Below, one piece after another: positions 1 through 64,000 of a stretch of 64,000 bases of DNA (position 1 is the first letter of the stretch; every line of letters starts with the position of its first letter). Both the position numbers and the translations under genes were made by a program. The notes beneath the pieces were generated by a model that saw nothing but the letters and a program-made list of their open reading frames with translations, had not been told where the DNA came from and searched no databases. The DNA lies in assembly GCA_038131165.1 (NCBI GenBank), contig JAYPOZ010000002.1, forward strand, positions 52,755 through 116,754, given 5' to 3'. The stretch comes from Rickettsiales bacterium. Lineage in GTDB: Bacteria; Pseudomonadota; Alphaproteobacteria; UBA8366.

Positions 1-1
1 T

Positions 2-784
2 CTCGACCTTATGGACCGGGGCGTACCCGTCGTCGCGGCGGCGGCGGGCACGGTGCTTCGTATTCGCGACGGCGTCCGCGACGTGCATATGAAGCTCTTC
101 GGAAAGAAACTGGCCTTCCGGCGCGGTGCCGGAAATCACGTTCTGATCGACCACGGCGGCGGGTGGCGAACGCTTTACGGACACATGCGCCGCAACAGCA
201 TCGCCGTGAAACCGGGCGACCGCGTCGCCGCCGGCCACCGCATCGGATTGGTCGGAATGTCCGGCCTGACGGAATTCCCGCATTTACATTTCGAAGCCGC
301 CCATAACGGCGCGGTCGTGGACCCGTTCGCCGGCCCGGCCGCATCGGCGACGTGCGAGAAAAAAGCGGAGCCCTTGTGGACCACGGATGCGGTGGAGACG
401 CTACAGTACCGCAAGTACTTTCTGATCGCCGCGGGCTTCGCCGACGTTCCGCTCAGCCGGGAAGCGCTGCTCTACGGCCTGCACGTGCGGGACCGCCTGC
501 CGCGGAACGCCCCCAACATCGTTTTCCATGTGGATTTTGCGGGCCTGCGCACCGGCGACAGCTCGCTGTTGCGGATCATCGACCCGTCCGGCCGAGTCTT
601 TTCCGAGAGTCAGGCGGTCTCGGAGAAGGATGCCCCTGTCAGGTTCCAGTTCGTTGGCAAGAAAATCGCAAACCGCCCCGCCTGGACGCCCGGGACGTAC
701 CGCGGCGAATTCTTGCTATTCCGGGCGGAAGGTCAGCGCCGCATCGAGCTGATCCGTCACGCGGTCGAATTGCAGGTCGAATAA
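2..784 (+). CDS. M23 family metallopeptidase, 5' end cut by the window edge
   Basis: Frame is open back to base 2. M23/LytM motifs HxxxD (NHVLIDHGGGW) and PHLHFE (GMSGLTEFPHLHFEA). Extra ~140-aa C-terminal domain. Confidence 0.8.
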   Translation, partial: LDLMDRGVPVVAAAAGTVLRIRDGVRDVHMKLFGKKLAFRRGAGNHVLIDHGGGWRTLYGHMRRNSIAVKPGDRVAAGHRIGLVGMSGLTEFPHLHFEAAHNGAVVDPFAGPAASATCEKKAEPLWTTDAVETLQYRKYFLIAAGFADVPLSREALLYGLHVRDRLPRNAPNIVFHVDFAGLRTGDSSLLRIIDPSGRVFSESQAVSEKDAPVRFQFVGKKIANRPAWTPGTYRGEFLLFRAEGQRRIELIRHAVELQVE

Positions 785-804
785 GGCCGCGCTGATACGG
801 ACGC

Positions 805-2337
805 TCACGCGGTTGCGGCCAGCGCCGGTTTCTCGTCCGTGAAAATGACTTCATGCTCGCAATTCAGGCTCTTCGCGAGTGCCCGAAAGCGCCTCTCGAC
901 CACGTCGCCCACGAGAATGTCGGCATGATCCGGCAAAGTCAGGATCAGTCGGTCGCCCAGCCGCTCGACCCGCGTGGTCTCCAACAATTCGATCGCACCG
1001 CCGGTCAGCGTGTAGGCGAGGCGCATTGCCAGGCCGACCGAACGGGCCTCCAAAATCTGAGCTTCGTCCAGAAGCGTATCTATCCGCCACCGGCGCACGA
1101 CCGTATCCATTGCCGAATGGCGTGACGCAACCGTCAGCGCCAGCATTGCTCTCTCGCTGTGCTCCAATCCGACCAGCGGCATTCTCAGGATGCGGAGAAA
1201 TACCTGTTCCGCCCGATAGTCGGGATGCTCCGACCAGCCGATATCTGCCAAATTCGCCGCGGCCAGACGGAGGCTAGCCGATCGTGGTTCCTGATCGGGA
1301 AAAACCGGTGCAATCCAATCCGCCAACCGGTCGCCATCCGAGGTGGCCCTTCCCGCCCGGCCCGCGACTTCCTGAGTCATCGCGATCAACGAATCCTGCA
1401 TCCGGCGCTTCTTCGACAAGCTCTCGTAGAGACACCCTTCGCGCAGACCATAGGCGCAGAAGACCAGTCTCTTGACTTTCGTCGTTAGCAGCAGCCGTTC
1501 GAGCAATCGGGCGGCATAGGGAACCGACTCAATGCGCTGCCGGCTGACCCCATGAACCCGGCCCAAGGTGTTGCGGCTCAGATTTCCGACGAAACGGGCA
1601 AACTTCAGCGCGTCGGCGGCGTTCAAGGAATATTGGTGAATGACATGAATCGGATAACGGACTTGATCCATATGAATGCGCGCCAGCGCGCGCCAAGCGC
1701 CGCCGACCGCGTAGAACGTTTCGCCCTTCACATCGCCGAGCCAGCTCAACTGCGACAGGTGCCGGTCAATCATTTTTCCGGTCAAATCGCCGGAAGATTT
1801 CTCGGCGCCGGCGCTCCGTAAGGCGCCCAGCGGAAGGGTCGCCTTCTCTTCCAGCTTTCCGGCGCTGAACTTCACCAACTCAACGCTGCCGCCGCCAAGA
1901 TCGCCCATGATCCCTTGAGCGTCCGGAATGGCCGAGAGAACGCCGAATCCGGAAAGCTGCGCTTCCTGATTGCCGCTGAGCACTCTGACGTCGAGGCCGC
2001 ATTCCTGCGCGACACGCCGCACGAAGGCCGGCCCGTTGGTCGCTTCCCGCACCGCGGCCGTCGCGACCGCCTGCACGCGGCGCACCCCCATCGAGTCGGT
2101 CAACGCGACGAACCTCAGCAAGGCGTTGATCGCCAATTCAATGCTTTCGGCCGTCATTTCGCCGCTGGCATCGAGCCCCCGGCCCAAACCGCAGATTACC
2201 TTCTCGTTGAAAACCGGCAGCGGCGCGCGTTTCGCGCCATCGTAGACGACCAACCGGATCGAATTCGAGCCGATGTCGATGACGGCAACCGGCCCTTTGC
2301 GCCTCCCGACTTTCTTTGCGCTCAATATGCCGGGCAT
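805..2337 (-). CDS. ppx: exopolyphosphatase (Ppx/GppA family)
   Basis: VAVIDIGSNSIRLVVYDG actin-like ATPase N-terminus. I take the internal ATG at 2337 (MPGILSAKK...), 4 nt after the ppk stop; the tracked ORF extends to 2394. Confidence 0.9.
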   Translation of the reverse strand: MPGILSAKKVGRRKGPVAVIDIGSNSIRLVVYDGAKRAPLPVFNEKVICGLGRGLDASGEMTAESIELAINALLRFVALTDSMGVRRVQAVATAAVREATNGPAFVRRVAQECGLDVRVLSGNQEAQLSGFGVLSAIPDAQGIMGDLGGGSVELVKFSAGKLEEKATLPLGALRSAGAEKSSGDLTGKMIDRHLSQLSWLGDVKGETFYAVGGAWRALARIHMDQVRYPIHVIHQYSLNAADALKFARFVGNLSRNTLGRVHGVSRQRIESVPYAARLLERLLLTTKVKRLVFCAYGLREGCLYESLSKKRRMQDSLIAMTQEVAGRAGRATSDGDRLADWIAPVFPDQEPRSASLRLAAANLADIGWSEHPDYRAEQVFLRILRMPLVGLEHSERAMLALTVASRHSAMDTVVRRWRIDTLLDEAQILEARSVGLAMRLAYTLTGGAIELLETTRVERLGDRLILTLPDHADILVGDVVERRFRALAKSLNCEHEVIFTDEKPALAATA

Positions 2338-2341
2338 GCCC

Positions 2342-4528
2342 TCACGCTCGTTGTAATTCCAACGGCATAATGGGACGGCATTTTTCGAGCGCACTGCCGC
2401 GGCCGGATAGGCTGGGATTCGTCATAAAATACGTGTGCGCAGAAAAATCATTCGGTCCCGTCGATAGCCGGCGGAACGATCCATCCGGCTGCATCTCCCA
2501 ACTCTGCGCGATATCATTTCGATTGGCAACCATGACCTGCTCGACGATCTGTTTCTTGACCGTCGGATTCTCGATCGGGATGAAAGTCTCCACGCGCCGG
2601 TGCAGATTGCGCGGCATCCAATCCGCCGACGACAGGTAAACCTTGCATTCGTCGGACGGCAGTTCCCTGCCGGCGCCGAAACAGACGATCCTGCTGTGTT
2701 CGAGGAAACGTCCGATGATGCTCTTGACCCGGATATTTTCGGAGAGCCCGACCACGCCCGGCCGCAGGCAGCAAATACCGCGAATGAACAACTCGATTCG
2801 CACGCCCGCCTGGCTGGCGCGGTAAAGCGCGTCGATGATTTCGTTGTCCACGAGCGAGTTCATCTTCGCCCAGATCGTCGCCGGCCGGCCCGCCCTCGCA
2901 TGCTCGACTTCTTCCGAGATCAGACGCAGCAGCGTCGGCTTCAGCGTCGCCGGCGAAAATTCGAGCTTCTCCATCTTATCGGGCGTGGCATATCCGGTCA
3001 TATAGTTGAACAGCCGGGCGGCATCCCGTCCGAGCCCTTCGTCCGACGTAAAGAAGCTCAAATCCGTGTAAATCCGGGCGGTTATCGGGTGATAATTGCC
3101 GGTCCCGAAATGGACGTAGGTGCGCAGATCCGGCCCTTCGCGCCGCACCACGAGGGAGACCTTGGCGTGCGTTTTCAGGTCGATAAACCCATAGACGACC
3201 TGCACGCCCGCCCGCTCGAGATCGCGGGCCAGCTGAATATTCGCTTCCTCGTCGAAACGGGCCTTCAATTCGATCAGCGCGGTCACGGACTTCCCTGCCT
3301 CGGCGGCTTCGATCAGGGCCCCGACAATCGGCGAATCGTCCGACGTCCGGTAAAGCGTCTGCTTGATGGCGACGACCGCCGGATCGCGGGTTGCCTGCCG
3401 CAGGAATTGGACGACGACATCGAAGCTTTCGTAAGGGTGATGGACGACGAAATCCTTGGCGCGAATCGCGGCGAAAATATCTCCGCCATATTCTCTCACC
3501 CGCTCCGGAAAGCGCACATTCATACGCCCGTATTGCAGATCGCGCCGCTCATCGATGATGAGTTGCTTGATATCGGCAATACCGAGCATGCGACGGCGCG
3601 AAAAGACATGCGTGAATTCGCCATCGAATTCGTGCATCACGAACTTCCGGAATTCGGTCGGCATGTCGGCATCGAAATCAAGACGGATAACATGCCCCCG
3701 TCGGCGACGTTTCAACGCCGATTCGAACGTCCGGACGAGGTCCTCCGCCTCTTCGTCGATCTCGACTTCGCTGTCCCGTATGATCCGGAACATGCCCCGG
3801 CCCTCGACCTCGAAGCCGGGGAAAAGCCGCTCCAGGTTGAGGTCGATGATATCCTCCAAAGCGAAGAACCGGACTTTCCTGCCCGGAAGGCGCACAAAGC
3901 GGTCGATCTGGTTGGGGATGATGATCAACCCCTTCATTTCCTTTTCGTCCATTTCGCGCCGAAGCTGTAGGGCGAACACCAGACTGCCGTTCTGGATAAA
4001 GGGAAAGGGATGTGCCGGGTCGACGGCGAGCGGCGTTATTACCGGAAAGACCTGCTTGTCGAACCAGGATTTCGCCCACTCGACATCCTCCGCCGAGAGG
4101 TTCCTTTCGCTCACGACGTCCACGCCGTGCCTTTTGCACTCCGCCAATAACGCCGTGAGGCATCTGTCCTGGCCTTCCAGCAGTTCGGACACTTTTTCCC
4201 GGATCGCCCGCAACTGCTGCAACGGCGTCAGTCCATCCTCGCTGCGCGCGGTGATTTCGGCGGCGACCTGACCCGTCAGGCCGGCGACCCGCACCATGTA
4301 GAACTCGTCCAGGTTGCTCGCCGAAATCGACAGGAACCGGACACGCTCCATCAGTGGATTGGCCGGGTTGTTCGCTTCGGCCAGAACGCGCATGTTGAAC
4401 TGCAGCCAGGAAAGTTCCCGATTGATGAAACGATCGCTCGATTCCGGCGTGATCGGCAACACCGCTACCGGCGCCTCGTCCGGCTCGCGCTTCTTCGCAT
4501 CCCGCATCTCGACCATGTCGTGCTCCAC
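2342..4528 (-). CDS. ppk: polyphosphate kinase 1
   Basis: 728 aa. [17 protein letters not shown]-terminus, [14 protein letters not shown] His motif, ppk-ppx tandem. Confidence 0.95.
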
Positions 4529-4652
4529 ATCGTCCCGATTGCCTGGGACACTCGATAATCCAAATCCCTTCTTAACGCAGGTAACACAATACTAGCACAG
4601 AAACACTACGTCCCATCGCTAGTTGGGCGGAAAGAAGAGTTTGAGTATCCAT

Positions 4653-5162
4653 ATGGTCACGCTGTATTTGCTTCGCCACGGAAAAGCGAAATCCGCGGCA
4701 AATTTAGAAGATATCGCCCGGCCATTGGCCGAACGCGGCCACCAGGATGCGGATGCGATGGGCGCGCGCCTCGCCGGGTGCGAGACCAAACCTTCACTCG
4801 TTCTTTGCTCGACCGCGCAGCGCGCCCGGGAAACCCTGGCGGGCGTACTCCCGCATCTCGACCGCAGTTACACGATCGAGATCGAAGAAGGACTCTACAC
4901 GTTCGAACAAGAAGTTGTGCTGAAGCGGCTACAAGCGATCCCCAAAGCGCACGCCGCTGTTCTCTTTGTCGGCCATAACCCGGCACTCGAAACGCTGACC
5001 GGCAGCCTGTGCGCCGACGGCACGCCTTCCGCCATGAAACAACTGGCCATCAAATTCCCGACATGTGCGCTGGCCGAACTTCGCTTCACGACCGACGACT
5101 GGGCCTCGATCGGCCCCAAGAGCGGACGGCTCATGCAACTGGCGACACCAAATTCGGAATAA
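4653..5162 (+). CDS. histidine phosphatase family protein (SixA-like)
   Basis: MVTLYLLRHGKA (RHG catalytic motif) and VGHNP. Tracked ORF starts at TTG 4623; ATG 4653 preferred. Confidence 0.75.
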   Translation: MVTLYLLRHGKAKSAANLEDIARPLAERGHQDADAMGARLAGCETKPSLVLCSTAQRARETLAGVLPHLDRSYTIEIEEGLYTFEQEVVLKRLQAIPKAHAAVLFVGHNPALETLTGSLCADGTPSAMKQLAIKFPTCALAELRFTTDDWASIGPKSGRLMQLATPNSE

Positions 5163-5290
5163 CATTCACAACTTTACCTTACGTCCTTGCCGCCCAAGTA
5201 TCGTTTAACGCATATTGAACGGGGCTCTCCACTCAACCGGGCCAACTGTCTGGCCCGCACACTCCGAAAGATTGAGGCCGATCCGCTCAC

Positions 5291-6241
5291 ATGTTCGCTT
5301 ATATCATTCGGCGCATCGTCTATCTCATACCGGTTTTATTCGTCCTCACGGTCGTGGTCTTTTCGCTCGTCCATCTGCTGCCGGGAGACATTATCGACAC
5401 AATGATGGACGAAGAGGACGCGGAAGACATCGAGGTGCGTCTTGCTCTCACCAAGGAACTTGGGCTCGATCAACCTATCTACGTGCAATACGGCAAATGG
5501 ATATTTCGGGTATTGCAGGGCGATCTCGGAAAATCGCTGGTCACCCGGCGCGACGTAACACTGGAACTCTTCGACCGAATACCCGCAACCGCCTATCTCG
5601 CAACGGCCGGAATGATCCTATCGATTCTGATTGCGGTGCCCTTGGGTACGCTCGCGGCTCTCAAACGGAATACGATGATCGATAACGGAATTCAGATTGC
5701 GGCATTGGCCGGCATTTCAATTCCCGAGTTTTGGTTCGCCATAATGGCGATTCTGCTGTTCTCGCTGCACCTCGGCTGGCTTCCCACTTCGGGATATACC
5801 AGCCCGCTCGACAACCTTCAGGAAAGCCTCCATTTTCTGATTCTTCCGGCGCTCGCCATTGGCGTCCGGCAAGCCTCCTACACGACCCGCCTGACACGGT
5901 CGAGCATGCTGGACGAGATGCACAAGGAATACGTCGATACCGCGCGCTCGCTGGGTTTCAAAGAGTCCAAGGTGATCTATAAATACACGCTGCGAAACGC
6001 CATGATTCCGACGCTGACGATCAGCGGCTTGCAACTGGCCGACCTTCTCGGCGGGACGGTCGTTCTGGAGGCGATCTTCGCCTGGCCCGGAATCGGCCGG
6101 GTGATTTACGAGGCGATCTTGCAGCGCGATTATCCAATGATTCAATCCGGAGTCTTGATCCTCGGCGTCTTCGTCGTCCTGATCAATCTGCTGGTCGACA
6201 TTGCCTATCGTCTGCTCAACCCGCGCGTCGAGTTGACCTAG
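5291..6241 (+). CDS. ABC transporter permease, DppB/OppB (peptide/nickel) type, orphan
   Basis: MFAYIIRRIVYLIPVLFVLTVVVFSLVHLLPGD N-terminus and C-terminal DIAYRLLNPRV. No partner SBP, second permease or ATPase nearby. Confidence 0.85.
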   Translation: MFAYIIRRIVYLIPVLFVLTVVVFSLVHLLPGDIIDTMMDEEDAEDIEVRLALTKELGLDQPIYVQYGKWIFRVLQGDLGKSLVTRRDVTLELFDRIPATAYLATAGMILSILIAVPLGTLAALKRNTMIDNGIQIAALAGISIPEFWFAIMAILLFSLHLGWLPTSGYTSPLDNLQESLHFLILPALAIGVRQASYTTRLTRSSMLDEMHKEYVDTARSLGFKESKVIYKYTLRNAMIPTLTISGLQLADLLGGTVVLEAIFAWPGIGRVIYEAILQRDYPMIQSGVLILGVFVVLINLLVDIAYRLLNPRVELT

Positions 6242-6271
6242 CCATAGGCGGCGACTTCCATCCTGTGCGGA

Positions 6272-7471
6272 CTATATGACACCGCCGTCGCGAAGCGCCT
6301 GGATCGCATTTAAGTCATAGCCGAGTTCGCCCAGAACGGCATCCGTATCCGCGCCGACCAACGGCGGCGGGCAATTGGCTCCGGTCTCTTCGCCGCTGAC
6401 CTTGAACGGCGTGTTCGTATAAGGCAGCGCACGGCCATCCGCGGGCGAGCGCGTTTCCCGCAGCAACTGGCGATGGGCGAGTTGTTCGTCCTTCAGCACG
6501 TCCGGCAGACGAGAGACCGCCGCGGCAGGCACGCCCGCGGCCGCGAACCGCCGCTCCCAATTCACCGCAGAATCGCGCGCCAGTTCGTCCCGTAAGACCG
6601 CCAGGCAGTCGGCTTCGTTGGCGACGCGGGCCTCAAGTGTCGCAAAGCGCGGGTCGTCGCGCAATTCCTCCCGCCCGATCACCGCCCACACCTTGGCGGA
6701 CTGCGCTTCGATCGCCGGCATGAGCAGCAGGACGCCCTGTTTCGTCGGGTGCGTGTCGGCAATGGGATTCCCCGAGAGCGAGCGGCTCCCCATCAGGGTC
6801 GGCTCGTACCCGAACACGGTCTGCAGCAGGTTCGGCGAGACCATAGAGGCGCCCACGTCCTGCATCGACAGATCGATCTGCGCGCCTTCTCCGGTCCTCT
6901 CCCGTTTGAAGAGCGCGCCTGCAATGGCGAACGCGGCCGTAATCGATGCCGCGATATCGATCACGATCGCGCCGACGCGCATCGGCCCCGTCTCGGCCGT
7001 CCCGTTGACCGCCATCATGCCGGATGCGGCCTGAATGGTCGGGTCGTAGGCAGCGGATTGCGAGCGGGGACCGGTCTGGCCGAATCCCGTCACCGCACAG
7101 TAGATCAGTTTGGGATTCACCGACTGGAGATCGGTCCAACCGAAGCCCATCCGATCCATGGTGCCGGCTTTGAAATTCTCGACGACGACGTCCGCCCCTC
7201 TTACCAGACGGTGTACCAACTCCTTTGCTTCCGGGTGCTTGAGATCCAGCGTCATCGATCGCTTGCCGGCATTGGCACTGAGGTAAATCGCCGAGTATCC
7301 CGCATCCCGCAGTCCGTCGCCGAGCGGGTACATCTGGCGCCCCTGATCGCCGATGCCCGGTTGCTCGACCTTGATCACGTCCGCCCCCATCAGCGCGAGC
7401 TGATAGGTCGCGAACGGACCCGCGATCGCCTGGGTAAAGTCGATGACTCGAACGCCCTCGAAGGTTCGCAT
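6272..7471 (-). CDS. family III CoA-transferase (CaiB/BaiF)
   Basis: MRTFEGVRVIDFTQAIAGPFATYQLALMGADVIKVE. Internal ATG at 7471 preferred over the tracked 7543. Confidence 0.85.
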   Translation of the reverse strand: MRTFEGVRVIDFTQAIAGPFATYQLALMGADVIKVEQPGIGDQGRQMYPLGDGLRDAGYSAIYLSANAGKRSMTLDLKHPEAKELVHRLVRGADVVVENFKAGTMDRMGFGWTDLQSVNPKLIYCAVTGFGQTGPRSQSAAYDPTIQAASGMMAVNGTAETGPMRVGAIVIDIAASITAAFAIAGALFKRERTGEGAQIDLSMQDVGASMVSPNLLQTVFGYEPTLMGSRSLSGNPIADTHPTKQGVLLLMPAIEAQSAKVWAVIGREELRDDPRFATLEARVANEADCLAVLRDELARDSAVNWERRFAAAGVPAAAVSRLPDVLKDEQLAHRQLLRETRSPADGRALPYTNTPFKVSGEETGANCPPPLVGADTDAVLGELGYDLNAIQALRDGGVI

Positions 7472-7490
7472 GGCGGCAATTCTCCCGGAA

Positions 7491-8270
7491 CTAGAAAGTG
7501 CTGTTGAAAGCACCCCCGTCGAGCAACAGGTTCTGGCCGACAATGAAGCCGGACTTAGCGCTGCACAAGAACGCGCAAGCGTCGCCGAACTCTGCAGGAT
7601 CGCCCGCGCGGCCCGCTGGATTCATACTGTTCCGGAGCGCCAGCATGTCCTCGAAGGATTTGCCTGCCGCCTCTGCCTGCACGCGGATGTTGGAATGGAA
7701 CCGGTCGGTCGCGAAGGGTCCCGGAAGAATGTTATTGATGGTCACGTTATGGACCGCGGTCTTTCGGGCAATGCCGGCGCAAAACCCGGTCAAACCGGCG
7801 CGCGCGCCATTCGAAAGCCCCAAGATATCGATCGGCGATTTTACCGCCGCCGACGTGATGTTGACGATGCGACCGAACTTCCGCTCGATCATGCCGTCGA
7901 CCACGGCCTTGATCAGAAAAATCGCGGTCAGCATGTTTGCGTCGACCGCCTTGATCCAGTCGTCGCGATTCCAATCGCGGAAATCACCCGGCGGCGGGCC
8001 GCCCGCATTGTTGATGAGAATATCCGGCTCGGCACAAGCGGCGAGTACCTGCGCCTGCCCGGCTTCGGTCGTAATATCGCACGCGACCGGTGTCACCTGG
8101 ACGCCCGTCTCGTTGCGGATTTCCGCTGCCGTCGCTTCGAGTGTCTCCGCGGTACGGCTGTTAATGACGAGATCGACGCCTTCGCGCGCCAACGACAACG
8201 CGGTGGCTTTTCCAAGCCCCTTGGAGGCCGCGCATACGATCGCCTTCTTACCGGTCAGTCCCAGATCCAT
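7491..8270 (-). CDS. SDR family oxidoreductase
   Basis: GKKAIVCAASKGLGKA Rossmann motif and NITS. Start ambiguous (8270, 8279 or 8294) and overlaps the hda 3' end. Confidence 0.8.
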   Translation of the reverse strand: MDLGLTGKKAIVCAASKGLGKATALSLAREGVDLVINSRTAETLEATAAEIRNETGVQVTPVACDITTEAGQAQVLAACAEPDILINNAGGPPPGDFRDWNRDDWIKAVDANMLTAIFLIKAVVDGMIERKFGRIVNITSAAVKSPIDILGLSNGARAGLTGFCAGIARKTAVHNVTINNILPGPFATDRFHSNIRVQAEAAGKSFEDMLALRNSMNPAGRAGDPAEFGDACAFLCSAKSGFIVGQNLLLDGGAFNSTF

Positions 8271-8973
8271 TGTCCCCATTACTCCCTTGTTCAATCGAGT
8301 CGTTTTCTAATTGCTGCAATACCTCGCGCGCGAGCGGCACGGTGACACCCCGGCGTTCGGCCAGACCGACCCGGTCCAGCCCCGCGACGATGGACCGCGC
8401 GGCGTCGAAGGAGCGCTCCATACGCGCCAGCAAGTAAACTAGGACGTCTTCGCCGACCTTCAGCTGCCGGTCGTGAAAAAGCTTCACCAGCAATGCCCCG
8501 AGCAAGGCATCGTCGGGCGACTTGATCTCGACCGCCGGCGCGGCACCCAAACGCGACGACAAATCCGCGAGGGACAGCCGCCAACGGGCAGGCGGGCGGC
8601 ACCCCAAGATCAATAGCTTTCCGCCGGTCTCGGCGACGTAATTGTAAAGGTGGAGAAACGCTTCCTGCGCGACGTCCCCGTCTGCGTCGTCAATGGCGCA
8701 GCACGCGGCCTCGCCGAGCCATTCGGGCGCATCGCGTTCGCCAATCTCGGCCGCGCGTAACAGGACGGCATTCGATTTGCGCCGCCACACATGCGCCAGA
8801 TGAGTTTTCCCGCATCCCGGCGGACCGAAGACCGCTAACGCCGGCGCCGGCCAATTCGGCCATCGATCGATCCAACCGACAGCGTCGCGGTTACATTCGC
8901 TGACGAGGAAGTCCTGTTGTCCAAGCGCCGGGCGGTGCGGAAAATCGAGCGTCAGTTGCCGCGAGATGCTCAC
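8248..8973 (-). CDS. hda: DnaA-related regulatory inactivator Hda/HdaA
   Basis: LTLDFPHRPALGQQDFLVSECN, Walker A GPPGCGKTHLAHVW. GTG start overlaps the upstream gene's stop (GTGA). Confidence 0.85.
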   Translation of the reverse strand: MSISRQLTLDFPHRPALGQQDFLVSECNRDAVGWIDRWPNWPAPALAVFGPPGCGKTHLAHVWRRKSNAVLLRAAEIGERDAPEWLGEAACCAIDDADGDVAQEAFLHLYNYVAETGGKLLILGCRPPARWRLSLADLSSRLGAAPAVEIKSPDDALLGALLVKLFHDRQLKVGEDVLVYLLARMERSFDAARSIVAGLDRVGLAERRGVTVPLAREVLQQLENDSIEQGSNGDNGSGTDR

Positions 8974-10058
8974 GCCGGGTCCCGGTCAGCGGCGTCATCG
9001 CCCTTGTCTTCCACGCCGTACAACGGGCTCGCGAGATACTGCCTCAGCGCGAACCGCACCATCACCCCCATGACCGCCGCCACCGGTACCGCCAGCAAGA
9101 TACCGACGAAGCCGAACAGCGCGGCGCCCCCCATCAGAGCGAACAATATCCACACGGCGTGCAGATTGACCCTGTCACCCACAAGTTTTGGGGTCAGGAA
9201 ATTTCCCTCGATCACCTGCCCGACCAGAAAGACCGCCACAACGAGGCCGATATCGACAGGGTTATCGAAATTGGCAATCGCCAATCCGAGCCCGACGGCG
9301 AAACCGGACAGCATGCCGACATAAGGAATAAAGGAGATCAGACCGGTCGCAAGGCCCACCACCGCACCGAATGGAAGGCTCAACGCCGTAAGACCAACGG
9401 CATAGAACACGCCGAGCAGGAGGCAGACGCTAAATTGACCTCTCAGGAATCCCGCCAGAGTCTCATCGATGAGCCTGAATTGTTCTCGAATCGTGTCCGC
9501 GTGAGCCCGTGGCAGCCAGCCATCGACAGCCTGCACCAAGCGGTCCCAATCGCGCAGAAGATAAAAGGCGACCACGGGTGTTACGATCATCAATGCGACC
9601 AAGTTCGCCGCCGCGCCGATGCCGCTCACGACACGCGAGCCCACCCGGCCGAGCATCTTGGCCGCGCTGCCCAGCGAGTCCTTCAGGACTTCATGCAGAT
9701 TTCCGGCACCGCTCGCCTTCAAGTCCGCAATGCTTTCAAGCAGCGGTCGCGCCTTCGTCTCGATCCGCGCCACCAGGTCGGGAAGCTGCGCCGCGAATTG
9801 AAGGATTTGTTTATAGAGAATCGGCAAGAGCAGGGCGAGAGCGAGAAAAACGATTAGGAAGAACCCGGCTGTCACCAGCGAGGTCGCAAGAGCGCGCGAG
9901 CAGCCCACCTTCTCCAACCGGTCGCAAATTGGGTCGAGAAGATAAGCCACCGCCAAACCCACGAGGAATGGCAGCAAGATCGATTCGAACAGCAGGACAA
10001 ACGCGACAAATGCGGCAAATGCAGCGAGCCAGGACAAGGTGCGCTGTTGCGTCGTCAT
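8970..10058 (-). CDS. AI-2E family transporter (PerM/UPF0118)
   Basis: 362-aa polytopic protein with typical PerM-like TM pattern and FIPYVG motif. Sits in the conserved alphaproteobacterial position next to hda. Confidence 0.8.
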   Translation of the reverse strand: MTTQQRTLSWLAAFAAFVAFVLLFESILLPFLVGLAVAYLLDPICDRLEKVGCSRALATSLVTAGFFLIVFLALALLLPILYKQILQFAAQLPDLVARIETKARPLLESIADLKASGAGNLHEVLKDSLGSAAKMLGRVGSRVVSGIGAAANLVALMIVTPVVAFYLLRDWDRLVQAVDGWLPRAHADTIREQFRLIDETLAGFLRGQFSVCLLLGVFYAVGLTALSLPFGAVVGLATGLISFIPYVGMLSGFAVGLGLAIANFDNPVDIGLVVAVFLVGQVIEGNFLTPKLVGDRVNLHAVWILFALMGGAALFGFVGILLAVPVAAVMGVMVRFALRQYLASPLYGVEDKGDDAADRDPA

Positions 10059-10633
10059 TTGCTATCCGCCCTTACCAATTGCACCTCGGGAACAGCCTCA
10101 AGGCCTTGTAACCAACGTAAAAGATAAAGAGTCCCGGAGACGATGGTCGTAAACGCGACGAGGTAAATGAGCGCGCCCGCCAACTGCGGCAAATCGAGCC
10201 CGATCCCAGGTTGTCCCAGCACCAGACCGATCAGGAATAGCTGCAGGACAGTGTTGAGCTTGCTCACCAGGATCGGCTCCACCTTCAGATCCAGCGCCAG
10301 CAAACGCGACAGGACGACACCATTGACGATCAGCAGATCACGGAGGATGACCAGCGCCACGATCCAACCGGGCAGCAGGCCCGAATACGTCAAACTCAGG
10401 CAGACGGCGACCAGCAGCGACTTATCGGCAATCGGATCCAAGTAGGTACCGAGACGCGTCACCGCATTTAACCGCTTGGCCAGGAATCCGTCGATGCCAT
10501 CGCTCAATCCCGCCGCAACAACCAACCAGAACGCAGCGCTCCAGGCGCTCTCGAAAATGAGCACGACGACTACCGGCACCGCAATCAGGCGCAAGCCGGT
10601 CACAAGGTTTGGCAACACACAGAGAAGGCTCAT
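10055..10633 (-). CDS. CDP-alcohol phosphatidyltransferase family protein
   Basis: Signature DGIDGFLAKRLNAVTRLGTYLDPIADK, i.e. D(x2)DG(x2)AR...G(x3)D(x3)D. ATGA overlap with the downstream gene. Confidence 0.85.
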   Translation of the reverse strand: MSLLCVLPNLVTGLRLIAVPVVVVLIFESAWSAAFWLVVAAGLSDGIDGFLAKRLNAVTRLGTYLDPIADKSLLVAVCLSLTYSGLLPGWIVALVILRDLLIVNGVVLSRLLALDLKVEPILVSKLNTVLQLFLIGLVLGQPGIGLDLPQLAGALIYLVAFTTIVSGTLYLLRWLQGLEAVPEVQLVRADSK

Positions 10634-10654
10634 TTCTTGCGTCCGAAACCCCGC

Positions 10655-11770
10655 TTACTGGGCGCCGAGGCGCAGCACATAGCCGCCGCGCGCGCTCTCG
10701 AATTCAAGGTCGAGATTGCTTTGCGCCATCGACAAACGAAGTTGATCCGGCCCACCGGAATATTCAAGGTCAACGGACGCCGCTTCGATCGACAACTGGA
10801 CCAGCCTCATGTCGATAATCGGCGAGACCTGAGCCAATCGGTTCCGAATCGCCAGCCAGTTCTGCAATGACTTGAGCGGCACGAAAATGCTGATCCGTTG
10901 GCGCCCGACCACGCTTTGAAGATTGTCGCGCTTCCAATCTTCCTCCGCCCGGATGATCAGGGCTTCGACGGCGGAGTTCAGAAGGCCGTCGACACCTTCG
11001 CCCGCCGACGCAGAGAAACTGCGCACAAATGTCCGGCCGGTATCCGCCTTCCCGAAGCGGGTCATTGACACCTGAACGGATAGCACGCCAGTGCGCGGGT
11101 CGATATCGAGCTCGGCGACAGCGACCAGGGTGCCGAAAGCGTCGTATTTGCCCGCGATGGCGGACAGGCGTTTCTCGTCGCCGTTGAGCGCCTGCTCGGC
11201 GCTGATGGCCGCGATGTCGGAGTAATCTCCCAAAGGGACGACCATTGGCAGTAGACCCGATGGGGACGGATGGTTCGCCCAGGCGGCGAACCATGGATTG
11301 GGATCGTCCCACAGTAGAACCGACCCCGCCGCCCGGTAGACGGGCAATACCACGACGGGACGGCTCACGGTCTCGGCGATCGGCACATCGCGCTGGCGTA
11401 ACATTTCGCGCACTGCCGAACGCTTGAACCGCACGGTCAGTTTGGCGACATATCGCCCGCCACCGAACTTCTCCTCGACAATCGCATAGTCCCGAATCGC
11501 GCGTTGAACGGCATTCGCATCGATGTCCGGCAGCCGGTCGTAGTCATCCCTTAATGTGATCTTTTCGATCAGGCGCTGCAGCGCGGCCTGCTGGGCAATT
11601 TCGATGCCGCGCGCCTTTGCGGCAACCTCGTCGGCAGCCCTTTCGTCGACCGTGACGCCTTCAATCGCATAGAGATTGCGCACATCGGCATGAGCCGTTC
11701 CGGTCCATAAGACAAACCACATGGCCATGACCGCATACACACGGCCCGATGGGATCCACCGATCCGACAT
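10655..11770 (-). CDS. secreted conserved protein, DUF2066-like
   Basis: Internal Met gives signal-peptide-like [28 protein letters not shown]. Divergent from purM. The DUF name is from memory of synteny and was not searched. Confidence 0.5.
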
Positions 11771-11863
11771 TGCAAACGCCTCCGGATGAAGTATTTTCGG
11801 CCCATTGGTATATACAAGCTTCGCCGAGAGGACACCATAGTCGCTCAACCACCACGCACTCCG

Positions 11864-12895
11864 ATGACCTACCGCGGCGCCGGAGTAAATATAGATGCGG
11901 GAAACGCTCTCGTCGAAGCCATCAAGCCGCTTGCCCGATCGACATCGCGGCGTGGCGCAAACGCTGATTTAGGCGGCTTCGGCGGTTTGTTCGATCTGCG
12001 TGCGGCCGGCTTCGAAGATCCCTTGCTCGTCGCCGCGACCGACGGCGTCGGCACCAAACTGAAACTCGCCTTCAGCACCGGCATCCACGATACGGTCGGC
12101 ATCGACCTGGTCGCCATGTGCGTGAACGATCTCGTCGTCCAGGGCGCCGAACCGTTGTTCTTTCTGGACTATCTGGCCACGGGACATCTCGATCCCGATG
12201 TCGCAGCCGCGGTGATTTCGGGCATCGCCGACGGATGCCGTCAGGCGGGGTGCGCGTTGATCGGCGGCGAGACGGCGGAAATGCCCGGCATGTATGGCGA
12301 CGGCGAGTACGACCTGGCGGGTTTCACGGTCGGCGCGGTGGAGCGCGACAACGTCATTGACGGCACGAAGGTGCAGTCGGGAGACACGCTTCTGGGCTTG
12401 GCGTCGAATGGCGTCCATTCCAATGGTTTTTCCTTGGTCCGCCGTGTGATCGAGCGGGCGGGGATCGACTTTGATACGCCAGCCCCGTTCGATTCGAGGC
12501 AAAGTCTGGGAGAAGCCCTGCTCGCTCCGACCAAGGTTTATGTGCGGTCCTGCCTCGCCGGGATCGCGGCGGGCGAAGTTCATGGATTGGCACATATCAC
12601 TGGCGGCGGCCTTCTTGAAAATATTCCCAGAGTCCTGCCGGAAGGCCTCGGCGTCCGGCTTTCCCGCTCCGCCTGGCCGTCAATTCCGGTGTTCGATTGG
12701 ATCGCCGATGTCGGCGCCGTGCCGCCCGAGGAAATGGCGCGGACCTTCAATCTTGGCATCGGCATGGTGCTGATCGTCAATCCGGAAACGAAGCAAGAAA
12801 CAATGACGGCGCTGCGGGAAAGCGGCGAATCCGTGTTCGAGATCGGCGAAGTCGTATTCCAGACGGACGGCGCTTTGGTCCGGATCGAGGATTGA
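11864..12895 (+). CDS. purM: phosphoribosylformylglycinamidine cyclo-ligase (AIR synthetase)
   Basis: [26 protein letters not shown]. Internal ATG at 11864 preferred over 11786. Confidence 0.95.
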
Positions 12896-12899
12896 TTTC

Positions 12900-13556
12900 A
12901 TGCCCGACCGGCTGAAACTGGCGGTCTTAATCTCCGGCCGGGGCAGCAACTTGCAGGCCCTGATCGACGCAACTCTGCAGCCCGATTTTCCAGCTCAAAT
13001 CGCACGTGTGATTTCGAACGAGCCGGACGCCGGAGGATTGGAACGGGCGGCGGCGGCCGGTATTCCGACACAAGTGATACCCCATCGCGACCATCCGGAC
13101 CGAGAGAGCTTCGAAGCGGTGCTCGATCGCGAGATTCGCGCATCGGGTGCGGAGTTGATCGCACTGGCGGGCTTCATGCGGTTGCTGACAGCCGGGTTCG
13201 TGACGGCGTGGCGCGACCGTCTGATCAACATCCATCCCTCGCTGCTGCCGGCCTTCAAGGGATTGCACACGCATGAACGTGCCCTCGAAGCGGGTGTCCG
13301 GTTTACCGGCTGCACTGTGCATTACGTTCGCCCGGAAATGGACGAAGGCCCGATTATCGTGCAAGCGGCCGTCCCCGTATTACCAGCCGACACGGCCGAC
13401 AGCCTGGCCGAAAGGGTTTTGGCGCTGGAGCATATTATCTACCCCCACGCTGTCCGGCTCATCGCCGAGGGCAAGGTGCGGGTCGATGGCGAGCGGGCAC
13501 TGGTCGACGGGGATGGGACGGAGACCGCGGGTGCGACGATTAACCCCGCCCCCTGA
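12900..13556 (+). CDS. purN: phosphoribosylglycinamide formyltransferase
   Basis: LAVLISGRGSNLQALID, NIHPSLLPAFKG. Confidence 0.95.
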   Translation: MPDRLKLAVLISGRGSNLQALIDATLQPDFPAQIARVISNEPDAGGLERAAAAGIPTQVIPHRDHPDRESFEAVLDREIRASGAELIALAGFMRLLTAGFVTAWRDRLINIHPSLLPAFKGLHTHERALEAGVRFTGCTVHYVRPEMDEGPIIVQAAVPVLPADTADSLAERVLALEHIIYPHAVRLIAEGKVRVDGERALVDGDGTETAGATINPAP

Positions 13557-13633
13557 TCGTCCTGACGTCTTGCCTTAAGGGCATCGGATGTATAGGTAAG
13601 TTTGAGTATTTTGAATTTGGAAGGTGATCGGAA

Positions 13634-13768
13634 ATGGTTCCGGAACTCGAATATCGCAAGGCCACGGACGAGCATCTCAGGACGTGGGAACGCGTCGTTA
13701 AATTGTTTACCGTGTCTGTCATTGGCATCGCGATTCTGTTGGGCCTGATGGCGGCGACGCTTCTCTAG
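13634..13768 (+). CDS. 44-aa single-TM protein, aa3-type cytochrome c oxidase subunit IV-like (not in the ORF track)
   Basis: ATG 13634 to TAG 13766-13768. GGAAGG lies 9 nt upstream. MVPELEYRKATDEHLRTWERVVKLFTVSVIGIAILLGLMAATLL. Followed by a strong terminator. Confidence 0.6.
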   Translation: MVPELEYRKATDEHLRTWERVVKLFTVSVIGIAILLGLMAATLL

Positions 13769-13788
13769 ACGCGCTTTCAGCGGCAGAC

Positions 13789-13826
13789 AAAAAACAGGCG
13801 CGCCACCAGGGCGCGCCTTTTGTTTT
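13789..13826. terminator. bidirectional intrinsic terminator between the small ORF and ndk
   Basis: AAAAACA-GGCGCGCC-ACCAG-GGCGCGCC-TTTTGTTTT. GC stem flanked by an A-run and a T-run, lying between convergent genes. Confidence 0.8.
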
Positions 13827-13847
13827 CATACCATGTCTCGGATTCGA

Positions 13848-14270
13848 TCAGCCGACGATTTCCGTCCCTGCGAAGAAGTAGGAAATTTCCCAGGCCGCCG
13901 TCTCGGGGGCATCGGAGCCATGGACGGAATTCGCCTCCACTGACTCGCCGAAATCCTTTCGGATGGTCCCTTCCGCGGCATTCGCCGGATTCGTCGCACC
14001 CATGATTTCCCGGTTCTTCGCAATGGCGTCTTCGCCCTCCAGAACCTGAACCAAGATCGGTCCGGAGGACATGAACTCGCACAAATCGCCGAAGAAAGCG
14101 CGTTCCGCATGCACGTAATAGAACTGTTCGGCCTGCTTGAGGGTCAACCGCATGCGCTTCTGAGCGACAATCCGTAAGCCGGACTGTTCGAACCGCGCAT
14201 TGATCTGACCGGTAAGATTCCGCCGTGTCGCGTCCGGCTTAACGATAGATAGTGTTCTCTCGACCGCCAT
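13848..14270 (-). CDS. ndk: nucleoside diphosphate kinase
   Basis: [21 protein letters not shown] active-site His. Internal ATG 14270 gives the canonical 140 aa. Confidence 0.95.
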
Positions 14271-14416
14271 AATGGACAGCCTCCTTACCCTTGCCACTCC
14301 GTTGAGGCGCCGGGTTATAGACGGAGTGATCGCCGACGGCAAGTAGTTCCTGAAACGCGGAATCATGCGAGCAAATGCCTGACAATCCACTCGGCGCGTG
14401 ATATTGACCCCTCCCC

Positions 14417-16294
14417 ATGCTGACCTTCAACGAACTCTCCATCCGCGTCGGCGGACGCATGCTGATCGAAAACGCCTCGGTGCAGCTCCCCGAGCGCGGG
14501 AACGTGGGCCTGATCGGGCGGAACGGCACCGGCAAGTCGACCCTACTGCGCGCCATTTTGCGCGAGTTTCCGTTGGAATCCGGTGAAATTACGCATCGCA
14601 GCAATGCCCGCATCGGAACCGTGGCGCAGGAAGCCCCTTCGGGCGCACAGACGCCGCTTGAGCACGTCCTGGCCGCCAATGTCGAGCGGACCCGCCTGCT
14701 GGCGGAACTGGAAGAGACGACCGACGGTATCCGCGTGGCCGCGATTCACGAGCGGCTGAACGATATCGAGGCGCATTCCGCGCCGGCGCGGGTCGCGCGG
14801 ATTTTGGCCGGACTGGGCTTCGACGAGGCCGCACAGAACCGCCCCTTGGGGACATTTTCCGGCGGCTGGCGCATGCGGGTCGCATTGGCCGCCGGATTGT
14901 TCAGCGAGCCAGATTTCCTGCTGCTCGACGAGCCGACCAACCATCTCGATCTCGAAGCTTCGATCTGGCTCGAGGGGTACCTGGCGCGCTATCCCAATGG
15001 CCTGCTGCTGGTCAGCCATGACCGGGATCTTCTCAACCGCGTTGCGGACGGCATTCTTCATCTCGACAACCAAAGACTGACCTATTACGCGGGCAACTTC
15101 GAACGGTTCGAGCGGACCCGGCGCGAGCAGCTCGCCCACCAGCAGGCGATGTTCGAGCGCCAGCAGGCGGAGCGAAAGCACATTCAAGCCTTTGTCGACC
15201 GCTTTCGCTATAAGGCGAGCAAAGCGCGCCAAGCCCAGAGTCGGCTGAAAATGCTCGAGCGGATGGAGCCCATCGCGGCGGTTACGGGCGAGCGGACGGC
15301 GAAATTCGAGTTCCCCAAGCCGGTCGAATTGGCGCCGCCCATCTTCGTCCTGGAAGATGCGTCCGTCGGCTATGGGCCGGAGACGACGATTCTGCGCGGC
15401 CTCGATGTCAGAATCGACATGGACGACCGTATCGCGCTGCTCGGCGCCAACGGCAACGGCAAGACGACGTTTCTGCGGCTTCTGGCGAACGAGCTCCAGC
15501 CGCAGAGCGGGCATGTCCGGCGCACATCCAAACTGGACGTGGGTTACTTCGCGCAAGACCAGTTCGACCTGCTGGAGCCCAGCCGGACGGCGTTCCAGCA
15601 TCTCGCGGCGTTGATCCCCGACGCGAGCGACGCCAAGGTGAGAGGGCATCTCGGGCGTTTCGGATTGGAACAGGCGAAGGGCGACACGAGAATCGAAAAT
15701 CTCTCGGGCGGCGAGAAGGCGCGTCTCGTGCTTGCGTCGATTACCACCAAAGCGCCGCAGATGCTGCTGTTGGACGAACCGACGAACCATTTGGACATCG
15801 ATGCCCGCGAGGCCTTGATACAGGCCCTGAACGCCTTCGAGGGCGCGGTCGTGATCGTCAGCCACGACCCGCATCTGGTCTCTCTCGTCGCCGACCGCTT
15901 GTGGCTGATCAAGGACGGCCGCTGCGAGAATTTCGACGGCGACGTGTCGGATTACCGGAGTCTCGTCCTCGACGGCGGCCGGCAGGCGCGGAAGGAAGAA
16001 AAGGTGAAGGTATCGGACCCCACGTCAAAGCGCGAGGAGCGAAAGCGGCGTGCCGAGGAGCGGGCGGCGCAGGCCTCTTTGCGGACGGCTGTTCGCGACG
16101 CGGAGAAGAAGATGGAGAAACTCGCGGCACAGCGGGATTCCGTGGCGGCGAAGCTCGCGGACCCGAAGATCTATGAAGGCCCGACTGCCGATTTCGCCGA
16201 ACTTGCGAAACGAAAAGCCGAGCTCGACGAAACGTTGGCCGCCGCGGAAACCGCCTGGCTGGAAGCCCAGGAGGCGCTCGAAGGCGGGGCATAA
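14417..16294 (+). CDS. ABC-F family ATPase (no TM domain)
   Basis: Two cassettes: [11 protein letters not shown] with [12 protein letters not shown], and [11 protein letters not shown] with [12 protein letters not shown]. Charged coiled C-terminal tail. Confidence 0.9.
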
Positions 16295-16450
16295 ACGAGC
16301 GCGCACTCGACATAGGCTGGGCCGGCGCCTGACCCGCATCGGCAGCGACCATCGCAAACGGCTGGAGCCAACCGAACAGCGCAACAATCGGAATGCGTGG
16401 CCGGTTTGGACGCCTTATATCTTGCGACCCGTACATTCGGAGGTCTCGAT

Positions 16451-17164
16451 ATGCCGGATTCGATTGAACAGCGCATCGCCAAGCTCGACTGGGCGTCCAT
16501 CGAGACCGACCTGGACGCGGCCGGATATGCCCTAACCGGCCCCCTGCTCGCCCCTTTGGAATGCATAGATTTCATTCGATCCTATGAAATATCGGAAATC
16601 TTTCGAAATCGTATCGATATATCCCGGCATAATTTCGGCCGCGGCGAGTATCGGTATTTCGCCTATCCGCTTCCGGACATCGTTCAAGCCTTGCGGACGG
16701 GCCTGTATCCGCCCCTGGCGCGCATCGCCAACCGTTGGCGTTCGTCATTACGAATTCATAATGATTATCCAAACAATCACGAAACCTATCTCGCAACGTG
16801 CCACGGCGCCGGACAAAGCCGTCCCACGCCTCTCCTGCTGAAATATGGTCCGGAAGACTATAATTGCCTGCATCGCGATCTTTATGGAGAGATCGTCTTC
16901 CCACTGCAGGTCGCTTTTCTACTCGACGCGCCCGACAGCGACTTTACCGGCGGCGAATTCGTGCTCACGGAGCAGCGCCCGCGCATGCAGTCGCGTGTCG
17001 AAGTCGTCCCCCTCGCCCGCGGTGAAGGCGTTATTTTCCCGGTCGACGAGCGGCCGGTCGAGGGGACCCGCGGCTTCTACCGGGCGCGCATGCGCCATGG
17101 GGTCAGCCGCGTGAGAACCGGCCAGCGCCATACGCTTGGGATCATTTTTCACGACGCGGCATAG
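16451..17164 (+). CDS. 2OG-Fe(II) oxygenase superfamily protein (COG3826/Oxygenase-NA-like)
   Basis: HxD in NCLHRDLYG, distal His in RMRHGVSRV, RHTLGIIFHDA. GGAGG lies 7 nt before ATG 16451. Confidence 0.65.
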   Translation: MPDSIEQRIAKLDWASIETDLDAAGYALTGPLLAPLECIDFIRSYEISEIFRNRIDISRHNFGRGEYRYFAYPLPDIVQALRTGLYPPLARIANRWRSSLRIHNDYPNNHETYLATCHGAGQSRPTPLLLKYGPEDYNCLHRDLYGEIVFPLQVAFLLDAPDSDFTGGEFVLTEQRPRMQSRVEVVPLARGEGVIFPVDERPVEGTRGFYRARMRHGVSRVRTGQRHTLGIIFHDAA

Positions 17165-17174
17165 CGGCCGCGAT

Positions 17175-17777
17175 CTAATGCGGTAAACCGTCCATGCCGG
17201 TATAGCCCGGCAAGGCTTCGATCCGCCGCATCCAGGCGGTCAACGCGGTGTAGGGCGCCAAATCGACCTGACCTTCCCACACCAGGCCGGTATAGGGATA
17301 GACGGCGATATCGGCGATGGTCGGGCCGGCGCCGACCAGCCAATCTCGGTCGGCGAGATGGTCCTCCAGAACCTGGAATGCCGCCCTCGCGAGCGCTTGG
17401 GCCCCCGGATGATCGCCGTCCCGCTTAAATTTCGGAATGGCGCGGGCGGTGGCCGGTCCGTCCCACATTTCCTTGGCGGCAAACGAGAGCCATTGCGTGA
17501 CATGGGCTTGGTTCACCGGGTCACTCGGCAACCAAGTGCCCTCCTTGTCGTATTTCCGCGCGAGATAGACCAAGATCGCCTGCGAATCCCACACCGTCAC
17601 GCCAGCGTCTTCCAGCACCGGCACCTTGCCGAGCGGGTGCCGCGCCAGGTGCTCCGGCGACTTTTGATCCCCATTCGGCAGCGAAATCAATACTTTCTCG
17701 TAGTCCAGACCGAGGAACGACAGCATCATTCGCGCCTTCTGGCAGTTCCCCGACGGCGGGGCATCATAAAGTTTCAT
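17175..17777 (-). CDS. glutathione S-transferase
   Basis: MKLYDAPPSGNCQKARMMLSFLGL..GKVPVLEDAGVTVWDSQAILVYLARKY thioredoxin-like N-domain. Confidence 0.85.
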   Translation of the reverse strand: MKLYDAPPSGNCQKARMMLSFLGLDYEKVLISLPNGDQKSPEHLARHPLGKVPVLEDAGVTVWDSQAILVYLARKYDKEGTWLPSDPVNQAHVTQWLSFAAKEMWDGPATARAIPKFKRDGDHPGAQALARAAFQVLEDHLADRDWLVGAGPTIADIAVYPYTGLVWEGQVDLAPYTALTAWMRRIEALPGYTGMDGLPH

Positions 17778-17801
17778 GGCGTCATCAATTCCTACAGATG
17801 G

Positions 17802-18266
17802 TTACGTCCCTTTGCTTTCGGCTTTCTTTTCCCAAGCGCCGCGGTCCGTCTGTTGCCAATAGGTGAGCGCAAAGCCCGCCTCCTTGCGTCGTTTCCAGTG
17901 ATCCCGGGCCCCCGCGACGGCCAGGTCGTCGCGGCCGTCGAACATCTCGCAGCACAGATCGTATTCGCCGACCCGCGAGGAATCGGCCCCGTCGATCAGG
18001 AATAGGACATTCGCCGAATTCGGATTCTCGTCCGCTTCGGTCAACCAGACCGGTTGGCGGTCCGCGAATCCATCCTTCTTGCTGCCATGCGGCAGGAAAC
18101 CCTCCCGCGAATTCGTCCAGAGCAGGCCATTCAGCGCTTCGACCCGGTCTTCGGATCCCGCCATCACAACCGCCCGCCACCCCCGCTCCAGGGTTTTCTC
18201 CAGAAGCTTCGGCAGCGCCTCTTCCAAGGTGCTGCGCTGCAGGTGGTAGAAGCGGATTTCCGTCAC
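17802..18266 (-). CDS. holC: DNA polymerase III subunit chi
   Basis: MTEIRFYHLQRSTLEEALPKLLEKTLERGWRAVV. Sits immediately downstream of pepA, as in many proteobacteria. Confidence 0.85.
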   Translation of the reverse strand: MTEIRFYHLQRSTLEEALPKLLEKTLERGWRAVVMAGSEDRVEALNGLLWTNSREGFLPHGSKKDGFADRQPVWLTEADENPNSANVLFLIDGADSSRVGEYDLCCEMFDGRDDLAVAGARDHWKRRKEAGFALTYWQQTDRGAWEKKAESKGT

Positions 18267-18272
18267 GCCGGT

Positions 18273-19748
18273 CTAGCCCTCGTAGTTCTCCTGGACAAAG
18301 CGGTCGAGCAGGCGGACGCCGTATCCGGTACCACCGCGCGGTACGGTCGGTGCATCCTTGCTGGACCAGGCCACGCCGGCAATGTCGAGATGCGCCCACG
18401 GTACCTTATTGACGAACCGCTGCAGGAATTGAGCGGCCGTAATCGATCCGCCGTCGCGCCCCGCGACATTCTTCATGTCGGCGCCATCCGTGTTGAGCAG
18501 CTTGTCGTAGGCGTCGCCCAGCGGCATGCGCCAAACTTTCTCGCCGGTGGCGAGGCCCGCCTTGGTCAATTGCTCCGACAGCTTGTCGTCGTTCGAGAAC
18601 ATGCCCGCATGCTCGTGCCCGAGGCTGATGATGATCGCTCCGGTCAACGTCGCCAAGTCGACCATGAGCGCCGGCTTGAAGCGATCCTGCGCATACCAGA
18701 GCACATCCGCCAAGACGAGGCGGCCCTCCGCATCGGTATTGTGGATTTCAATGGTCTGGCCTGACATCGACTTGACAATATCGCCCGGGCGCTGCGCGTT
18801 GCCGTCCGGCATGTTCTCGACAAGGCCGATCAAACCGATCGCATTGACCTTCGCCTTGCGGCCCGCCAGCGCCTTCATCAGGCCCGCGACCGTGCCCGCA
18901 CCGCCCATATCCCATTTCATGTCGTGCATGCCGGGGCCCGGCTTTAGCGAGATACCGCCGGTATCGAAGGTGACGCCCTTGCCGATGAAAGCGATGGGCT
19001 GCTTCGATTTCGCGGCCCCCTCCCATCGCATGATTGCGATCTGGCTCTCCCGGACCGACCCTTGCCCGACCCCGAGCAACGATCCCATGCCGAGTTTCTC
19101 CATCTGCTTCTCGCCCAGGATCTCGACCTTCACACCCAACTTGGTAAGCGCCTTGACCTCCTGCGCGAAGCTTTCGGGATACAGCAAGTTCGGCGGCTCC
19201 GAGACAAGGTCGCGTGTAAAGAAGACGCCTTCGGCGATCTTCTCGAGGGGCGCGAACGCCTTGCGTGCGGCGGCGGCCCCCTTCACCCGCAACGTGAAGG
19301 CCCGCAATGTCGGCTTTGCGTCTGCCTTCTCCTTCGTGCGGTATTTGTCGAAACGGTAGCTCCGGAGATGCGCGCCATGGGCGATGTTCGCGGCCGCCAA
19401 AGGCAACTCCCGCCCCATCGCTTCGACCGCGAGTTGAGCCGACTTGACGCCGGCCTTATTGAGATGCGCATAGAGACGTCCACCAAGCGCTTGCTGCTCG
19501 TTCTCGTCGAGGCCTTTTCCAACGCCCGCCAGGACGATGCGGCCCAGCGCGACATCCGCCGGCGCGACGATATCCAGAATCTGGGATTTCTTGCCGGAGA
19601 ACCGGCTTTCCTTCAAAGCGCGCGAGATCGCGCCGCCTGTCGCCTTGTCGAGTTGACGTGCCGTCGCCGACAGCTTTCCGCCGTCGCCGACACATACCAC
19701 CATTGCGCCGCTTTTCGGCAACCCTGGCTCAGAAAACGAAAGCTTCAT
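18273..19748 (-). CDS. pepA: leucyl aminopeptidase
   Basis: NTDAEGRLVLAD, GKGVTFDTGGISLKP. Internal ATG 19748 (MKLSFSEPGLPK) preferred over 19934. Confidence 0.95.
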   Translation of the reverse strand: MKLSFSEPGLPKSGAMVVCVGDGGKLSATARQLDKATGGAISRALKESRFSGKKSQILDIVAPADVALGRIVLAGVGKGLDENEQQALGGRLYAHLNKAGVKSAQLAVEAMGRELPLAAANIAHGAHLRSYRFDKYRTKEKADAKPTLRAFTLRVKGAAAARKAFAPLEKIAEGVFFTRDLVSEPPNLLYPESFAQEVKALTKLGVKVEILGEKQMEKLGMGSLLGVGQGSVRESQIAIMRWEGAAKSKQPIAFIGKGVTFDTGGISLKPGPGMHDMKWDMGGAGTVAGLMKALAGRKAKVNAIGLIGLVENMPDGNAQRPGDIVKSMSGQTIEIHNTDAEGRLVLADVLWYAQDRFKPALMVDLATLTGAIIISLGHEHAGMFSNDDKLSEQLTKAGLATGEKVWRMPLGDAYDKLLNTDGADMKNVAGRDGGSITAAQFLQRFVNKVPWAHLDIAGVAWSSKDAPTVPRGGTGYGVRLLDRFVQENYEG

Positions 19749-19960
19749 GAATTCCTCGTCCGAAAATTTGCACCGCCGTCCGCTGCGGTTTCCTTTTGTC
19801 ACTCTACTCTCGCGCGGACAAAAGAAAAGCGTATCGACCGAGGAATCGACGCCTCCAGAATTGACGGCTCTCCCGAACACACTATAGGGTACGGCTCCAC
19901 AACGAGGGTACGCTCGGAGAGCCGACGTCAGCACGACGTGCGATCCATGCGGTTTCGGAA

Positions 19961-21094
19961 ATGTCGACTCTCTTCCGTTACATCACCAAACAGCTTCTCT
20001 TCACGACACTTTTCGTAACCCTGATCCTGTGCATGATTTTTTGGCTCGGAAAAGCCTCGACGCTTCTCGATTTTATTCTGAACCGTGGCCTCGATTTCGG
20101 ATTTTTTCTCTATATGAGCATGCTGATATTACCGCGCCTGCTCATCATTATCCTTCCTATCGCGACTTTCGCCACACTTCTATTCGGGTACTACAGGCTT
20201 CAGACGGACAGCGAGCTCGTTGTCATGAGAGCTGCGGGGACAAGTACCTTTGCGCTCGCCAAGCCAGGTCTCTTCGTTGGCGCGATCATCATGGTGCTGA
20301 TGGCGGTCTTGACGTTGTATCTGCTGCCAGCCTCCTACCGCGAATTCAAGGATCAGGAATTCTTGATCCGCCACCAGTTCGGATCCGTGTTTCTACAAGA
20401 GGGGAATTTCAATACCGTCGCCCCTGGCGTTACGGTTTTCGTCCACAAAAGAGGCGTCGACCAGGAACTCCATGGCATTATGCTCCACGACAACCGCGAC
20501 CCAAAGAAACCGCAAACCTGGCTCGCCGAACGGGGCGCCCTGGTTTCCACGGAAAACGGACCCCGGGCGGTCATGGTCAACGGAAATCGCCAGCAGGTGG
20601 ATCGAACAGAGGGCAAATTCTCCATGCTGTTGTTCGATCAGACGACGCTCGATATCGGCGGCACCGCCGATCCCAAATTCAACCGCTGGCGCGAACCTCG
20701 CGAGCGTTTTATCGACGACCTCTTCGACCCTAAGGATACAAATCCGAGCGAACCCTACTACGCAGACCTGATCGCGGAGGGGCACAGCCGCCTCATACAG
20801 CCACTCCTACCGCTCACTTGCGCCGCCGTGACATTGGCGCTTTTGCTCACCGGCAGTTATAGCCGCCGGGGTCAAATGCTCGATATTCTGAAGGCCATTT
20901 CAGTGACCGTCTTGATCCTGGTGGCCAGCCTCGGCACGAGGAGTCTTGCCACAAAACAGCCGATCATGATCTTTGCAATGTATGCGAATGCGCTCGTGCC
21001 GTTGGTCGTCGCTCTGTATTTCCTCTTGAAAACACAAAAATTACGACCTTCTTGGCGTGCCCGAAAGGCGCTACGCCAGGCGAACGGCGCCTAA
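19961..21094 (+). CDS. lptF: LPS export ABC transporter permease LptF
   Basis: YjgP/YjgQ family. MSTLFRYITKQLLFTTLFVTLIL. Divergent from pepA. Confidence 0.9.
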   Translation: MSTLFRYITKQLLFTTLFVTLILCMIFWLGKASTLLDFILNRGLDFGFFLYMSMLILPRLLIIILPIATFATLLFGYYRLQTDSELVVMRAAGTSTFALAKPGLFVGAIIMVLMAVLTLYLLPASYREFKDQEFLIRHQFGSVFLQEGNFNTVAPGVTVFVHKRGVDQELHGIMLHDNRDPKKPQTWLAERGALVSTENGPRAVMVNGNRQQVDRTEGKFSMLLFDQTTLDIGGTADPKFNRWREPRERFIDDLFDPKDTNPSEPYYADLIAEGHSRLIQPLLPLTCAAVTLALLLTGSYSRRGQMLDILKAISVTVLILVASLGTRSLATKQPIMIFAMYANALVPLVVALYFLLKTQKLRPSWRARKALRQANGA

Positions 21095-22986
21095 CGCTCG
21101 CCCTGACATTTGGTGAGGTCGAAATGCTTATAGACTCTCGTCAATCTGCCCAGCGGGCGATGCTCCCACACTCTTTCGACACCCCACGCATCACCCGATC
21201 GCGCCAATAACGCCGCCTTACCGGCCGCCACGTCGACCTTCAAGGCGTCGCTGATCCATTGCGCGGGACAATAGGCCCACACATAGGCCGGCCGAGCTTT
21301 GGAAGCGGTCAAGAAAGCGTCGAGCTGTGCGGATGTATTCACCACCACGCCCCGGACATCGCGACGTGAAACCGCCAGGTAATGGCTGAATATCGACGTA
21401 AAGTTTCCAAAATCTCCGGGCACGATCACGGCAATGGCCGCGTTCGGCGGCAACTTCGCCGCCATGGAAAGCCCGGCTTGGCGCAACAGCGGTTTGGGAA
21501 CCTCCAAATCGAAGCGCCAGTAATTGGCAAGCGCCGTCTCCATCGCCGGAATAAATACCACGAGACCGACCGCAACGCGGCTCAGCCCCCGGGCGACGCT
21601 CGATCCGATGCGCGATTGATAATCGCGATATAACAGGCCCGCGCCGAACACCGCCGTCGCGGCGATCAGATATCCAATATGCGTGTTAAACCGCCAATAA
21701 GACTGCGGATATCCGTTGAAATGGGCCACAAATATAAGCAGCAAGAACAGGTTGTATCCGACGAAAACGGCTCCCACCATGATAGCGAGCCGGTCAAAGT
21801 CGCTTTCTGGCCGCCGGAACCACGCGCGAAGGCCCCATATAAAGAGACCCACGGCCAAAGCGAAGTATATCGCCTTTCGATACACGACGATGCCCATATT
21901 GCGCAGCAAATCCGGTAGCCGTTCTAACGGCCATGCTTCAAGCGGCAGCATCTTGTTCTCTTGCAAGGGGGTCACCACGACAAGATAGTAGCGCCAAGTA
22001 AAATACAGGATCACCGCCAGACCGATGAAGATGGGCAACCGTTTCAGATAAAGCGAAAAACCAATCTTGCGGTCACGCAAAACCACCAATCCCATGGCGA
22101 CAACCAACGCGACCACCAGCACCAGATTGGCTTGTTTGATGTTGATCAGCAACGTGAGCAACAGACCAAACGTAATCGCCCGCGCTCTTTCGCCCTCCTC
22201 CGATTTCGCGGCGGCCTGGAGCCACAACCAACCGGCAATCCCGGCGAACGCAACCACGACCGACGTCGCCATATCCGGATAAGACGTCAGCCATATCCGG
22301 CGGACAAAGACAGGATTGAGAAGCGTCGCCAAGAGCAGGCCCAGTGCCGCGAGCTTCCAATTGACCGCAGGCTCGCCCGGCTGTCCCCATCGCAGCAGCC
22401 AAACCAAGAGCGCCGCAAACATCAGAAGCAATAGAACATTGAAAAGAATGACCGCATTTTCGACGAATTGACCCGCCACCTGGCCAACGGCGAAGAATAG
22501 GAATGTCACAGTGTAGGGAAAGCCCGGGTAGGCAGAATGACTCTGCGGCCGGTCGCCCCGCAGAAATCCATCCTGTTCGAAGATATAAAGCCCATTTGGG
22601 AGCCAATGGGTAAAACTATCGACCTCGGACGGAACCTTTCCGGCCATAATAATAAGCAACGGGGCCCCGAGGATCACAAACGGCAGAAATCCTTTCAAGC
22701 CCGCAAGCGCGGCGCCGCGCGTCCAAATCAGGCTCAGGGCTGCAATGCCAACCAAACCCCACCAGACCAACGAGAACGGAAGCGAGGTAAAGACACCAAC
22801 GACCGTCAGCGCAGCGGCCGTGATTGCCCAACCGGTCAGCACCGCAACAGCCGGGAGCTCCCTGGAGCCGCCGGGTACCGCGCCGACAGCGGCAAAGACC
22901 AAGGCCACACACCCCGCGGCCCCAAGGCCGATCCATTGACCGGCTTCCGGCAGAAACACTCGGAGAGCCTCCAGATAGGAAGTCAT
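21091..22986 (-). CDS. 631-aa polytopic membrane protein, candidate GT-C type glycosyl (pentofuranosyl) transferase
   Basis: At least 12 hydrophobic segments over ~480 aa, then a ~150-aa soluble C-terminal domain. Acidic loop motif PSEVDSFTHW. Last gene of the UbiA-DprE1-DprE2-like cassette. Family not confirmed. Confidence 0.5.
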   Translation of the reverse strand: MTSYLEALRVFLPEAGQWIGLGAAGCVALVFAAVGAVPGGSRELPAVAVLTGWAITAAALTVVGVFTSLPFSLVWWGLVGIAALSLIWTRGAALAGLKGFLPFVILGAPLLIIMAGKVPSEVDSFTHWLPNGLYIFEQDGFLRGDRPQSHSAYPGFPYTVTFLFFAVGQVAGQFVENAVILFNVLLLLMFAALLVWLLRWGQPGEPAVNWKLAALGLLLATLLNPVFVRRIWLTSYPDMATSVVVAFAGIAGWLWLQAAAKSEEGERARAITFGLLLTLLINIKQANLVLVVALVVAMGLVVLRDRKIGFSLYLKRLPIFIGLAVILYFTWRYYLVVVTPLQENKMLPLEAWPLERLPDLLRNMGIVVYRKAIYFALAVGLFIWGLRAWFRRPESDFDRLAIMVGAVFVGYNLFLLLIFVAHFNGYPQSYWRFNTHIGYLIAATAVFGAGLLYRDYQSRIGSSVARGLSRVAVGLVVFIPAMETALANYWRFDLEVPKPLLRQAGLSMAAKLPPNAAIAVIVPGDFGNFTSIFSHYLAVSRRDVRGVVVNTSAQLDAFLTASKARPAYVWAYCPAQWISDALKVDVAAGKAALLARSGDAWGVERVWEHRPLGRLTRVYKHFDLTKCQGER

Positions 22987-23039
22987 GCGTCTTTACCCGG
23001 CTCTCTGATCGCGCACGCGGGCAGCACCGATCCATGCGG

Positions 23040-23777
23040 TCATATGTTCAACCTCTTAAAAACACGTTCGGGAATATATCGAATGATGAGCATGATATAG
23101 CGCCAGAACCATGGGAAGTATGCCGTCTCCCGGGCGGCTTCCGCGAGCCGAAGACACGCGGCCGCACAGGCATCGGGCGACGCGACAAGAAACAGGCCCG
23201 GCGACCCGAAGGTCATATCCGTATCGACAAACCCCGCCTTCACGGTTGTCACGGTCACGCCGCGCCGCCAAAGCCGAGCCCTCAATCCTTGGAGATAGGC
23301 GTTCAGCCCCGCTTTCGCCGATCCGTAGACATAGTTCTTCAAACGACCGCGGTCTCCGGAAACCGAGCTTAAGACCACAATTCTGCCTTCGCTTCGCGCC
23401 TCGAAGACGGGCGCCAGCACCGAGAGCACGGACATCGCACCCAGGTAATTCACCTCTACCGTTTGGCGCGCCAGCTCGAAATCCATGTCGATATCGGCCT
23501 GCTCCGGCATCGCGCCAAACAAGAGAAAAACCCCAATCGGTCCGTCGGATTCCGCCAAAGCGGCGCTTATTGCCGCATGACCTGCGGAATCCGCCGCATC
23601 GAACTGAAGCGCTCTAGCCTCTCCACCATAGCGAGTCGCAATATCTTGGGCGTTTCTTTCCAGGTCCGGCATATCCCGTCCCGCCAGCAAGACACTGCAC
23701 CCGCGGGCAGCAACCTGGCGGCCGAAAGCGCGCCCGATCGATGACGACGCCCCCAATATGAGCCAGGTGCGCTTCAT
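23040..23777 (-). CDS. SDR reductase, DprE2-like (polyprenyl-phospho-2-keto-pentofuranose reductase)
   Basis: WLILGASSSIGRA, YVYGSAKAG (YxxxK). Located between the DprE1-like and membrane transferase genes. Confidence 0.7.
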   Translation of the reverse strand: MKRTWLILGASSSIGRAFGRQVAARGCSVLLAGRDMPDLERNAQDIATRYGGEARALQFDAADSAGHAAISAALAESDGPIGVFLLFGAMPEQADIDMDFELARQTVEVNYLGAMSVLSVLAPVFEARSEGRIVVLSSVSGDRGRLKNYVYGSAKAGLNAYLQGLRARLWRRGVTVTTVKAGFVDTDMTFGSPGLFLVASPDACAAACLRLAEAARETAYFPWFWRYIMLIIRYIPERVFKRLNI

Positions 23778-23790
23778 GCGTCCGTCCGCC

Positions 23791-25128
23791 TCATGATTCT
23801 GGCCGAATCTTCAGGCGCCGGGCCATATCGGAATCGAAAACCCGATCCGGATCGAACGCCTCGAGCACAGCGCGAAACTGCGCCAGTTTCGGATACATTT
23901 TCGCAAAAGCCTCGGCGGACATGGTGGCGTCCTTTGCCAGATATATCCGGCCCTCGTGATCCAGCGTGATCGCTTCCAGACGGCGCATCAGCTCGCCCGA
24001 GGCCGGACGCGCCGGAATATCCAAACTCAGCGTGACCCCCGGCATCGGAAAGGAGAGATAACCGATCCCTTCCGGCCCGAAGCTCTTCAGCACACCCAGG
24101 AACGAGGCGGCTTGCGCCTCGGAGACCTCTTCCAAGAGACGCCTGATGCCCTGAAGGGCGCTCGCGTCCGGCAGGACACACTGAAATTGGTAGAATCCGC
24201 CCGTACCGTAGAGGCGGTTCCAATGGGCGATCGCATCGAGCGGATGGTGGAAGGCTCCATCGGACACAACCCTCTTCCGCCCATCGGCCGGCACCCGGCG
24301 GTAGTAGAGCGCGTTGAAGAGGCCCACGCTGTATCGATTCAAAGTCATACCGGGAAACGTGAACGGCACGGACAGGGCGCGCGGAACGGCCTCCTTACCG
24401 GTCGCTTCAATAGGCTCCGCGGCTTGAAAGATACCTCGGCCCAGATTGGCACCCTTCTGAAGCGCGTCGATCCAGCCGACGGTATAGGTCGCCTGGCCCC
24501 GATGTTCGGACATGAGCTCGAAAAAATGCTCAAGGTTTCGAACCCGCCATTCCCGTGTCTCTACCGCACCGGATTGTTGGCGCAACAGTCGAATCCCGGC
24601 CGCCGCGATCACCCCCGTCAGGCCGCACCCGCCGATCGTCGCCGCAAAAAGATCGGGCAGTTCGTCGTGCGACGCGCGCACCTGACGTCCGTCCGCCAGG
24701 ATCAAATCGAGCCATTCGAGATGCTGGCCCAAACTGCCGTGCAGGTCGTGGTTCTTGCCGTGCACGTCACTGGCGACGCCGCCGCCAAGCGTCGCAAACG
24801 CCGTCCCGGGCGCCACGGGCGAGGCGAAACCGCGCGGTGCCGCAAATGCTTGCAGTTCAGCAAAGGTCACCCCGGCCTCGACGGAGACCACGCCGTGTTC
24901 CTCGTCGAACGCGAAGATACGGTCCAACCGGCGCATCGAAATCGCCGTGCCCTGGTCGCAGATTCCAAGGTCGCCATAGTTCCGGCCGTCTCCGGTGGCA
25001 ATCGTGCCCGAACTCGCCGCCGCCCGCACCGCGGCAGCGATCTGAGCGGCACGTTCCGGCCGATAAACCGACATCTCGGCGGACCGGCTTTGCCCCCAGG
25101 AAGTTACCACGGTTTGCTTCGGGCGCAC
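23791..25128 (-). CDS. FAD-binding oxidase, DprE1-like (polyprenyl-phosphoribose 2'-oxidase)
   Basis: 445 aa. GDGRNYGD, TLGGGVASDVHGKNH (compare the Mtb DprE1 HGKNH region). 12-nt gap after the UbiA gene. Confidence 0.75.
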   Translation of the reverse strand: MRPKQTVVTSWGQSRSAEMSVYRPERAAQIAAAVRAAASSGTIATGDGRNYGDLGICDQGTAISMRRLDRIFAFDEEHGVVSVEAGVTFAELQAFAAPRGFASPVAPGTAFATLGGGVASDVHGKNHDLHGSLGQHLEWLDLILADGRQVRASHDELPDLFAATIGGCGLTGVIAAAGIRLLRQQSGAVETREWRVRNLEHFFELMSEHRGQATYTVGWIDALQKGANLGRGIFQAAEPIEATGKEAVPRALSVPFTFPGMTLNRYSVGLFNALYYRRVPADGRKRVVSDGAFHHPLDAIAHWNRLYGTGGFYQFQCVLPDASALQGIRRLLEEVSEAQAASFLGVLKSFGPEGIGYLSFPMPGVTLSLDIPARPASGELMRRLEAITLDHEGRIYLAKDATMSAEAFAKMYPKLAQFRAVLEAFDPDRVFDSDMARRLKIRPES

Positions 25129-25140
25129 GATCAGGAGCTC

Positions 25141-26004
25141 CTAAACATACATCAGAAATGCGAAAGCGCCGATCCAGCCAAGGACGGCAATCACCAAGAA
25201 GGGATCGCTGAGCGCCAGGTCTGTCGGCGAACCGGAGCGTTTATAAACCATGGTAAGCTGCAAGTGCCGGAGTGTTCCGGCAATGACAAAGGGAATGGTA
25301 AGGTAAAGTTTATCGCTGCCGAGGCGCTGCATCGCGTCTGGGTCCGTCGTGAACACGACATACGAGACGACCAGAGCCGTCGACACCATGACGAACGACG
25401 CATCGAGAAACGCAATCGAGTATCCGCCGAGACTTTCGCGATGCTCCGCATTCAATTCCTGGGTAAGGTCGTCACGACGCTTCGTCAATGCGATGAAAAG
25501 CGCCAGCATTCCCGTGCACACCAAGATCCAAACCGTCGGCTCCAAACTTGCGGCAGCCGCGCCGGCGTAGACGCGCAGGACAAATCCCAAGGCGATGGTC
25601 AACACGTCGACGATCGCCAAGCGTTTGAGTACGAACGAGTATAGAATCGTGAGTCCCAAATAGGCGGCAAGCACCCAACCGCCTTTTGTCATGACGAAGG
25701 CGATTGCCAAACCAGATGCCGCCAGAACGCCGCTTAGGATAAGCGCCACCGTTGGCGAGATCGTCCCCGCGGCGACGGGACGCAACCTTTTCTGCGGGTG
25801 TAGCTTGTCGGAATCGCGATCGCAAAAATCATTCAGGCAATACAAGCCGCTCGCCCCGAGACAGAATGCCGCAAACATGAACAGGACATCCGACAAGGCG
25901 CTATCCGCCGACGCCGCGGGACTGAAAAACAGGGGGGCGAAGACAAAAACGTTCTTCACCCACTGTCGCGGCCGAAGCAGTTTGACGATTGCAGCACCCG
26001 TCAC
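25141..26004 (-). CDS. UbiA-family polyprenyl-phosphate phosphoribosyltransferase (Rv3806c-like)
   Basis: LRPRQWVKNVFVFAPLFF N-terminus and NDFCDRDSDKLHPQKRLRPVAAG (NDxxDxxxD). Confidence 0.8.
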   Translation of the reverse strand: MTGAAIVKLLRPRQWVKNVFVFAPLFFSPAASADSALSDVLFMFAAFCLGASGLYCLNDFCDRDSDKLHPQKRLRPVAAGTISPTVALILSGVLAASGLAIAFVMTKGGWVLAAYLGLTILYSFVLKRLAIVDVLTIALGFVLRVYAGAAAASLEPTVWILVCTGMLALFIALTKRRDDLTQELNAEHRESLGGYSIAFLDASFVMVSTALVVSYVVFTTDPDAMQRLGSDKLYLTIPFVIAGTLRHLQLTMVYKRSGSPTDLALSDPFLVIAVLGWIGAFAFLMYV

Positions 26005-26447
26005 GACCGCGCCCTCATCTTCCGCCGGTCGACATCTTCATCGCCCTTGTGGCTGCGGTTGGTAAAGCCAAAGCATTCTTCCATTCTTGCCCAAGGCCAT
26101 CCGGCCGAAAGCCAAAACTTGCCCCAGGGGAAAGCATCACTCTAATCGAAAAAGACTTTTAAAGTCATGACGTTCCGGTCTATTACTGTGCCCAATAAAA
26201 AAAAGCCAGGGTACGGATAGATAAACATACACATACTTCGAACGCTCACGTTCAGTTAACTTTACCGATTTATTGTAAATCGACTTCGATTTAGTTGGCT
26301 GCAATTGTCCGCAAGAACCGTAACGAGCGCGTTTGCGTGTATGGAAATCTGAACCTCGATCGTCGAGGTCTCTGCGTGACCCGGGTGTATTGGAGCCAAG
26401 TCCGGTACGGCCATGATCGGTCGTCCGAAATATTTCCGAGGGTATAG

Positions 26448-27542
26448 GTGCGACTGTCGCTGACCTTATCGAGTTACCTTGGCCGCCAGTATGCATTCTG
26501 GCTGGCCAGCGCTTTCTGTGCGTTGATGGGAATCGCGCTGCTGTTCGACGTCGTCGAAATGATGCGGCGCGCGTCGGGCAAGGAAGACGCGACCATCGCC
26601 ATCATCATCCAGATGAGCCTGTTCAAGCTGCCGCATCTTGCCGAGACGATTCTCCCCTTCACCGTCCTTTTTGGCGCGATGTTTGCGTTCTGGCGTCTTG
26701 CGAATGCGAACGAGATCATCGTCGCCAGGGCGGCGGGCGTCTCGATTTGGCAATTTCTCCTGCCGGCAATGATTTGCACTCTTGCGGTCGGCATCTTCCA
26801 GGTCACGATTTTCAACCCCTTTTCAGCGGTCATGTTGTCCAAGTTCGAAAGTGTCGAAGCGAAATACCTGAAGCGAACGACGAGCATGCTCGCCGTGTCT
26901 CGAAACGGTCTATGGCTCAGGCAATCGGATGCCGGTGGCCAAGCGGTAATCCATGCACTGCGTGTCTCGAAAGCGGAAATGAAGCTGCACGACGTCATTA
27001 TCTTTCTGTTTGAAGGTGATGAAAAATTCGTGGGCCGCATCGACGCCGAGACGGCCCAACTCAAGGTCGGATATTGGGACATCCGGAACGGTTGGCTTTC
27101 CAGCCCGAATCGCGCCGCCCACCGGGTCGAGCGTTACGAATTACCGTCCGACCTGACGCTGACGAAAATTCAGGAAAGCTTTGCCTCTCCCGAGACGATG
27201 TCGTTTTGGGATCTGCCCGGATTTATCGCCGAGTTGGAAGCCGCCGGATTTTCCGGGCACCGCCACCGCCTGCATCTCTATTCCCTATTCGCGCTGCCGG
27301 TCCTGCTCTGCGCCATGGTGCTGGTGGCCGCGGCATTTACGGTCCATATCAACAGGAGATCCGGCGCCTTCTTCGCGATGGCGGGCGGCGTGTTGATCAG
27401 TTTCATGTTGTATATTTTGGGGGATGTCGTCCACGCGTTAGGCCTCTCGACGAACGTGCCGACGGAGTTGGCCGCCTGGACCCCGGCCGGCGTCACCATG
27501 ATGATCGGCCTCGCTCTTCTTCTGCATCTCGAGGACGGATGA
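26448..27542 (+). CDS. lptG: LPS export ABC transporter permease LptG
   Basis: GTG start. LSSYLGRQYAFWLASAFCALMGIALLFDVVEMMRRA. Stop overlaps the lptD start. Confidence 0.9.
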   Translation: MRLSLTLSSYLGRQYAFWLASAFCALMGIALLFDVVEMMRRASGKEDATIAIIIQMSLFKLPHLAETILPFTVLFGAMFAFWRLANANEIIVARAAGVSIWQFLLPAMICTLAVGIFQVTIFNPFSAVMLSKFESVEAKYLKRTTSMLAVSRNGLWLRQSDAGGQAVIHALRVSKAEMKLHDVIIFLFEGDEKFVGRIDAETAQLKVGYWDIRNGWLSSPNRAAHRVERYELPSDLTLTKIQESFASPETMSFWDLPGFIAELEAAGFSGHRHRLHLYSLFALPVLLCAMVLVAAAFTVHINRRSGAFFAMAGGVLISFMLYILGDVVHALGLSTNVPTELAAWTPAGVTMMIGLALLLHLEDG

Positions 27543-29704
27543 TGCAGCGCATTGCACTTGTCCTCTGGATTTTGGGTTTTTTGGTTCTGGCCAATTCGGT
27601 TTCGGCACGAGACCCGCTTTCGACCGAACTTCCCGTGCTTCTGCAGGCAGACGAGATCAACTACGATCAGGAATTGGGCACCGTTGTCGCCCGAGGGAAA
27701 GTTGAAATTTCCCAAGGTGGGCGGACCCTGTTTGCCGACACGTTGAGCTATAACCAGAAAACAGAGACGGTCAGCGCATCCGGGAACATCGTGCTGCATG
27801 AACCGTCCGGCGAGGTCATCTTTGCGGAGTTTGTCGAACTGACGGACCAGCTAAAAAACGGCGTGATTAATCGAATTCGCATCTTGCTGTTGGACGATAG
27901 CCGGTTTGCGGCGAACAATGCCGTCCGCAGGGATGGTAACACAACGACCATGGAACGCGCCGTCTATTCTCCCTGCAAGCTTTGCGAGGAAAATCCGAAT
28001 GCCCCGCCGCTCTGGCAATTGAAGGCCGAGCGCGTCCAACACGATCAGGAAGATCGGGAGGTTCGCTATAAAGACGTCTATCTGGAAATGTGGGGCATTC
28101 CTGTCGCCTATTCCCCTTATCTCTCGCATCCGGACCCCTCGGTAGATCGGAAGACAGGCTTTCTCGCGCCAGATTTCGGCACCGGCGGCAATGTCGGCGC
28201 TTTTATCCGCTTGCCCTATTTCATCACCGTCGGAGATGATAAGGACGTCACCCTGGATCCGATTTACACGGAAGAAGAAGGCCTTGTCTTAAGCGGTGAA
28301 TATCGCCAACGCTTTCTTAACGGCGAATTGGCTTTGTCGGGCAGCATCGCCGAGGCACAACGCAAAGAGGGCGACCCGAATAACGCCACCGTCAAAGATG
28401 ACCGGTTGCGAGGCCATTTATCGGCCGATGCCAAGTACCACATCGACGAAACCTGGCGTGCCGGTGTCAGCGTTAACCGCGCAAGCGACCGCTCCTATCT
28501 GCGCAAGTTCGATTTCTTTTCGCTGAATCGGAACACTCTGCGCTCCAACGCAGTACTGGAAGGGTTCCGTCGGCGGAATTATATCGCCGCCAACGCCTTT
28601 TCGTTCCAAGATCTGCGGACAGACGACCGGGCAGAACAGCCCATTGTTGCCCCGTCGCTCGATTTCAACCATCTCGGCGAAGCGGACCGGCTCGGCGGGC
28701 GTTGGCAATTCGATGGGAACATTATAACACTTTTCCGGGAAGCAGGTTCGGATAGCCAGCGGATATCTCTAAAGCCAGGTTATAGTCTCGGTCGCACTTG
28801 GGATTTCGGTTTAATCACAACGGCAACCGCAACGGCACAAGTTGACGGATACAGAATTGAAAATAACTCTGGCGGCACGGACGACTATACTCTCAGGGGT
28901 CGCCTGTTTCCCCAATTGGCGGTTGATGCCAGTTATCCCTTCGTTCGCCAAACCGGTAAATTGACGCAACTGATCGAGCCGGTCGCAACTGGCATATTGG
29001 CGCCGAACGGCAGCAATCCCAATATCATACCGGACGAAGAAAGTACCGTGTTCGAACTCGATGACACGAACCTGCTCAGTCATGACCGGTTCGCCGGTAC
29101 CGACCGCGTCGATAGCGGCTCCCGGATCGTTTATGGAGTGAGAATGGGGCTTTATGGCCCGTTGGTCGGAAATATAACGGGATTCTTTGGCCAGAGTTAC
29201 CGCTTCCATACGGATAGAGATTTGCGGAACTCTAAAGCGCTGGAAGAAGATTTCTCGGACTATGTCGGCCGGGTCGACGTCAAGCCCAATCAATATGTCG
29301 ATGTCCTGTATCGGTTCCGTTTCAGCGAATCCGATTTCAGCAGCCGGAGTTCCGCCGTAGGTTTTGCCATCGGCCCCGCGGCAATGCGGGTTTCTGGCGA
29401 GTACTTCTTCGTCGAAGAGGGCACGGCAGCCGGCAATGCCGAGCAACGAGAGGAATTGACCATCGCCTTAAATTCTAAGATCAATAGATATTGGTCGGCA
29501 GGTTTGTCCACGAGACGAGATCTTACCAGCGACGGGGGGTCGCTCCTGCATTCGCTTTCCGTTCGCTACGAAGACGAGTGCTTTACACTCGACACCTCGG
29601 CGCAGCGAAGCTTCACGCGCGATGCTGATATCGAACCGGAAAGCCGAATTTTATTCCGGCTCATTTTCAAGCATCTTGGCCAGGTTGAATCGAGCGCTGG
29701 ATAG
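27539..29704 (+). CDS. lptD: LPS assembly outer membrane protein LptD
   Basis: Internal start MMQRIALVLWILGFLVLANSVSA (signal peptide) at 27539, OstA N-domain (LLQADEINYDQE) and a large beta-barrel. The tracked ORF from 27074 is an in-frame upstream extension over lptG. Confidence 0.9.
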   Translation: MMQRIALVLWILGFLVLANSVSARDPLSTELPVLLQADEINYDQELGTVVARGKVEISQGGRTLFADTLSYNQKTETVSASGNIVLHEPSGEVIFAEFVELTDQLKNGVINRIRILLLDDSRFAANNAVRRDGNTTTMERAVYSPCKLCEENPNAPPLWQLKAERVQHDQEDREVRYKDVYLEMWGIPVAYSPYLSHPDPSVDRKTGFLAPDFGTGGNVGAFIRLPYFITVGDDKDVTLDPIYTEEEGLVLSGEYRQRFLNGELALSGSIAEAQRKEGDPNNATVKDDRLRGHLSADAKYHIDETWRAGVSVNRASDRSYLRKFDFFSLNRNTLRSNAVLEGFRRRNYIAANAFSFQDLRTDDRAEQPIVAPSLDFNHLGEADRLGGRWQFDGNIITLFREAGSDSQRISLKPGYSLGRTWDFGLITTATATAQVDGYRIENNSGGTDDYTLRGRLFPQLAVDASYPFVRQTGKLTQLIEPVATGILAPNGSNPNIIPDEESTVFELDDTNLLSHDRFAGTDRVDSGSRIVYGVRMGLYGPLVGNITGFFGQSYRFHTDRDLRNSKALEEDFSDYVGRVDVKPNQYVDVLYRFRFSESDFSSRSSAVGFAIGPAAMRVSGEYFFVEEGTAAGNAEQREELTIALNSKINRYWSAGLSTRRDLTSDGGSLLHSLSVRYEDECFTLDTSAQRSFTRDADIEPESRILFRLIFKHLGQVESSAG

Positions 29705-29708
29705 GATC

Positions 29709-31019
29709 ATGCATCCTGTTTCCCTCCTCAGAGAGATCTCTTCGCCCGTTTTCCTTCGGCTCATCCTATGGGGATCGCTCTTATTTTTCCTGATTGGGTT
29801 TGTCGCGAGTGCGACCGGCCAGAATGTCGTTCGCATTGCCGCAATCGTGAATGATGAGATAATTTCCGTTTTTGACCTCGGCAATCGCGTTCGTCTTGTT
29901 GCAGCAACGACAAACGTTCCCAACCGTCAAGACATGCTCCAACGTCTCGCCCCGCAAGTGCTGCGGACCATGATTGACGAACGCATACAGCTACAAGAGG
30001 CCAAGCGCCTCAGCATTCGGGTAAGTCAACGCGAGATCAATGGCACGATTGCCGGCCTGGAACGCCAGAATGGGATGGCTCCTGGCCAGATTTCGGTTTT
30101 TCTCCAACAGAACAATATCGACCGTTCCGCATTGGAATCACAAATCACCGCCAGAATTTCTTGGCTCAAGCTCATCAACCGCACACTGATGCGGCAAATT
30201 TCCATCGGGCGAGAAGAAGTAGAGGAAGAGTTGGAACGCCTGAGAGCGCTCAAGGGAAAGCCCCAAATGCGAGTGTCGGAAATTTTTCTCGGTATCGATT
30301 CTCCAGACCTCGAGCCACAGATCCGGCAGACCGCTGAGCGGTTGATCGCGCAGCTTCTGAACGGCGCACGTTTCGATGCCCTTGCCCGTGAATTCTCGCA
30401 GAGCACCACATCGGGATCCGGCGGCGATCTTGGATGGATCACCAGTGCCGAATTGGACCCGGAATTGATCGACGCGCTTTCCGTCATGCAGCCGGGGCAG
30501 ATATCGAGACCGGTTCGGACACTCACGGGATACCATATTTTGTACCTGTCCGACCGCCGTACACTCTCCGATATGACCCCAAACCCCGACGACACGGCAG
30601 TAGAATACCGGCAGTTGCTGTTACCGCTCTTATCCGATGCACCGACAAGCGAAATCGAGACGCAGCGCCAACTCGCGCAAGAAATCACCGATACCGCCTC
30701 GTCCTGCGATGACTTTGTCCTCAAAGGACGCGCCGTAGGCGCTCACGACATGGAACGCCTCAACGTCGTGACCGTCGGCGCACTCAATGGCCAGATTCGC
30801 GACATATTAATGACGCAGAAACTGGGAACCGCCAGCCAACCTCAACGCACGCAGGACGGTTACGTTGTCATTATGCCGTGCTCGCGGACTTTGCCGGAAG
30901 TGGGGCTTCCGACGCCCGAAGCCTTGGAAGAGAGAATTCGCCAATCGCGTCTCGATATGATGGCACAGCGATACATGCGCGACCTGAGGCGGGCCGCTTA
31001 TATTGATTTGCGACAATGA
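29709..31019 (+). CDS. surA: periplasmic chaperone / parvulin PPIase SurA
   Basis: ATG 29709 with signal/TM segment. Parvulin motif SGGDLGW..GYHILYL. lptD-surA-pdxA-rsmA synteny. Confidence 0.85.
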   Translation: MHPVSLLREISSPVFLRLILWGSLLFFLIGFVASATGQNVVRIAAIVNDEIISVFDLGNRVRLVAATTNVPNRQDMLQRLAPQVLRTMIDERIQLQEAKRLSIRVSQREINGTIAGLERQNGMAPGQISVFLQQNNIDRSALESQITARISWLKLINRTLMRQISIGREEVEEELERLRALKGKPQMRVSEIFLGIDSPDLEPQIRQTAERLIAQLLNGARFDALAREFSQSTTSGSGGDLGWITSAELDPELIDALSVMQPGQISRPVRTLTGYHILYLSDRRTLSDMTPNPDDTAVEYRQLLLPLLSDAPTSEIETQRQLAQEITDTASSCDDFVLKGRAVGAHDMERLNVVTVGALNGQIRDILMTQKLGTASQPQRTQDGYVVIMPCSRTLPEVGLPTPEALEERIRQSRLDMMAQRYMRDLRRAAYIDLRQ

Positions 31020-32032
31020 TCACCAACACCGGGCCAATCGCCGTGACAATGGGCGAGCCAAGCGGAATAGGTGGAGAAATAGCCATAAAAGCATGGCAGC
31101 AACGCGAGTTGCTCAACTTACCGCCATTTTTCTTAATCGATGCGCCCCAACGCGTTAAAGGAATTGCAGGCCGGCTTGAGTGGGATGTGGCAGTCCAACC
31201 GATTGACAGGCCGGAGGACGCGGCGGGTTGCTTTGCCACGCACTTGCCTGTCTTACCGTTGGAGCTTCCCGTCCCGGCAATCCCGGGGCAGCCCCGAAGC
31301 GAGAACGGCGCCGCGGTGATTTCCTCGATCCAACAGGCCGTAGAACTCACCCTCGCCGGTCGAGCCGCCGCGGTCGTGACGAATCCCATCCAAAAGAAGA
31401 CGCTCTATGATGCCGGATTCGAATATCCCGGGCATACTGAGTTCATCGCCAAACTCTGCCGCACGGGCAACCCGCCCATCATGATGTTGGCCTGCAGCGA
31501 GCTCCGCGTCGTACCGGTTACCATTCATCAGTCGCTTGCCGAAGCTCTCAAGTCTCTTCGAACAGAGACCATTGTCGAGACCGCGCTTCAAACCGGTGCC
31601 GCCCTGGCGAGCGATTTCGGCATCGAGCGCCCGCATCTCGCGGTTGCGGCGCTCAATCCCCACGCCGGGGAGGATGGGTCAATGGGTCGAGAGGAGATCG
31701 ATATCATTCGCCCAGCCATAGAAGAGCTGAAGCGTTTGGGTCACTCGGTCACCGGACCGGCACCGGCGGATACGCTGTTCCACGAGCGCGCCCGCAAAAC
31801 CTATGATGCGGCGATTTGTATGTATCATGACCAAGCGCTTATCCCCCTGAAGACAATCGATTTCCGGTCGGGTGTTAACATTACCCTAGGGCTGCCCATC
31901 GTCCGGACGTCGCCCGACCACGGAACGGCGTTGGAGATTGCAGGCACCGGCGTTGCAGACGAAGCGAGTTTCGTCGCCGCCCTTAAATCGGCCTCCGGCA
32001 TCACAATGCATCGGCAACGAAATCCATCCTGA
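31016..32032 (+). CDS. pdxA: 4-hydroxythreonine-4-phosphate dehydrogenase
   Basis: GEPSGIGGEI, YPGHTEF, LNPHAGE, RTSPDHGTA. Confidence 0.95.
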   Translation: MITNTGPIAVTMGEPSGIGGEIAIKAWQQRELLNLPPFFLIDAPQRVKGIAGRLEWDVAVQPIDRPEDAAGCFATHLPVLPLELPVPAIPGQPRSENGAAVISSIQQAVELTLAGRAAAVVTNPIQKKTLYDAGFEYPGHTEFIAKLCRTGNPPIMMLACSELRVVPVTIHQSLAEALKSLRTETIVETALQTGAALASDFGIERPHLAVAALNPHAGEDGSMGREEIDIIRPAIEELKRLGHSVTGPAPADTLFHERARKTYDAAICMYHDQALIPLKTIDFRSGVNITLGLPIVRTSPDHGTALEIAGTGVADEASFVAALKSASGITMHRQRNPS

Positions 32033-32035
32033 ATC

Positions 32036-32896
32036 ATGCAGGGATCGAATGAGAACCCACTCGACCTTTTACCGCCGCTTCGTTCGGTAATCGCCGAGTT
32101 CGGCCTCGACGCGCGCCGCTCATTGGGCCAACACTTTCTTCTCGACCTTAATCTCACGCGCCGAATCGCCAACGGCGCCCGCGACCTGTCCGCCGGGACA
32201 ACAATCGAAGTCGGGCCTGGCCCGGGAGGCCTCACGCGCTCCCTCCTTGCCGCCGGCGCCGCTCAAGTAATCGCGGTCGAGCGCGACGAGCGCTGTGTAG
32301 CGGCGCTACAACCCTTGGTCGCCGCGTCGGAAGGCCGCCTCAGGGTCTTGGCGCTCGACGCGCTTACGTTCGATATTACGACAGCCGGACCGCCACCGCT
32401 GCGGATCGTCGCCAATCTTCCCTACAACATCGCGACTCCCCTGTTGATCAATTGGCTTAAGCTTGGCCCGACCGTCTCAGAAATGGTGCTGATGTTCCAA
32501 CTTGAGGTCGCAGAGAGAATCGTCGCCAAACCCGGCAGCAAGGTCTATGGGCGCCTATCGGTGTTGAGCAATTGGTGCGCGGATACGCGATTGCTCTTCC
32601 GCATACCCGCCCGCGCCTTCACCCCTTCTCCGAGAGTAGACTCCGCGGTCGTACGGTTCGCCCCGCATCCTGAAGCTTTGTACGCCGGTACTCTGCCCTT
32701 TCTCGAAGCCGTGACCGCCGCCGCCTTCGGGCAACGTCGCAAGACATTGCGGCGCTCTCTCGTGTCCCTCGGCGTCCCGGTCTCAAATTTGCTCGATGCA
32801 GCGGCAATTGACGGTAGCCGACGCGCGGAGGAGTTAAGTGTAGAAGAGTTCGCTAACCTCGCCGAGGCACTCAGCGACCTTCGCGGAGCCCCTTGA
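32036..32896 (+). CDS. rsmA: 16S rRNA (adenine1518/1519-N6)-dimethyltransferase
   Basis: LGQHFLLD, IEVGPGPGGLT SAM motif, VANLPYNI. Confidence 0.95.
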   Translation: MQGSNENPLDLLPPLRSVIAEFGLDARRSLGQHFLLDLNLTRRIANGARDLSAGTTIEVGPGPGGLTRSLLAAGAAQVIAVERDERCVAALQPLVAASEGRLRVLALDALTFDITTAGPPPLRIVANLPYNIATPLLINWLKLGPTVSEMVLMFQLEVAERIVAKPGSKVYGRLSVLSNWCADTRLLFRIPARAFTPSPRVDSAVVRFAPHPEALYAGTLPFLEAVTAAAFGQRRKTLRRSLVSLGVPVSNLLDAAAIDGSRRAEELSVEEFANLAEALSDLRGAP

Positions 32897-33512
32897 CGAA
32901 CTCGCCCAGTCCGGTTTGACGCTCCCGTTTGAGTCGTTCGGCTTTCAGGATCGACATCGCCATCTCGATACTGGCCTCGATGTCACGGTTGACGATGATG
33001 TAGTCATATTCGGGATAGTGACTCATTTCGTCGGGTGCCCGGCGCATCCGGCTTGCCACCACCGAGGCGGAATCCTGCGCCCGCCCCTTGAGTCTCTTCT
33101 CGAGCTCCGCCGTCGACGGCGGTAAGATAAACACGCTCACAAGGTCGGCACGTGCCTTCTCGACGAGTTGCTGCGTGCCTTGCCAATCGATGTCGAAGAG
33201 AACGTCCCTGCCTGAGTCCAACGCTTCCATGACCGGCCCCACCGGCGTCCCGTAATAGTGGTCGAAGACCTTCGCATACTCGAGAAGTTCACCCCGGTTC
33301 ACCATCATGTTGAAATCTGCGGTATCGACAAAATGGTAGTCGCGTCCCGCAACCTCGCCCGGCCGTTTCGGCCGCGTCGTCAGCGACACGGACATGACAA
33401 TTCCCGGATCCCTCTCGAGAATGGCACGCGAGATTGTCGTCTTGCCGGCCCCCGACGGCGAAGATAAGACGAACATCAAGCCGCGACGTTGGAAAATCAG
33501 ATCGTCGTCCAA
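32871..33512 (-). CDS. gmk: guanylate kinase
   Basis: LSSPSGAGKTT P-loop, SVSLTTRPKRPGE. The 3' end overlaps the rsmA 3' end by 26 nt. Confidence 0.95.
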   Translation of the reverse strand: MDDDLIFQRRGLMFVLSSPSGAGKTTISRAILERDPGIVMSVSLTTRPKRPGEVAGRDYHFVDTADFNMMVNRGELLEYAKVFDHYYGTPVGPVMEALDSGRDVLFDIDWQGTQQLVEKARADLVSVFILPPSTAELEKRLKGRAQDSASVVASRMRRAPDEMSHYPEYDYIIVNRDIEASIEMAMSILKAERLKRERQTGLGEFVKGLREGR

Positions 33513-33516
33513 TACC

Positions 33517-34389
33517 CTACTCCACGTTCTGCGCTTGTTCGCGAAACTGATCGATGACCGCTTTCATTTCAAGGCCAATCCGCGTGAGTTCCTCGCTCGT
33601 AGACTTTGAACAGAGTGTGTTGGCCTCACGGTTGAACTCCTGACACAAAAAGTCGAGCTTTCTGCCGACAGGGTCCATCTCCCGGAGCAACTCCCGGCCT
33701 GCAGCGCAATGTCCCGTCAGCCGATCGATCTCTTCGCGAACATCTGCCTTGGTGACCAATATCGCGATTTCCTGGGCCAGCCGCTCTTCCGCCAATGCCG
33801 CCGGTTTCTCTAACAATTCCGTCACCTGGCGCTGCAATCGTTCTTGTATGACCTCCAACCTGCTTGCGTCCGAGTTTTGAGCTTCCAGGCAAAGACCTTC
33901 CAACGTATCGAGATGTCCAACAATTATGCTCTCCAGCCGAGCGCCTTCCGAATTTCGCGAGTCGATCAATCCATCGAGCGCTGTATCCAAAGTCGACATA
34001 ATCGCCGATTCGCGCTGCTCCGTCAGCATTTCCGATTCGCCTTCCTCGGCGGTCTCCACCACCCCCCTTACCGTAAGCAGCGTATCAAGCCGCAAGAGGT
34101 CCGGCGCAACGCGGCCGGCCAGTTCCCCATGCAATTCGATCATTCGTTCGACGAATTCCCGATTGATCTGCAAGTTTGCCGAGGAACGGTCGGTTTCAAT
34201 TCCGAGAGTCAGCGATATCGATCCCCGCCCCAGCTTGCGGGCCGCGCGTTGTTTCGCCGGCAATTCAATTCTGTCCAAACCGCCGGGAACCCGCACTCGA
34301 ATATCCAGCGACCGACCATTGACGCTCTTTGCCTCCCAGGTCCATCGGTAAGGTTCCAATTGGCCGCTCGCTCGGGAGAAACCAGTCAT
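33517..34389 (-). CDS. yicC: YicC family stress-induced protein
   Basis: SMTGFSRA start, FLCQEFNREANTLCSKS C-terminal motif. Internal ATG 34389 preferred. Confidence 0.9.
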   Translation of the reverse strand: MTGFSRASGQLEPYRWTWEAKSVNGRSLDIRVRVPGGLDRIELPAKQRAARKLGRGSISLTLGIETDRSSANLQINREFVERMIELHGELAGRVAPDLLRLDTLLTVRGVVETAEEGESEMLTEQRESAIMSTLDTALDGLIDSRNSEGARLESIIVGHLDTLEGLCLEAQNSDASRLEVIQERLQRQVTELLEKPAALAEERLAQEIAILVTKADVREEIDRLTGHCAAGRELLREMDPVGRKLDFLCQEFNREANTLCSKSTSEELTRIGLEMKAVIDQFREQAQNVE

Positions 34390-34505
34390 GCTCGCCAGGG
34401 TCAAAAAGAGTATCCTCGATAGACAGGGTTGGAGCGCGCCCGCAATATATCGCCCGCTCGGATACTCAACAAGCAAGCCCAACAGAAACTACCGAGTTCT
34501 CGCAG

Positions 34506-35291
34506 ATGTCTTCTCCACGCTCTATCTTGATTTCCGGCGCGTCCAGCGGCATCGGCGAAGCGCTGGCACGGCATTATGCCGGGGAAACGGCAACTCTGTT
34601 TTTGAGCGGCCGGGACGCGGATCGGCTCGGGGCGGTATCTCGGGCCTGCGAAGCGCTCGGCAGCACGGTCGATGGCCAGACGATCGACGTGACGGACCAG
34701 GCAGCGATGCATGCATGGATTTCATCCGCGGACACGAACGCGGCATTGGACCTGGTCGTCGCAAATGCCGGAATTTCGGGCGGCACTTCCGGTGGCATCG
34801 AGTCTGCTGCGCAGACCCAACAAATATTCGAAGTCAATGTCAAAGGCGTTCTGAATACGGTCCTGCCGGCACTGGAACGCATGACCGACCGTGGCCATGG
34901 CCAGATCGCCATCGTTTCCTCACTCGCCGGATTCCTCCCGCTGCCCGGCGCACCTGCGTACAGCGCGAGTAAGGCCTCTATCCGTCATTTCGGGGAAGCC
35001 TTGCGCATATCCGCCGCCCGGCGCGGCGTCGGCATATCCGTAATCTGTCCCGGCTTCGTCCATAGCCGAATGACCGCCGCCAACCCCTTCTCCATGCCGT
35101 TTATCATGCCCGCAGAAAAAGCTGCCCGGATCATTGCCGCAGGGCTTGCGCGAAACCGAGCGCGAATCGCGTTTCCCTGGCCGATGTATTGGAGCGTCCG
35201 GATATTGGGCAGCCTGATTCCGCTTGGCCTGTGTCAGACCGTCCTCGGGCGACTTCCGGAAAAACCATCGACCGGCGATACGGGCACGTAG
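34506..35291 (+). CDS. SDR family oxidoreductase
   Basis: ILISGASSGIGEALA, YSASKAS. Internal ATG 34506. Confidence 0.8.
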   Translation: MSSPRSILISGASSGIGEALARHYAGETATLFLSGRDADRLGAVSRACEALGSTVDGQTIDVTDQAAMHAWISSADTNAALDLVVANAGISGGTSGGIESAAQTQQIFEVNVKGVLNTVLPALERMTDRGHGQIAIVSSLAGFLPLPGAPAYSASKASIRHFGEALRISAARRGVGISVICPGFVHSRMTAANPFSMPFIMPAEKAARIIAAGLARNRARIAFPWPMYWSVRILGSLIPLGLCQTVLGRLPEKPSTGDTGT

Positions 35292-35304
35292 TCACCCGGC
35301 TCCA

Positions 35305-36285
35305 TTAAGGTTTCGACTCTCTCTGCAATTTCCGCCATTTCGCGACATTTCGGTTATGTTCCGCCAATGTCTTGGCAAAAACGTGCCCACCGGTGCCATC
35401 GGCCACGAAATACAATTCTGCCGTCGTCAGGGGATTCATGACCGCGGCGAGTGCCTCCCGGCCCGGATTGGCGATGGGCGTCGGCGGCAAGCCCGCGATT
35501 CGATAGGTATTGAACGGGTGATTCATCTCAAGGTCCTCGCGCGTGAGGCGGCGCCCGAGCGGGCCATTCCCTTGCGTGAGACCGTAGACGACGGTCGGGT
35601 CGGACTGCAGACGCATGCCGCGCCGCAATCGATTGATAAACACAGCCGCGACGCGCGGCCGCTCCGCCGCCACTGCGGTTTCCTTCTCGACGATAGAGGC
35701 CAGGACCACCGCATCCTCCGGCCGGGCAAGCGGCAGGTCGCCAGCCCGGGTTGCCCATAGTTCAACCACGGTCTCTCGCATCGAACGCTTCATACGGGCG
35801 AGGACATCCGCCCGCGATTCGCCGTACTGATAGCTATAGGTTTCCGGCAGTACCGATCCTTCCGCCGGCGCCGATACCGTGCCCTCAAGCGCATCCGTGG
35901 CATTCAGCAACATTGCCACCTCGACGGAACTAAGGCCCTCGGGCACCGTCACGCGCCGCAGAACGGTCTTTCCTGCGGTAAAATCGCCGAGTATCCGCCG
36001 CGGGCTGACCGTCGCCTCAAATGCATATTCGCCCGCCTTAATAATCCGGGCGTCACCGGATAGCCTCGCCCCCCAAATGAAGACATCCGGCTCCTCGATC
36101 AAACCGGCGTTCCGCAACAGTAACGCGATCTGGTTGAGGCCGGCTCCCTTCGGCACCACAAAGGTCTTCGCCTCCACCGATGGACCGGAGCTTACAAAAG
36201 AGAGGTAGCCCCAATAAAAAACACCGCCAACGGCGGCCGTGGCGGCGATAACAAGGAGAAACAGCAATCGCGCAATGCGCTTCAT
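35305..36285 (-). CDS. mltG: endolytic murein transglycosylase MltG (YceG)
   Basis: N-terminal TM, ASIVEKET, YNTY, FVADGTGGHVF. Confidence 0.9.
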   Translation of the reverse strand: MKRIARLLFLLVIAATAAVGGVFYWGYLSFVSSGPSVEAKTFVVPKGAGLNQIALLLRNAGLIEEPDVFIWGARLSGDARIIKAGEYAFEATVSPRRILGDFTAGKTVLRRVTVPEGLSSVEVAMLLNATDALEGTVSAPAEGSVLPETYSYQYGESRADVLARMKRSMRETVVELWATRAGDLPLARPEDAVVLASIVEKETAVAAERPRVAAVFINRLRRGMRLQSDPTVVYGLTQGNGPLGRRLTREDLEMNHPFNTYRIAGLPPTPIANPGREALAAVMNPLTTAELYFVADGTGGHVFAKTLAEHNRNVAKWRKLQRESKP

Positions 36286-36291
36286 ATTCCG

Positions 36292-37554
36292 CTAGTCGAC
36301 GGCGCTCAGAACCAAGCTGGCATTCGTTCCGCCAAATCCGAACGAGTTAGACATGGCATTTTTCACAGGCCGTTCCTTCGCCACCTTCGCCACGAGATCG
36401 ATATCGCAGCCTTCCGAAGGATTATCGAGATTCAGGGTCGGCGGTACGACCCCGTTCTCGATTGCCTTTATCGAGAACACGGCCTCTACCGCGCCCGCCG
36501 CTCCCAGCAGATGTCCGATGGCGGATTTCGTCGACGACATCGACAACGAATAGGCATGATCCCCAAACAAACGCTTCACCGCGCCCAGCTCGATCTCGTC
36601 GCCGAGCGGTGTCGATGTGCCGTGCGCATTGATATAGTCGATCGCTTCAACGCCAATCCCCGCCCGCTTCAAGGCCGCCTTCATCGCTCGAAAACCGCCG
36701 CGGCCGTCAGATGCCGGCGCCGTAATATGGTAAGCGTCGCCGGAAAGTCCGTAGCCGGTCACTTCCGCATAAATCTTGGCGCCCCGCGCCTTCGCATGCT
36801 CGTATTCCTCAAGCACCACAACGCCGGCCCCTTCGCCCATCACGAACCCGTCGCGATCGACATCCCAAGGACGCGACGCATTCTTCGGATTGTCGTTAAA
36901 TCCGGTGGACAAGGCTTTCGCCGCCGCAAAGCCGGCAATGCCCATCCGGCAGATCGCGGCCTCGGCACCCCCGGCCACCATGACCTCGGCATCCTCGAAC
37001 TGGATCAGGCGGGCGGCATCTCCGATCGCGTGGGCACCGGTGGCGCACGCGGTCACAACCGAATGGTTCGGCCCGCTGAATCCATGCCTGATGGATACGT
37101 GCCCCGATGCCAGATTGATAAGGTTTGCCGGAATGAAGAAGGGGCTCACCCGTCGCGGTCCCCGCTCGTGAAGCGTGACAGACGTCTCCGAAATGCCCGG
37201 CAAGCCACCAATGCCGGAGCCGATCAGAACACCGGTACGTTCCCGGTCTTCTTCGCCGTCGGGCAACCAACCCGAATCCTGGATCGCCTCTTCCGCCGCC
37301 GCGATGGCAAATGCGATGAACGGGTCCATTTTCCGCTGATCTTTGCGGTCGACCCAATCATCGACGCAATAATTGCCCTCGGCAGTTTCCCCTACGGGAA
37401 CATGCCCGGCGATCTGGCACGAAAGATCGCTGGCGTCGAAAGTATTAATCGACGACAGACCACAATCGCCCGCGAGCAAACGGCGCCAGACATGACCGAC
37501 ACCGACACCCAGAGGCGTTACGACTCCCATACCTGTTACGACGACACGCCTCAT
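36292..37554 (-). CDS. fabF: beta-ketoacyl-ACP synthase II
   Basis: VVTACATGAHAIGDA (active Cys), NAHGTSTPLGD, NSFGFGGTNASLV. Confidence 0.95.
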   Translation of the reverse strand: MRRVVVTGMGVVTPLGVGVGHVWRRLLAGDCGLSSINTFDASDLSCQIAGHVPVGETAEGNYCVDDWVDRKDQRKMDPFIAFAIAAAEEAIQDSGWLPDGEEDRERTGVLIGSGIGGLPGISETSVTLHERGPRRVSPFFIPANLINLASGHVSIRHGFSGPNHSVVTACATGAHAIGDAARLIQFEDAEVMVAGGAEAAICRMGIAGFAAAKALSTGFNDNPKNASRPWDVDRDGFVMGEGAGVVVLEEYEHAKARGAKIYAEVTGYGLSGDAYHITAPASDGRGGFRAMKAALKRAGIGVEAIDYINAHGTSTPLGDEIELGAVKRLFGDHAYSLSMSSTKSAIGHLLGAAGAVEAVFSIKAIENGVVPPTLNLDNPSEGCDIDLVAKVAKERPVKNAMSNSFGFGGTNASLVLSAVD

Positions 37555-37596
37555 CGCAACGATGCTTCCTGTGAAATCGGAGGAGACGACGGCGAC

Positions 37597-37836
37597 CTAG
37601 CCGTCGGCGCTTCCCTCAATAAAGCTGATAGCGTCTTTAATGGTCAGAATTTTCTCGGCGGCGTCATCCGGAATTTCGCAACCGAACTCTTCCTCGAACG
37701 CCATAACCAGCTCGACGGTGTCAAGACTGTCCGCGCCTAGGTCGTCAATAAAACTAGCGTTATCGGAAACTTTTCCTTCATCAACGCCAAGATGCTCGAT
37801 GACGATCTTTTTAACGCGATCCGCAACGTCACTCAT
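37597..37836 (-). CDS. acpP: acyl carrier protein
   Basis: 79 aa. [19 protein letters not shown]. Confidence 0.97.
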
Positions 37837-37981
37837 GTTCTAAAACCTTCCCAATGTATGAGCGTAGTCTCGAAATACCGCCCTGCCCACGGTCCCCTCA
37901 GGCTTCCCCGCGCGACGGCGGCGTTTCGTAACATACTTTTAACCGGGTGACCAGCGCTTGGGACGGCAATGACGACAACCA

Positions 37982-38719
37982 CTAGATCATGGCCATTCCG
38001 CCGTTAATATGAAGAGTCTGACCGGTCACATAAGCCGCCTCTTCGCTTGCCAGATAAAGAGTTCCGGCGGCGATTTCAGCGGGTTCGCCAAACCGTCCGG
38101 CGGGCACAATCTGCAGAATTCTGGATTTCTGGTCGTCGGAGAGAACATCCGTCATCGCCGTGACGATCATTCCCGGGGCAACACAATTCACCGTAATTCC
38201 CCGACTCGCGACTTCCTGCGCCATCGATTTCGACATTCCGATCAGGCCCGCCTTGGAGGCCGCGTAATTCGCTTGTCCGGGATTGCCGGTCACGCCGACA
38301 ACCGACGTGATGTTAATAATGCGCCCCCAACGGCGTTTCATCATGCCGCGCATGACCCCGCGCGACAGGCGGAAGGAAGCGGTCAGGTTTACATCTAGAA
38401 CGGCCTGCCAATCTTCATCCGTCAACCGCATCGAGAGCATATCGCGGGTCAGGCCCGCGTTATTGACGAGAATATCGACCGCCCCCATTGCGTCCTCGGC
38501 CTTGCCGATCAGGCTGTCGAGAGAGGACGGATCCGACAAGTTGGCCGGCACGACAAAAGCCCTGTCGCCGAGCGTCGACGCCAGCGCTTGCAGCGCGTCC
38601 TCCCGCGTTCCCGACAGCGTAACCGCGGCGCCGGCATCATGCAGCACTTTTGCGATCGCCCCCCCGATACCGCCGGACGCCCCGGTCACCAACGCTGATT
38701 TTCCAGAAAGGTCGAACAT
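37982..38719 (-). CDS. fabG: 3-oxoacyl-ACP reductase
   Basis: VTGASGGIGGAIA, YAASKAG, fab cluster context. Confidence 0.93.
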   Translation of the reverse strand: MFDLSGKSALVTGASGGIGGAIAKVLHDAGAAVTLSGTREDALQALASTLGDRAFVVPANLSDPSSLDSLIGKAEDAMGAVDILVNNAGLTRDMLSMRLTDEDWQAVLDVNLTASFRLSRGVMRGMMKRRWGRIINITSVVGVTGNPGQANYAASKAGLIGMSKSMAQEVASRGITVNCVAPGMIVTAMTDVLSDDQKSRILQIVPAGRFGEPAEIAAGTLYLASEEAAYVTGQTLHINGGMAMI

Positions 38720-38731
38720 GATGGCGCTCTC

Positions 38732-39685
38732 CTAAAGGCTCCCGAGGAACTTCTCGATATCCTCCGGTCCTTGCAACGAGGTTGCGGACATTTCGCGATC
38801 TATGCGCCGTGCCAAGCCGCTCAAGACACGCCCGGCTCCTGTCTCGATCAGCGTGTCCACGCTTTTCCCCTTCAGGGCAACGACGCTTTCGCGCCATCGG
38901 ACCCGTCCGGTCACTTGCGACACGAGGTTGCTGCGGATCGATTCCGGATCGCGCACCTCGTCGGCCGTAACGTTGGCGATAAGGGGAACCGACGGCGGCG
39001 CAATTGTCGTTTTCGCGAGAGCTTCCGCCATGGCATCCGCTGCCGGCTGCATTAACGAGCAATGAAAGGGCGCGCTTACCGGTAAAATAATGCTGCGCTT
39101 GGCGCCGCGCTCCGCTGCGATCTCGACCGCGCGTTCGACGGCGGCGGTGCTGCCGCTCACGACGACCTGGCCTGGGGCGTTATCATTTGCGACATCGCAC
39201 ACATCGCCCGCCGCGCCCGCTTCCACAGCGGCCAGGGCGATTTCCTCGGCCTCCGCCACGGTCGGTCCCATCAGAGCCGCCATCGCGCCTTCGCCGACCG
39301 GAACGGCGATTTGCATGGTCGTGCCTCGGAGTTTCAACAATCTAGCCGTATCGGCAATCGTCAGCGCACCGGCCGCCGCCAACGCGGTATACTCCCCCAG
39401 CGAGTGCCCGGCGACGTAGGCGGCGATACTCGGGAGGCGGACATTTCCCTCCCCTTCCATAACCCTGACAATAGCCAAGCTAACCGCCATCAAAGCGGGC
39501 TGGGCATTCGCGGTCAGCCGCAATTGATCGTCGGGGCCTTCGAACATGACCTTCGTCAAGTTCTGCTTTAGCGTTTCGTCGACTTCTTCGAAGACCAGAC
39601 GGGCTGCCGGAAAGGCATCGGCCAAATCCTTCCCCATTCCGACAGCCTGGGAGCCTTGCCCCGGGAACACGAATGCGCGCGCCAT
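38732..39685 (-). CDS. fabD: malonyl CoA-ACP transacylase
   Basis: FVFPGQGSQ, GHSLGEYTAL. Confidence 0.95.
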   Translation of the reverse strand: MARAFVFPGQGSQAVGMGKDLADAFPAARLVFEEVDETLKQNLTKVMFEGPDDQLRLTANAQPALMAVSLAIVRVMEGEGNVRLPSIAAYVAGHSLGEYTALAAAGALTIADTARLLKLRGTTMQIAVPVGEGAMAALMGPTVAEAEEIALAAVEAGAAGDVCDVANDNAPGQVVVSGSTAAVERAVEIAAERGAKRSIILPVSAPFHCSLMQPAADAMAEALAKTTIAPPSVPLIANVTADEVRDPESIRSNLVSQVTGRVRWRESVVALKGKSVDTLIETGAGRVLSGLARRIDREMSATSLQGPEDIEKFLGSL

Positions 39686-39773
39686 ATTTCTATTCCGTGA
39701 CTAATTTACGGGCCAGTCATAGCGCCTCGTTATTGCCTGTCAAGCAGGCGGCTGAATCGCACCAACTCCATGA

Positions 39774-39801
39774 TTGCCATTCGTGCCAAAATACGTATAG
39801 T
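39774..39801 (+). promoter_or_regulatory. sigma70-like promoter candidate for rpsF operon
   Basis: TTGCCA (39774-39779), 16-nt spacer, TATAGT (39796-39801), about 130 nt upstream of the rpsF ATG. Confidence 0.45.
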
Positions 39802-39930
39802 GCCCGCCTTCCCGCGACTCGCGGGAAAAACATAGCTCCTTGCCGGCGCCCGAGCGTCGGCTAGAGCCGGTCGGTCGAGAGGGTGGTCCTTTCGACTCCG
39901 GATCATTCAACAGCCGTAAGGAGTGTACGG

Positions 39931-40434
39931 ATGCCGCTTTACGAAAGCGTGTTTATTGCACGCCAAGACATATCTGCCGGCCAAGTCGATACTTTGGCCG
40001 ACGATATGGAAAAACTCATCACAGATAGTGGAGGCAGCGTGGCCCGCCGCGAATATTGGGGCCTACGCACGCTTACTTACCGCATGAAGAAGAACCGAAA
40101 GGGTCACTTCGTCATGTTCAACCTTGATGCGCCTTCGGACGCCATTCAGGAAATGGAACGCAATCTGCGTCTTCACGAAGATGTCCTGCGGTACATGACC
40201 ATTCGTCTCGAAGAATTGCGGAGCGAGCCGTCGCCTATGGTGCATGGCAAAGGCGACCGCGACAGGGCCGACCGGCGTGGGCCGGACGATGCGTCCGCAC
40301 AGAATGGCGACAACGATGATTCCGACGACGGCGAAAACGCTGCAGCGGCAGCGACCGAGACGCCAGCGAGCAAGGAAGCCGTTGTGGAAGCGCCTGCCGA
40401 GCAGGCGACCGAAGAAGAGGAGAACAAAGAATGA
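39931..40434 (+). CDS. rpsF: 30S ribosomal protein S6 with long acidic C-terminal tail
   Basis: AAGGAG 7 nt before ATG 39931. [13 protein letters not shown]. Confidence 0.95.
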
Positions 40435-40685
40435 GCGAAGGACGTGGTGGCGGCGGCGGCGGACGCCGGCCGTTTTTCCGTCGGCGCAAGAGCTGCCCTT
40501 TCACCGGGCCGAACGCGCCGGCCATAGATTATTGCGACACAAAACTTCTCTCCCGGTATATTTCGGAGCGGGGAAAGATCGTGCCAAGCCGCATCACCGC
40601 GGTATCGGCCAAGAAGCAGCGTGAACTGTCGCGTGCCATCAAACGGGCACGCTTCCTGGGTTTGCTGCCTTACGTGATCCAATAG
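40431..40685 (+). CDS. rpsR: 30S ribosomal protein S18
   Basis: [32 protein letters not shown]. Confidence 0.95.
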
Positions 40686-40710
40686 GGATCGCAAGGCACG
40701 GCATACAGGA

Positions 40711-41658
40711 TTGAACCGGATGTTTACACCGAAACAATGGATGACCATCGTTGCAGGGGGTGCCTTGAGCGCCCTCCTGTGCGCCTTGGCGGCGCTCGGG
40801 TCCTTCGGCGGCATCCTGCTGGCCTATTTCTGCCAACTCCCGCTTTTCGTCGTGGGATTGAGCATGGGAACGGCGGCGGGAGCGATTGCCGGGGCGATTG
40901 CCGGAGCCGGCGTCCTCGCGATGGGCGGCGTCTTCGGCGTATTGGTGTTCATTCTGTTCAATGCGGCTCCGGTCGTCTTCTTGGTCCGCCAAGCGCTGCT
41001 GTTCCGCTCGGACGAGGCCGGCAATACCGAATGGTATCCACCCGGCCTTCTCGCTGCTTCCGCTACGTGTTGCGGATTGACCCTGCTGACGTTGGTTTTC
41101 GTCTGGCTGGGTCTGACGACCGAAGGAGTAGAAGCAAGCATCCGCGATTACATCGGACGCTTCGCCGAAGGAATGTTCCAAGACCTGCCATTGGACGACC
41201 GCCAAAAGGTGGTGGATGGCGTTGCCCCCATATTGCTCGGCACTGTCGGACTTTCGTGGCTGGTCATGCTCGTCATCAATGGCACGCTTGGCCAAGGATT
41301 GGCGACTCGGATGGGTTGGAATCTCCGGCCCAGCCCGGATTTCACCATGATGGCCTTACCACGTTGGCTGCCCATGGTCGCGGCGGCACTCCTTATTTTC
41401 GCCGTCGCCATACCGGGAACGCTGGGTTTCTTTGCGACCAATGCGGCGCTCATCGCGGCGCTGCCATTCTTTTTGGTAGGTCTCGCCGTGGTCCACATGG
41501 CCGCAAAACGCATTTCGGCCGGACCGATGCTGCTGATCCTGTTTTATATCTTGATGCTACTGTTCGGATGGCCCGTCGCGATTGTGGCCTTCCTCGGACT
41601 GATCGAACAAATGGCCGGTTTCCGCCAACGGTTGGCGCGGACTGGCGAGGAGAACTGA
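40711..41658 (+). CDS. polytopic membrane protein, DUF2232-like, inside the ribosomal protein operon
   Basis: 315 aa, multiple TM segments, between rpsR and rplI. DUF name from memory of alphaproteobacterial synteny. Confidence 0.55.
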
Positions 41659-41659
41659 G

Positions 41660-42319
41660 ATGGAAGTCATTTTACTTGAGCGCGTGGAGCGACTGGGCCA
41701 GATGGGCGATGTCGTGAAAGTTAAGCCGGGGTATGCGAGGAACTTCCTCCTCCCGCAGAAAAAAGCGATGCGGGCGACGAAGGCAAACCTCTCCCACTTC
41801 GAGGGCCAACGCCAACAACTCGAAGCCGACAACCTGCAACGCCGCGACGAAGCGCAATCGGTTGCAGACCGCTTGGACGGGCTGAAGGTGATCGTCATTC
41901 GCAGCGCGGGCGAATCGGGCCAGCTTTACGGCTCGGTCAATGGCCGCGACATTGCGGAAGCGGTCACGGAAGCCGGATTCACCGTCGAACGCCAGCAGGT
42001 CGTGGTCGAACGGCCGGTCAAGGCCCTCGGCTTCCACGAGTTCAAGATTCGGCTGCATCCCGAGGTCGAAGCCATCGTGACAGCAAACGTCGCGCGCAGC
42101 GTGGAAGAAGCGGAAACCCAAGACCGTCTCGGCCGCGCCGTTGTCGGCCATGACGAGGAAGAAGATCAACCGGCCGACGCTCCGGATGTGGCCGAACTGC
42201 TTGAGCCCGAAGCGCTGGAAGCGATGGAAGACGAAGCCGGCGAGGAAGAAGCCGTGCAGGACGATGCATCCCCCTCCGAGTCGGCAGACGACGAGAGCGA
42301 AGAGGCAAAATCCGAATAG
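41660..42319 (+). CDS. rplI: 50S ribosomal protein L9 with extended acidic C-terminus
   Basis: [36 protein letters not shown]. Confidence 0.95.
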
Positions 42320-42351
42320 CACTCGCTTCGGAAAGCTCGAAGAAAGATCAA

Positions 42352-42387
42352 CGGCGGTGCCTCGACTTGTGGCGCCGCCGTTTTTTT
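42352..42387 (+). terminator. rho-independent terminator after rplI
   Basis: 10-bp stem CGGCGGTGCC / GGCGCCGCCG (one G-U pair), 9-nt loop, then TTTTTTT. Confidence 0.85.
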
Positions 42388-42465
42388 CCTCCTATACCCG
42401 ATATCCCCGCAATCCACAGCCGGGTTTCGATATCATCCTCCGGCCTATGCGTGTAGGTTGGGGTT

Positions 42466-43998
42466 ATGGCCAATCAAGCAACCGAGTCCCCGTTTACCGC
42501 GATCGTAGGCGGCGCCACAGAACAAGCCAGTTATCGCTCGCCGCCTCACAATGTCGAGATCGAAGCCGCCCTGATCGGTGCGATCCTGACGAACAATCGG
42601 GCGCATGAAAAAGTAAGCGAGTTTCTGCGGCCGGAAAATTTCTACGAACCCGTGCTCGGGCGCATTTACGAGGCCGCGACGAAGCTCATCGAGCAAGGCC
42701 AGATCGCAAGCCCACCGACCCTCAAACATTATTTCGAGCGAGACCCCGCCTTGGCCGAAGTCGGTGGTGCGGAATACTTGTTCGACCTGGCCGCCAATGC
42801 GGTGATGATCGTGAATGCGGAAGATCTGGGCCGCTCCATTTACGACCTATACCTGAAGCGCGAGTTGATTAACGTCGGCGAAGACATCGTCAACGACGCG
42901 TACGAGCCCAATATCGACGTGAAGGCCAGCGAACAGATCGAATCGGCAGAGCAACGGCTCTACGACCTGGCATCGACGGGCGACACCGAACGCAGCTATT
43001 ACACGCTCTTCGACTCCGCAAAGCTGGCCCTTCAGGCGGCCGAAGAGGCTTTCAAACGGGAAAGTCACGTCGTTGGGGTCACCACCGGATTTCGCGAACT
43101 CGATACTATGCTCGGCGGATTGCACCGCTCAGACCTTCTGATTCTGGCGGGCCGCCCTTCGATGGGGAAGACCGCCCTGGCAACCAACCTCGCCTTTAAC
43201 GCAGCCCGCGCCTTCCGCGAAATCACTGACGAACACGGCCGCACGACCACGGAGGGCGGACATGTCTTGTTCTTCTCCCTGGAAATGTCGGCGGAACAGC
43301 TCGCCAACCGTATTTTGGCGGAGCAGGCCGAAGTCCCCTCCGACCGAATACGCCGCGGCGACATCAACACCGAGGAGTTCGAGCGGCTCGCCGCCGCCAG
43401 TCAAGCGCTCTACAGCCTGCCGCTTTACATCGACGATACGCCGGCACTGTCAGTCTCGGCACTGAGGACCCGGGCGCGTCGGCTCAAGAGTCAGCAAAAA
43501 CTTCACCTGATCGTAATCGACTACCTTCAGCTGATGCAGGCATCCGCCGGCAGCCGCCCCGACAATCGGGTGCAGGAAATCGCGGAGATCACGCGGGGAT
43601 TGAAGACCCTGGCAAAGGATTTGGACGTACCGGTCATCGCCCTGTCGCAGCTGAGCCGGCAGGTCGAGAACCGCGACAATAAGCGACCGCAGCTCTCGGA
43701 CCTTCGCGAATCGGGTACGATCGAGCAGGATTCCGATGTCGTGATGTTTATCTTCAGGGAGGAATACTACCTCCAGCGGGATCAGCCGGCGCGTCGGGAT
43801 ACGGAAGATGAATCCAAGTTCCAGGACCGCATGGAACTGCACAATACCCTGCTCAAGGAATCGCGGAATATCGCCGAGGTTATTATCGCGAAACAGCGAC
43901 ACGGTCCCGTTGGCACCGTCGAACTGCACTTCAATGGCGACCTGACGAAATTCTCGGACCTCGATCCATACCATCACGATCCGGATGCCAATTTCTGA
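42466..43998 (+). CDS. dnaB: replicative DNA helicase
   Basis: PPHNVEIEAALIGAIL, GRPSMGKTALATNLA, SQLSRQVE. Confidence 0.95.
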   Translation: MANQATESPFTAIVGGATEQASYRSPPHNVEIEAALIGAILTNNRAHEKVSEFLRPENFYEPVLGRIYEAATKLIEQGQIASPPTLKHYFERDPALAEVGGAEYLFDLAANAVMIVNAEDLGRSIYDLYLKRELINVGEDIVNDAYEPNIDVKASEQIESAEQRLYDLASTGDTERSYYTLFDSAKLALQAAEEAFKRESHVVGVTTGFRELDTMLGGLHRSDLLILAGRPSMGKTALATNLAFNAARAFREITDEHGRTTTEGGHVLFFSLEMSAEQLANRILAEQAEVPSDRIRRGDINTEEFERLAAASQALYSLPLYIDDTPALSVSALRTRARRLKSQQKLHLIVIDYLQLMQASAGSRPDNRVQEIAEITRGLKTLAKDLDVPVIALSQLSRQVENRDNKRPQLSDLRESGTIEQDSDVVMFIFREEYYLQRDQPARRDTEDESKFQDRMELHNTLLKESRNIAEVIIAKQRHGPVGTVELHFNGDLTKFSDLDPYHHDPDANF

Positions 43999-44020
43999 CC
44001 CCCCGCGGGGAGCCGATGCC

Positions 44021-45115
44021 ATGGCATCGCGCCCTGCCGTCTCGACACTGACGATCGATCTCGATGCGGTCGCGGAAAACTATCACACCCTTGCATCCCG
44101 AGCGGCGCCCGCGACCTGCGCCGCGGTGGTCAAGGCGGACGCCTATGGTCTCGGCATCGAAACCGTCGCGCGGCGTCTTTGGCGCGAGGAATGCCGCATT
44201 TTTTTCGTCGCCTCCTTGGATGAAGCGGTCGCCCTCCGCGCGTTTCTCGCCGAGGCGGAAATCGTCGCGTTGAACGGACTGATGCCGAGTGAAGCGGCTT
44301 TCTACCGGGCGCACCGTATCCTCCCCACATTGAACGATCTCTCCCAGATCGAAAACTGGCAAATCCACTGCCTCGAGACCGGGCCCCTGCCGGCGGCGGT
44401 GCATCTCGATACCGGCATGTCGCGCCTTGGATTGCCGCCCAACGAGCAACGCATCTTGCTTCAAGGGCCGGAGCGATTGGACGGCTTTGAGTGCCGCTAT
44501 TTATTGAGCCACTTGGCGTGCGCGGATTCGCCCGACCATCCGCTCAATATCCGGCAGCGCGACCTTTTCGCAGAATCCCGAGGCTGCCTGCCTGGCGTAA
44601 CGGCGTCGCTCGCGGCGTCGTCGGGAATTTTTCTCGGACCGGAATGGCATTTCGACATGGTGCGCGCGGGAGTCGCGCTTTATGGCGGCGCGCCAAATCC
44701 GACCGCCCCGAATCCTATGGCCACAACCGTGCGGCTCGATGCCGTGGTTCTGCAATTGCGCGACGTGGACAGCCCGGAATCCGTTGGATATGGTGCCACG
44801 CACCAGTTTCGGTCCAAGACGCGCGTCGCAACCATTGCAGCCGGTTATGCCGATGGCTATCTTCGAAGCTTGGGAGGCCACGGCGCGGCCTATTGGGGGG
44901 AAACCGCCCTGCCGTTGATCGGAAGGGTATCGATGGATTTGATCACGTTGGACGCAACAGCGGCTATCGGATTGAAGGTCGGCGACACGGTCGAGTTGAT
45001 CGGGCCGAACCGCGACATCAACGACCTCGCGCGGGATGCGGGTACCATCCCCTATGAAATGCTGACCTCTCTGGGCCGCCGCTACCGGCGGCGCTATCTC
45101 GGACAGGCTGGATGA
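44021..45115 (+). CDS. alr: alanine racemase
   Basis: AVVKADAYGLG PLP-Lys motif, GRVSMDL. Alternative start at 43985 would overlap dnaB. Confidence 0.9.
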   Translation: MASRPAVSTLTIDLDAVAENYHTLASRAAPATCAAVVKADAYGLGIETVARRLWREECRIFFVASLDEAVALRAFLAEAEIVALNGLMPSEAAFYRAHRILPTLNDLSQIENWQIHCLETGPLPAAVHLDTGMSRLGLPPNEQRILLQGPERLDGFECRYLLSHLACADSPDHPLNIRQRDLFAESRGCLPGVTASLAASSGIFLGPEWHFDMVRAGVALYGGAPNPTAPNPMATTVRLDAVVLQLRDVDSPESVGYGATHQFRSKTRVATIAAGYADGYLRSLGGHGAAYWGETALPLIGRVSMDLITLDATAAIGLKVGDTVELIGPNRDINDLARDAGTIPYEMLTSLGRRYRRRYLGQAG

Positions 45116-45915
45116 GCGAGAAGGGCCTCCGCATTAATCCGTTGCGCCCCATCGGTGCCGCGACTCTGGGATTGCTCGCCACGATCGGGCAGCTTGCCCT
45201 GTTCATGCTGAACGCCGTCTCGCATTTCGTCAGACCGCCGATCTATTTCCGCCTGATCGGGCGGCAAATGGTTGACGTTGGATATTACTCCCTGCCGGTG
45301 GTGGGTCTGACGACCCTGTTTTCCGGCATGGTGATCGCCTTGCAAAGCTACACCGGAGCCACGCGCGTCACGGCGGAAGCGGCGCTGGAGAACGTCACCG
45401 CCGTCGTCGTCCTGGCGATCACGCGCGAGCTGGCGCCGGTGCTGGCCGGCCTGATGGTCGCCGGGCGAATCGGCGCCGCTATGGCCGCGGAAATCGGCAC
45501 CATGCGCGTCACCGAACAAATCGACGCCCTGACGACTCTTTCCACCAATCCGATCAAGTATCTCGTTGTCCCCCGGATCATCGCCGGATTGACCATGTTG
45601 CCCCTGCTGGTTCTCGTGGGCGACGTCATCGGCATCTTCGGCGGCTATGTGATCGGCGTCTTCAAGCTCGACTTCAACGCTGCGGTGTACATCCAGAAGA
45701 CCTATGATTTCATCGAGTTTGTCGATGTCTTCTCCGGCTTGGTGAAAGCCGCCGTCTTCGGCTTCATCGTCACGCTGCTCGGCTGCTACATGGGGTACTA
45801 CTCCAGCGGCGGCGCGCAAGGCGTCGGCGCGGCGACAACCAATGCCGTCGTGGGGGCCGCGATCCTGATCCTGATTCTGAATTACCTTATCAGCCAAATG
45901 TTCTTCGGCGCATGA
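45112..45915 (+). CDS. mlaE: MlaE-family ABC transporter permease
   Basis: 267 aa. LPVVGLTTLFSGMVIALQ, RIGAAMAAEIGTMRVTEQIDAL. ATGA overlap with alr. Confidence 0.85.
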   Translation: MSEKGLRINPLRPIGAATLGLLATIGQLALFMLNAVSHFVRPPIYFRLIGRQMVDVGYYSLPVVGLTTLFSGMVIALQSYTGATRVTAEAALENVTAVVVLAITRELAPVLAGLMVAGRIGAAMAAEIGTMRVTEQIDALTTLSTNPIKYLVVPRIIAGLTMLPLLVLVGDVIGIFGGYVIGVFKLDFNAAVYIQKTYDFIEFVDVFSGLVKAAVFGFIVTLLGCYMGYYSSGGAQGVGAATTNAVVGAAILILILNYLISQMFFGA

Positions 45916-46691
45916 CCGACGCCCCTCCGAAAATTCGCCTCAGGAATCTCCATAAGCGATTCGGCGACAATGTGGTGCTGAACGGGTTCAATCTTGACGT
46001 GGCGGAAGGCGAATCGGTCGTGATCATGGGCGGATCCGGAAGCGGTAAATCGGTCTCCTTGAAATGTCTGCTTGGGTTACTGAGCCCGGACGACGGCGAG
46101 ATCGAGGTCGACGGGCAGTCCATCCTCGGCATCTCGGAAGACGCCCGCGACGACATCAACCGCAAATTCGGCATGCTGTTCCAGCACGCGGCACTGTTCG
46201 ACAGCATGACCGTGCTGGAGAACGTCACCTTCGGGTTGATCCGCGGCAAGGACATGACGTCCGAAGCCGCAGCGGAGATCGCATTCGAAAAGCTCGAGCA
46301 GGTGGGCCTCGACCGGAGCTTCGGACCGCGCATGCCGGCCGAACTCTCGGGCGGCCAGCGCAAACGAGTTGGCTTGGCCCGGGCAGTCGCAATGGAGCCC
46401 GAAATCATCCTCTTCGACGAGCCGACGACCGGCCTCGATCCCATCATGGGCGATACCATCAACGAGTTGATCGTCGAATGTACGCGCAACCTGGGCGCCA
46501 CGACGCTCACCATCACCCACGACATGGCCAGCGCGCGGGTGATCGCCGACCGCATCGCGATGCTGTATCAAGGCAAGATCATCTGGGTCGGACCGGCCGA
46601 AGAGATCGACGCATCCGGCGACCCGCGCGTCGATCAGTTCATCCATGGGCGCGTGGACGGCCCGATCAAGATGGAAGTGCGGCGTCTATGA
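45912..46691 (+). CDS. mlaF: MlaF-family ABC transporter ATP-binding protein
   Basis: GGSGSGKSV, LSGGQRKRVGLARA, ILFDEPT. ATGA overlap with mlaE. Confidence 0.85.
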   Translation: MTDAPPKIRLRNLHKRFGDNVVLNGFNLDVAEGESVVIMGGSGSGKSVSLKCLLGLLSPDDGEIEVDGQSILGISEDARDDINRKFGMLFQHAALFDSMTVLENVTFGLIRGKDMTSEAAAEIAFEKLEQVGLDRSFGPRMPAELSGGQRKRVGLARAVAMEPEIILFDEPTTGLDPIMGDTINELIVECTRNLGATTLTITHDMASARVIADRIAMLYQGKIIWVGPAEEIDASGDPRVDQFIHGRVDGPIKMEVRRL

Positions 46692-46730
46692 AGACCCGTC
46701 GCAATCGGCTCGCGCGGGAGCATTGCTAGA

Positions 46731-48134
46731 GTGGCGAAAGCGAAATCCTCCTTCACCTGTCAGGCCTGCGGCGCCGTGCACCCCCGCTGGATGGGGCGCT
46801 GCGACGCCTGCGGCGAATGGAATGCCGTGGTCGAGGAAGCCGGCGGCGGTGCTCCCATCGGGGGCCGCGCCTCGGGCGGCACCGGTCGGGGCCGGAAGAT
46901 CGAGATGACCGACCTCGCGCATGTCGGCGAACCGCAGCCCCGGCGGCGGACCGGCATCGACGAATTCGACCGCGTGACGGGCGGCGGGCTCGTCCGCGGC
47001 TCCGCCATTCTCGTTGGCGGCGACCCGGGAATCGGCAAATCAACGCTGCTGCTGCAGGTCACCGCCGGCTTGGCGAAATCCGTACGCTGCGCCTATATCA
47101 CCGGCGAGGAAGCGGTCGACCAGATACAGATGCGGGCCCGGCGGCTCGATGTCGATCGGGCCCCGGTCTCCGTGGCGGCGGCCACGAACGTGGCGGACAT
47201 CCTGGCGACGCTCGATGTGCCGGACGGACCGGAATTGGTCGTCATCGATTCCATTCAGACCATGTATATCGACGCCTTGGACTCCGCCCCCGGCACCGTC
47301 GCGCAGGTGCGGGCCTCCGCGCAGGAATTGATCCGCTTGGCGAAGAAGCGGGGATTTATCCTGCTCCTTGTCGGCCACGTCACCAAGGAAGGCACCATCG
47401 CCGGGCCCCGCGTGCTGGAGCACATGGTCGACACGGTACTGTATTTCGAAGGCGAACGCGGGCATCAGTTCCGCATTCTGCGCGCGGTCAAGAATCGCTA
47501 CGGCGCCACCGACGAGATCGGGGTCTTCGAAATGACGGACCGCGGCTTGTCGGAAGTCGAGAATCCGTCGGCCCTGTTCCTTGCCGACCGTCAAGGCGAA
47601 GTGGCCGGATCCGTCGTCTTCGCGGGCATGGAAGGCACCCGGCCCGTTCTCGTTGAAATCCAGGCACTGGTTGCCCCGTCGCCATTGGCGACCCCGCGCC
47701 GCGCCGTCGTCGGATGGGATTCGGGACGTCTGGCGATGGTGCTCGCCGTGCTCGAATCGCGCTGCGGGTTGAGTTTTTCCGGCGGCGAGGTCTATCTCAA
47801 TGTCGCGGGCGGCCTGCGGGTCGGCGAGCCGGCGGCGGACCTTGCGGTCGCGGCCGCGCTGACATCGTCGCTGACCGGCGTCCCGCTGCCGGCGGACATG
47901 GTCGTCTTCGGCGAAATCAGCCTGTCCGGCGAAGTCCGTTCGGTGGGACAGACCGACCCGCGCGTCAAGGAGGCCGCGAAACTCGGTTTCCGCTCGGCGA
48001 TGCTGCCGCGTATCCGGAACAAGACCAATCAATCGAAGGCCGATCTCGTCTTTCAGGAAGTCGCGGAGCTACAAGATATGGTAGGTTTCTTCGAGCGCGG
48101 CGGCGACGGCACCGTCAGAGCGGCGAGCGGATAG
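46731..48134 (+). CDS. radA: DNA repair protein RadA
   Basis: Zinc finger CQACGAVHPRWMGRCDACGEWN, GDPGIGKSTLLLQ, AVKNRYGATDE, Lon-like C-domain. Confidence 0.95.
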   Translation: MAKAKSSFTCQACGAVHPRWMGRCDACGEWNAVVEEAGGGAPIGGRASGGTGRGRKIEMTDLAHVGEPQPRRRTGIDEFDRVTGGGLVRGSAILVGGDPGIGKSTLLLQVTAGLAKSVRCAYITGEEAVDQIQMRARRLDVDRAPVSVAAATNVADILATLDVPDGPELVVIDSIQTMYIDALDSAPGTVAQVRASAQELIRLAKKRGFILLLVGHVTKEGTIAGPRVLEHMVDTVLYFEGERGHQFRILRAVKNRYGATDEIGVFEMTDRGLSEVENPSALFLADRQGEVAGSVVFAGMEGTRPVLVEIQALVAPSPLATPRRAVVGWDSGRLAMVLAVLESRCGLSFSGGEVYLNVAGGLRVGEPAADLAVAAALTSSLTGVPLPADMVVFGEISLSGEVRSVGQTDPRVKEAAKLGFRSAMLPRIRNKTNQSKADLVFQEVAELQDMVGFFERGGDGTVRAASG

Positions 48135-48135
48135 A

Positions 48136-48807
48136 ATGGACGCAATCGGCATTACTTTCGGCGATCTCGCAATCCTTGCGGTCCTGGTTATCGCGGGCCT
48201 GATGGGCCTGACCCTCGGCCTCGTCAAGGCGGTGCTGTTTGTCGGCAGCTGGATCGGCGCCGCCCTGATCGCGCTCTATGCGTTCGAGCATGTGAAGCAT
48301 TATTTCTACGATTTCATCGCAAACCCCCTGTATGCGGACATCACGGCGGCCGCGTCGGTCTTTATCGGCAGCCTGATCATCCTGTTCTGGATTTGCTCGC
48401 GGATTTGGTCGGCGGTCCGCAACAGCGAATTCAGCGGGTTGGACCGCTCTCTTGGCCTGCTCGGCGGCCTGATCGTCGGCGTCCTGCTGGTCTGCATCGC
48501 CTATCTCGGCGCCACGTGGATGTGGAGCGAGAAGGACCTGCCGCGCCTCATTGCGGAGGCCCGCGCCAGACCCTACGTCGAGGCGGGCGCCAACGTCATC
48601 CGGACCTTCCTGCCCCGTGCCGCCCAGGAAGAAGCCAAATCGACCGTCGGCAATACGCAGAAACGCCTTCAGGACGCGCTGGAGACCGAGCGCGCCATGC
48701 GCAAACTACTCGGGCAGGAGAGCGGCCAATCGCCGCCCACCGAACAAAAGGGCTACGCCGCGCCGTCCCGGCGTGATATGGATCGACTCTTCGAAAGCAA
48801 GCAGTAA
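48136..48807 (+). CDS. cvpA: CvpA family membrane protein
   Basis: N-terminal four-TM pattern. Conserved radA-cvpA-purF order. Confidence 0.85.
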   Translation: MDAIGITFGDLAILAVLVIAGLMGLTLGLVKAVLFVGSWIGAALIALYAFEHVKHYFYDFIANPLYADITAAASVFIGSLIILFWICSRIWSAVRNSEFSGLDRSLGLLGGLIVGVLLVCIAYLGATWMWSEKDLPRLIAEARARPYVEAGANVIRTFLPRAAQEEAKSTVGNTQKRLQDALETERAMRKLLGQESGQSPPTEQKGYAAPSRRDMDRLFESKQ

Positions 48808-48810
48808 CTC

Positions 48811-50262
48811 ATGGCCACCACCAATCCCTTCGACGACGACCACCTGCACGAAGAATGTGCGATCTTCGGCATTTACGGCGCCCTCGACGCGGCCGCCCAT
48901 ACGGCGCTCGGCCTCCATGCCCTGCAACACCGCGGCCAGGAAGCCGCCGGGATCGTCGCCGCCGGCAACGGTCAGTTCCACGCGCACCGCGAACTCGGCC
49001 TGGTCGGCGACATCTTCGGCGAGGAACGGGTCATCAAGCAGCTCGAAGGCAGCATGGCGATCGGTCATACGCGCTATTCCACGACCGGAAAGCCCAACCT
49101 GCGGAACGTGCAGCCGCTGTTCGCGGACCTCGAGTTCGGCGGCTTCGCCATCGCCCATAACGGCAATCTGACCAATGCGGTCGGCATCCGCCACGAACTG
49201 GTCTGCCGCGGCTGCATCTTCCAATCGACGACGGACACCGAGATCATCGTCCACTTGATGGCGACCAGCAGCGGCACGGTCGTCGACCGGCTCGTCGACG
49301 CCTTGCGGCGGGTGGAAGGGGCCTACTCCCTCGTGGCGCTCGCCAAGGAATGCGTCATCGGCGTGCGCGATCCCCACGGCGTGCGCCCGCTGGTGCTCGG
49401 GCGGCTCGGCGAGGCCTATATTCTTGCCTCCGAAAGTTGCGCCTTCGACATCATCGGCGCCGAATACGTGCGCGATATCGAGCCCGGCGAACTGGTGGTC
49501 CTCGACCGCGACGGCGTGCACAGCCACAAACCGTTCCCGCCCGTGCCGCAGCGCTTCTGCATCTTCGAGTATATTTACTTCTCGCGCCCCGACAGCGTGA
49601 TCGAAGGCCTGTCGGTCTACGAGACGCGCAAGCGGATCGGCGCGGAGCTGGCGCGCGAAGTCCCCATCGACGTCGACCTGGTCGTCCCCGTCCCCGATTC
49701 GGGCGTCCCCTCGGCCATCGGCTATGCTCACGAAGCGGGCATTCCCTACGAGATGGGCATCATCCGAAACCACTACGTCGGCCGCACCTTTATCGAACCG
49801 CTCTCGGAAATTCGCCACTTGGGCGTCAAGCTCAAGCACAACGCCAACCGCGCCCATATCGAGGGCAAGCGGGTCGTCCTGGTCGACGATTCCATCGTCC
49901 GCGGCACGACCTCCTCCAAGATCGTCGAGATGGTCCGTAATGCGGGCGCCAAAGAAGTCCACATGCGGATTTCGAGTCCGCCGACGAGACATTCCTGCTT
50001 CTACGGCGTCGATACGCCGGAGGAAGACCAATTGATGGCCTCGCGGCTCGACATCGAAGGCATGCGCCGGGAGATCGGCTGCGACAGCCTTGCCTTCATT
50101 TCCATGGACGGCCTCTACCGCGCCATGGGGGCGCCCGGCCGCGACCCCGAAGCGCCGGCCTATTGCGATGCCTGTTTCTCCGGCGACTATCCGATCCGTC
50201 TGACGGATATGGACGACGGGGCGACGGGGCGGCAACTCTCTCTCCTCGCCGAAATCGCCTGA
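48811..50262 (+). CDS. purF: amidophosphoribosyltransferase
   Basis: Propeptide then ECAIFGIYG (Ntn Cys). VDDSIVRGTT PRPP motif. C-terminal Cys cluster. Confidence 0.95.
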   Translation: MATTNPFDDDHLHEECAIFGIYGALDAAAHTALGLHALQHRGQEAAGIVAAGNGQFHAHRELGLVGDIFGEERVIKQLEGSMAIGHTRYSTTGKPNLRNVQPLFADLEFGGFAIAHNGNLTNAVGIRHELVCRGCIFQSTTDTEIIVHLMATSSGTVVDRLVDALRRVEGAYSLVALAKECVIGVRDPHGVRPLVLGRLGEAYILASESCAFDIIGAEYVRDIEPGELVVLDRDGVHSHKPFPPVPQRFCIFEYIYFSRPDSVIEGLSVYETRKRIGAELAREVPIDVDLVVPVPDSGVPSAIGYAHEAGIPYEMGIIRNHYVGRTFIEPLSEIRHLGVKLKHNANRAHIEGKRVVLVDDSIVRGTTSSKIVEMVRNAGAKEVHMRISSPPTRHSCFYGVDTPEEDQLMASRLDIEGMRREIGCDSLAFISMDGLYRAMGAPGRDPEAPAYCDACFSGDYPIRLTDMDDGATGRQLSLLAEIA

Positions 50263-50969
50263 TGGCGGGCCGACTCGCAGGACGACTGGCCCTGATCACG
50301 GGCGCCAGCCGGGGCATCGGCGCGGCCGTGGCCTTGCGCTTCGCCGAAGAGGGCGCGCATCTCATTCTCACCGCGCGCACCGTCGGCGGCCTGGAAGAGG
50401 TCGACGACGCGGTGAAGGCGCGCGGCGGCAGCGCCACGCTGGTGCCGCTCGACCTGAAGAATTTCGACGAAATCGACCAGATGGGCGGCGCGCTGTTCCA
50501 GCGCTTCGGCAAGCTCGACATCCTCGTCGCCAATGCCGCGACTCTCGGCATCCTCTCGCCGGTCGGCCATATCGACCCGGCGGTCTGGGACGACGCGGTG
50601 CAGTTGAACCTGACGGCGAACTACCGCCTGATCCGCAGCCTCGATCCCCTGCTGCGCGCCTCGGATGCCGGGCGGGCGATCTTCGTGACCTCGAACGCGG
50701 CGCGCGGAAAGGCCTATTGGGGAGCCTATGCCGCCACCAAGGCCGGTCTCGACGCGCTGATCAAATGCTACGCCGACGAGGTCGAGAACACCGACATCCG
50801 GGTCAACCTGCTGAGCCCCGGCGCCACCCGCACCAACATGCGCGCGTCGGCCTTTCCGGGCGAGGATCCGGAGACGCTGAAGACGCCGGAATCGATCACC
50901 GGCCTGTTCGTCGATCTGGCGGAGACCGCCTGCACGCGGCACGGCGAAATCATCCAGGCGGGCCGATAG
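50262..50969 (+). CDS. SDR family oxidoreductase
   Basis: LALITGASRGIGAAVA, YAATKAG. ATG overlaps the purF TGA (TGATG). Confidence 0.85.
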   Translation: MAGRLAGRLALITGASRGIGAAVALRFAEEGAHLILTARTVGGLEEVDDAVKARGGSATLVPLDLKNFDEIDQMGGALFQRFGKLDILVANAATLGILSPVGHIDPAVWDDAVQLNLTANYRLIRSLDPLLRASDAGRAIFVTSNAARGKAYWGAYAATKAGLDALIKCYADEVENTDIRVNLLSPGATRTNMRASAFPGEDPETLKTPESITGLFVDLAETACTRHGEIIQAGR

Positions 50970-51018
50970 ACACCCTCTGTAATCGCTTATGAAAAATCGT
51001 GGGTCGACCCCATGCACC

Positions 51019-51052
51019 CTCTAATTGCGGTAATATATTACCGCAATTAGAG
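51019..51052. repeat. 34-bp perfect palindrome, AT-rich
   Basis: CTCTAATTGCGGTAATAT|ATTACCGCAATTAGAG read directly. Lies between convergent 3' ends. Confidence 0.9.
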
Positions 51053-51184
51053 CCGTTCGAAGCGGCGCCTTAAGACTGACTGAAAATTCACCGGGTCAAA
51101 GAACGGCGTGCAGCCTATCACACAATAGACGAAATGTCTTCATGATTATTCGTCTTTGCCGCGCCGTCCCGAGTGCGCAGCCCC

Positions 51185-52438
51185 TCAGACCACGTTCTTC
51201 GGCACTTCGCGGAACGGGCGGTCGGTATCGAAGCGGGGCTCTTTCGGCATTTTGAGCACGCGCTCGGAGATGATGTTCTTCTGGATTTCGTCGGTGCCGC
51301 CGGCGATCGAGATCGCCGGGGTCGAAATCAGAATCTCCGCGATCACGCCGTCCATCGGGCTCTCCGGCCCGGTGAGCATGGCGTCGGCGCCGGTCAGCAT
51401 CGTATGGACGCGGTTCGAGGCCCGCGCCACATAGCTCGACGCGAGCTTGCCAAGCGAGCCTTCCGGCCCCTGCGGGCGGCCCTGCTCCTGCGCCGCCCGG
51501 GCCCGGCGCGCCGTCCATTCGGCGCTGCGCGCCATGATCATCAGCTTGGCGATCTCCTGGCGCACCACCGGGTCGGTGTTCCGGCCGGTCTCCTTCGCCC
51601 GCTCGAGCACCAGGTCGACGCGGCCGGCGCGCTGCGGATACCATTTGTAGGGTTCCAATGCGACGGCGATCTCTTTCGCTTCTTCCTGATAGATGCGCTC
51701 CGGCCGCTCGCGCGGGGCCGCGTAGCGCCGCATCCCGTCGGCGCCGCGGCGCTCGTGCATCAGGGTCGTCGTCGCCACTTTCCAGCCGTCGCCCAGGTTT
51801 TCCAGCATGAATTCCGGCGCAATCTCGGCATCGGTGAAGAAGACCTGGTTGAACGAGGCATGATGGTTCATCTGCCGCAGCGGCACGACCTCGACGCCCG
51901 GCTGGTGAATGTCGATGATGAAATAGGTCAGCCCCTTGTGTTTCGGCACGTCTACATCGGTGCGCGCCAGCAACAAGCCGTAATCGGCGTGATGGGCGCT
52001 CGTGGTCCACACCTTCTGGCCGTTGACGACCCATTTATTGCCTTTGAGCTCGGCGCGCGTCGTCGCCCCCGCCAGATCGGAGCCGCTGCCCGGCTCGCTG
52101 AAGAGCTGGCACCAGGTATCCTCGCCGGTGAGAATCCGGCGCAGGAACTTCTCCTTATGCATGTCCGTGCCGTGGGTCAGGATCGTCGCGGCGGCCAGCG
52201 TGCGGATTCCCATCTTGGCGACGCCGACGGCGCCGATCCGCTCGAACTCCTCCTCGACCACGGGGACCATGCCCACCGGCAGGTCCCGACCGTACCAATC
52301 CCGGGGCCAATGCGGCGCGCCCCAGCCCGAATCGGCCAGCATGTTGCGCCATTCGATCAGACTCAGGTTCGGGTCCCAGTTTTCTTCCAGCCAGGCACGG
52401 GCTTCGACGCGGACGGTCTCTTCGGTGATTTCGGTCAT
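51185..52438 (-). CDS. acyl-CoA dehydrogenase family protein (417 aa)
   Basis: ARAWLEENWDP N-terminus, IAGGTDEIQKNIISERVL C-terminal ACAD motif. Confidence 0.85.
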   Translation of the reverse strand: MTEITEETVRVEARAWLEENWDPNLSLIEWRNMLADSGWGAPHWPRDWYGRDLPVGMVPVVEEEFERIGAVGVAKMGIRTLAAATILTHGTDMHKEKFLRRILTGEDTWCQLFSEPGSGSDLAGATTRAELKGNKWVVNGQKVWTTSAHHADYGLLLARTDVDVPKHKGLTYFIIDIHQPGVEVVPLRQMNHHASFNQVFFTDAEIAPEFMLENLGDGWKVATTTLMHERRGADGMRRYAAPRERPERIYQEEAKEIAVALEPYKWYPQRAGRVDLVLERAKETGRNTDPVVRQEIAKLMIMARSAEWTARRARAAQEQGRPQGPEGSLGKLASSYVARASNRVHTMLTGADAMLTGPESPMDGVIAEILISTPAISIAGGTDEIQKNIISERVLKMPKEPRFDTDRPFREVPKNVV

Positions 52439-52451
52439 GGTCCCGTCCTCC

Positions 52452-53582
52452 TCAAACGTTCCATTGCTGCATCAGGCGTTCGCGGTGATAGGCGGCATCG
52501 CCGAGGAAGACCTCGGAACTCTTGGCGCGCTTGAACCACAGATGCGTATCGTTGTCCCAGGTGAAGCCGATCCCGCCGTGAATCTGGACGGTATGGATGG
52601 CCGTCTGCATGTAGGCATCGGCGGCGGCGGCCTTTGCCAGCGAGGCCAGCGCCGAGATTTCTTCGTCGTCCTCGTCCGCGGCGGCGGCCGCGTAATAGGC
52701 CGCCGACTTCGCCAACTCCACGTCCAGCAGCATATCCGCCGCCTTGTGCTTGAGCGATTGGAACGAGCCGATCGCCCGGCCGAACTGGACCCGCATATTG
52801 GCATATTCCACGGCCGATTCGCGCAACCGCTCGGCCCCGCCCACCATCTCGTTGGCCAGGCAAATCGCGGCGATATCGAGGGTTTGCCGCAGCGGGACCG
52901 CAGCCGCGCCCGCGTCGCCCAGCAAATCCGCTTCGACGCCGGCAAAGCTCAGGCGGGCCAGCTTGCGGGTCGGGTCCATCGAGTCCAGTTTCGTGCGCTC
53001 CAGGCCCGCCGCGTCGCCCGCCACGGTGAAGAAGGAAAGCCCTTCCGCGCCGCTGCTGCCCGGCGTGCGGGCCAGGACCACGATCAACCCCGCGGTATGA
53101 CCGTCGAGCACGAAGCTTTTCGTGCCGTCGAGACGGTATTTACCGCCCGCCGCCGTCGCGGTCATGGCAACGCCCGATCCGGTCCATGTGCCGCTCTCCT
53201 CGGCGATGGCGAGGGTCGCGATGGTCTCGCCCGATGCGATGTCCGGCAACAGGATTTGCTTTTGATCTTCGCTGCCCGCTTTCAAGATTGCCGTGGCCGC
53301 CATCACCGTCGAGGCGAAATACGGCGCGCACAGCAGCGCGCGCCCCATTTCCTCGACCGCGATCGCCAACTCGCCGATGCCGAACCCCTGGCCGCCGTAG
53401 CTCTCGGGGATATGGATCGCGGTCAGCCCGAGGTCCTGGCTCAATTGACGCCATACTTCCGGGTCGCAGCCCGCGTCCGTCTCCATAAGCCGGCGCACCT
53501 CGGTGGACGGCGATTTATCTTCCAGGAACCGCCGCAGAACGGATCGGAATTCTGCCTGCTCGTCGGTGAAACTGAATCTCAT
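52452..53582 (-). CDS. acyl-CoA dehydrogenase family protein (376 aa)
   Basis: MRFSFTDEQAEFRSVLRRFLED, VQIHGGIGFTWDNDTHLWFKRAK. Confidence 0.85.
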   Translation of the reverse strand: MRFSFTDEQAEFRSVLRRFLEDKSPSTEVRRLMETDAGCDPEVWRQLSQDLGLTAIHIPESYGGQGFGIGELAIAVEEMGRALLCAPYFASTVMAATAILKAGSEDQKQILLPDIASGETIATLAIAEESGTWTGSGVAMTATAAGGKYRLDGTKSFVLDGHTAGLIVVLARTPGSSGAEGLSFFTVAGDAAGLERTKLDSMDPTRKLARLSFAGVEADLLGDAGAAAVPLRQTLDIAAICLANEMVGGAERLRESAVEYANMRVQFGRAIGSFQSLKHKAADMLLDVELAKSAAYYAAAAADEDDEEISALASLAKAAAADAYMQTAIHTVQIHGGIGFTWDNDTHLWFKRAKSSEVFLGDAAYHRERLMQQWNV

Positions 53583-53750
53583 GTATTTGCTCCAGAGCCG
53601 CAGCGCGGCGCGCTGTCTCGATTGGCCGGACGGCGAACCGCAACGGGCCGCCTACTTAAGTATTACTCGTGAAACTTAGATTTGGATCACGCCGCCGCAA
53701 GACACCCCGCGGCCCTATTTGCGCCCCGGGGCGGTACACGAGCGGCAAGG

Positions 53751-54167
53751 TTACGCGAGCGGCGCCGTCGGTTTCGTATAATCCTCGTCGCCGACCTTCT
53801 CGAACCATGCGGTCCCTTCGCCCTTGTCGTTCACTTCCGACATCGCAAGATGGACGAAGATGCGGTCCGGCGCCGCGCCGTGCCAATGGCGGGTATTGGG
53901 CGGAATCATCGCGGTGTCGCCCGGATGGAGCTCCTGCACCTGTTCGCCTTCGAGCTGCACCCGGCCGATGCCGGAGACGCAATACAGGGTCTGGCCGACC
54001 GGATGGGCATGCCAGGCCGTGCGCGCGCCCGGGCTGAAGGAGACGTTCGTCGCCCGCATCCGCGACGGCGCCGTGCCGACCAGAACCTCGTCCTGCCAGA
54101 CCTGCCCCGTGAATTTATCCTCCGGCGCCACTTTCGTCGGCCGATCGTTTGCGCGTTTGATTTCCAT
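53751..54167 (-). CDS. cupin domain protein
   Basis: Internal ATG 54167 (MEIKRANDR) gives 138 aa. Cupin motifs PGARTAWHAHPVGQ and HPGDTAMIPPNTRHWHG. The tracked 230-aa ORF is an upstream extension. Confidence 0.8.
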   Translation of the reverse strand: MEIKRANDRPTKVAPEDKFTGQVWQDEVLVGTAPSRMRATNVSFSPGARTAWHAHPVGQTLYCVSGIGRVQLEGEQVQELHPGDTAMIPPNTRHWHGAAPDRIFVHLAMSEVNDKGEGTAWFEKVGDEDYTKPTAPLA

Positions 54168-54457
54168 CCTGCGTGTCTCCTTTTCCGAAATCGGGCCACA
54201 TCTTCGGATATGGCCATGTCGTTGCGCCGCCCATTCAGGCGCTGCGGTGCATCCCTTCCTCGATTTAGCTATGTTTTGCGGGAAAACGAGTCTTGGGGCC
54301 GGGAATACCCTCTCCGCGATTTGCAATTTTCCCGATCCTGTTTTCTTCTTCCACAAGCCCCCGATGAGGCGTAACTTAATAGAATGTCTCGATATTTTCG
54401 AATCGCAGAGGCTTGAATCAGATGGTTTTCGGACAGACGGCATAAGAGGGCCGTAAG

Positions 54458-55267
54458 ATGCAGTCGGAACGACCCTTAACGCCGAGCACGACGGATTGGG
54501 AGGCTCTCTTCGAAGCCCCCGAGAGCGGCTTGATTCCGCTCATTTCATCGGCCCGCTCGACAGATGCGTTGCGGCAATCCTCCTTGCTCACGATTGAACG
54601 CCTCTTTACCAGAAAGGGCGACGAGCGGAATCTCAGGAAGTTCAAGTTACAAATTCTGCGGCTGGTGCCCGAGGGCGACCAAGAGGCCCTTGAGGATAAG
54701 GTCAAGGCCGTCGAACAGATACTCCGGGACATCAAGGTAGAGAGAATTCGAAAGGCGGCCGCCTATAATGACCGCCTCGCGGCCAAGGCCCGACGGGAAA
54801 GCGGCTCGGAAGAATTCGAGCGCCGGGAACCGATACCCCTTACGCCGCAGCGCCTGATGTCCGACCGCCCTCTCCTCTCGGCTTTCATCGCCATACTGTG
54901 CGTCGCCGCCATGGCCCTGGTTTTTGTTTTCTTTCTGCGTACCGACCCTGTCGCCGAGGTCAATGTCGGCGAAACCGTGCGATGGGTCAGGTATAACGCC
55001 GAGAAGGGTTTCCCGAACGACAGCTGGCAAATGCGCGCCGTAGAAACCGCCGGCAAAATGAAGATCGTCATTGCGGTCGAATTGACCAATCCAGAGCAAA
55101 TTTCGAGGCTCGAAAGTCAAAGCGGCGAGGAGAAGCTTGCGATCGCGCGGCTGGGATGCCCGAAAAAGGGGCTGGGCATTTCGGCGTTTGTCGAGAACGG
55201 CGGGGTCATCTGGGTAAAACTTGAAAGCGGCGCCACCGCCATCGCCGAGGGGCCCTGCGCCTACTGA
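54458..55267 (+). CDS. hypothetical membrane-anchored protein, no family recognised
   Basis: 269 aa. Charged helical N-domain, single TM (LLSAFIAILCVAAMALVFVFFL), ~95-aa C-domain. Third-position GC supports the + frame over antisense ORF 54647..55513. Confidence 0.6.
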   Translation: MQSERPLTPSTTDWEALFEAPESGLIPLISSARSTDALRQSSLLTIERLFTRKGDERNLRKFKLQILRLVPEGDQEALEDKVKAVEQILRDIKVERIRKAAAYNDRLAAKARRESGSEEFERREPIPLTPQRLMSDRPLLSAFIAILCVAAMALVFVFFLRTDPVAEVNVGETVRWVRYNAEKGFPNDSWQMRAVETAGKMKIVIAVELTNPEQISRLESQSGEEKLAIARLGCPKKGLGISAFVENGGVIWVKLESGATAIAEGPCAY

Positions 55268-55326
55268 GCAATCGGCCGCACGGCCGCCAAGCACCGCTCC
55301 AGTGAGCCCGCCCAGACCATCCGATA

Positions 55327-56691
55327 CTAGGTCATCCGCATATAGACCGCGAACATGCCGATCAGCGCCCCGATCACGGCGATGACGGTGCCATAGGCCA
55401 ATCGGTCGAGGCGCAAACACCATACGAGACCGGCCAGCACCGAGCGGGTCCACGGCGCCTCGATCGGCGGGCGCAGAAAAATCACCCCCGCGATAAAGGA
55501 CGGCGCCGCGCACAGGATAAATCCGATGCTGTAGGACTCGGTCACCGCCAGCAATCCGCCGTAAAACGCCGGATAGATCATCATCGCGACGCTGGTGAAG
55601 GCGAGCACCCCGCCGGTGACGCCGCCGACCTTCTCCGGCGGCGCCAGGCGGGCGACTTCCGCCAGCAATATCCCGTGCCAGCTCAACGCGGTGACGTTAT
55701 AGAGGATCGCCACCGCAAGGATCATCGAATAGCTCCACCGCACATCGTAGAAGCTTGTCAGAATGGCGGCCACGCCACCGAAGAGACCGATGCCGCCAAG
55801 GACGATGCGGGCCGACAAGAAGGCGCTGCCGAGATAGCCCCAGAGGATGCGGGCGCCGACCGCGGTCACGGCGGCGATCGCGAAGGCGGATCCCGCCTCG
55901 GCCTCGCTGTAGTTGAGGCCATCGATCATGAACAGGATGAAGAACCCGGAGAAGATTGCCTGCAGGCCGCCAAAGGAAAACGCCCCGAGAGACAAGTCGC
56001 GCAGCTGCGGGTTGGAAATCACGAGCTTCATCGTCTCCGAGACGCCCGAGAAGGAGAGCTTGACGTCGGGATTACGGTCCGCGTCGAAATGCGCGCGGAT
56101 CGGCTGCAGCAGCAAAACGACGCAATAGACGATCAACCCGGAGACAAAGGCGGTCCCGTAAGCGTCGAGATGGATCGGCGTGCGGATCGTTGCGACATAG
56201 ACGCTGATGCTGAGCAGGAACGGTATCAGCAATCCGCCGATCAGGCTGCCGACCGGAACGCCGGTCTGCTTGACCGAAAAGACCACCGGTGCCAATCGGG
56301 GCGGACAGACGCGGGCCAGGATATGCGAACTCGCGGGCGTGGAGACCGCCGCCATGCCGAGCAGGATCGCTCCCAGCGGATAAATCCACAGCACCCCCGT
56401 GGAGATCACGAAGAGACTGCCGCCCATGAGGATCAGGCACCACTGGCTGACCCGCAGCGCTCCATAGCGGAGGATGAAACCGCCGCAGCCCATGGCGCCG
56501 ATGATCGCGGCGATGTTCTGCAGGAACAGGTAGAACCCGAGCCAGGCCCGCGAAATGCCGAAATCCTCGGCAATACGGTCGGCCAGGATCGGCATCGCGA
56601 TCTGGCAGACATAGGAGAACGCCTGCTGGAGCAGCATCGCGATCGTTGCGATGCTCAGGATCACCCGCCAGTCGAAGCGTTCGAGATTCAT
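55327..56691 (-). CDS. MFS transporter
   Basis: 454-aa polytopic protein, 12 or more TM segments. ATG overlaps the HlyD gene stop (ATGA). Confidence 0.8.
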   Translation of the reverse strand: MNLERFDWRVILSIATIAMLLQQAFSYVCQIAMPILADRIAEDFGISRAWLGFYLFLQNIAAIIGAMGCGGFILRYGALRVSQWCLILMGGSLFVISTGVLWIYPLGAILLGMAAVSTPASSHILARVCPPRLAPVVFSVKQTGVPVGSLIGGLLIPFLLSISVYVATIRTPIHLDAYGTAFVSGLIVYCVVLLLQPIRAHFDADRNPDVKLSFSGVSETMKLVISNPQLRDLSLGAFSFGGLQAIFSGFFILFMIDGLNYSEAEAGSAFAIAAVTAVGARILWGYLGSAFLSARIVLGGIGLFGGVAAILTSFYDVRWSYSMILAVAILYNVTALSWHGILLAEVARLAPPEKVGGVTGGVLAFTSVAMMIYPAFYGGLLAVTESYSIGFILCAAPSFIAGVIFLRPPIEAPWTRSVLAGLVWCLRLDRLAYGTVIAVIGALIGMFAVYMRMT

Positions 56692-57797
56692 CAGAACCGG
56701 ATAAAGTCGTAGATCTGGATGTTCACCTCGGCCAGCATGCCCGGCGCAATCTTATCGGGCGGATCCAGGATTTTGATGCGAACCGGTATGCGCTGGGTCG
56801 GTTTCCGCGCGCGGCCGCTGCTGTTCTCCTCGCCGCCCGCCATCTGCGCCTTCGTCACGCTGCCGATAAAGGTCACGACCCCGTCGAATTCCTGAAACGG
56901 ATAGGGATAGGCATCGATATCGATGATCACGCGTTGGCCGAGTTCCAGATGACGGAGCTGCGATTCATCGACATTCGCTTCGATCCACAGCGAATTTTCG
57001 TCGTGAAGCAGGATCATCCGTTCCGCCTCCTCGACATGCTCGCCCTTGTATTTATAGACGCTGTCAATAATTCCATTGATAGGACTTCTGACAAAATGAT
57101 ATTTTAGCTTCGCTTTTTCCTCATTTATTAATGTCGTTATTTTTGATATATTTAAATCTCGGATTATTTTTTCAGATTTTAAAATATCTATTCTTGATTC
57201 CGATGACTTGATTTCTTCAAGTTCAAGTTCGGCAACTTTGACCTTGGCCGCCGAATTCTCGACCTCCGCTTCGATGATCAAGGCCTTGGTCTGTTCTTCC
57301 TCGAAGCTCTTCTTGGAGGTCAGTTTCTTTTCGAACAGGATTTTCGACCGTTCGAAATTCTTATTCGCCAGGGCGAAGCGATTGCGGATGGTCTGGTGCT
57401 CGACCCGAAGCGCCTTGATCGCCTCGCGCTTGGTCGCCAGTCTCGAGTTCAGGTCGCGCTCGAAGGCGACGATTTCCGCCTCGATTTTCGCGCGCTGGCC
57501 CTGTTCGCGGATCGCATCGGCCTCCAGCGCCTTGATTTTCAGGCGCTGGACATCGGATTTCAGCTCCACGAGCAGGTCGCCCTCCCGAACCCGGTCGCCT
57601 TCCTTCACGTGAACCTTCTCGATCTCGCCGTCGATCCGCGACGATAGCGTCGTCAGCTCGGCCTCGATCCGGGCATCGTATTCGTAGACATGGGTGAGCC
57701 AGTAAAACACCTCATAGGAGACGATCGAGGCGACGCCAATGCCCAGGAGTACCGCGAGTTTCTTGAGAACCGACTTACTTTTCACGTCTAGGGGCAT
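56691..57797 (-). CDS. HlyD/EmrA-type membrane fusion (periplasmic adaptor) protein
   Basis: N-terminal TM, SRIDGEIEKVHVKEGDRVREGDLLVEL lipoyl-like motif, long coiled coil, VRSPINGII beta-barrel motif. Confidence 0.85.
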   Translation of the reverse strand: MPLDVKSKSVLKKLAVLLGIGVASIVSYEVFYWLTHVYEYDARIEAELTTLSSRIDGEIEKVHVKEGDRVREGDLLVELKSDVQRLKIKALEADAIREQGQRAKIEAEIVAFERDLNSRLATKREAIKALRVEHQTIRNRFALANKNFERSKILFEKKLTSKKSFEEEQTKALIIEAEVENSAAKVKVAELELEEIKSSESRIDILKSEKIIRDLNISKITTLINEEKAKLKYHFVRSPINGIIDSVYKYKGEHVEEAERMILLHDENSLWIEANVDESQLRHLELGQRVIIDIDAYPYPFQEFDGVVTFIGSVTKAQMAGGEENSSGRARKPTQRIPVRIKILDPPDKIAPGMLAEVNIQIYDFIRF

Positions 57798-57905
57798 AGA
57801 GGGACCGGTGTCTGGGGTGGCGGGCGTCGAATTAGCAATCTAACGCGGACGGGCGACTCAGCAATCACCCGCGACAATACGCGTGCGGCAAGACCCGCGC
57901 GACAT

Positions 57906-59306
57906 TCAGCTCGATTTCGCATAGGGATTGCGTCCCTTGCGCATCTGCAAACGCAGCGGCACGCCGGACAGGCCGAAATCCTCTCGCAGCCCGTTCTCCA
58001 GGTAGCGGATATAGGCGTCCGGCAATTCCGACGGCTGCGAGACCCAAAGCGCGAAGGTCGGCGGCCGCGTCTTGATCTGCGTCATATAGCGAATGCGAAT
58101 GCGCCGCCCGCGGGCCAGCGGCGGCGGATGGGCTTCGATCATGGCCGCGAGCCACTCGTTCAGCGGCGACGTCGGTATCCGCTTGTTCCAGGTCTCGTAG
58201 ATTGCCAGCACCGCATCAAGCAGTTTGTCGAGATTGCGGCCGTACAAGGCGGATGTATGGATCACCGGCACGCCCCTGATCTGCGGCAGCGACGTCTCCA
58301 GGCGGTCCTTGAGACGTCGCCGGGCCTCGCTCTGGTCGGCGACCGCATCCCACTTGTTCGCGGCGATCACCAGCGCCCGGCCTTCTTCGACGACGCGGCG
58401 GGCAATCGTCAGATCCTGGCGCTCCAGCATGTCGTCGCTGTCGAGGACCAGCACGACCACATGGGCGAAGCGGATGGTGCGGTTGGTATCCTCGACGGAA
58501 AGCTTCTCGAGCTTATGCTCGACCCGGGCGCGCCGACGCATGCCCGCCGTGTCCACGAGACGAATATCGCGCCCGCGATACGTCCAATCGACCGAGATCG
58601 CATCCCGGGTAATGCCCGCCTCCGGCCCGGTGAGCAGACGGTCTTCGCCGATCAAACGGTTGACGAGCGTCGATTTCCCGACATTCGGGCGGCCGACGAT
58701 CGCGAGCTGCAAAGGAGCGTTCTCATCCTCCTCCGCGCCCGGGTCGGCGCCCGCGCCCGCCTCGGGGCCCGCTGCGTCTCCCGCCGCCGGCTCCGCCGCG
58801 GAGTCGCCGTCCGGCTCCATCACCCCGGCGATGGCCTCGAAGAGATCGGCCATGCCTTCGCCATGTTCGGCGGAGATCGCGATGGGTTCGCCCAGGCCGA
58901 GCTCGAACGCCTCGTAGAGGCCGGCCTCGGCGGCGCGGCCCTCGCACTTGTTGGCGACCAGCAGGGTCGCGGCACCGGTGCGGCGCACCCAATCGGCGAA
59001 ATGCCGGTCTAGCGGCGTAAGACCGGCGCGCGCGTCGATGACCATCAAGGCGACGTCGGCCTCCTCGACCGCCACTTCCGTTTGCCGGCGCATCCGTCCT
59101 TCAAGGCTTTCGTCGGTCACTTCCTCCAGCCCCGCCGTATCGATGACCTTGAACGACAGGTCGCCCAACCGGCCCTCGCCCTCCCGGCGGTCCCGGGTCA
59201 CGCCCGGCGTGTCGTCGACAAGCGCCAGCCGGCGTCCGACCAAACGGTTGAACAGTGTCGACTTGCCGACATTCGGTCGGCCCACGATAGCGACGGTAAA
59301 GGTCAT
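57906..59306 (-). CDS. der: ribosome biogenesis GTPase Der (EngA)
   Basis: Two G domains: [14 protein letters not shown] and [16 protein letters not shown]-like C-terminus. Confidence 0.95.
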
Positions 59307-59348
59307 TTTCCTCTCGACCGGCCTAGGTCCGGCTCGACTAATCGCTTC

Positions 59349-60695
59349 CTATCGGTAGACGATCAAGTCCGCGTCGTCCGATAGAAAGAATATACTGCCC
59401 GACGCGATGACGGGAGATACGGACAATTTATCCGCCAATTCAAGCTTGCCGAGGAACTTTCCGGTGTAAGGCGAGATGCTCAGCACTTCTCCATGGCTGC
59501 CGACCACCAGCAACCGGTCGCTCGCCAGAACCGGGCCGGACCATTTGATCGGCCCGTCCTTGTCTTCGGGATCCTCGTAGCGCGGCAGGGGCTGTATCCA
59601 GCGGACCCGGCCGCCGAGCCGGGTGAGGCAATACAGATCGCCTTCGTTGCTCAGAATATACACGAAATTGCCGGCCACCCACGGCGTCTCCGAGCCGCCG
59701 ATGGCGCGCTCCCAAACGCGGGCGCCGGTCCGCAGATCGATGGCGACCAGCCGGCCCGATTGACTGACCGCATAGACGGCGCCTTGATCGACGACAGGAT
59801 GCCCGCGGATATGCGCCACGGTGGACAGCGTGTCGGTGCGGCGCACGGACACCAGGCTATCGGTCCACAAGACCCGGCCGTTGTTGACGCGCAGGGCCAC
59901 GAGTTCGCCGGAAGAATACGGCGCGATGACCGTATCGCCGACCAGCGCCGGACTGCCGCCGCCCAGCAGGCCAGTGGATTCGGAGATTCCGGTGTGGGTC
60001 CAGAGCTTCTTCCCGGTCTCCGTATCGAAGACGACGGTCTGGTTGTCGATCGTCACGACATAGACGCGGCCGTTTCCGACCGTCGGGCTCGACCGGCTCG
60101 GCCCCGGAAGATCGCTGCGCCACAGTTCGGTCCCGTTGTCGGCGCGCACCGCGATCAGCTTGCCGAACCCCGTCGACATGAAAACCCGGCCGCCGTCATA
60201 GGCCAGCCCGCCGCCGAAACTCTCCTCGTCCTCCTCCGGCACCTCGGGCGTAAATGTCCAGACCGGATTTCCCGTGGGCACCTCGAAGGCGGAAATCTCG
60301 AACTCCGCATCCATGGCGAAGACGAACCCGTCGGCGACGATCGGGCGGGCGACCAGACGCCGCTCGTCGCTGGAGCCTTCGCCGATGTTGCGCTCCCAGG
60401 CCTCGCGCACGTCGTTGGAAATCTTCAGATGATGCATGGCATGGCCGGCATTGCCGCCGGCCTGCGTCCAATTCGCGTTCTCGACGGGCGCCGGCAGGAT
60501 CACGCGCAGATCGGCGACCCGCGGGTCGGGTTCCAGATCCTGTTCGTTGAGCATGATCGGGATGCGCTGGCCCGGCAGCGGCTTCTTTTTCTTGCCGGTC
60601 AGTTCCTGAATCCAGCTACAGCCCGACACCGCCAGAACAACGGCCAGCATCAGAACAAGACCGCGGACAGATATCTGGCGCAACGGGCCGCTCAC
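59349..60695 (-). CDS. bamB: outer membrane protein assembly factor BamB (PQQ-like beta-propeller lipoprotein)
   Basis: Lipobox LAVSGCS, repeated propeller blades. yfgM-like/bamB/der synteny. Confidence 0.85.
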   Translation of the reverse strand: MSGPLRQISVRGLVLMLAVVLAVSGCSWIQELTGKKKKPLPGQRIPIMLNEQDLEPDPRVADLRVILPAPVENANWTQAGGNAGHAMHHLKISNDVREAWERNIGEGSSDERRLVARPIVADGFVFAMDAEFEISAFEVPTGNPVWTFTPEVPEEDEESFGGGLAYDGGRVFMSTGFGKLIAVRADNGTELWRSDLPGPSRSSPTVGNGRVYVVTIDNQTVVFDTETGKKLWTHTGISESTGLLGGGSPALVGDTVIAPYSSGELVALRVNNGRVLWTDSLVSVRRTDTLSTVAHIRGHPVVDQGAVYAVSQSGRLVAIDLRTGARVWERAIGGSETPWVAGNFVYILSNEGDLYCLTRLGGRVRWIQPLPRYEDPEDKDGPIKWSGPVLASDRLLVVGSHGEVLSISPYTGKFLGKLELADKLSVSPVIASGSIFFLSDDADLIVYR

Positions 60696-60711
60696 GCCTC
60701 ACACTCCGGCT

Positions 60712-61356
60712 TCAATTGCCAAGGATTTGGAGCGTTTCCGCGGCGCGCGCCCGGGCTCCCGGCGGCGCTTCCAGATCGTCCGCCAGCCTTTGAAATTCCG
60801 TCTTGGCCAATTCGCGGTCGCCGGTCCGCAACGCCAAAGCGCCCGAAAGCTCGCGGGCGGAATGCCGCCACATGCCGTCCGGCGTCAACAAGGGGGTCAA
60901 TCGCGCGCGCAACTGTTCCGGATCGCCGTCGTCGATTTGATGCATCAGGGCGAGCACCGAGGCCAATTCGCGGTAGAGTTTCCCGACACCGCTGTCCGCC
61001 GCGATATCCTCGAATGTCTGGATGGCGCCGGACGTATCGCCCGCTTCCTTCAGCGCATCGGCGGCCCGGAAACGCGCGAGCAGGGCGTAGCCTGCCTGAG
61101 CTTCGCTGGAAAGCGCCTGGAATGCGGCGGCGGCCTCCTGTTGGCGCCCCTCGCTTGCCTGCGCCGCCGCGGCGGCAAAGCGGTTGCTGTCTTCCTGCTG
61201 GCGCTTTGCCGAGTATTCCCGCCACCCGACGGACGCCGACGTGCCCAAGACCACGGCGACGGCCGCGGCGATGACATAGCCGCCATACTCCTTCCAAAAC
61301 TTGTTGAATCGGTCGCGCCGGACCTCCTCGTCGACTTCTTGGAAGATGTCGCCCAC
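60712..61356 (-). CDS. YfgM-like TPR membrane protein
   Basis: MGDIFQEVDEEVRRDRFNKFWKEYGGYVIAAAVAVVLG N-terminal anchor, then TPR-like helices. Confidence 0.75.
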   Translation of the reverse strand: MGDIFQEVDEEVRRDRFNKFWKEYGGYVIAAAVAVVLGTSASVGWREYSAKRQQEDSNRFAAAAAQASEGRQQEAAAAFQALSSEAQAGYALLARFRAADALKEAGDTSGAIQTFEDIAADSGVGKLYRELASVLALMHQIDDGDPEQLRARLTPLLTPDGMWRHSARELSGALALRTGDRELAKTEFQRLADDLEAPPGARARAAETLQILGN

Positions 61357-61588
61357 GCTGCTCTACTCCTGCTCGCATGAAATCGCCGTGGCACAGCCCG
61401 TCCGGCCACGGCGCCAATCTACTCATCTCCCCGAGGACTGGCAAATGTAAGTCGCCAAAACGCTTCATTTCCTTGCGTGCTTGAACCCGATACCGCAATG
61501 CGCAACAATGCTTTATCCAGGCTCGGCCTCCGCCGCGATCGCGGTCGGAAACCGGCATGGTTTGACGCAACAACGCACGGTCCGGAGA

Positions 61589-61942
61589 ATGGGGGAGACG
61601 CTGGAGTCACATCTCCATGGCCGAACAGGCCGCAGCATCCTGTTCGGCGCGGTTCTCATGACGCTTGCGGCGTGCGGAGCGAGTTCGTTCCTGGTGTTGT
61701 CCGGCTCGATGGCCAATTTCATCCAGACCGATAAACTGCCGACGGATTACGTCGCCGAATGGGCGTCGGGCAAGGAATGCCGAACGCTCGTGGCCATGAA
61801 GGATGGCGGACCGCTGTGCCGCAAATCCTTCGACGGCCCGCGCGTATACGAGAAACCCGTCTACTGCTACCGGACCCTGGGGCAGATCACCTGCTACGAC
61901 GAGCCGGACCCCTACCGCACCAGCACGCAGAGGGTCCGTTGA
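61589..61942 (+). CDS. small Cys-containing putative lipoprotein
   Basis: Lipobox LMTLAACG. Start uncertain: the tracked ORF begins at 61481, and ATG 61589 was chosen as the nearest Met before the hydrophobic segment. Confidence 0.45.
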   Translation: MGETLESHLHGRTGRSILFGAVLMTLAACGASSFLVLSGSMANFIQTDKLPTDYVAEWASGKECRTLVAMKDGGPLCRKSFDGPRVYEKPVYCYRTLGQITCYDEPDPYRTSTQRVR

Positions 61943-61944
61943 CG

Positions 61945-62292
61945 ATGAGCGATCCGGTTCGGTTGTCCGACTACCGCCGCACAAAGGGACGCGTCTATTT
62001 CGACCGGCACGAGTTGCGGCGATTGCTGGACGTCTACAGCCGCCGCGTCATGTCCGGGGAATGGAAAGACTACGCGATCGATCACCAGAGCGGCAGCGCG
62101 GTCTTTTCGATTTTCCGGCACACCTTCGATTCGCCGCTTTTCGCCATCGCCAAACGCCGCGAGGGCAAGAAATGCGCCTATCAGGTCTTTAGCGGACCGC
62201 GCAAACTCAAGCAAAGCAGCACCATCGAAGACGCACTGTCGATCTTCGACAAGGAACTCCGGGAAATCCCGACCCACCGCCGGTCGCGCTGA
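61945..62292 (+). CDS. DUF2794-like conserved alphaproteobacterial protein
   Basis: MSDPVRLSDYRRTKGRVYFDRHELRRLLDVYSRRVMSGEWKDYAID. Internal ATG 61945. DUF name from memory. Confidence 0.6.
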   Translation: MSDPVRLSDYRRTKGRVYFDRHELRRLLDVYSRRVMSGEWKDYAIDHQSGSAVFSIFRHTFDSPLFAIAKRREGKKCAYQVFSGPRKLKQSSTIEDALSIFDKELREIPTHRRSR

Positions 62293-62414
62293 GGCGCGGC
62301 GCAGAACATCGACCTGTGGCGGCCCGCGTTCGGGGCCTTGCCATATGTTCCCTTTTTGTTCTATTTCTTCAGACGCCGTGGAATCCCCCTGGCGCAGCGG
62401 AGGCGAGGACAAGA

Positions 62415-62693
62415 ATGGGCCAGCACAAGCGCCGATACATCGAAGCGCAAGATGCGCAGCGTCGTGCCACCCTGTTGGGAGAAATCGAGAAGAACCATGT
62501 CGACGTGTTTTGCTGGTGCAACCGATGCGGGCACAACGCCACAATTTCATCCGCGCGTCTCATCGCCGAGCTGGGCCCGGCCTTCCCCGTTCCCGAGATC
62601 GGCGGCCGGATGCGGTGTTCGGGCTGCGGCTCGAAAGATGTCGCCGCGCGCCCGGATTGGCCGTCGCTGGGACAGGTGACCCGGCACAGCTAG
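62415..62693 (+). CDS. 92-aa zinc-ribbon-like protein (CxCxxC ... CxxC)
   Basis: GGAGG upstream of ATG 62415. FCWCNRCGH ... RMRCSGCGSKDVAARPDW. High third-position GC in this frame, unlike the two other overlapping + frames. Confidence 0.55.
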   Translation: MGQHKRRYIEAQDAQRRATLLGEIEKNHVDVFCWCNRCGHNATISSARLIAELGPAFPVPEIGGRMRCSGCGSKDVAARPDWPSLGQVTRHS

Positions 62694-63102
62694 ACGGCCG
62701 CGAGGGCGGCGCTCCCCGATGCGCCCGCCCGCCCCGCCGCCGGCGTCGGCGGGCCGAACGCCCGGCCAAGTTTCAACCCCGAGTCGCTTCATAGATTCCA
62801 GAGACTTAGTCTGGAAGCGCAGACGGCCGGCAGATGCGCGACGCCGGTCAGATAACCGTTAGGCGACGATTTCGAGACAAAAAAATGAAGCGCTTACAAC
62901 CCGGAAGCCCAGATAAAGCAGACGAATCCGGCAGCCGCCGTTGACGCCGTCCCAGACTCTCGCCATAAATGGAGGCGCTGCGGTTGCAGTGAAAATAAAA
63001 ACACTATATTGTAGGTCGGGTTGCGCAGCACACAATATGTAGTGCAAGATGTCGTGACCGCGCCATGACTAGGCAAGTTAAGCAGAATGGGGAAAAATCG
63101 CT

Positions 63103-63432
63103 ATGGAATGGACTGAGGCACGCGTCGATGAACTTAAGCGCCTGTGGGAAGAGGGACTAAGTGCGAGCCAAATCGCAAACCACCTGGGCGACGTCACACG
63201 CAACGCGGTGATCGGAAAAGCGCACCGTCTTGGACTCTCCTCGCGACCATCTCCCATCAAGCGCACCAATCATCCGATTACCGGCAGCCACGAGCGGATG
63301 TGCCAATGGCCGATCGGCAATCCGCGCGATCCCAGCTTCCATTTTTGCGGCAAGACGGCCGCACCCGACCGGCCCTATTGCGAAGGTCACTGCGCAATGG
63401 CCTATCGGCGAAAAAGCGACAACGCCGCCTAA
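63103..63432 (+). CDS. gcrA: GcrA family cell cycle regulator, compact 109-aa form
   Basis: MEWTEARVDELKRLWEEGLSASQIANHLGDVTRNAVIGKAHRLGL and C-terminal CQWPIGNPRDPSFHFCG..PYCEGHCAMAY. Confidence 0.85.
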   Translation: MEWTEARVDELKRLWEEGLSASQIANHLGDVTRNAVIGKAHRLGLSSRPSPIKRTNHPITGSHERMCQWPIGNPRDPSFHFCGKTAAPDRPYCEGHCAMAYRRKSDNAA

Positions 63433-63533
63433 CGGCCTGACAGCGCATTGCCGTCCGGATAAAGCCGCCGCGAAACCGGTCGGTCGGCGCCAAGAGGCGG
63501 GCGTAACGATATGAATTCTAGGTTGTAGATTCG

Positions 63534-64000
63534 CTATTCCGCGACGGCGGGCATATCGTTCCGGATGTGACTCATCGCGGTCAAAACAACATCCGCTGCC
63601 GACTCGTTTCGATGTGCGTTCTCGCTCAAGTAGCGGCGCCATGCGCGCGCGCCCGGTCGCCCCTGGAACAGCCCAAGCATATGCCGGGTTATGGCCCGAA
63701 GCGGCGTTCCGCGGCCGGTCTCCGATTCGATATAGTCGATCATCGACAGAACGACCGACCTCTCGGACGGCGTATCGGCCGCCATGCCGTAGTAGCGGGC
63801 ATCCGCATCTGCGAGCAAGAACGGATCTTGATACGCACTGCGGCCCAACATGACGCCGTCGACATGGCGCAAATGGGCCGCGATCTCCTCGTGCGTCTGA
63901 ACGCCGCCGTTCAGGATGACCGTGATCGACGGTGCCGCCGCCTTGAGACGGTAGACGAGATCATACCGCAACGGCGGAATTTCGCGGTTTTGTTTCGGAC
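63534..64000 (-). CDS. dusA: tRNA dihydrouridine synthase DusA, 5' part lies beyond the window end
   Basis: Frame stays open to base 64000. PKQNREIPPLRYDLVYRLK matches the E. coli DusA region SPKENREIPPLDYPRVYQLK. VILNGGV..VDGVMLGR. Confidence 0.85.
   Translation of the reverse strand, partial: PKQNREIPPLRYDLVYRLKAAAPSITVILNGGVQTHEEIAAHLRHVDGVMLGRSAYQDPFLLADADARYYGMAADTPSERSVVLSMIDYIESETGRGTPLRAITRHMLGLFQGRPGARAWRRYLSENAHRNESAADVVLTAMSHIRNDMPAVAE

Follow-up and report, generated by a model that had tools for sequence, protein, structure and literature searches.

A GT-C-fold membrane protein family of alphaproteobacteria and its association, in one genus, with a putative arabinofuranose donor pathway at the lptF/lptG locus

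GT-C enzymes act in the assembly or modification of major surface glycans, and in several systems a polyprenyl-phosphate-sugar synthase is paired with a periplasmic GT-C, as in ArnC with ArnT (GT83, PMT_2) and in the Gtr systems, where the GT2 protein GtrB serves a GT-C-like transferase; ArnT- and Gtr-type GT-Cs modify lipid A or LPS. GT-C families are reportedly still being added, GT136 being said to date from 2024. AftA (GT85; PDB 8if8) is the priming arabinofuranosyltransferase of Mycobacterium tuberculosis. The GT-C-type protein TfpW of Pseudomonas aeruginosa employs lipid-linked D-Araf, the product of homologues of the mycobacterial pathway enzymes DPPRS, DprE1 and DprE2. AftA combines extra N-terminal helices with an 11-helix core, a catalytic D128 on the first long, two-helix outer loop and a periplasmic alpha/beta C-terminal domain (PMC10265970). 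The Citrobacter youngae proteins ORF15, ORF14 and ORF12 (GT136) make up a three-component pentofuranose side-chain system (Kelly et al. 2024, PMC11127046); in such systems, the GT-C modifies an LPS glycan in the periplasm, and GT136 itself is described as having 11 helices and a beta-rich CBM (PMC11127046).

We analyzed a stretch of 64,000 nucleotides (hereinafter, the window) from an alphaproteobacterium that is known only as a MAG. At positions 21091..22986, on the minus strand, it contains a 631-codon gene (stop codon 21091-21093) for a polytopic protein, P0001. An earlier, sequence-only reading had reported this 631-aa frame at the same positions, which is borne out here, and had left out the strand. 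The gene is present in a single copy in its own genome, 42 relatives were found in a word-indexed database, an exhaustive search (E<=0.001) yielded 539 clusters at 50% identity, and the gene is intact in 221 species genomes; thus, it is a real conserved gene, not a chance open reading frame. The family is confined to Rhodospirillales-type MAGs, and its tree consists of two major branches, one of which is linked to pepA, lptF and lptG.

At the sequence level, P0001 had no match in Pfam, NCBIfam or PDB sequences, and neither phmmer nor two family-profile searches against all PDB sequences connected the family to any entry, AftA included. Among 78 family members, none significantly matched the GT-C models of Pfam (PMT_2, AftA_N, Arabinose_trans, TMEM260-like and others); the Pfam scan gave only scattered chance matches, with a single TMEM260-like match at E 0.0096. 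The earlier statement that no specific GT-C family could be matched therefore stands. The lack of PMT_2 matches (0/78) sets the family apart from ArnT, as does the donor module in the window, a pentofuranose pathway. Literature searches on the family, or on a GT-C between lptF and lptG, returned nothing specific. A 517-aa polytopic protein (P0045) encoded beside a distant homologue was considered as a paralogue of P0001 and rejected (hhalign probability 0.4%).

The affinity of the protein emerges from its predicted structure. Foldseek comparison of an AlphaFold2 model (pLDDT 89.5, pTM 0.91) with the PDB gave GT-C enzymes as all of matches 1-14, at probabilities of 0.90-1.00; mycobacterial AftA (8if8) was the top match (E 7e-5, TM 0.43/0.45), and the others included AglB, PglB, Pmt4, DPY19, AftB, ALG3 and AftD. 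Against solved GT-Cs the model reaches modest TM-scores (0.43-0.45). MFS and other transporters matched at a probability below 0.25 and a TM-score of about 0.1; a search against viral structures found nothing significant. On the strength of the model, P0001 has a GT-C fold, as the sequence-only reading had proposed, so that the family is new at the sequence level but falls within a known enzyme class.

A hydropathy scan and the DSSP string of the model show about 14 membrane helices in residues 15-486 (21529..22944, minus strand), followed by a non-hydrophobic tail (residues 487-631), consistent with the earlier count of at least 12 hydrophobic segments over some 480 aa and a tail of about 150 aa. 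By analogy with the AftA architecture (PMC10265970), and with loop charge taken into account, the membrane domain can be read as an 11-helix GT-C core preceded by three additional helices at the N-terminus; AftA has two extra helices, which by implication would place the N-terminus of P0001 in the periplasm. The first long extracytoplasmic loop (residues 118-177; 22456..22635, minus strand) contains helices 122-138 and 159-171. Across the family this loop is net acidic (−2.7) and has positively charged loops on either side; by the positive-inside rule it is assigned to the periplasm. The sequence-only reading had put the loop outside the membrane and had named two outcomes that would speak against it, a cytoplasmic placement of the loop and a transporter or non-glycosyltransferase fold; both checks turned out in its favour.

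That loop carries E121-V122-D123 (22618..22626, minus strand; D123 codon 22618-22620), previously likened to the D/ExD motif of GT-C enzymes. The position was right, and D123, at the start of helix 122-138 in the model, does not vary among the 35 closest sequences and reaches at least 90% conservation in sets of 78 and 110 relatives; in contrast, residue 121 varies among E, Q and L and residue 122 among V, W and P. Because these two positions vary, what the alignments support is a conserved Asp rather than a D/ExD motif. By analogy with D128 of AftA, D123 is a candidate catalytic base; the Arg found at +4 after the AftA Asp is replaced by His or is variable in the P0001 family. By our reading of the positive-inside topology, 23 of the 26 near-invariant positions lie in the periplasmic half.

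The soluble C-terminal domain (residues 487-631; 21094..21528, minus strand), predicted to be periplasmic, opens with an invariant R491-x-D493 and is modelled as a 145-aa alpha/beta sandwich of five strands and roughly five helices, which differs from the beta-rich CBM of GT136, going by the description of the latter. Folded alone (pLDDT 85), it had a best PDB structure match at E 0.04, with no CBM, lectin or other specific fold among the PDB structures; since the only resemblance is to a generic Rossmann-like sandwich, the domain is uninformative on the acceptor. Altogether, P0001 resembles AftA in size (631 vs. about 640 aa) and, when its predicted secondary structure is set against the published description, in the extra helices, the core, the Asp-bearing loop and the C-terminal domain, in spite of the lack of detectable sequence similarity.

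Upstream of the P0001 gene, and co-oriented with it, lie three genes that jointly resemble the mycobacterial donor pathway; AftA, too, has a donor pathway of the DPPRS/DprE1/DprE2 type beside it. The first (25141..26004, minus strand) encodes a 287-aa UbiA-family polyprenyl-phosphate phosphoribosyltransferase that is DPPRS-like (NF008977, 5.7e-68, 229.5 bits against a cut-off of 234; PDB DPPRS 8j8j, 2.6e-35). It is followed by a DprE1-like FAD oxidase (23791..25128, minus strand; NF053785, 3.5e-119; PDB DprE1, 1.3e-77) and a DprE2-like SDR, a 2-keto reductase (23040..23777, minus strand; NF053786, 3e-49), both below the NCBIfam equivalog cut-offs. The gaps are 12, 13 and 53 nt, the last separating the reductase from the P0001 gene, and contain no terminator-like site; a promoter and terminator scan of the region gave results at or near chance level. 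These four genes form an apparent operon, in which P0001 is, as previously noted, the only transferase candidate, and five genomes of the window's genus share this gene order at a GT-C identity of only 53-62%. We infer that the donor of P0001 is polyprenyl-P-Araf.

Like the three-component systems, this operon thus joins a UbiA-type polyprenyl-phosphoribose synthase and DprE1/E2-type epimerases (optional in those systems) to a GT-C (PMC11127046). Unlike in those systems, the synthase has no fused phosphatase or other extra domain and there is no adjacent MATE or SMR flippase; no phosphatase gene and no flippase gene of any kind, GtrA included, was found in the operon. This absence counts against our preferred explanation. 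Together with the extra N-terminal helices and the lack of a sequence match to any characterised GT-C, it could also be taken to mean that P0001 is itself a flippase, a transporter or a scaffold merely resembling GT-C proteins. We consider this highly improbable given the poor transporter matches, the conserved Asp in the canonical loop, the concentration of conserved residues on the periplasmic side and the recurrence of polyprenyl-P-sugar synthases as partners.

The nature of these partners differs between the window and other genera. It is context that suggests a polyprenyl-P donor: the DPPRS/DprE1/DprE2 operon in the window and AglJ-like GT2 proteins beside relatives. In the lpt-linked branch, the usual partner is a polyprenyl-phosphate-hexose-synthase-like GT2, and in seven relatives a 306-aa AglJ/dolichyl-P-hexose-synthase-like GT2 with two C-terminal membrane helices is encoded directly downstream, a pairing with an AglJ/DPM-like GT2 that recalls the ArnT and Gtr systems. 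The cassette-linked GT-Cs of the window's genus form one clade (SH-aLRT 100). In its outgroup (L026), neither lpt nor GT2 nor STELLO genes lie within 7 kb; the next outgroups (L016 and L033) have STELLO between lptF and lptG, and those that follow (L027 and L035) carry both GT2 and STELLO at this lptF|lptG position. Four genomes from the window's genus yielded no orthologue of this GT2 or of STELLO. It looks as though the arabinose-donor cassette replaced a GT2 plus STELLO module beside the GT-C.

However, a rule that family and cassette always occur together has to be rejected, each being found without the other. Genera g3-g6 have a P0001-family GT-C in genomes devoid of DprE1 and DPPRS homologues, whereas in g2 and g10 the cassette lies between lptF and lptG without any family member, in genomes that hold 4-6 PMT_2 GT-Cs. 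The link between P0001 and the cassette as its donor source thus applies to the window's genus but does not extend across the family. This separability weighs against our preferred explanation, as the GT-C and the cassette could have settled independently in one insertion hot-spot in the window's genus. It also fits an alternative whereby P0001 is a GT-C with another polyprenyl-P sugar donor, such as a hexose, and the cassette feeds a transferase encoded elsewhere; one genome (G000) has two PMT_2-type candidates. We regard this as rather unlikely: the operon is tightly spaced and has survived the divergence of the GT-C, the outgroup GT2 and STELLO are missing from the four genomes, another genome of the genus (G007, 96% complete) lacks a PMT_2-type GT-C as an alternative user of the donor, and the enzyme matched best in structure depends on DPA.

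The operon is inserted between lptF (19961..21094, plus strand), which is convergent with the P0001 gene such that the stop codons overlap by 4 nt, and lptG (26448..27542, plus strand), which is transcribed away from the operon on the far side of a 443-nt spacer; pepA is the further neighbour at the locus. A 119-aa frame at 26137-26496, with a low-complexity translation and an overlap with the lptG start, was treated as non-coding. About 20 of the 28 members in the lpt-linked half of the tree adjoin lptF, lptG or pepA in two different arrangements, and the linkage to lptF/lptG persists in two gene orders across 28-60% identity. PagL (lipid A 3-O-deacylase) is adjacent to family members in two genera. 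Given this conserved linkage to lptF/lptG and PagL, LPS is the most likely acceptor. The Gram-negative host and the LPS context distinguish P0001 from AftA, which belongs to the arabinogalactan context, and the position between lptF and lptG distinguishes it from the Citrobacter youngae system, which lies in an O-antigen cluster.

On the other side, the remaining half of the family, with 53 of the 81 rows, lacks an lpt link, and the linkage could be inherited synteny, not functional coupling; both considerations detract from the LPS assignment. The pentofuranose might then go to a protein of the periplasm or cell surface, to a capsule or exopolysaccharide, or to a glucan in the periplasm, an option compatible with the generic fold of the C-terminal domain and with the known pentofuranose GT-C systems, which target pilin, O antigen and cell-wall glycans. 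To this possibility we assign a minor share, in view of the persistence of the lpt linkage, the adjacency of PagL and the fact that no pilin or capsule genes were found near P0001; in this last respect, the locus differs from that of TfpW, which, by description, glycosylates pilin and is encoded in a pilin locus. Literature searches for D-Araf in alphaproteobacterial LPS yielded nothing specific.

Taking these observations together, we consider it somewhat better than an even bet (roughly 0.55) that P0001 is a GT-C acting at the periplasmic face that moves Araf from the operon-made lipid donor, most likely onto LPS. What the data show directly is the gene, its fold, its conservation and its neighbourhoods; the periplasmic orientation, the catalytic part of D123, the donor and the acceptor are deduced from them. 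Under such a mechanism, the UbiA enzyme would transfer phosphoribose from PRPP to polyprenyl phosphate; after dephosphorylation, the DprE1-like oxidase and the DprE2-like reductase would epimerise C2 to give polyprenyl-phospho-D-arabinofuranose; and the lipid-linked sugar would arrive at the periplasmic leaflet. There, P0001 would hold the donor in a groove to which the C-terminal domain, the first long loop and further conserved loops on the periplasmic side contribute, and D123 would activate the acceptor hydroxyl, which takes the pentofuranose. The acceptor would most likely be the lipid A-core or an attached glycan of LPS, prior to Lpt extraction.

A broader scenario can be offered tentatively, and we hold it to be the less probable one: P0001 would found a CAZy-level GT-C family of Rhodospirillales-type alphaproteobacteria that decorates the lipid A-core directly at the point of LptFG extraction and whose sugar specificity changes as the adjacent donor module is exchanged, this being a GT2 hexose synthase in related lineages and the D-Araf pathway in the window's genus. 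As the operon has no flippase, the three extra N-terminal helices might, in that scenario, help carry the lipid-linked donor across the membrane.

For about 540 clusters of proteins, unrecognised by Pfam, NCBIfam and PDB sequences, the analysis offers a predicted fold, a residue that may be catalytic and the class of substrate that is probably used. The comparison among genera looks like a natural experiment in which donor modules were exchanged beside one transferase scaffold, which makes it of interest for glycoengineering. Marine bacteria of the host's type are abundant and mostly uncultured. The findings suggest that marine alphaproteobacteria, too, have a D-arabinofuranose donor pathway of the mycobacterial type, placed, unusually, so as to separate lptF from lptG, and lead to the prediction that the LPS of these bacteria would carry D-Araf.

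P0001, the 631-aa membrane protein encoded on the minus strand at 21091-22986, is specified by a gene found once in its own genome (4.8-Mb MAG, 253 contigs). Hydropathy analysis and AlphaFold2 secondary structure place about 14 helices within residues 15-486, followed by a 145-aa alpha/beta tail, with an EVD motif at residues 121-123, in agreement with the sequence-only reading, which had proposed a GT-C transferase. When the AlphaFold2 model (35-sequence alignment; pLDDT 89.5, pTM 0.91) was compared with the PDB using Foldseek, the first 14 ranks were exclusively GT-C enzymes (probability 0.90-1.00), headed by AftA (8if8; E 7e-5, TM 0.43/0.45), with AglB, PglB, Pmt4, DPY19, AftB, ALG3 and AftD after it; transporters were found only at probability <0.25, with TM of about 0.1. 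These ranks support the proposal, and we put the probability of a GT-C fold at about 0.9.

Searches of P0001 against Pfam, NCBIfam and the PDB sequence set gave no significant match, family profiles built from 35 and from 110 relatives found nothing among PDB sequences, and none of 78 diverse family members reached any GT-C Pfam model, in line with the earlier failure to place the protein in a known GT-C family. Judged on sequence, membership failed for AftA and for all Pfam GT-C families tested, and the relatives are named 'hypothetical protein' at source without exception. P0001 is a GT-C-fold glycosyltransferase of a sequence family undescribed in Pfam, NCBIfam or PDB sequences.

AftA has 13 helices, with TM1-2 outside an 11-helix GT-C core; its catalytic Asp128 lies in the first long outer loop, which is built of two crossed helices, and its C-terminal domain is periplasmic and alpha5-beta5 (PMC10265970). 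In the AlphaFold2 secondary structure of P0001, extra N-terminal helices (residues 15-34, 47-66 and 71-88) precede the first core helix (99-117) and a 60-residue loop of two helices (122-138 and 159-171) with D123, the Asp of EVD, at its start; ten more helices follow, and then a five-stranded domain with about five helices, for which a fold search against the PDB gave no informative match. Both proteins combine extra N-terminal helices, a core, a two-helix loop with an Asp and an alpha/beta C-terminal domain, but P0001 has three extra helices where AftA has only TM1-2 outside the core. The predicted secondary structure is suggestive of an architectural correspondence.

All of the 35 closest sequences have D123, and its conservation is still at least 90% when 78 or 110 sequences are aligned; E121 and V122 are variable. 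Family-wide charge counts give the D123 loop a net charge of −2.7, compared with +0.9 for loop 35-46, +1.35 for 89-98, +1.0 for 305-314, +1.1 for 392-397 and +1.35 for 457-466. The positive-inside rule therefore predicts a periplasmic location for the D123 loop, already suspected of being extramembrane, and for the C-terminal domain, and the short, acidic N-terminus would also lie outside. Under this topology, we read 23 of the 26 near-invariant positions as belonging to the periplasmic half (including N183, P225, Y236, W352, K371, S429-R432-Y433 and R491-x-D493), the pattern that an active site in the periplasm should give; the donor phosphate may be bound by K284, K371, R432 and R491.

The gene order in the window is pepA (−), lptF (+), P0001 (−), SDR (−), FAD oxidase (−), UbiA (−), then lptG, lptD, surA and pdxA (+). 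The four co-oriented genes from UbiA to P0001 are separated by 12, 13 and 53 nt and include neither a phosphatase nor a flippase gene. The UbiA protein matches decaprenyl-phosphate phosphoribosyltransferase (NF008977, 5.7e-68; PDB 8j8j, 2.6e-35), the FAD oxidase matches DprE1 (NF053785, 3.5e-119; PDB, 1.3e-77) and the SDR matches DprE2 (NF053786, 3e-49). By homology, this cassette is a predicted donor pathway for polyprenyl-phospho-D-arabinofuranose, a pathway known in mycobacteria, with Pseudomonas TfpW, and in pentofuranose systems (Kelly et al. 2024, PMC11127046). The convergent lptF and P0001 genes share 4 nt (21091-21094) in which their stop codons overlap, leaving no space for a terminator. 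The 443-nt spacer between UbiA and the divergent lptG (26005-26447) has a single ORF, of 119 aa (26137-26496), which looks non-coding, and a promoter scan of it found nothing. The longest LptD ORF (27074-29704, 876 aa, TTG start) overlaps lptG (26448-27542) by 469 nt; the Pfam LptD match starts near residue 191, so translation probably begins well downstream of this TTG.

An exhaustive search delimited a P0001 family of 539 clusters at 50% identity, and a scan of GTDB species genomes yielded 221 loci, nearly all in marine or aquatic MAGs named Rhodospirillales, Rhodospirillaceae, Thalassospiraceae or Magnetovibrio. The gene is present in 6 of the 10 genera of the window's taxonomic family and was absent from each of 33 genomes that belong to the order's other families. 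An 81-sequence tree splits into halves of 28 rows, including the window, and 53 rows. In the window's half, about 20 of 28 rows adjoin pepA/lptF/lptG, in either the lptF-lptG or the pepA-lptF interval. Seven rows have a 306-aa GT2 directly downstream that can be identified as a polyprenyl-phosphate sugar synthase, since it matches AglJ over its full length (TIGR04182, 2.9e-62), as well as dolichyl-P-hexose transferase and PpgS, and ends in two membrane helices; two rows carry a smaller GT2 of this type and a STELLO-like glycosyltransferase between lptF and lptG. The other half shows no lpt linkage and lies downstream of groES-groEL, often next to a B12-radical-SAM gene. At 18 of its loci (L001, L037-L039, L045, L059, L099 and others), this gene, of ~505 aa, flanks the GT-C gene, usually after groES-groEL, and at a few loci genes for an LPG_synthase_TM protein and another radical-SAM protein are adjacent. 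One copy in genus g3 (G023:C20:8368-10126), broken by four stop codons (1 TAG, 3 TAA), is apparently a pseudogene. In genus g4 (L017:8586-9119 and 11390-13267), the GT-C gene has moved out of the lpt locus and lies between genes for a PagL-like lipid A deacylase and an AT3-SGNH acyltransferase, in a small envelope-modification cluster. Between lptF and pepA, directly upstream of a distant P0001 relative, lies the gene for P0045 (L003:6408-7961, +), a polytopic protein of 517 aa whose C-terminal part is soluble and which has no Pfam or NCBIfam match; by hhalign it is unrelated to P0001, and it could represent a further undescribed enzyme of the membrane.

The lptF/lptG linkage recurs in two gene orders at 28-60% identity, cassette-only genera share the site, and PagL adjoins the GT-C gene in two genera of the window's half; these observations point to LPS as the putative acceptor, at roughly even odds, the alternative being that the linkage is inherited synteny.

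Polyprenyl-P-Araf is a reasonably probable donor. However, genomes of genera g3-g6, which have the GT-C, lack DprE1 and DPPRS homologues anywhere, and in genera g2 and g10 the cassette is the sole occupant of this lptF|lptG site, with no P0001-family member. Thus, GT-C and cassette are separable modules, which counts against the cassette-donor link. At L024 (G025:C1:946000-965500) and L025 (G016:C9:198000-217500), from two sister genera, the cassette (54-63% identical) stands by itself in the lptG-lptF interval, and no GT-C gene adjoins it. Three findings favour the link. G007 (96% complete), with both cassette and GT-C, has no PMT_2-type GT-C able to consume the donor, while the g2 and g10 genomes encode 4-6 PMT_2 proteins. 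All five GT-Cs that are linked to a cassette fall into a single clade (100% support). Its nearest outgroup, L026, lacks lpt, GT2 and STELLO genes up to 7 kb away, the next (L016/L033) has STELLO between lptF and lptG, and L027 and L035 have GT2 and STELLO at the same position. This GT2 and STELLO have orthologues in G011 and G012 (58-61% identity), but four genomes from the window's genus have none. Most simply, this would mean that the donor module was replaced once while the transferase next to it was kept. Kelly et al. 2024 (PMC11127046) found that GT136 accepts both Ribf and Xylf donors promiscuously, and suggested that serotypes diversify when epimerases are acquired. By analogy, P0001 would work like AftA and like the GT-C enzyme in systems that add pentofuranose side chains.
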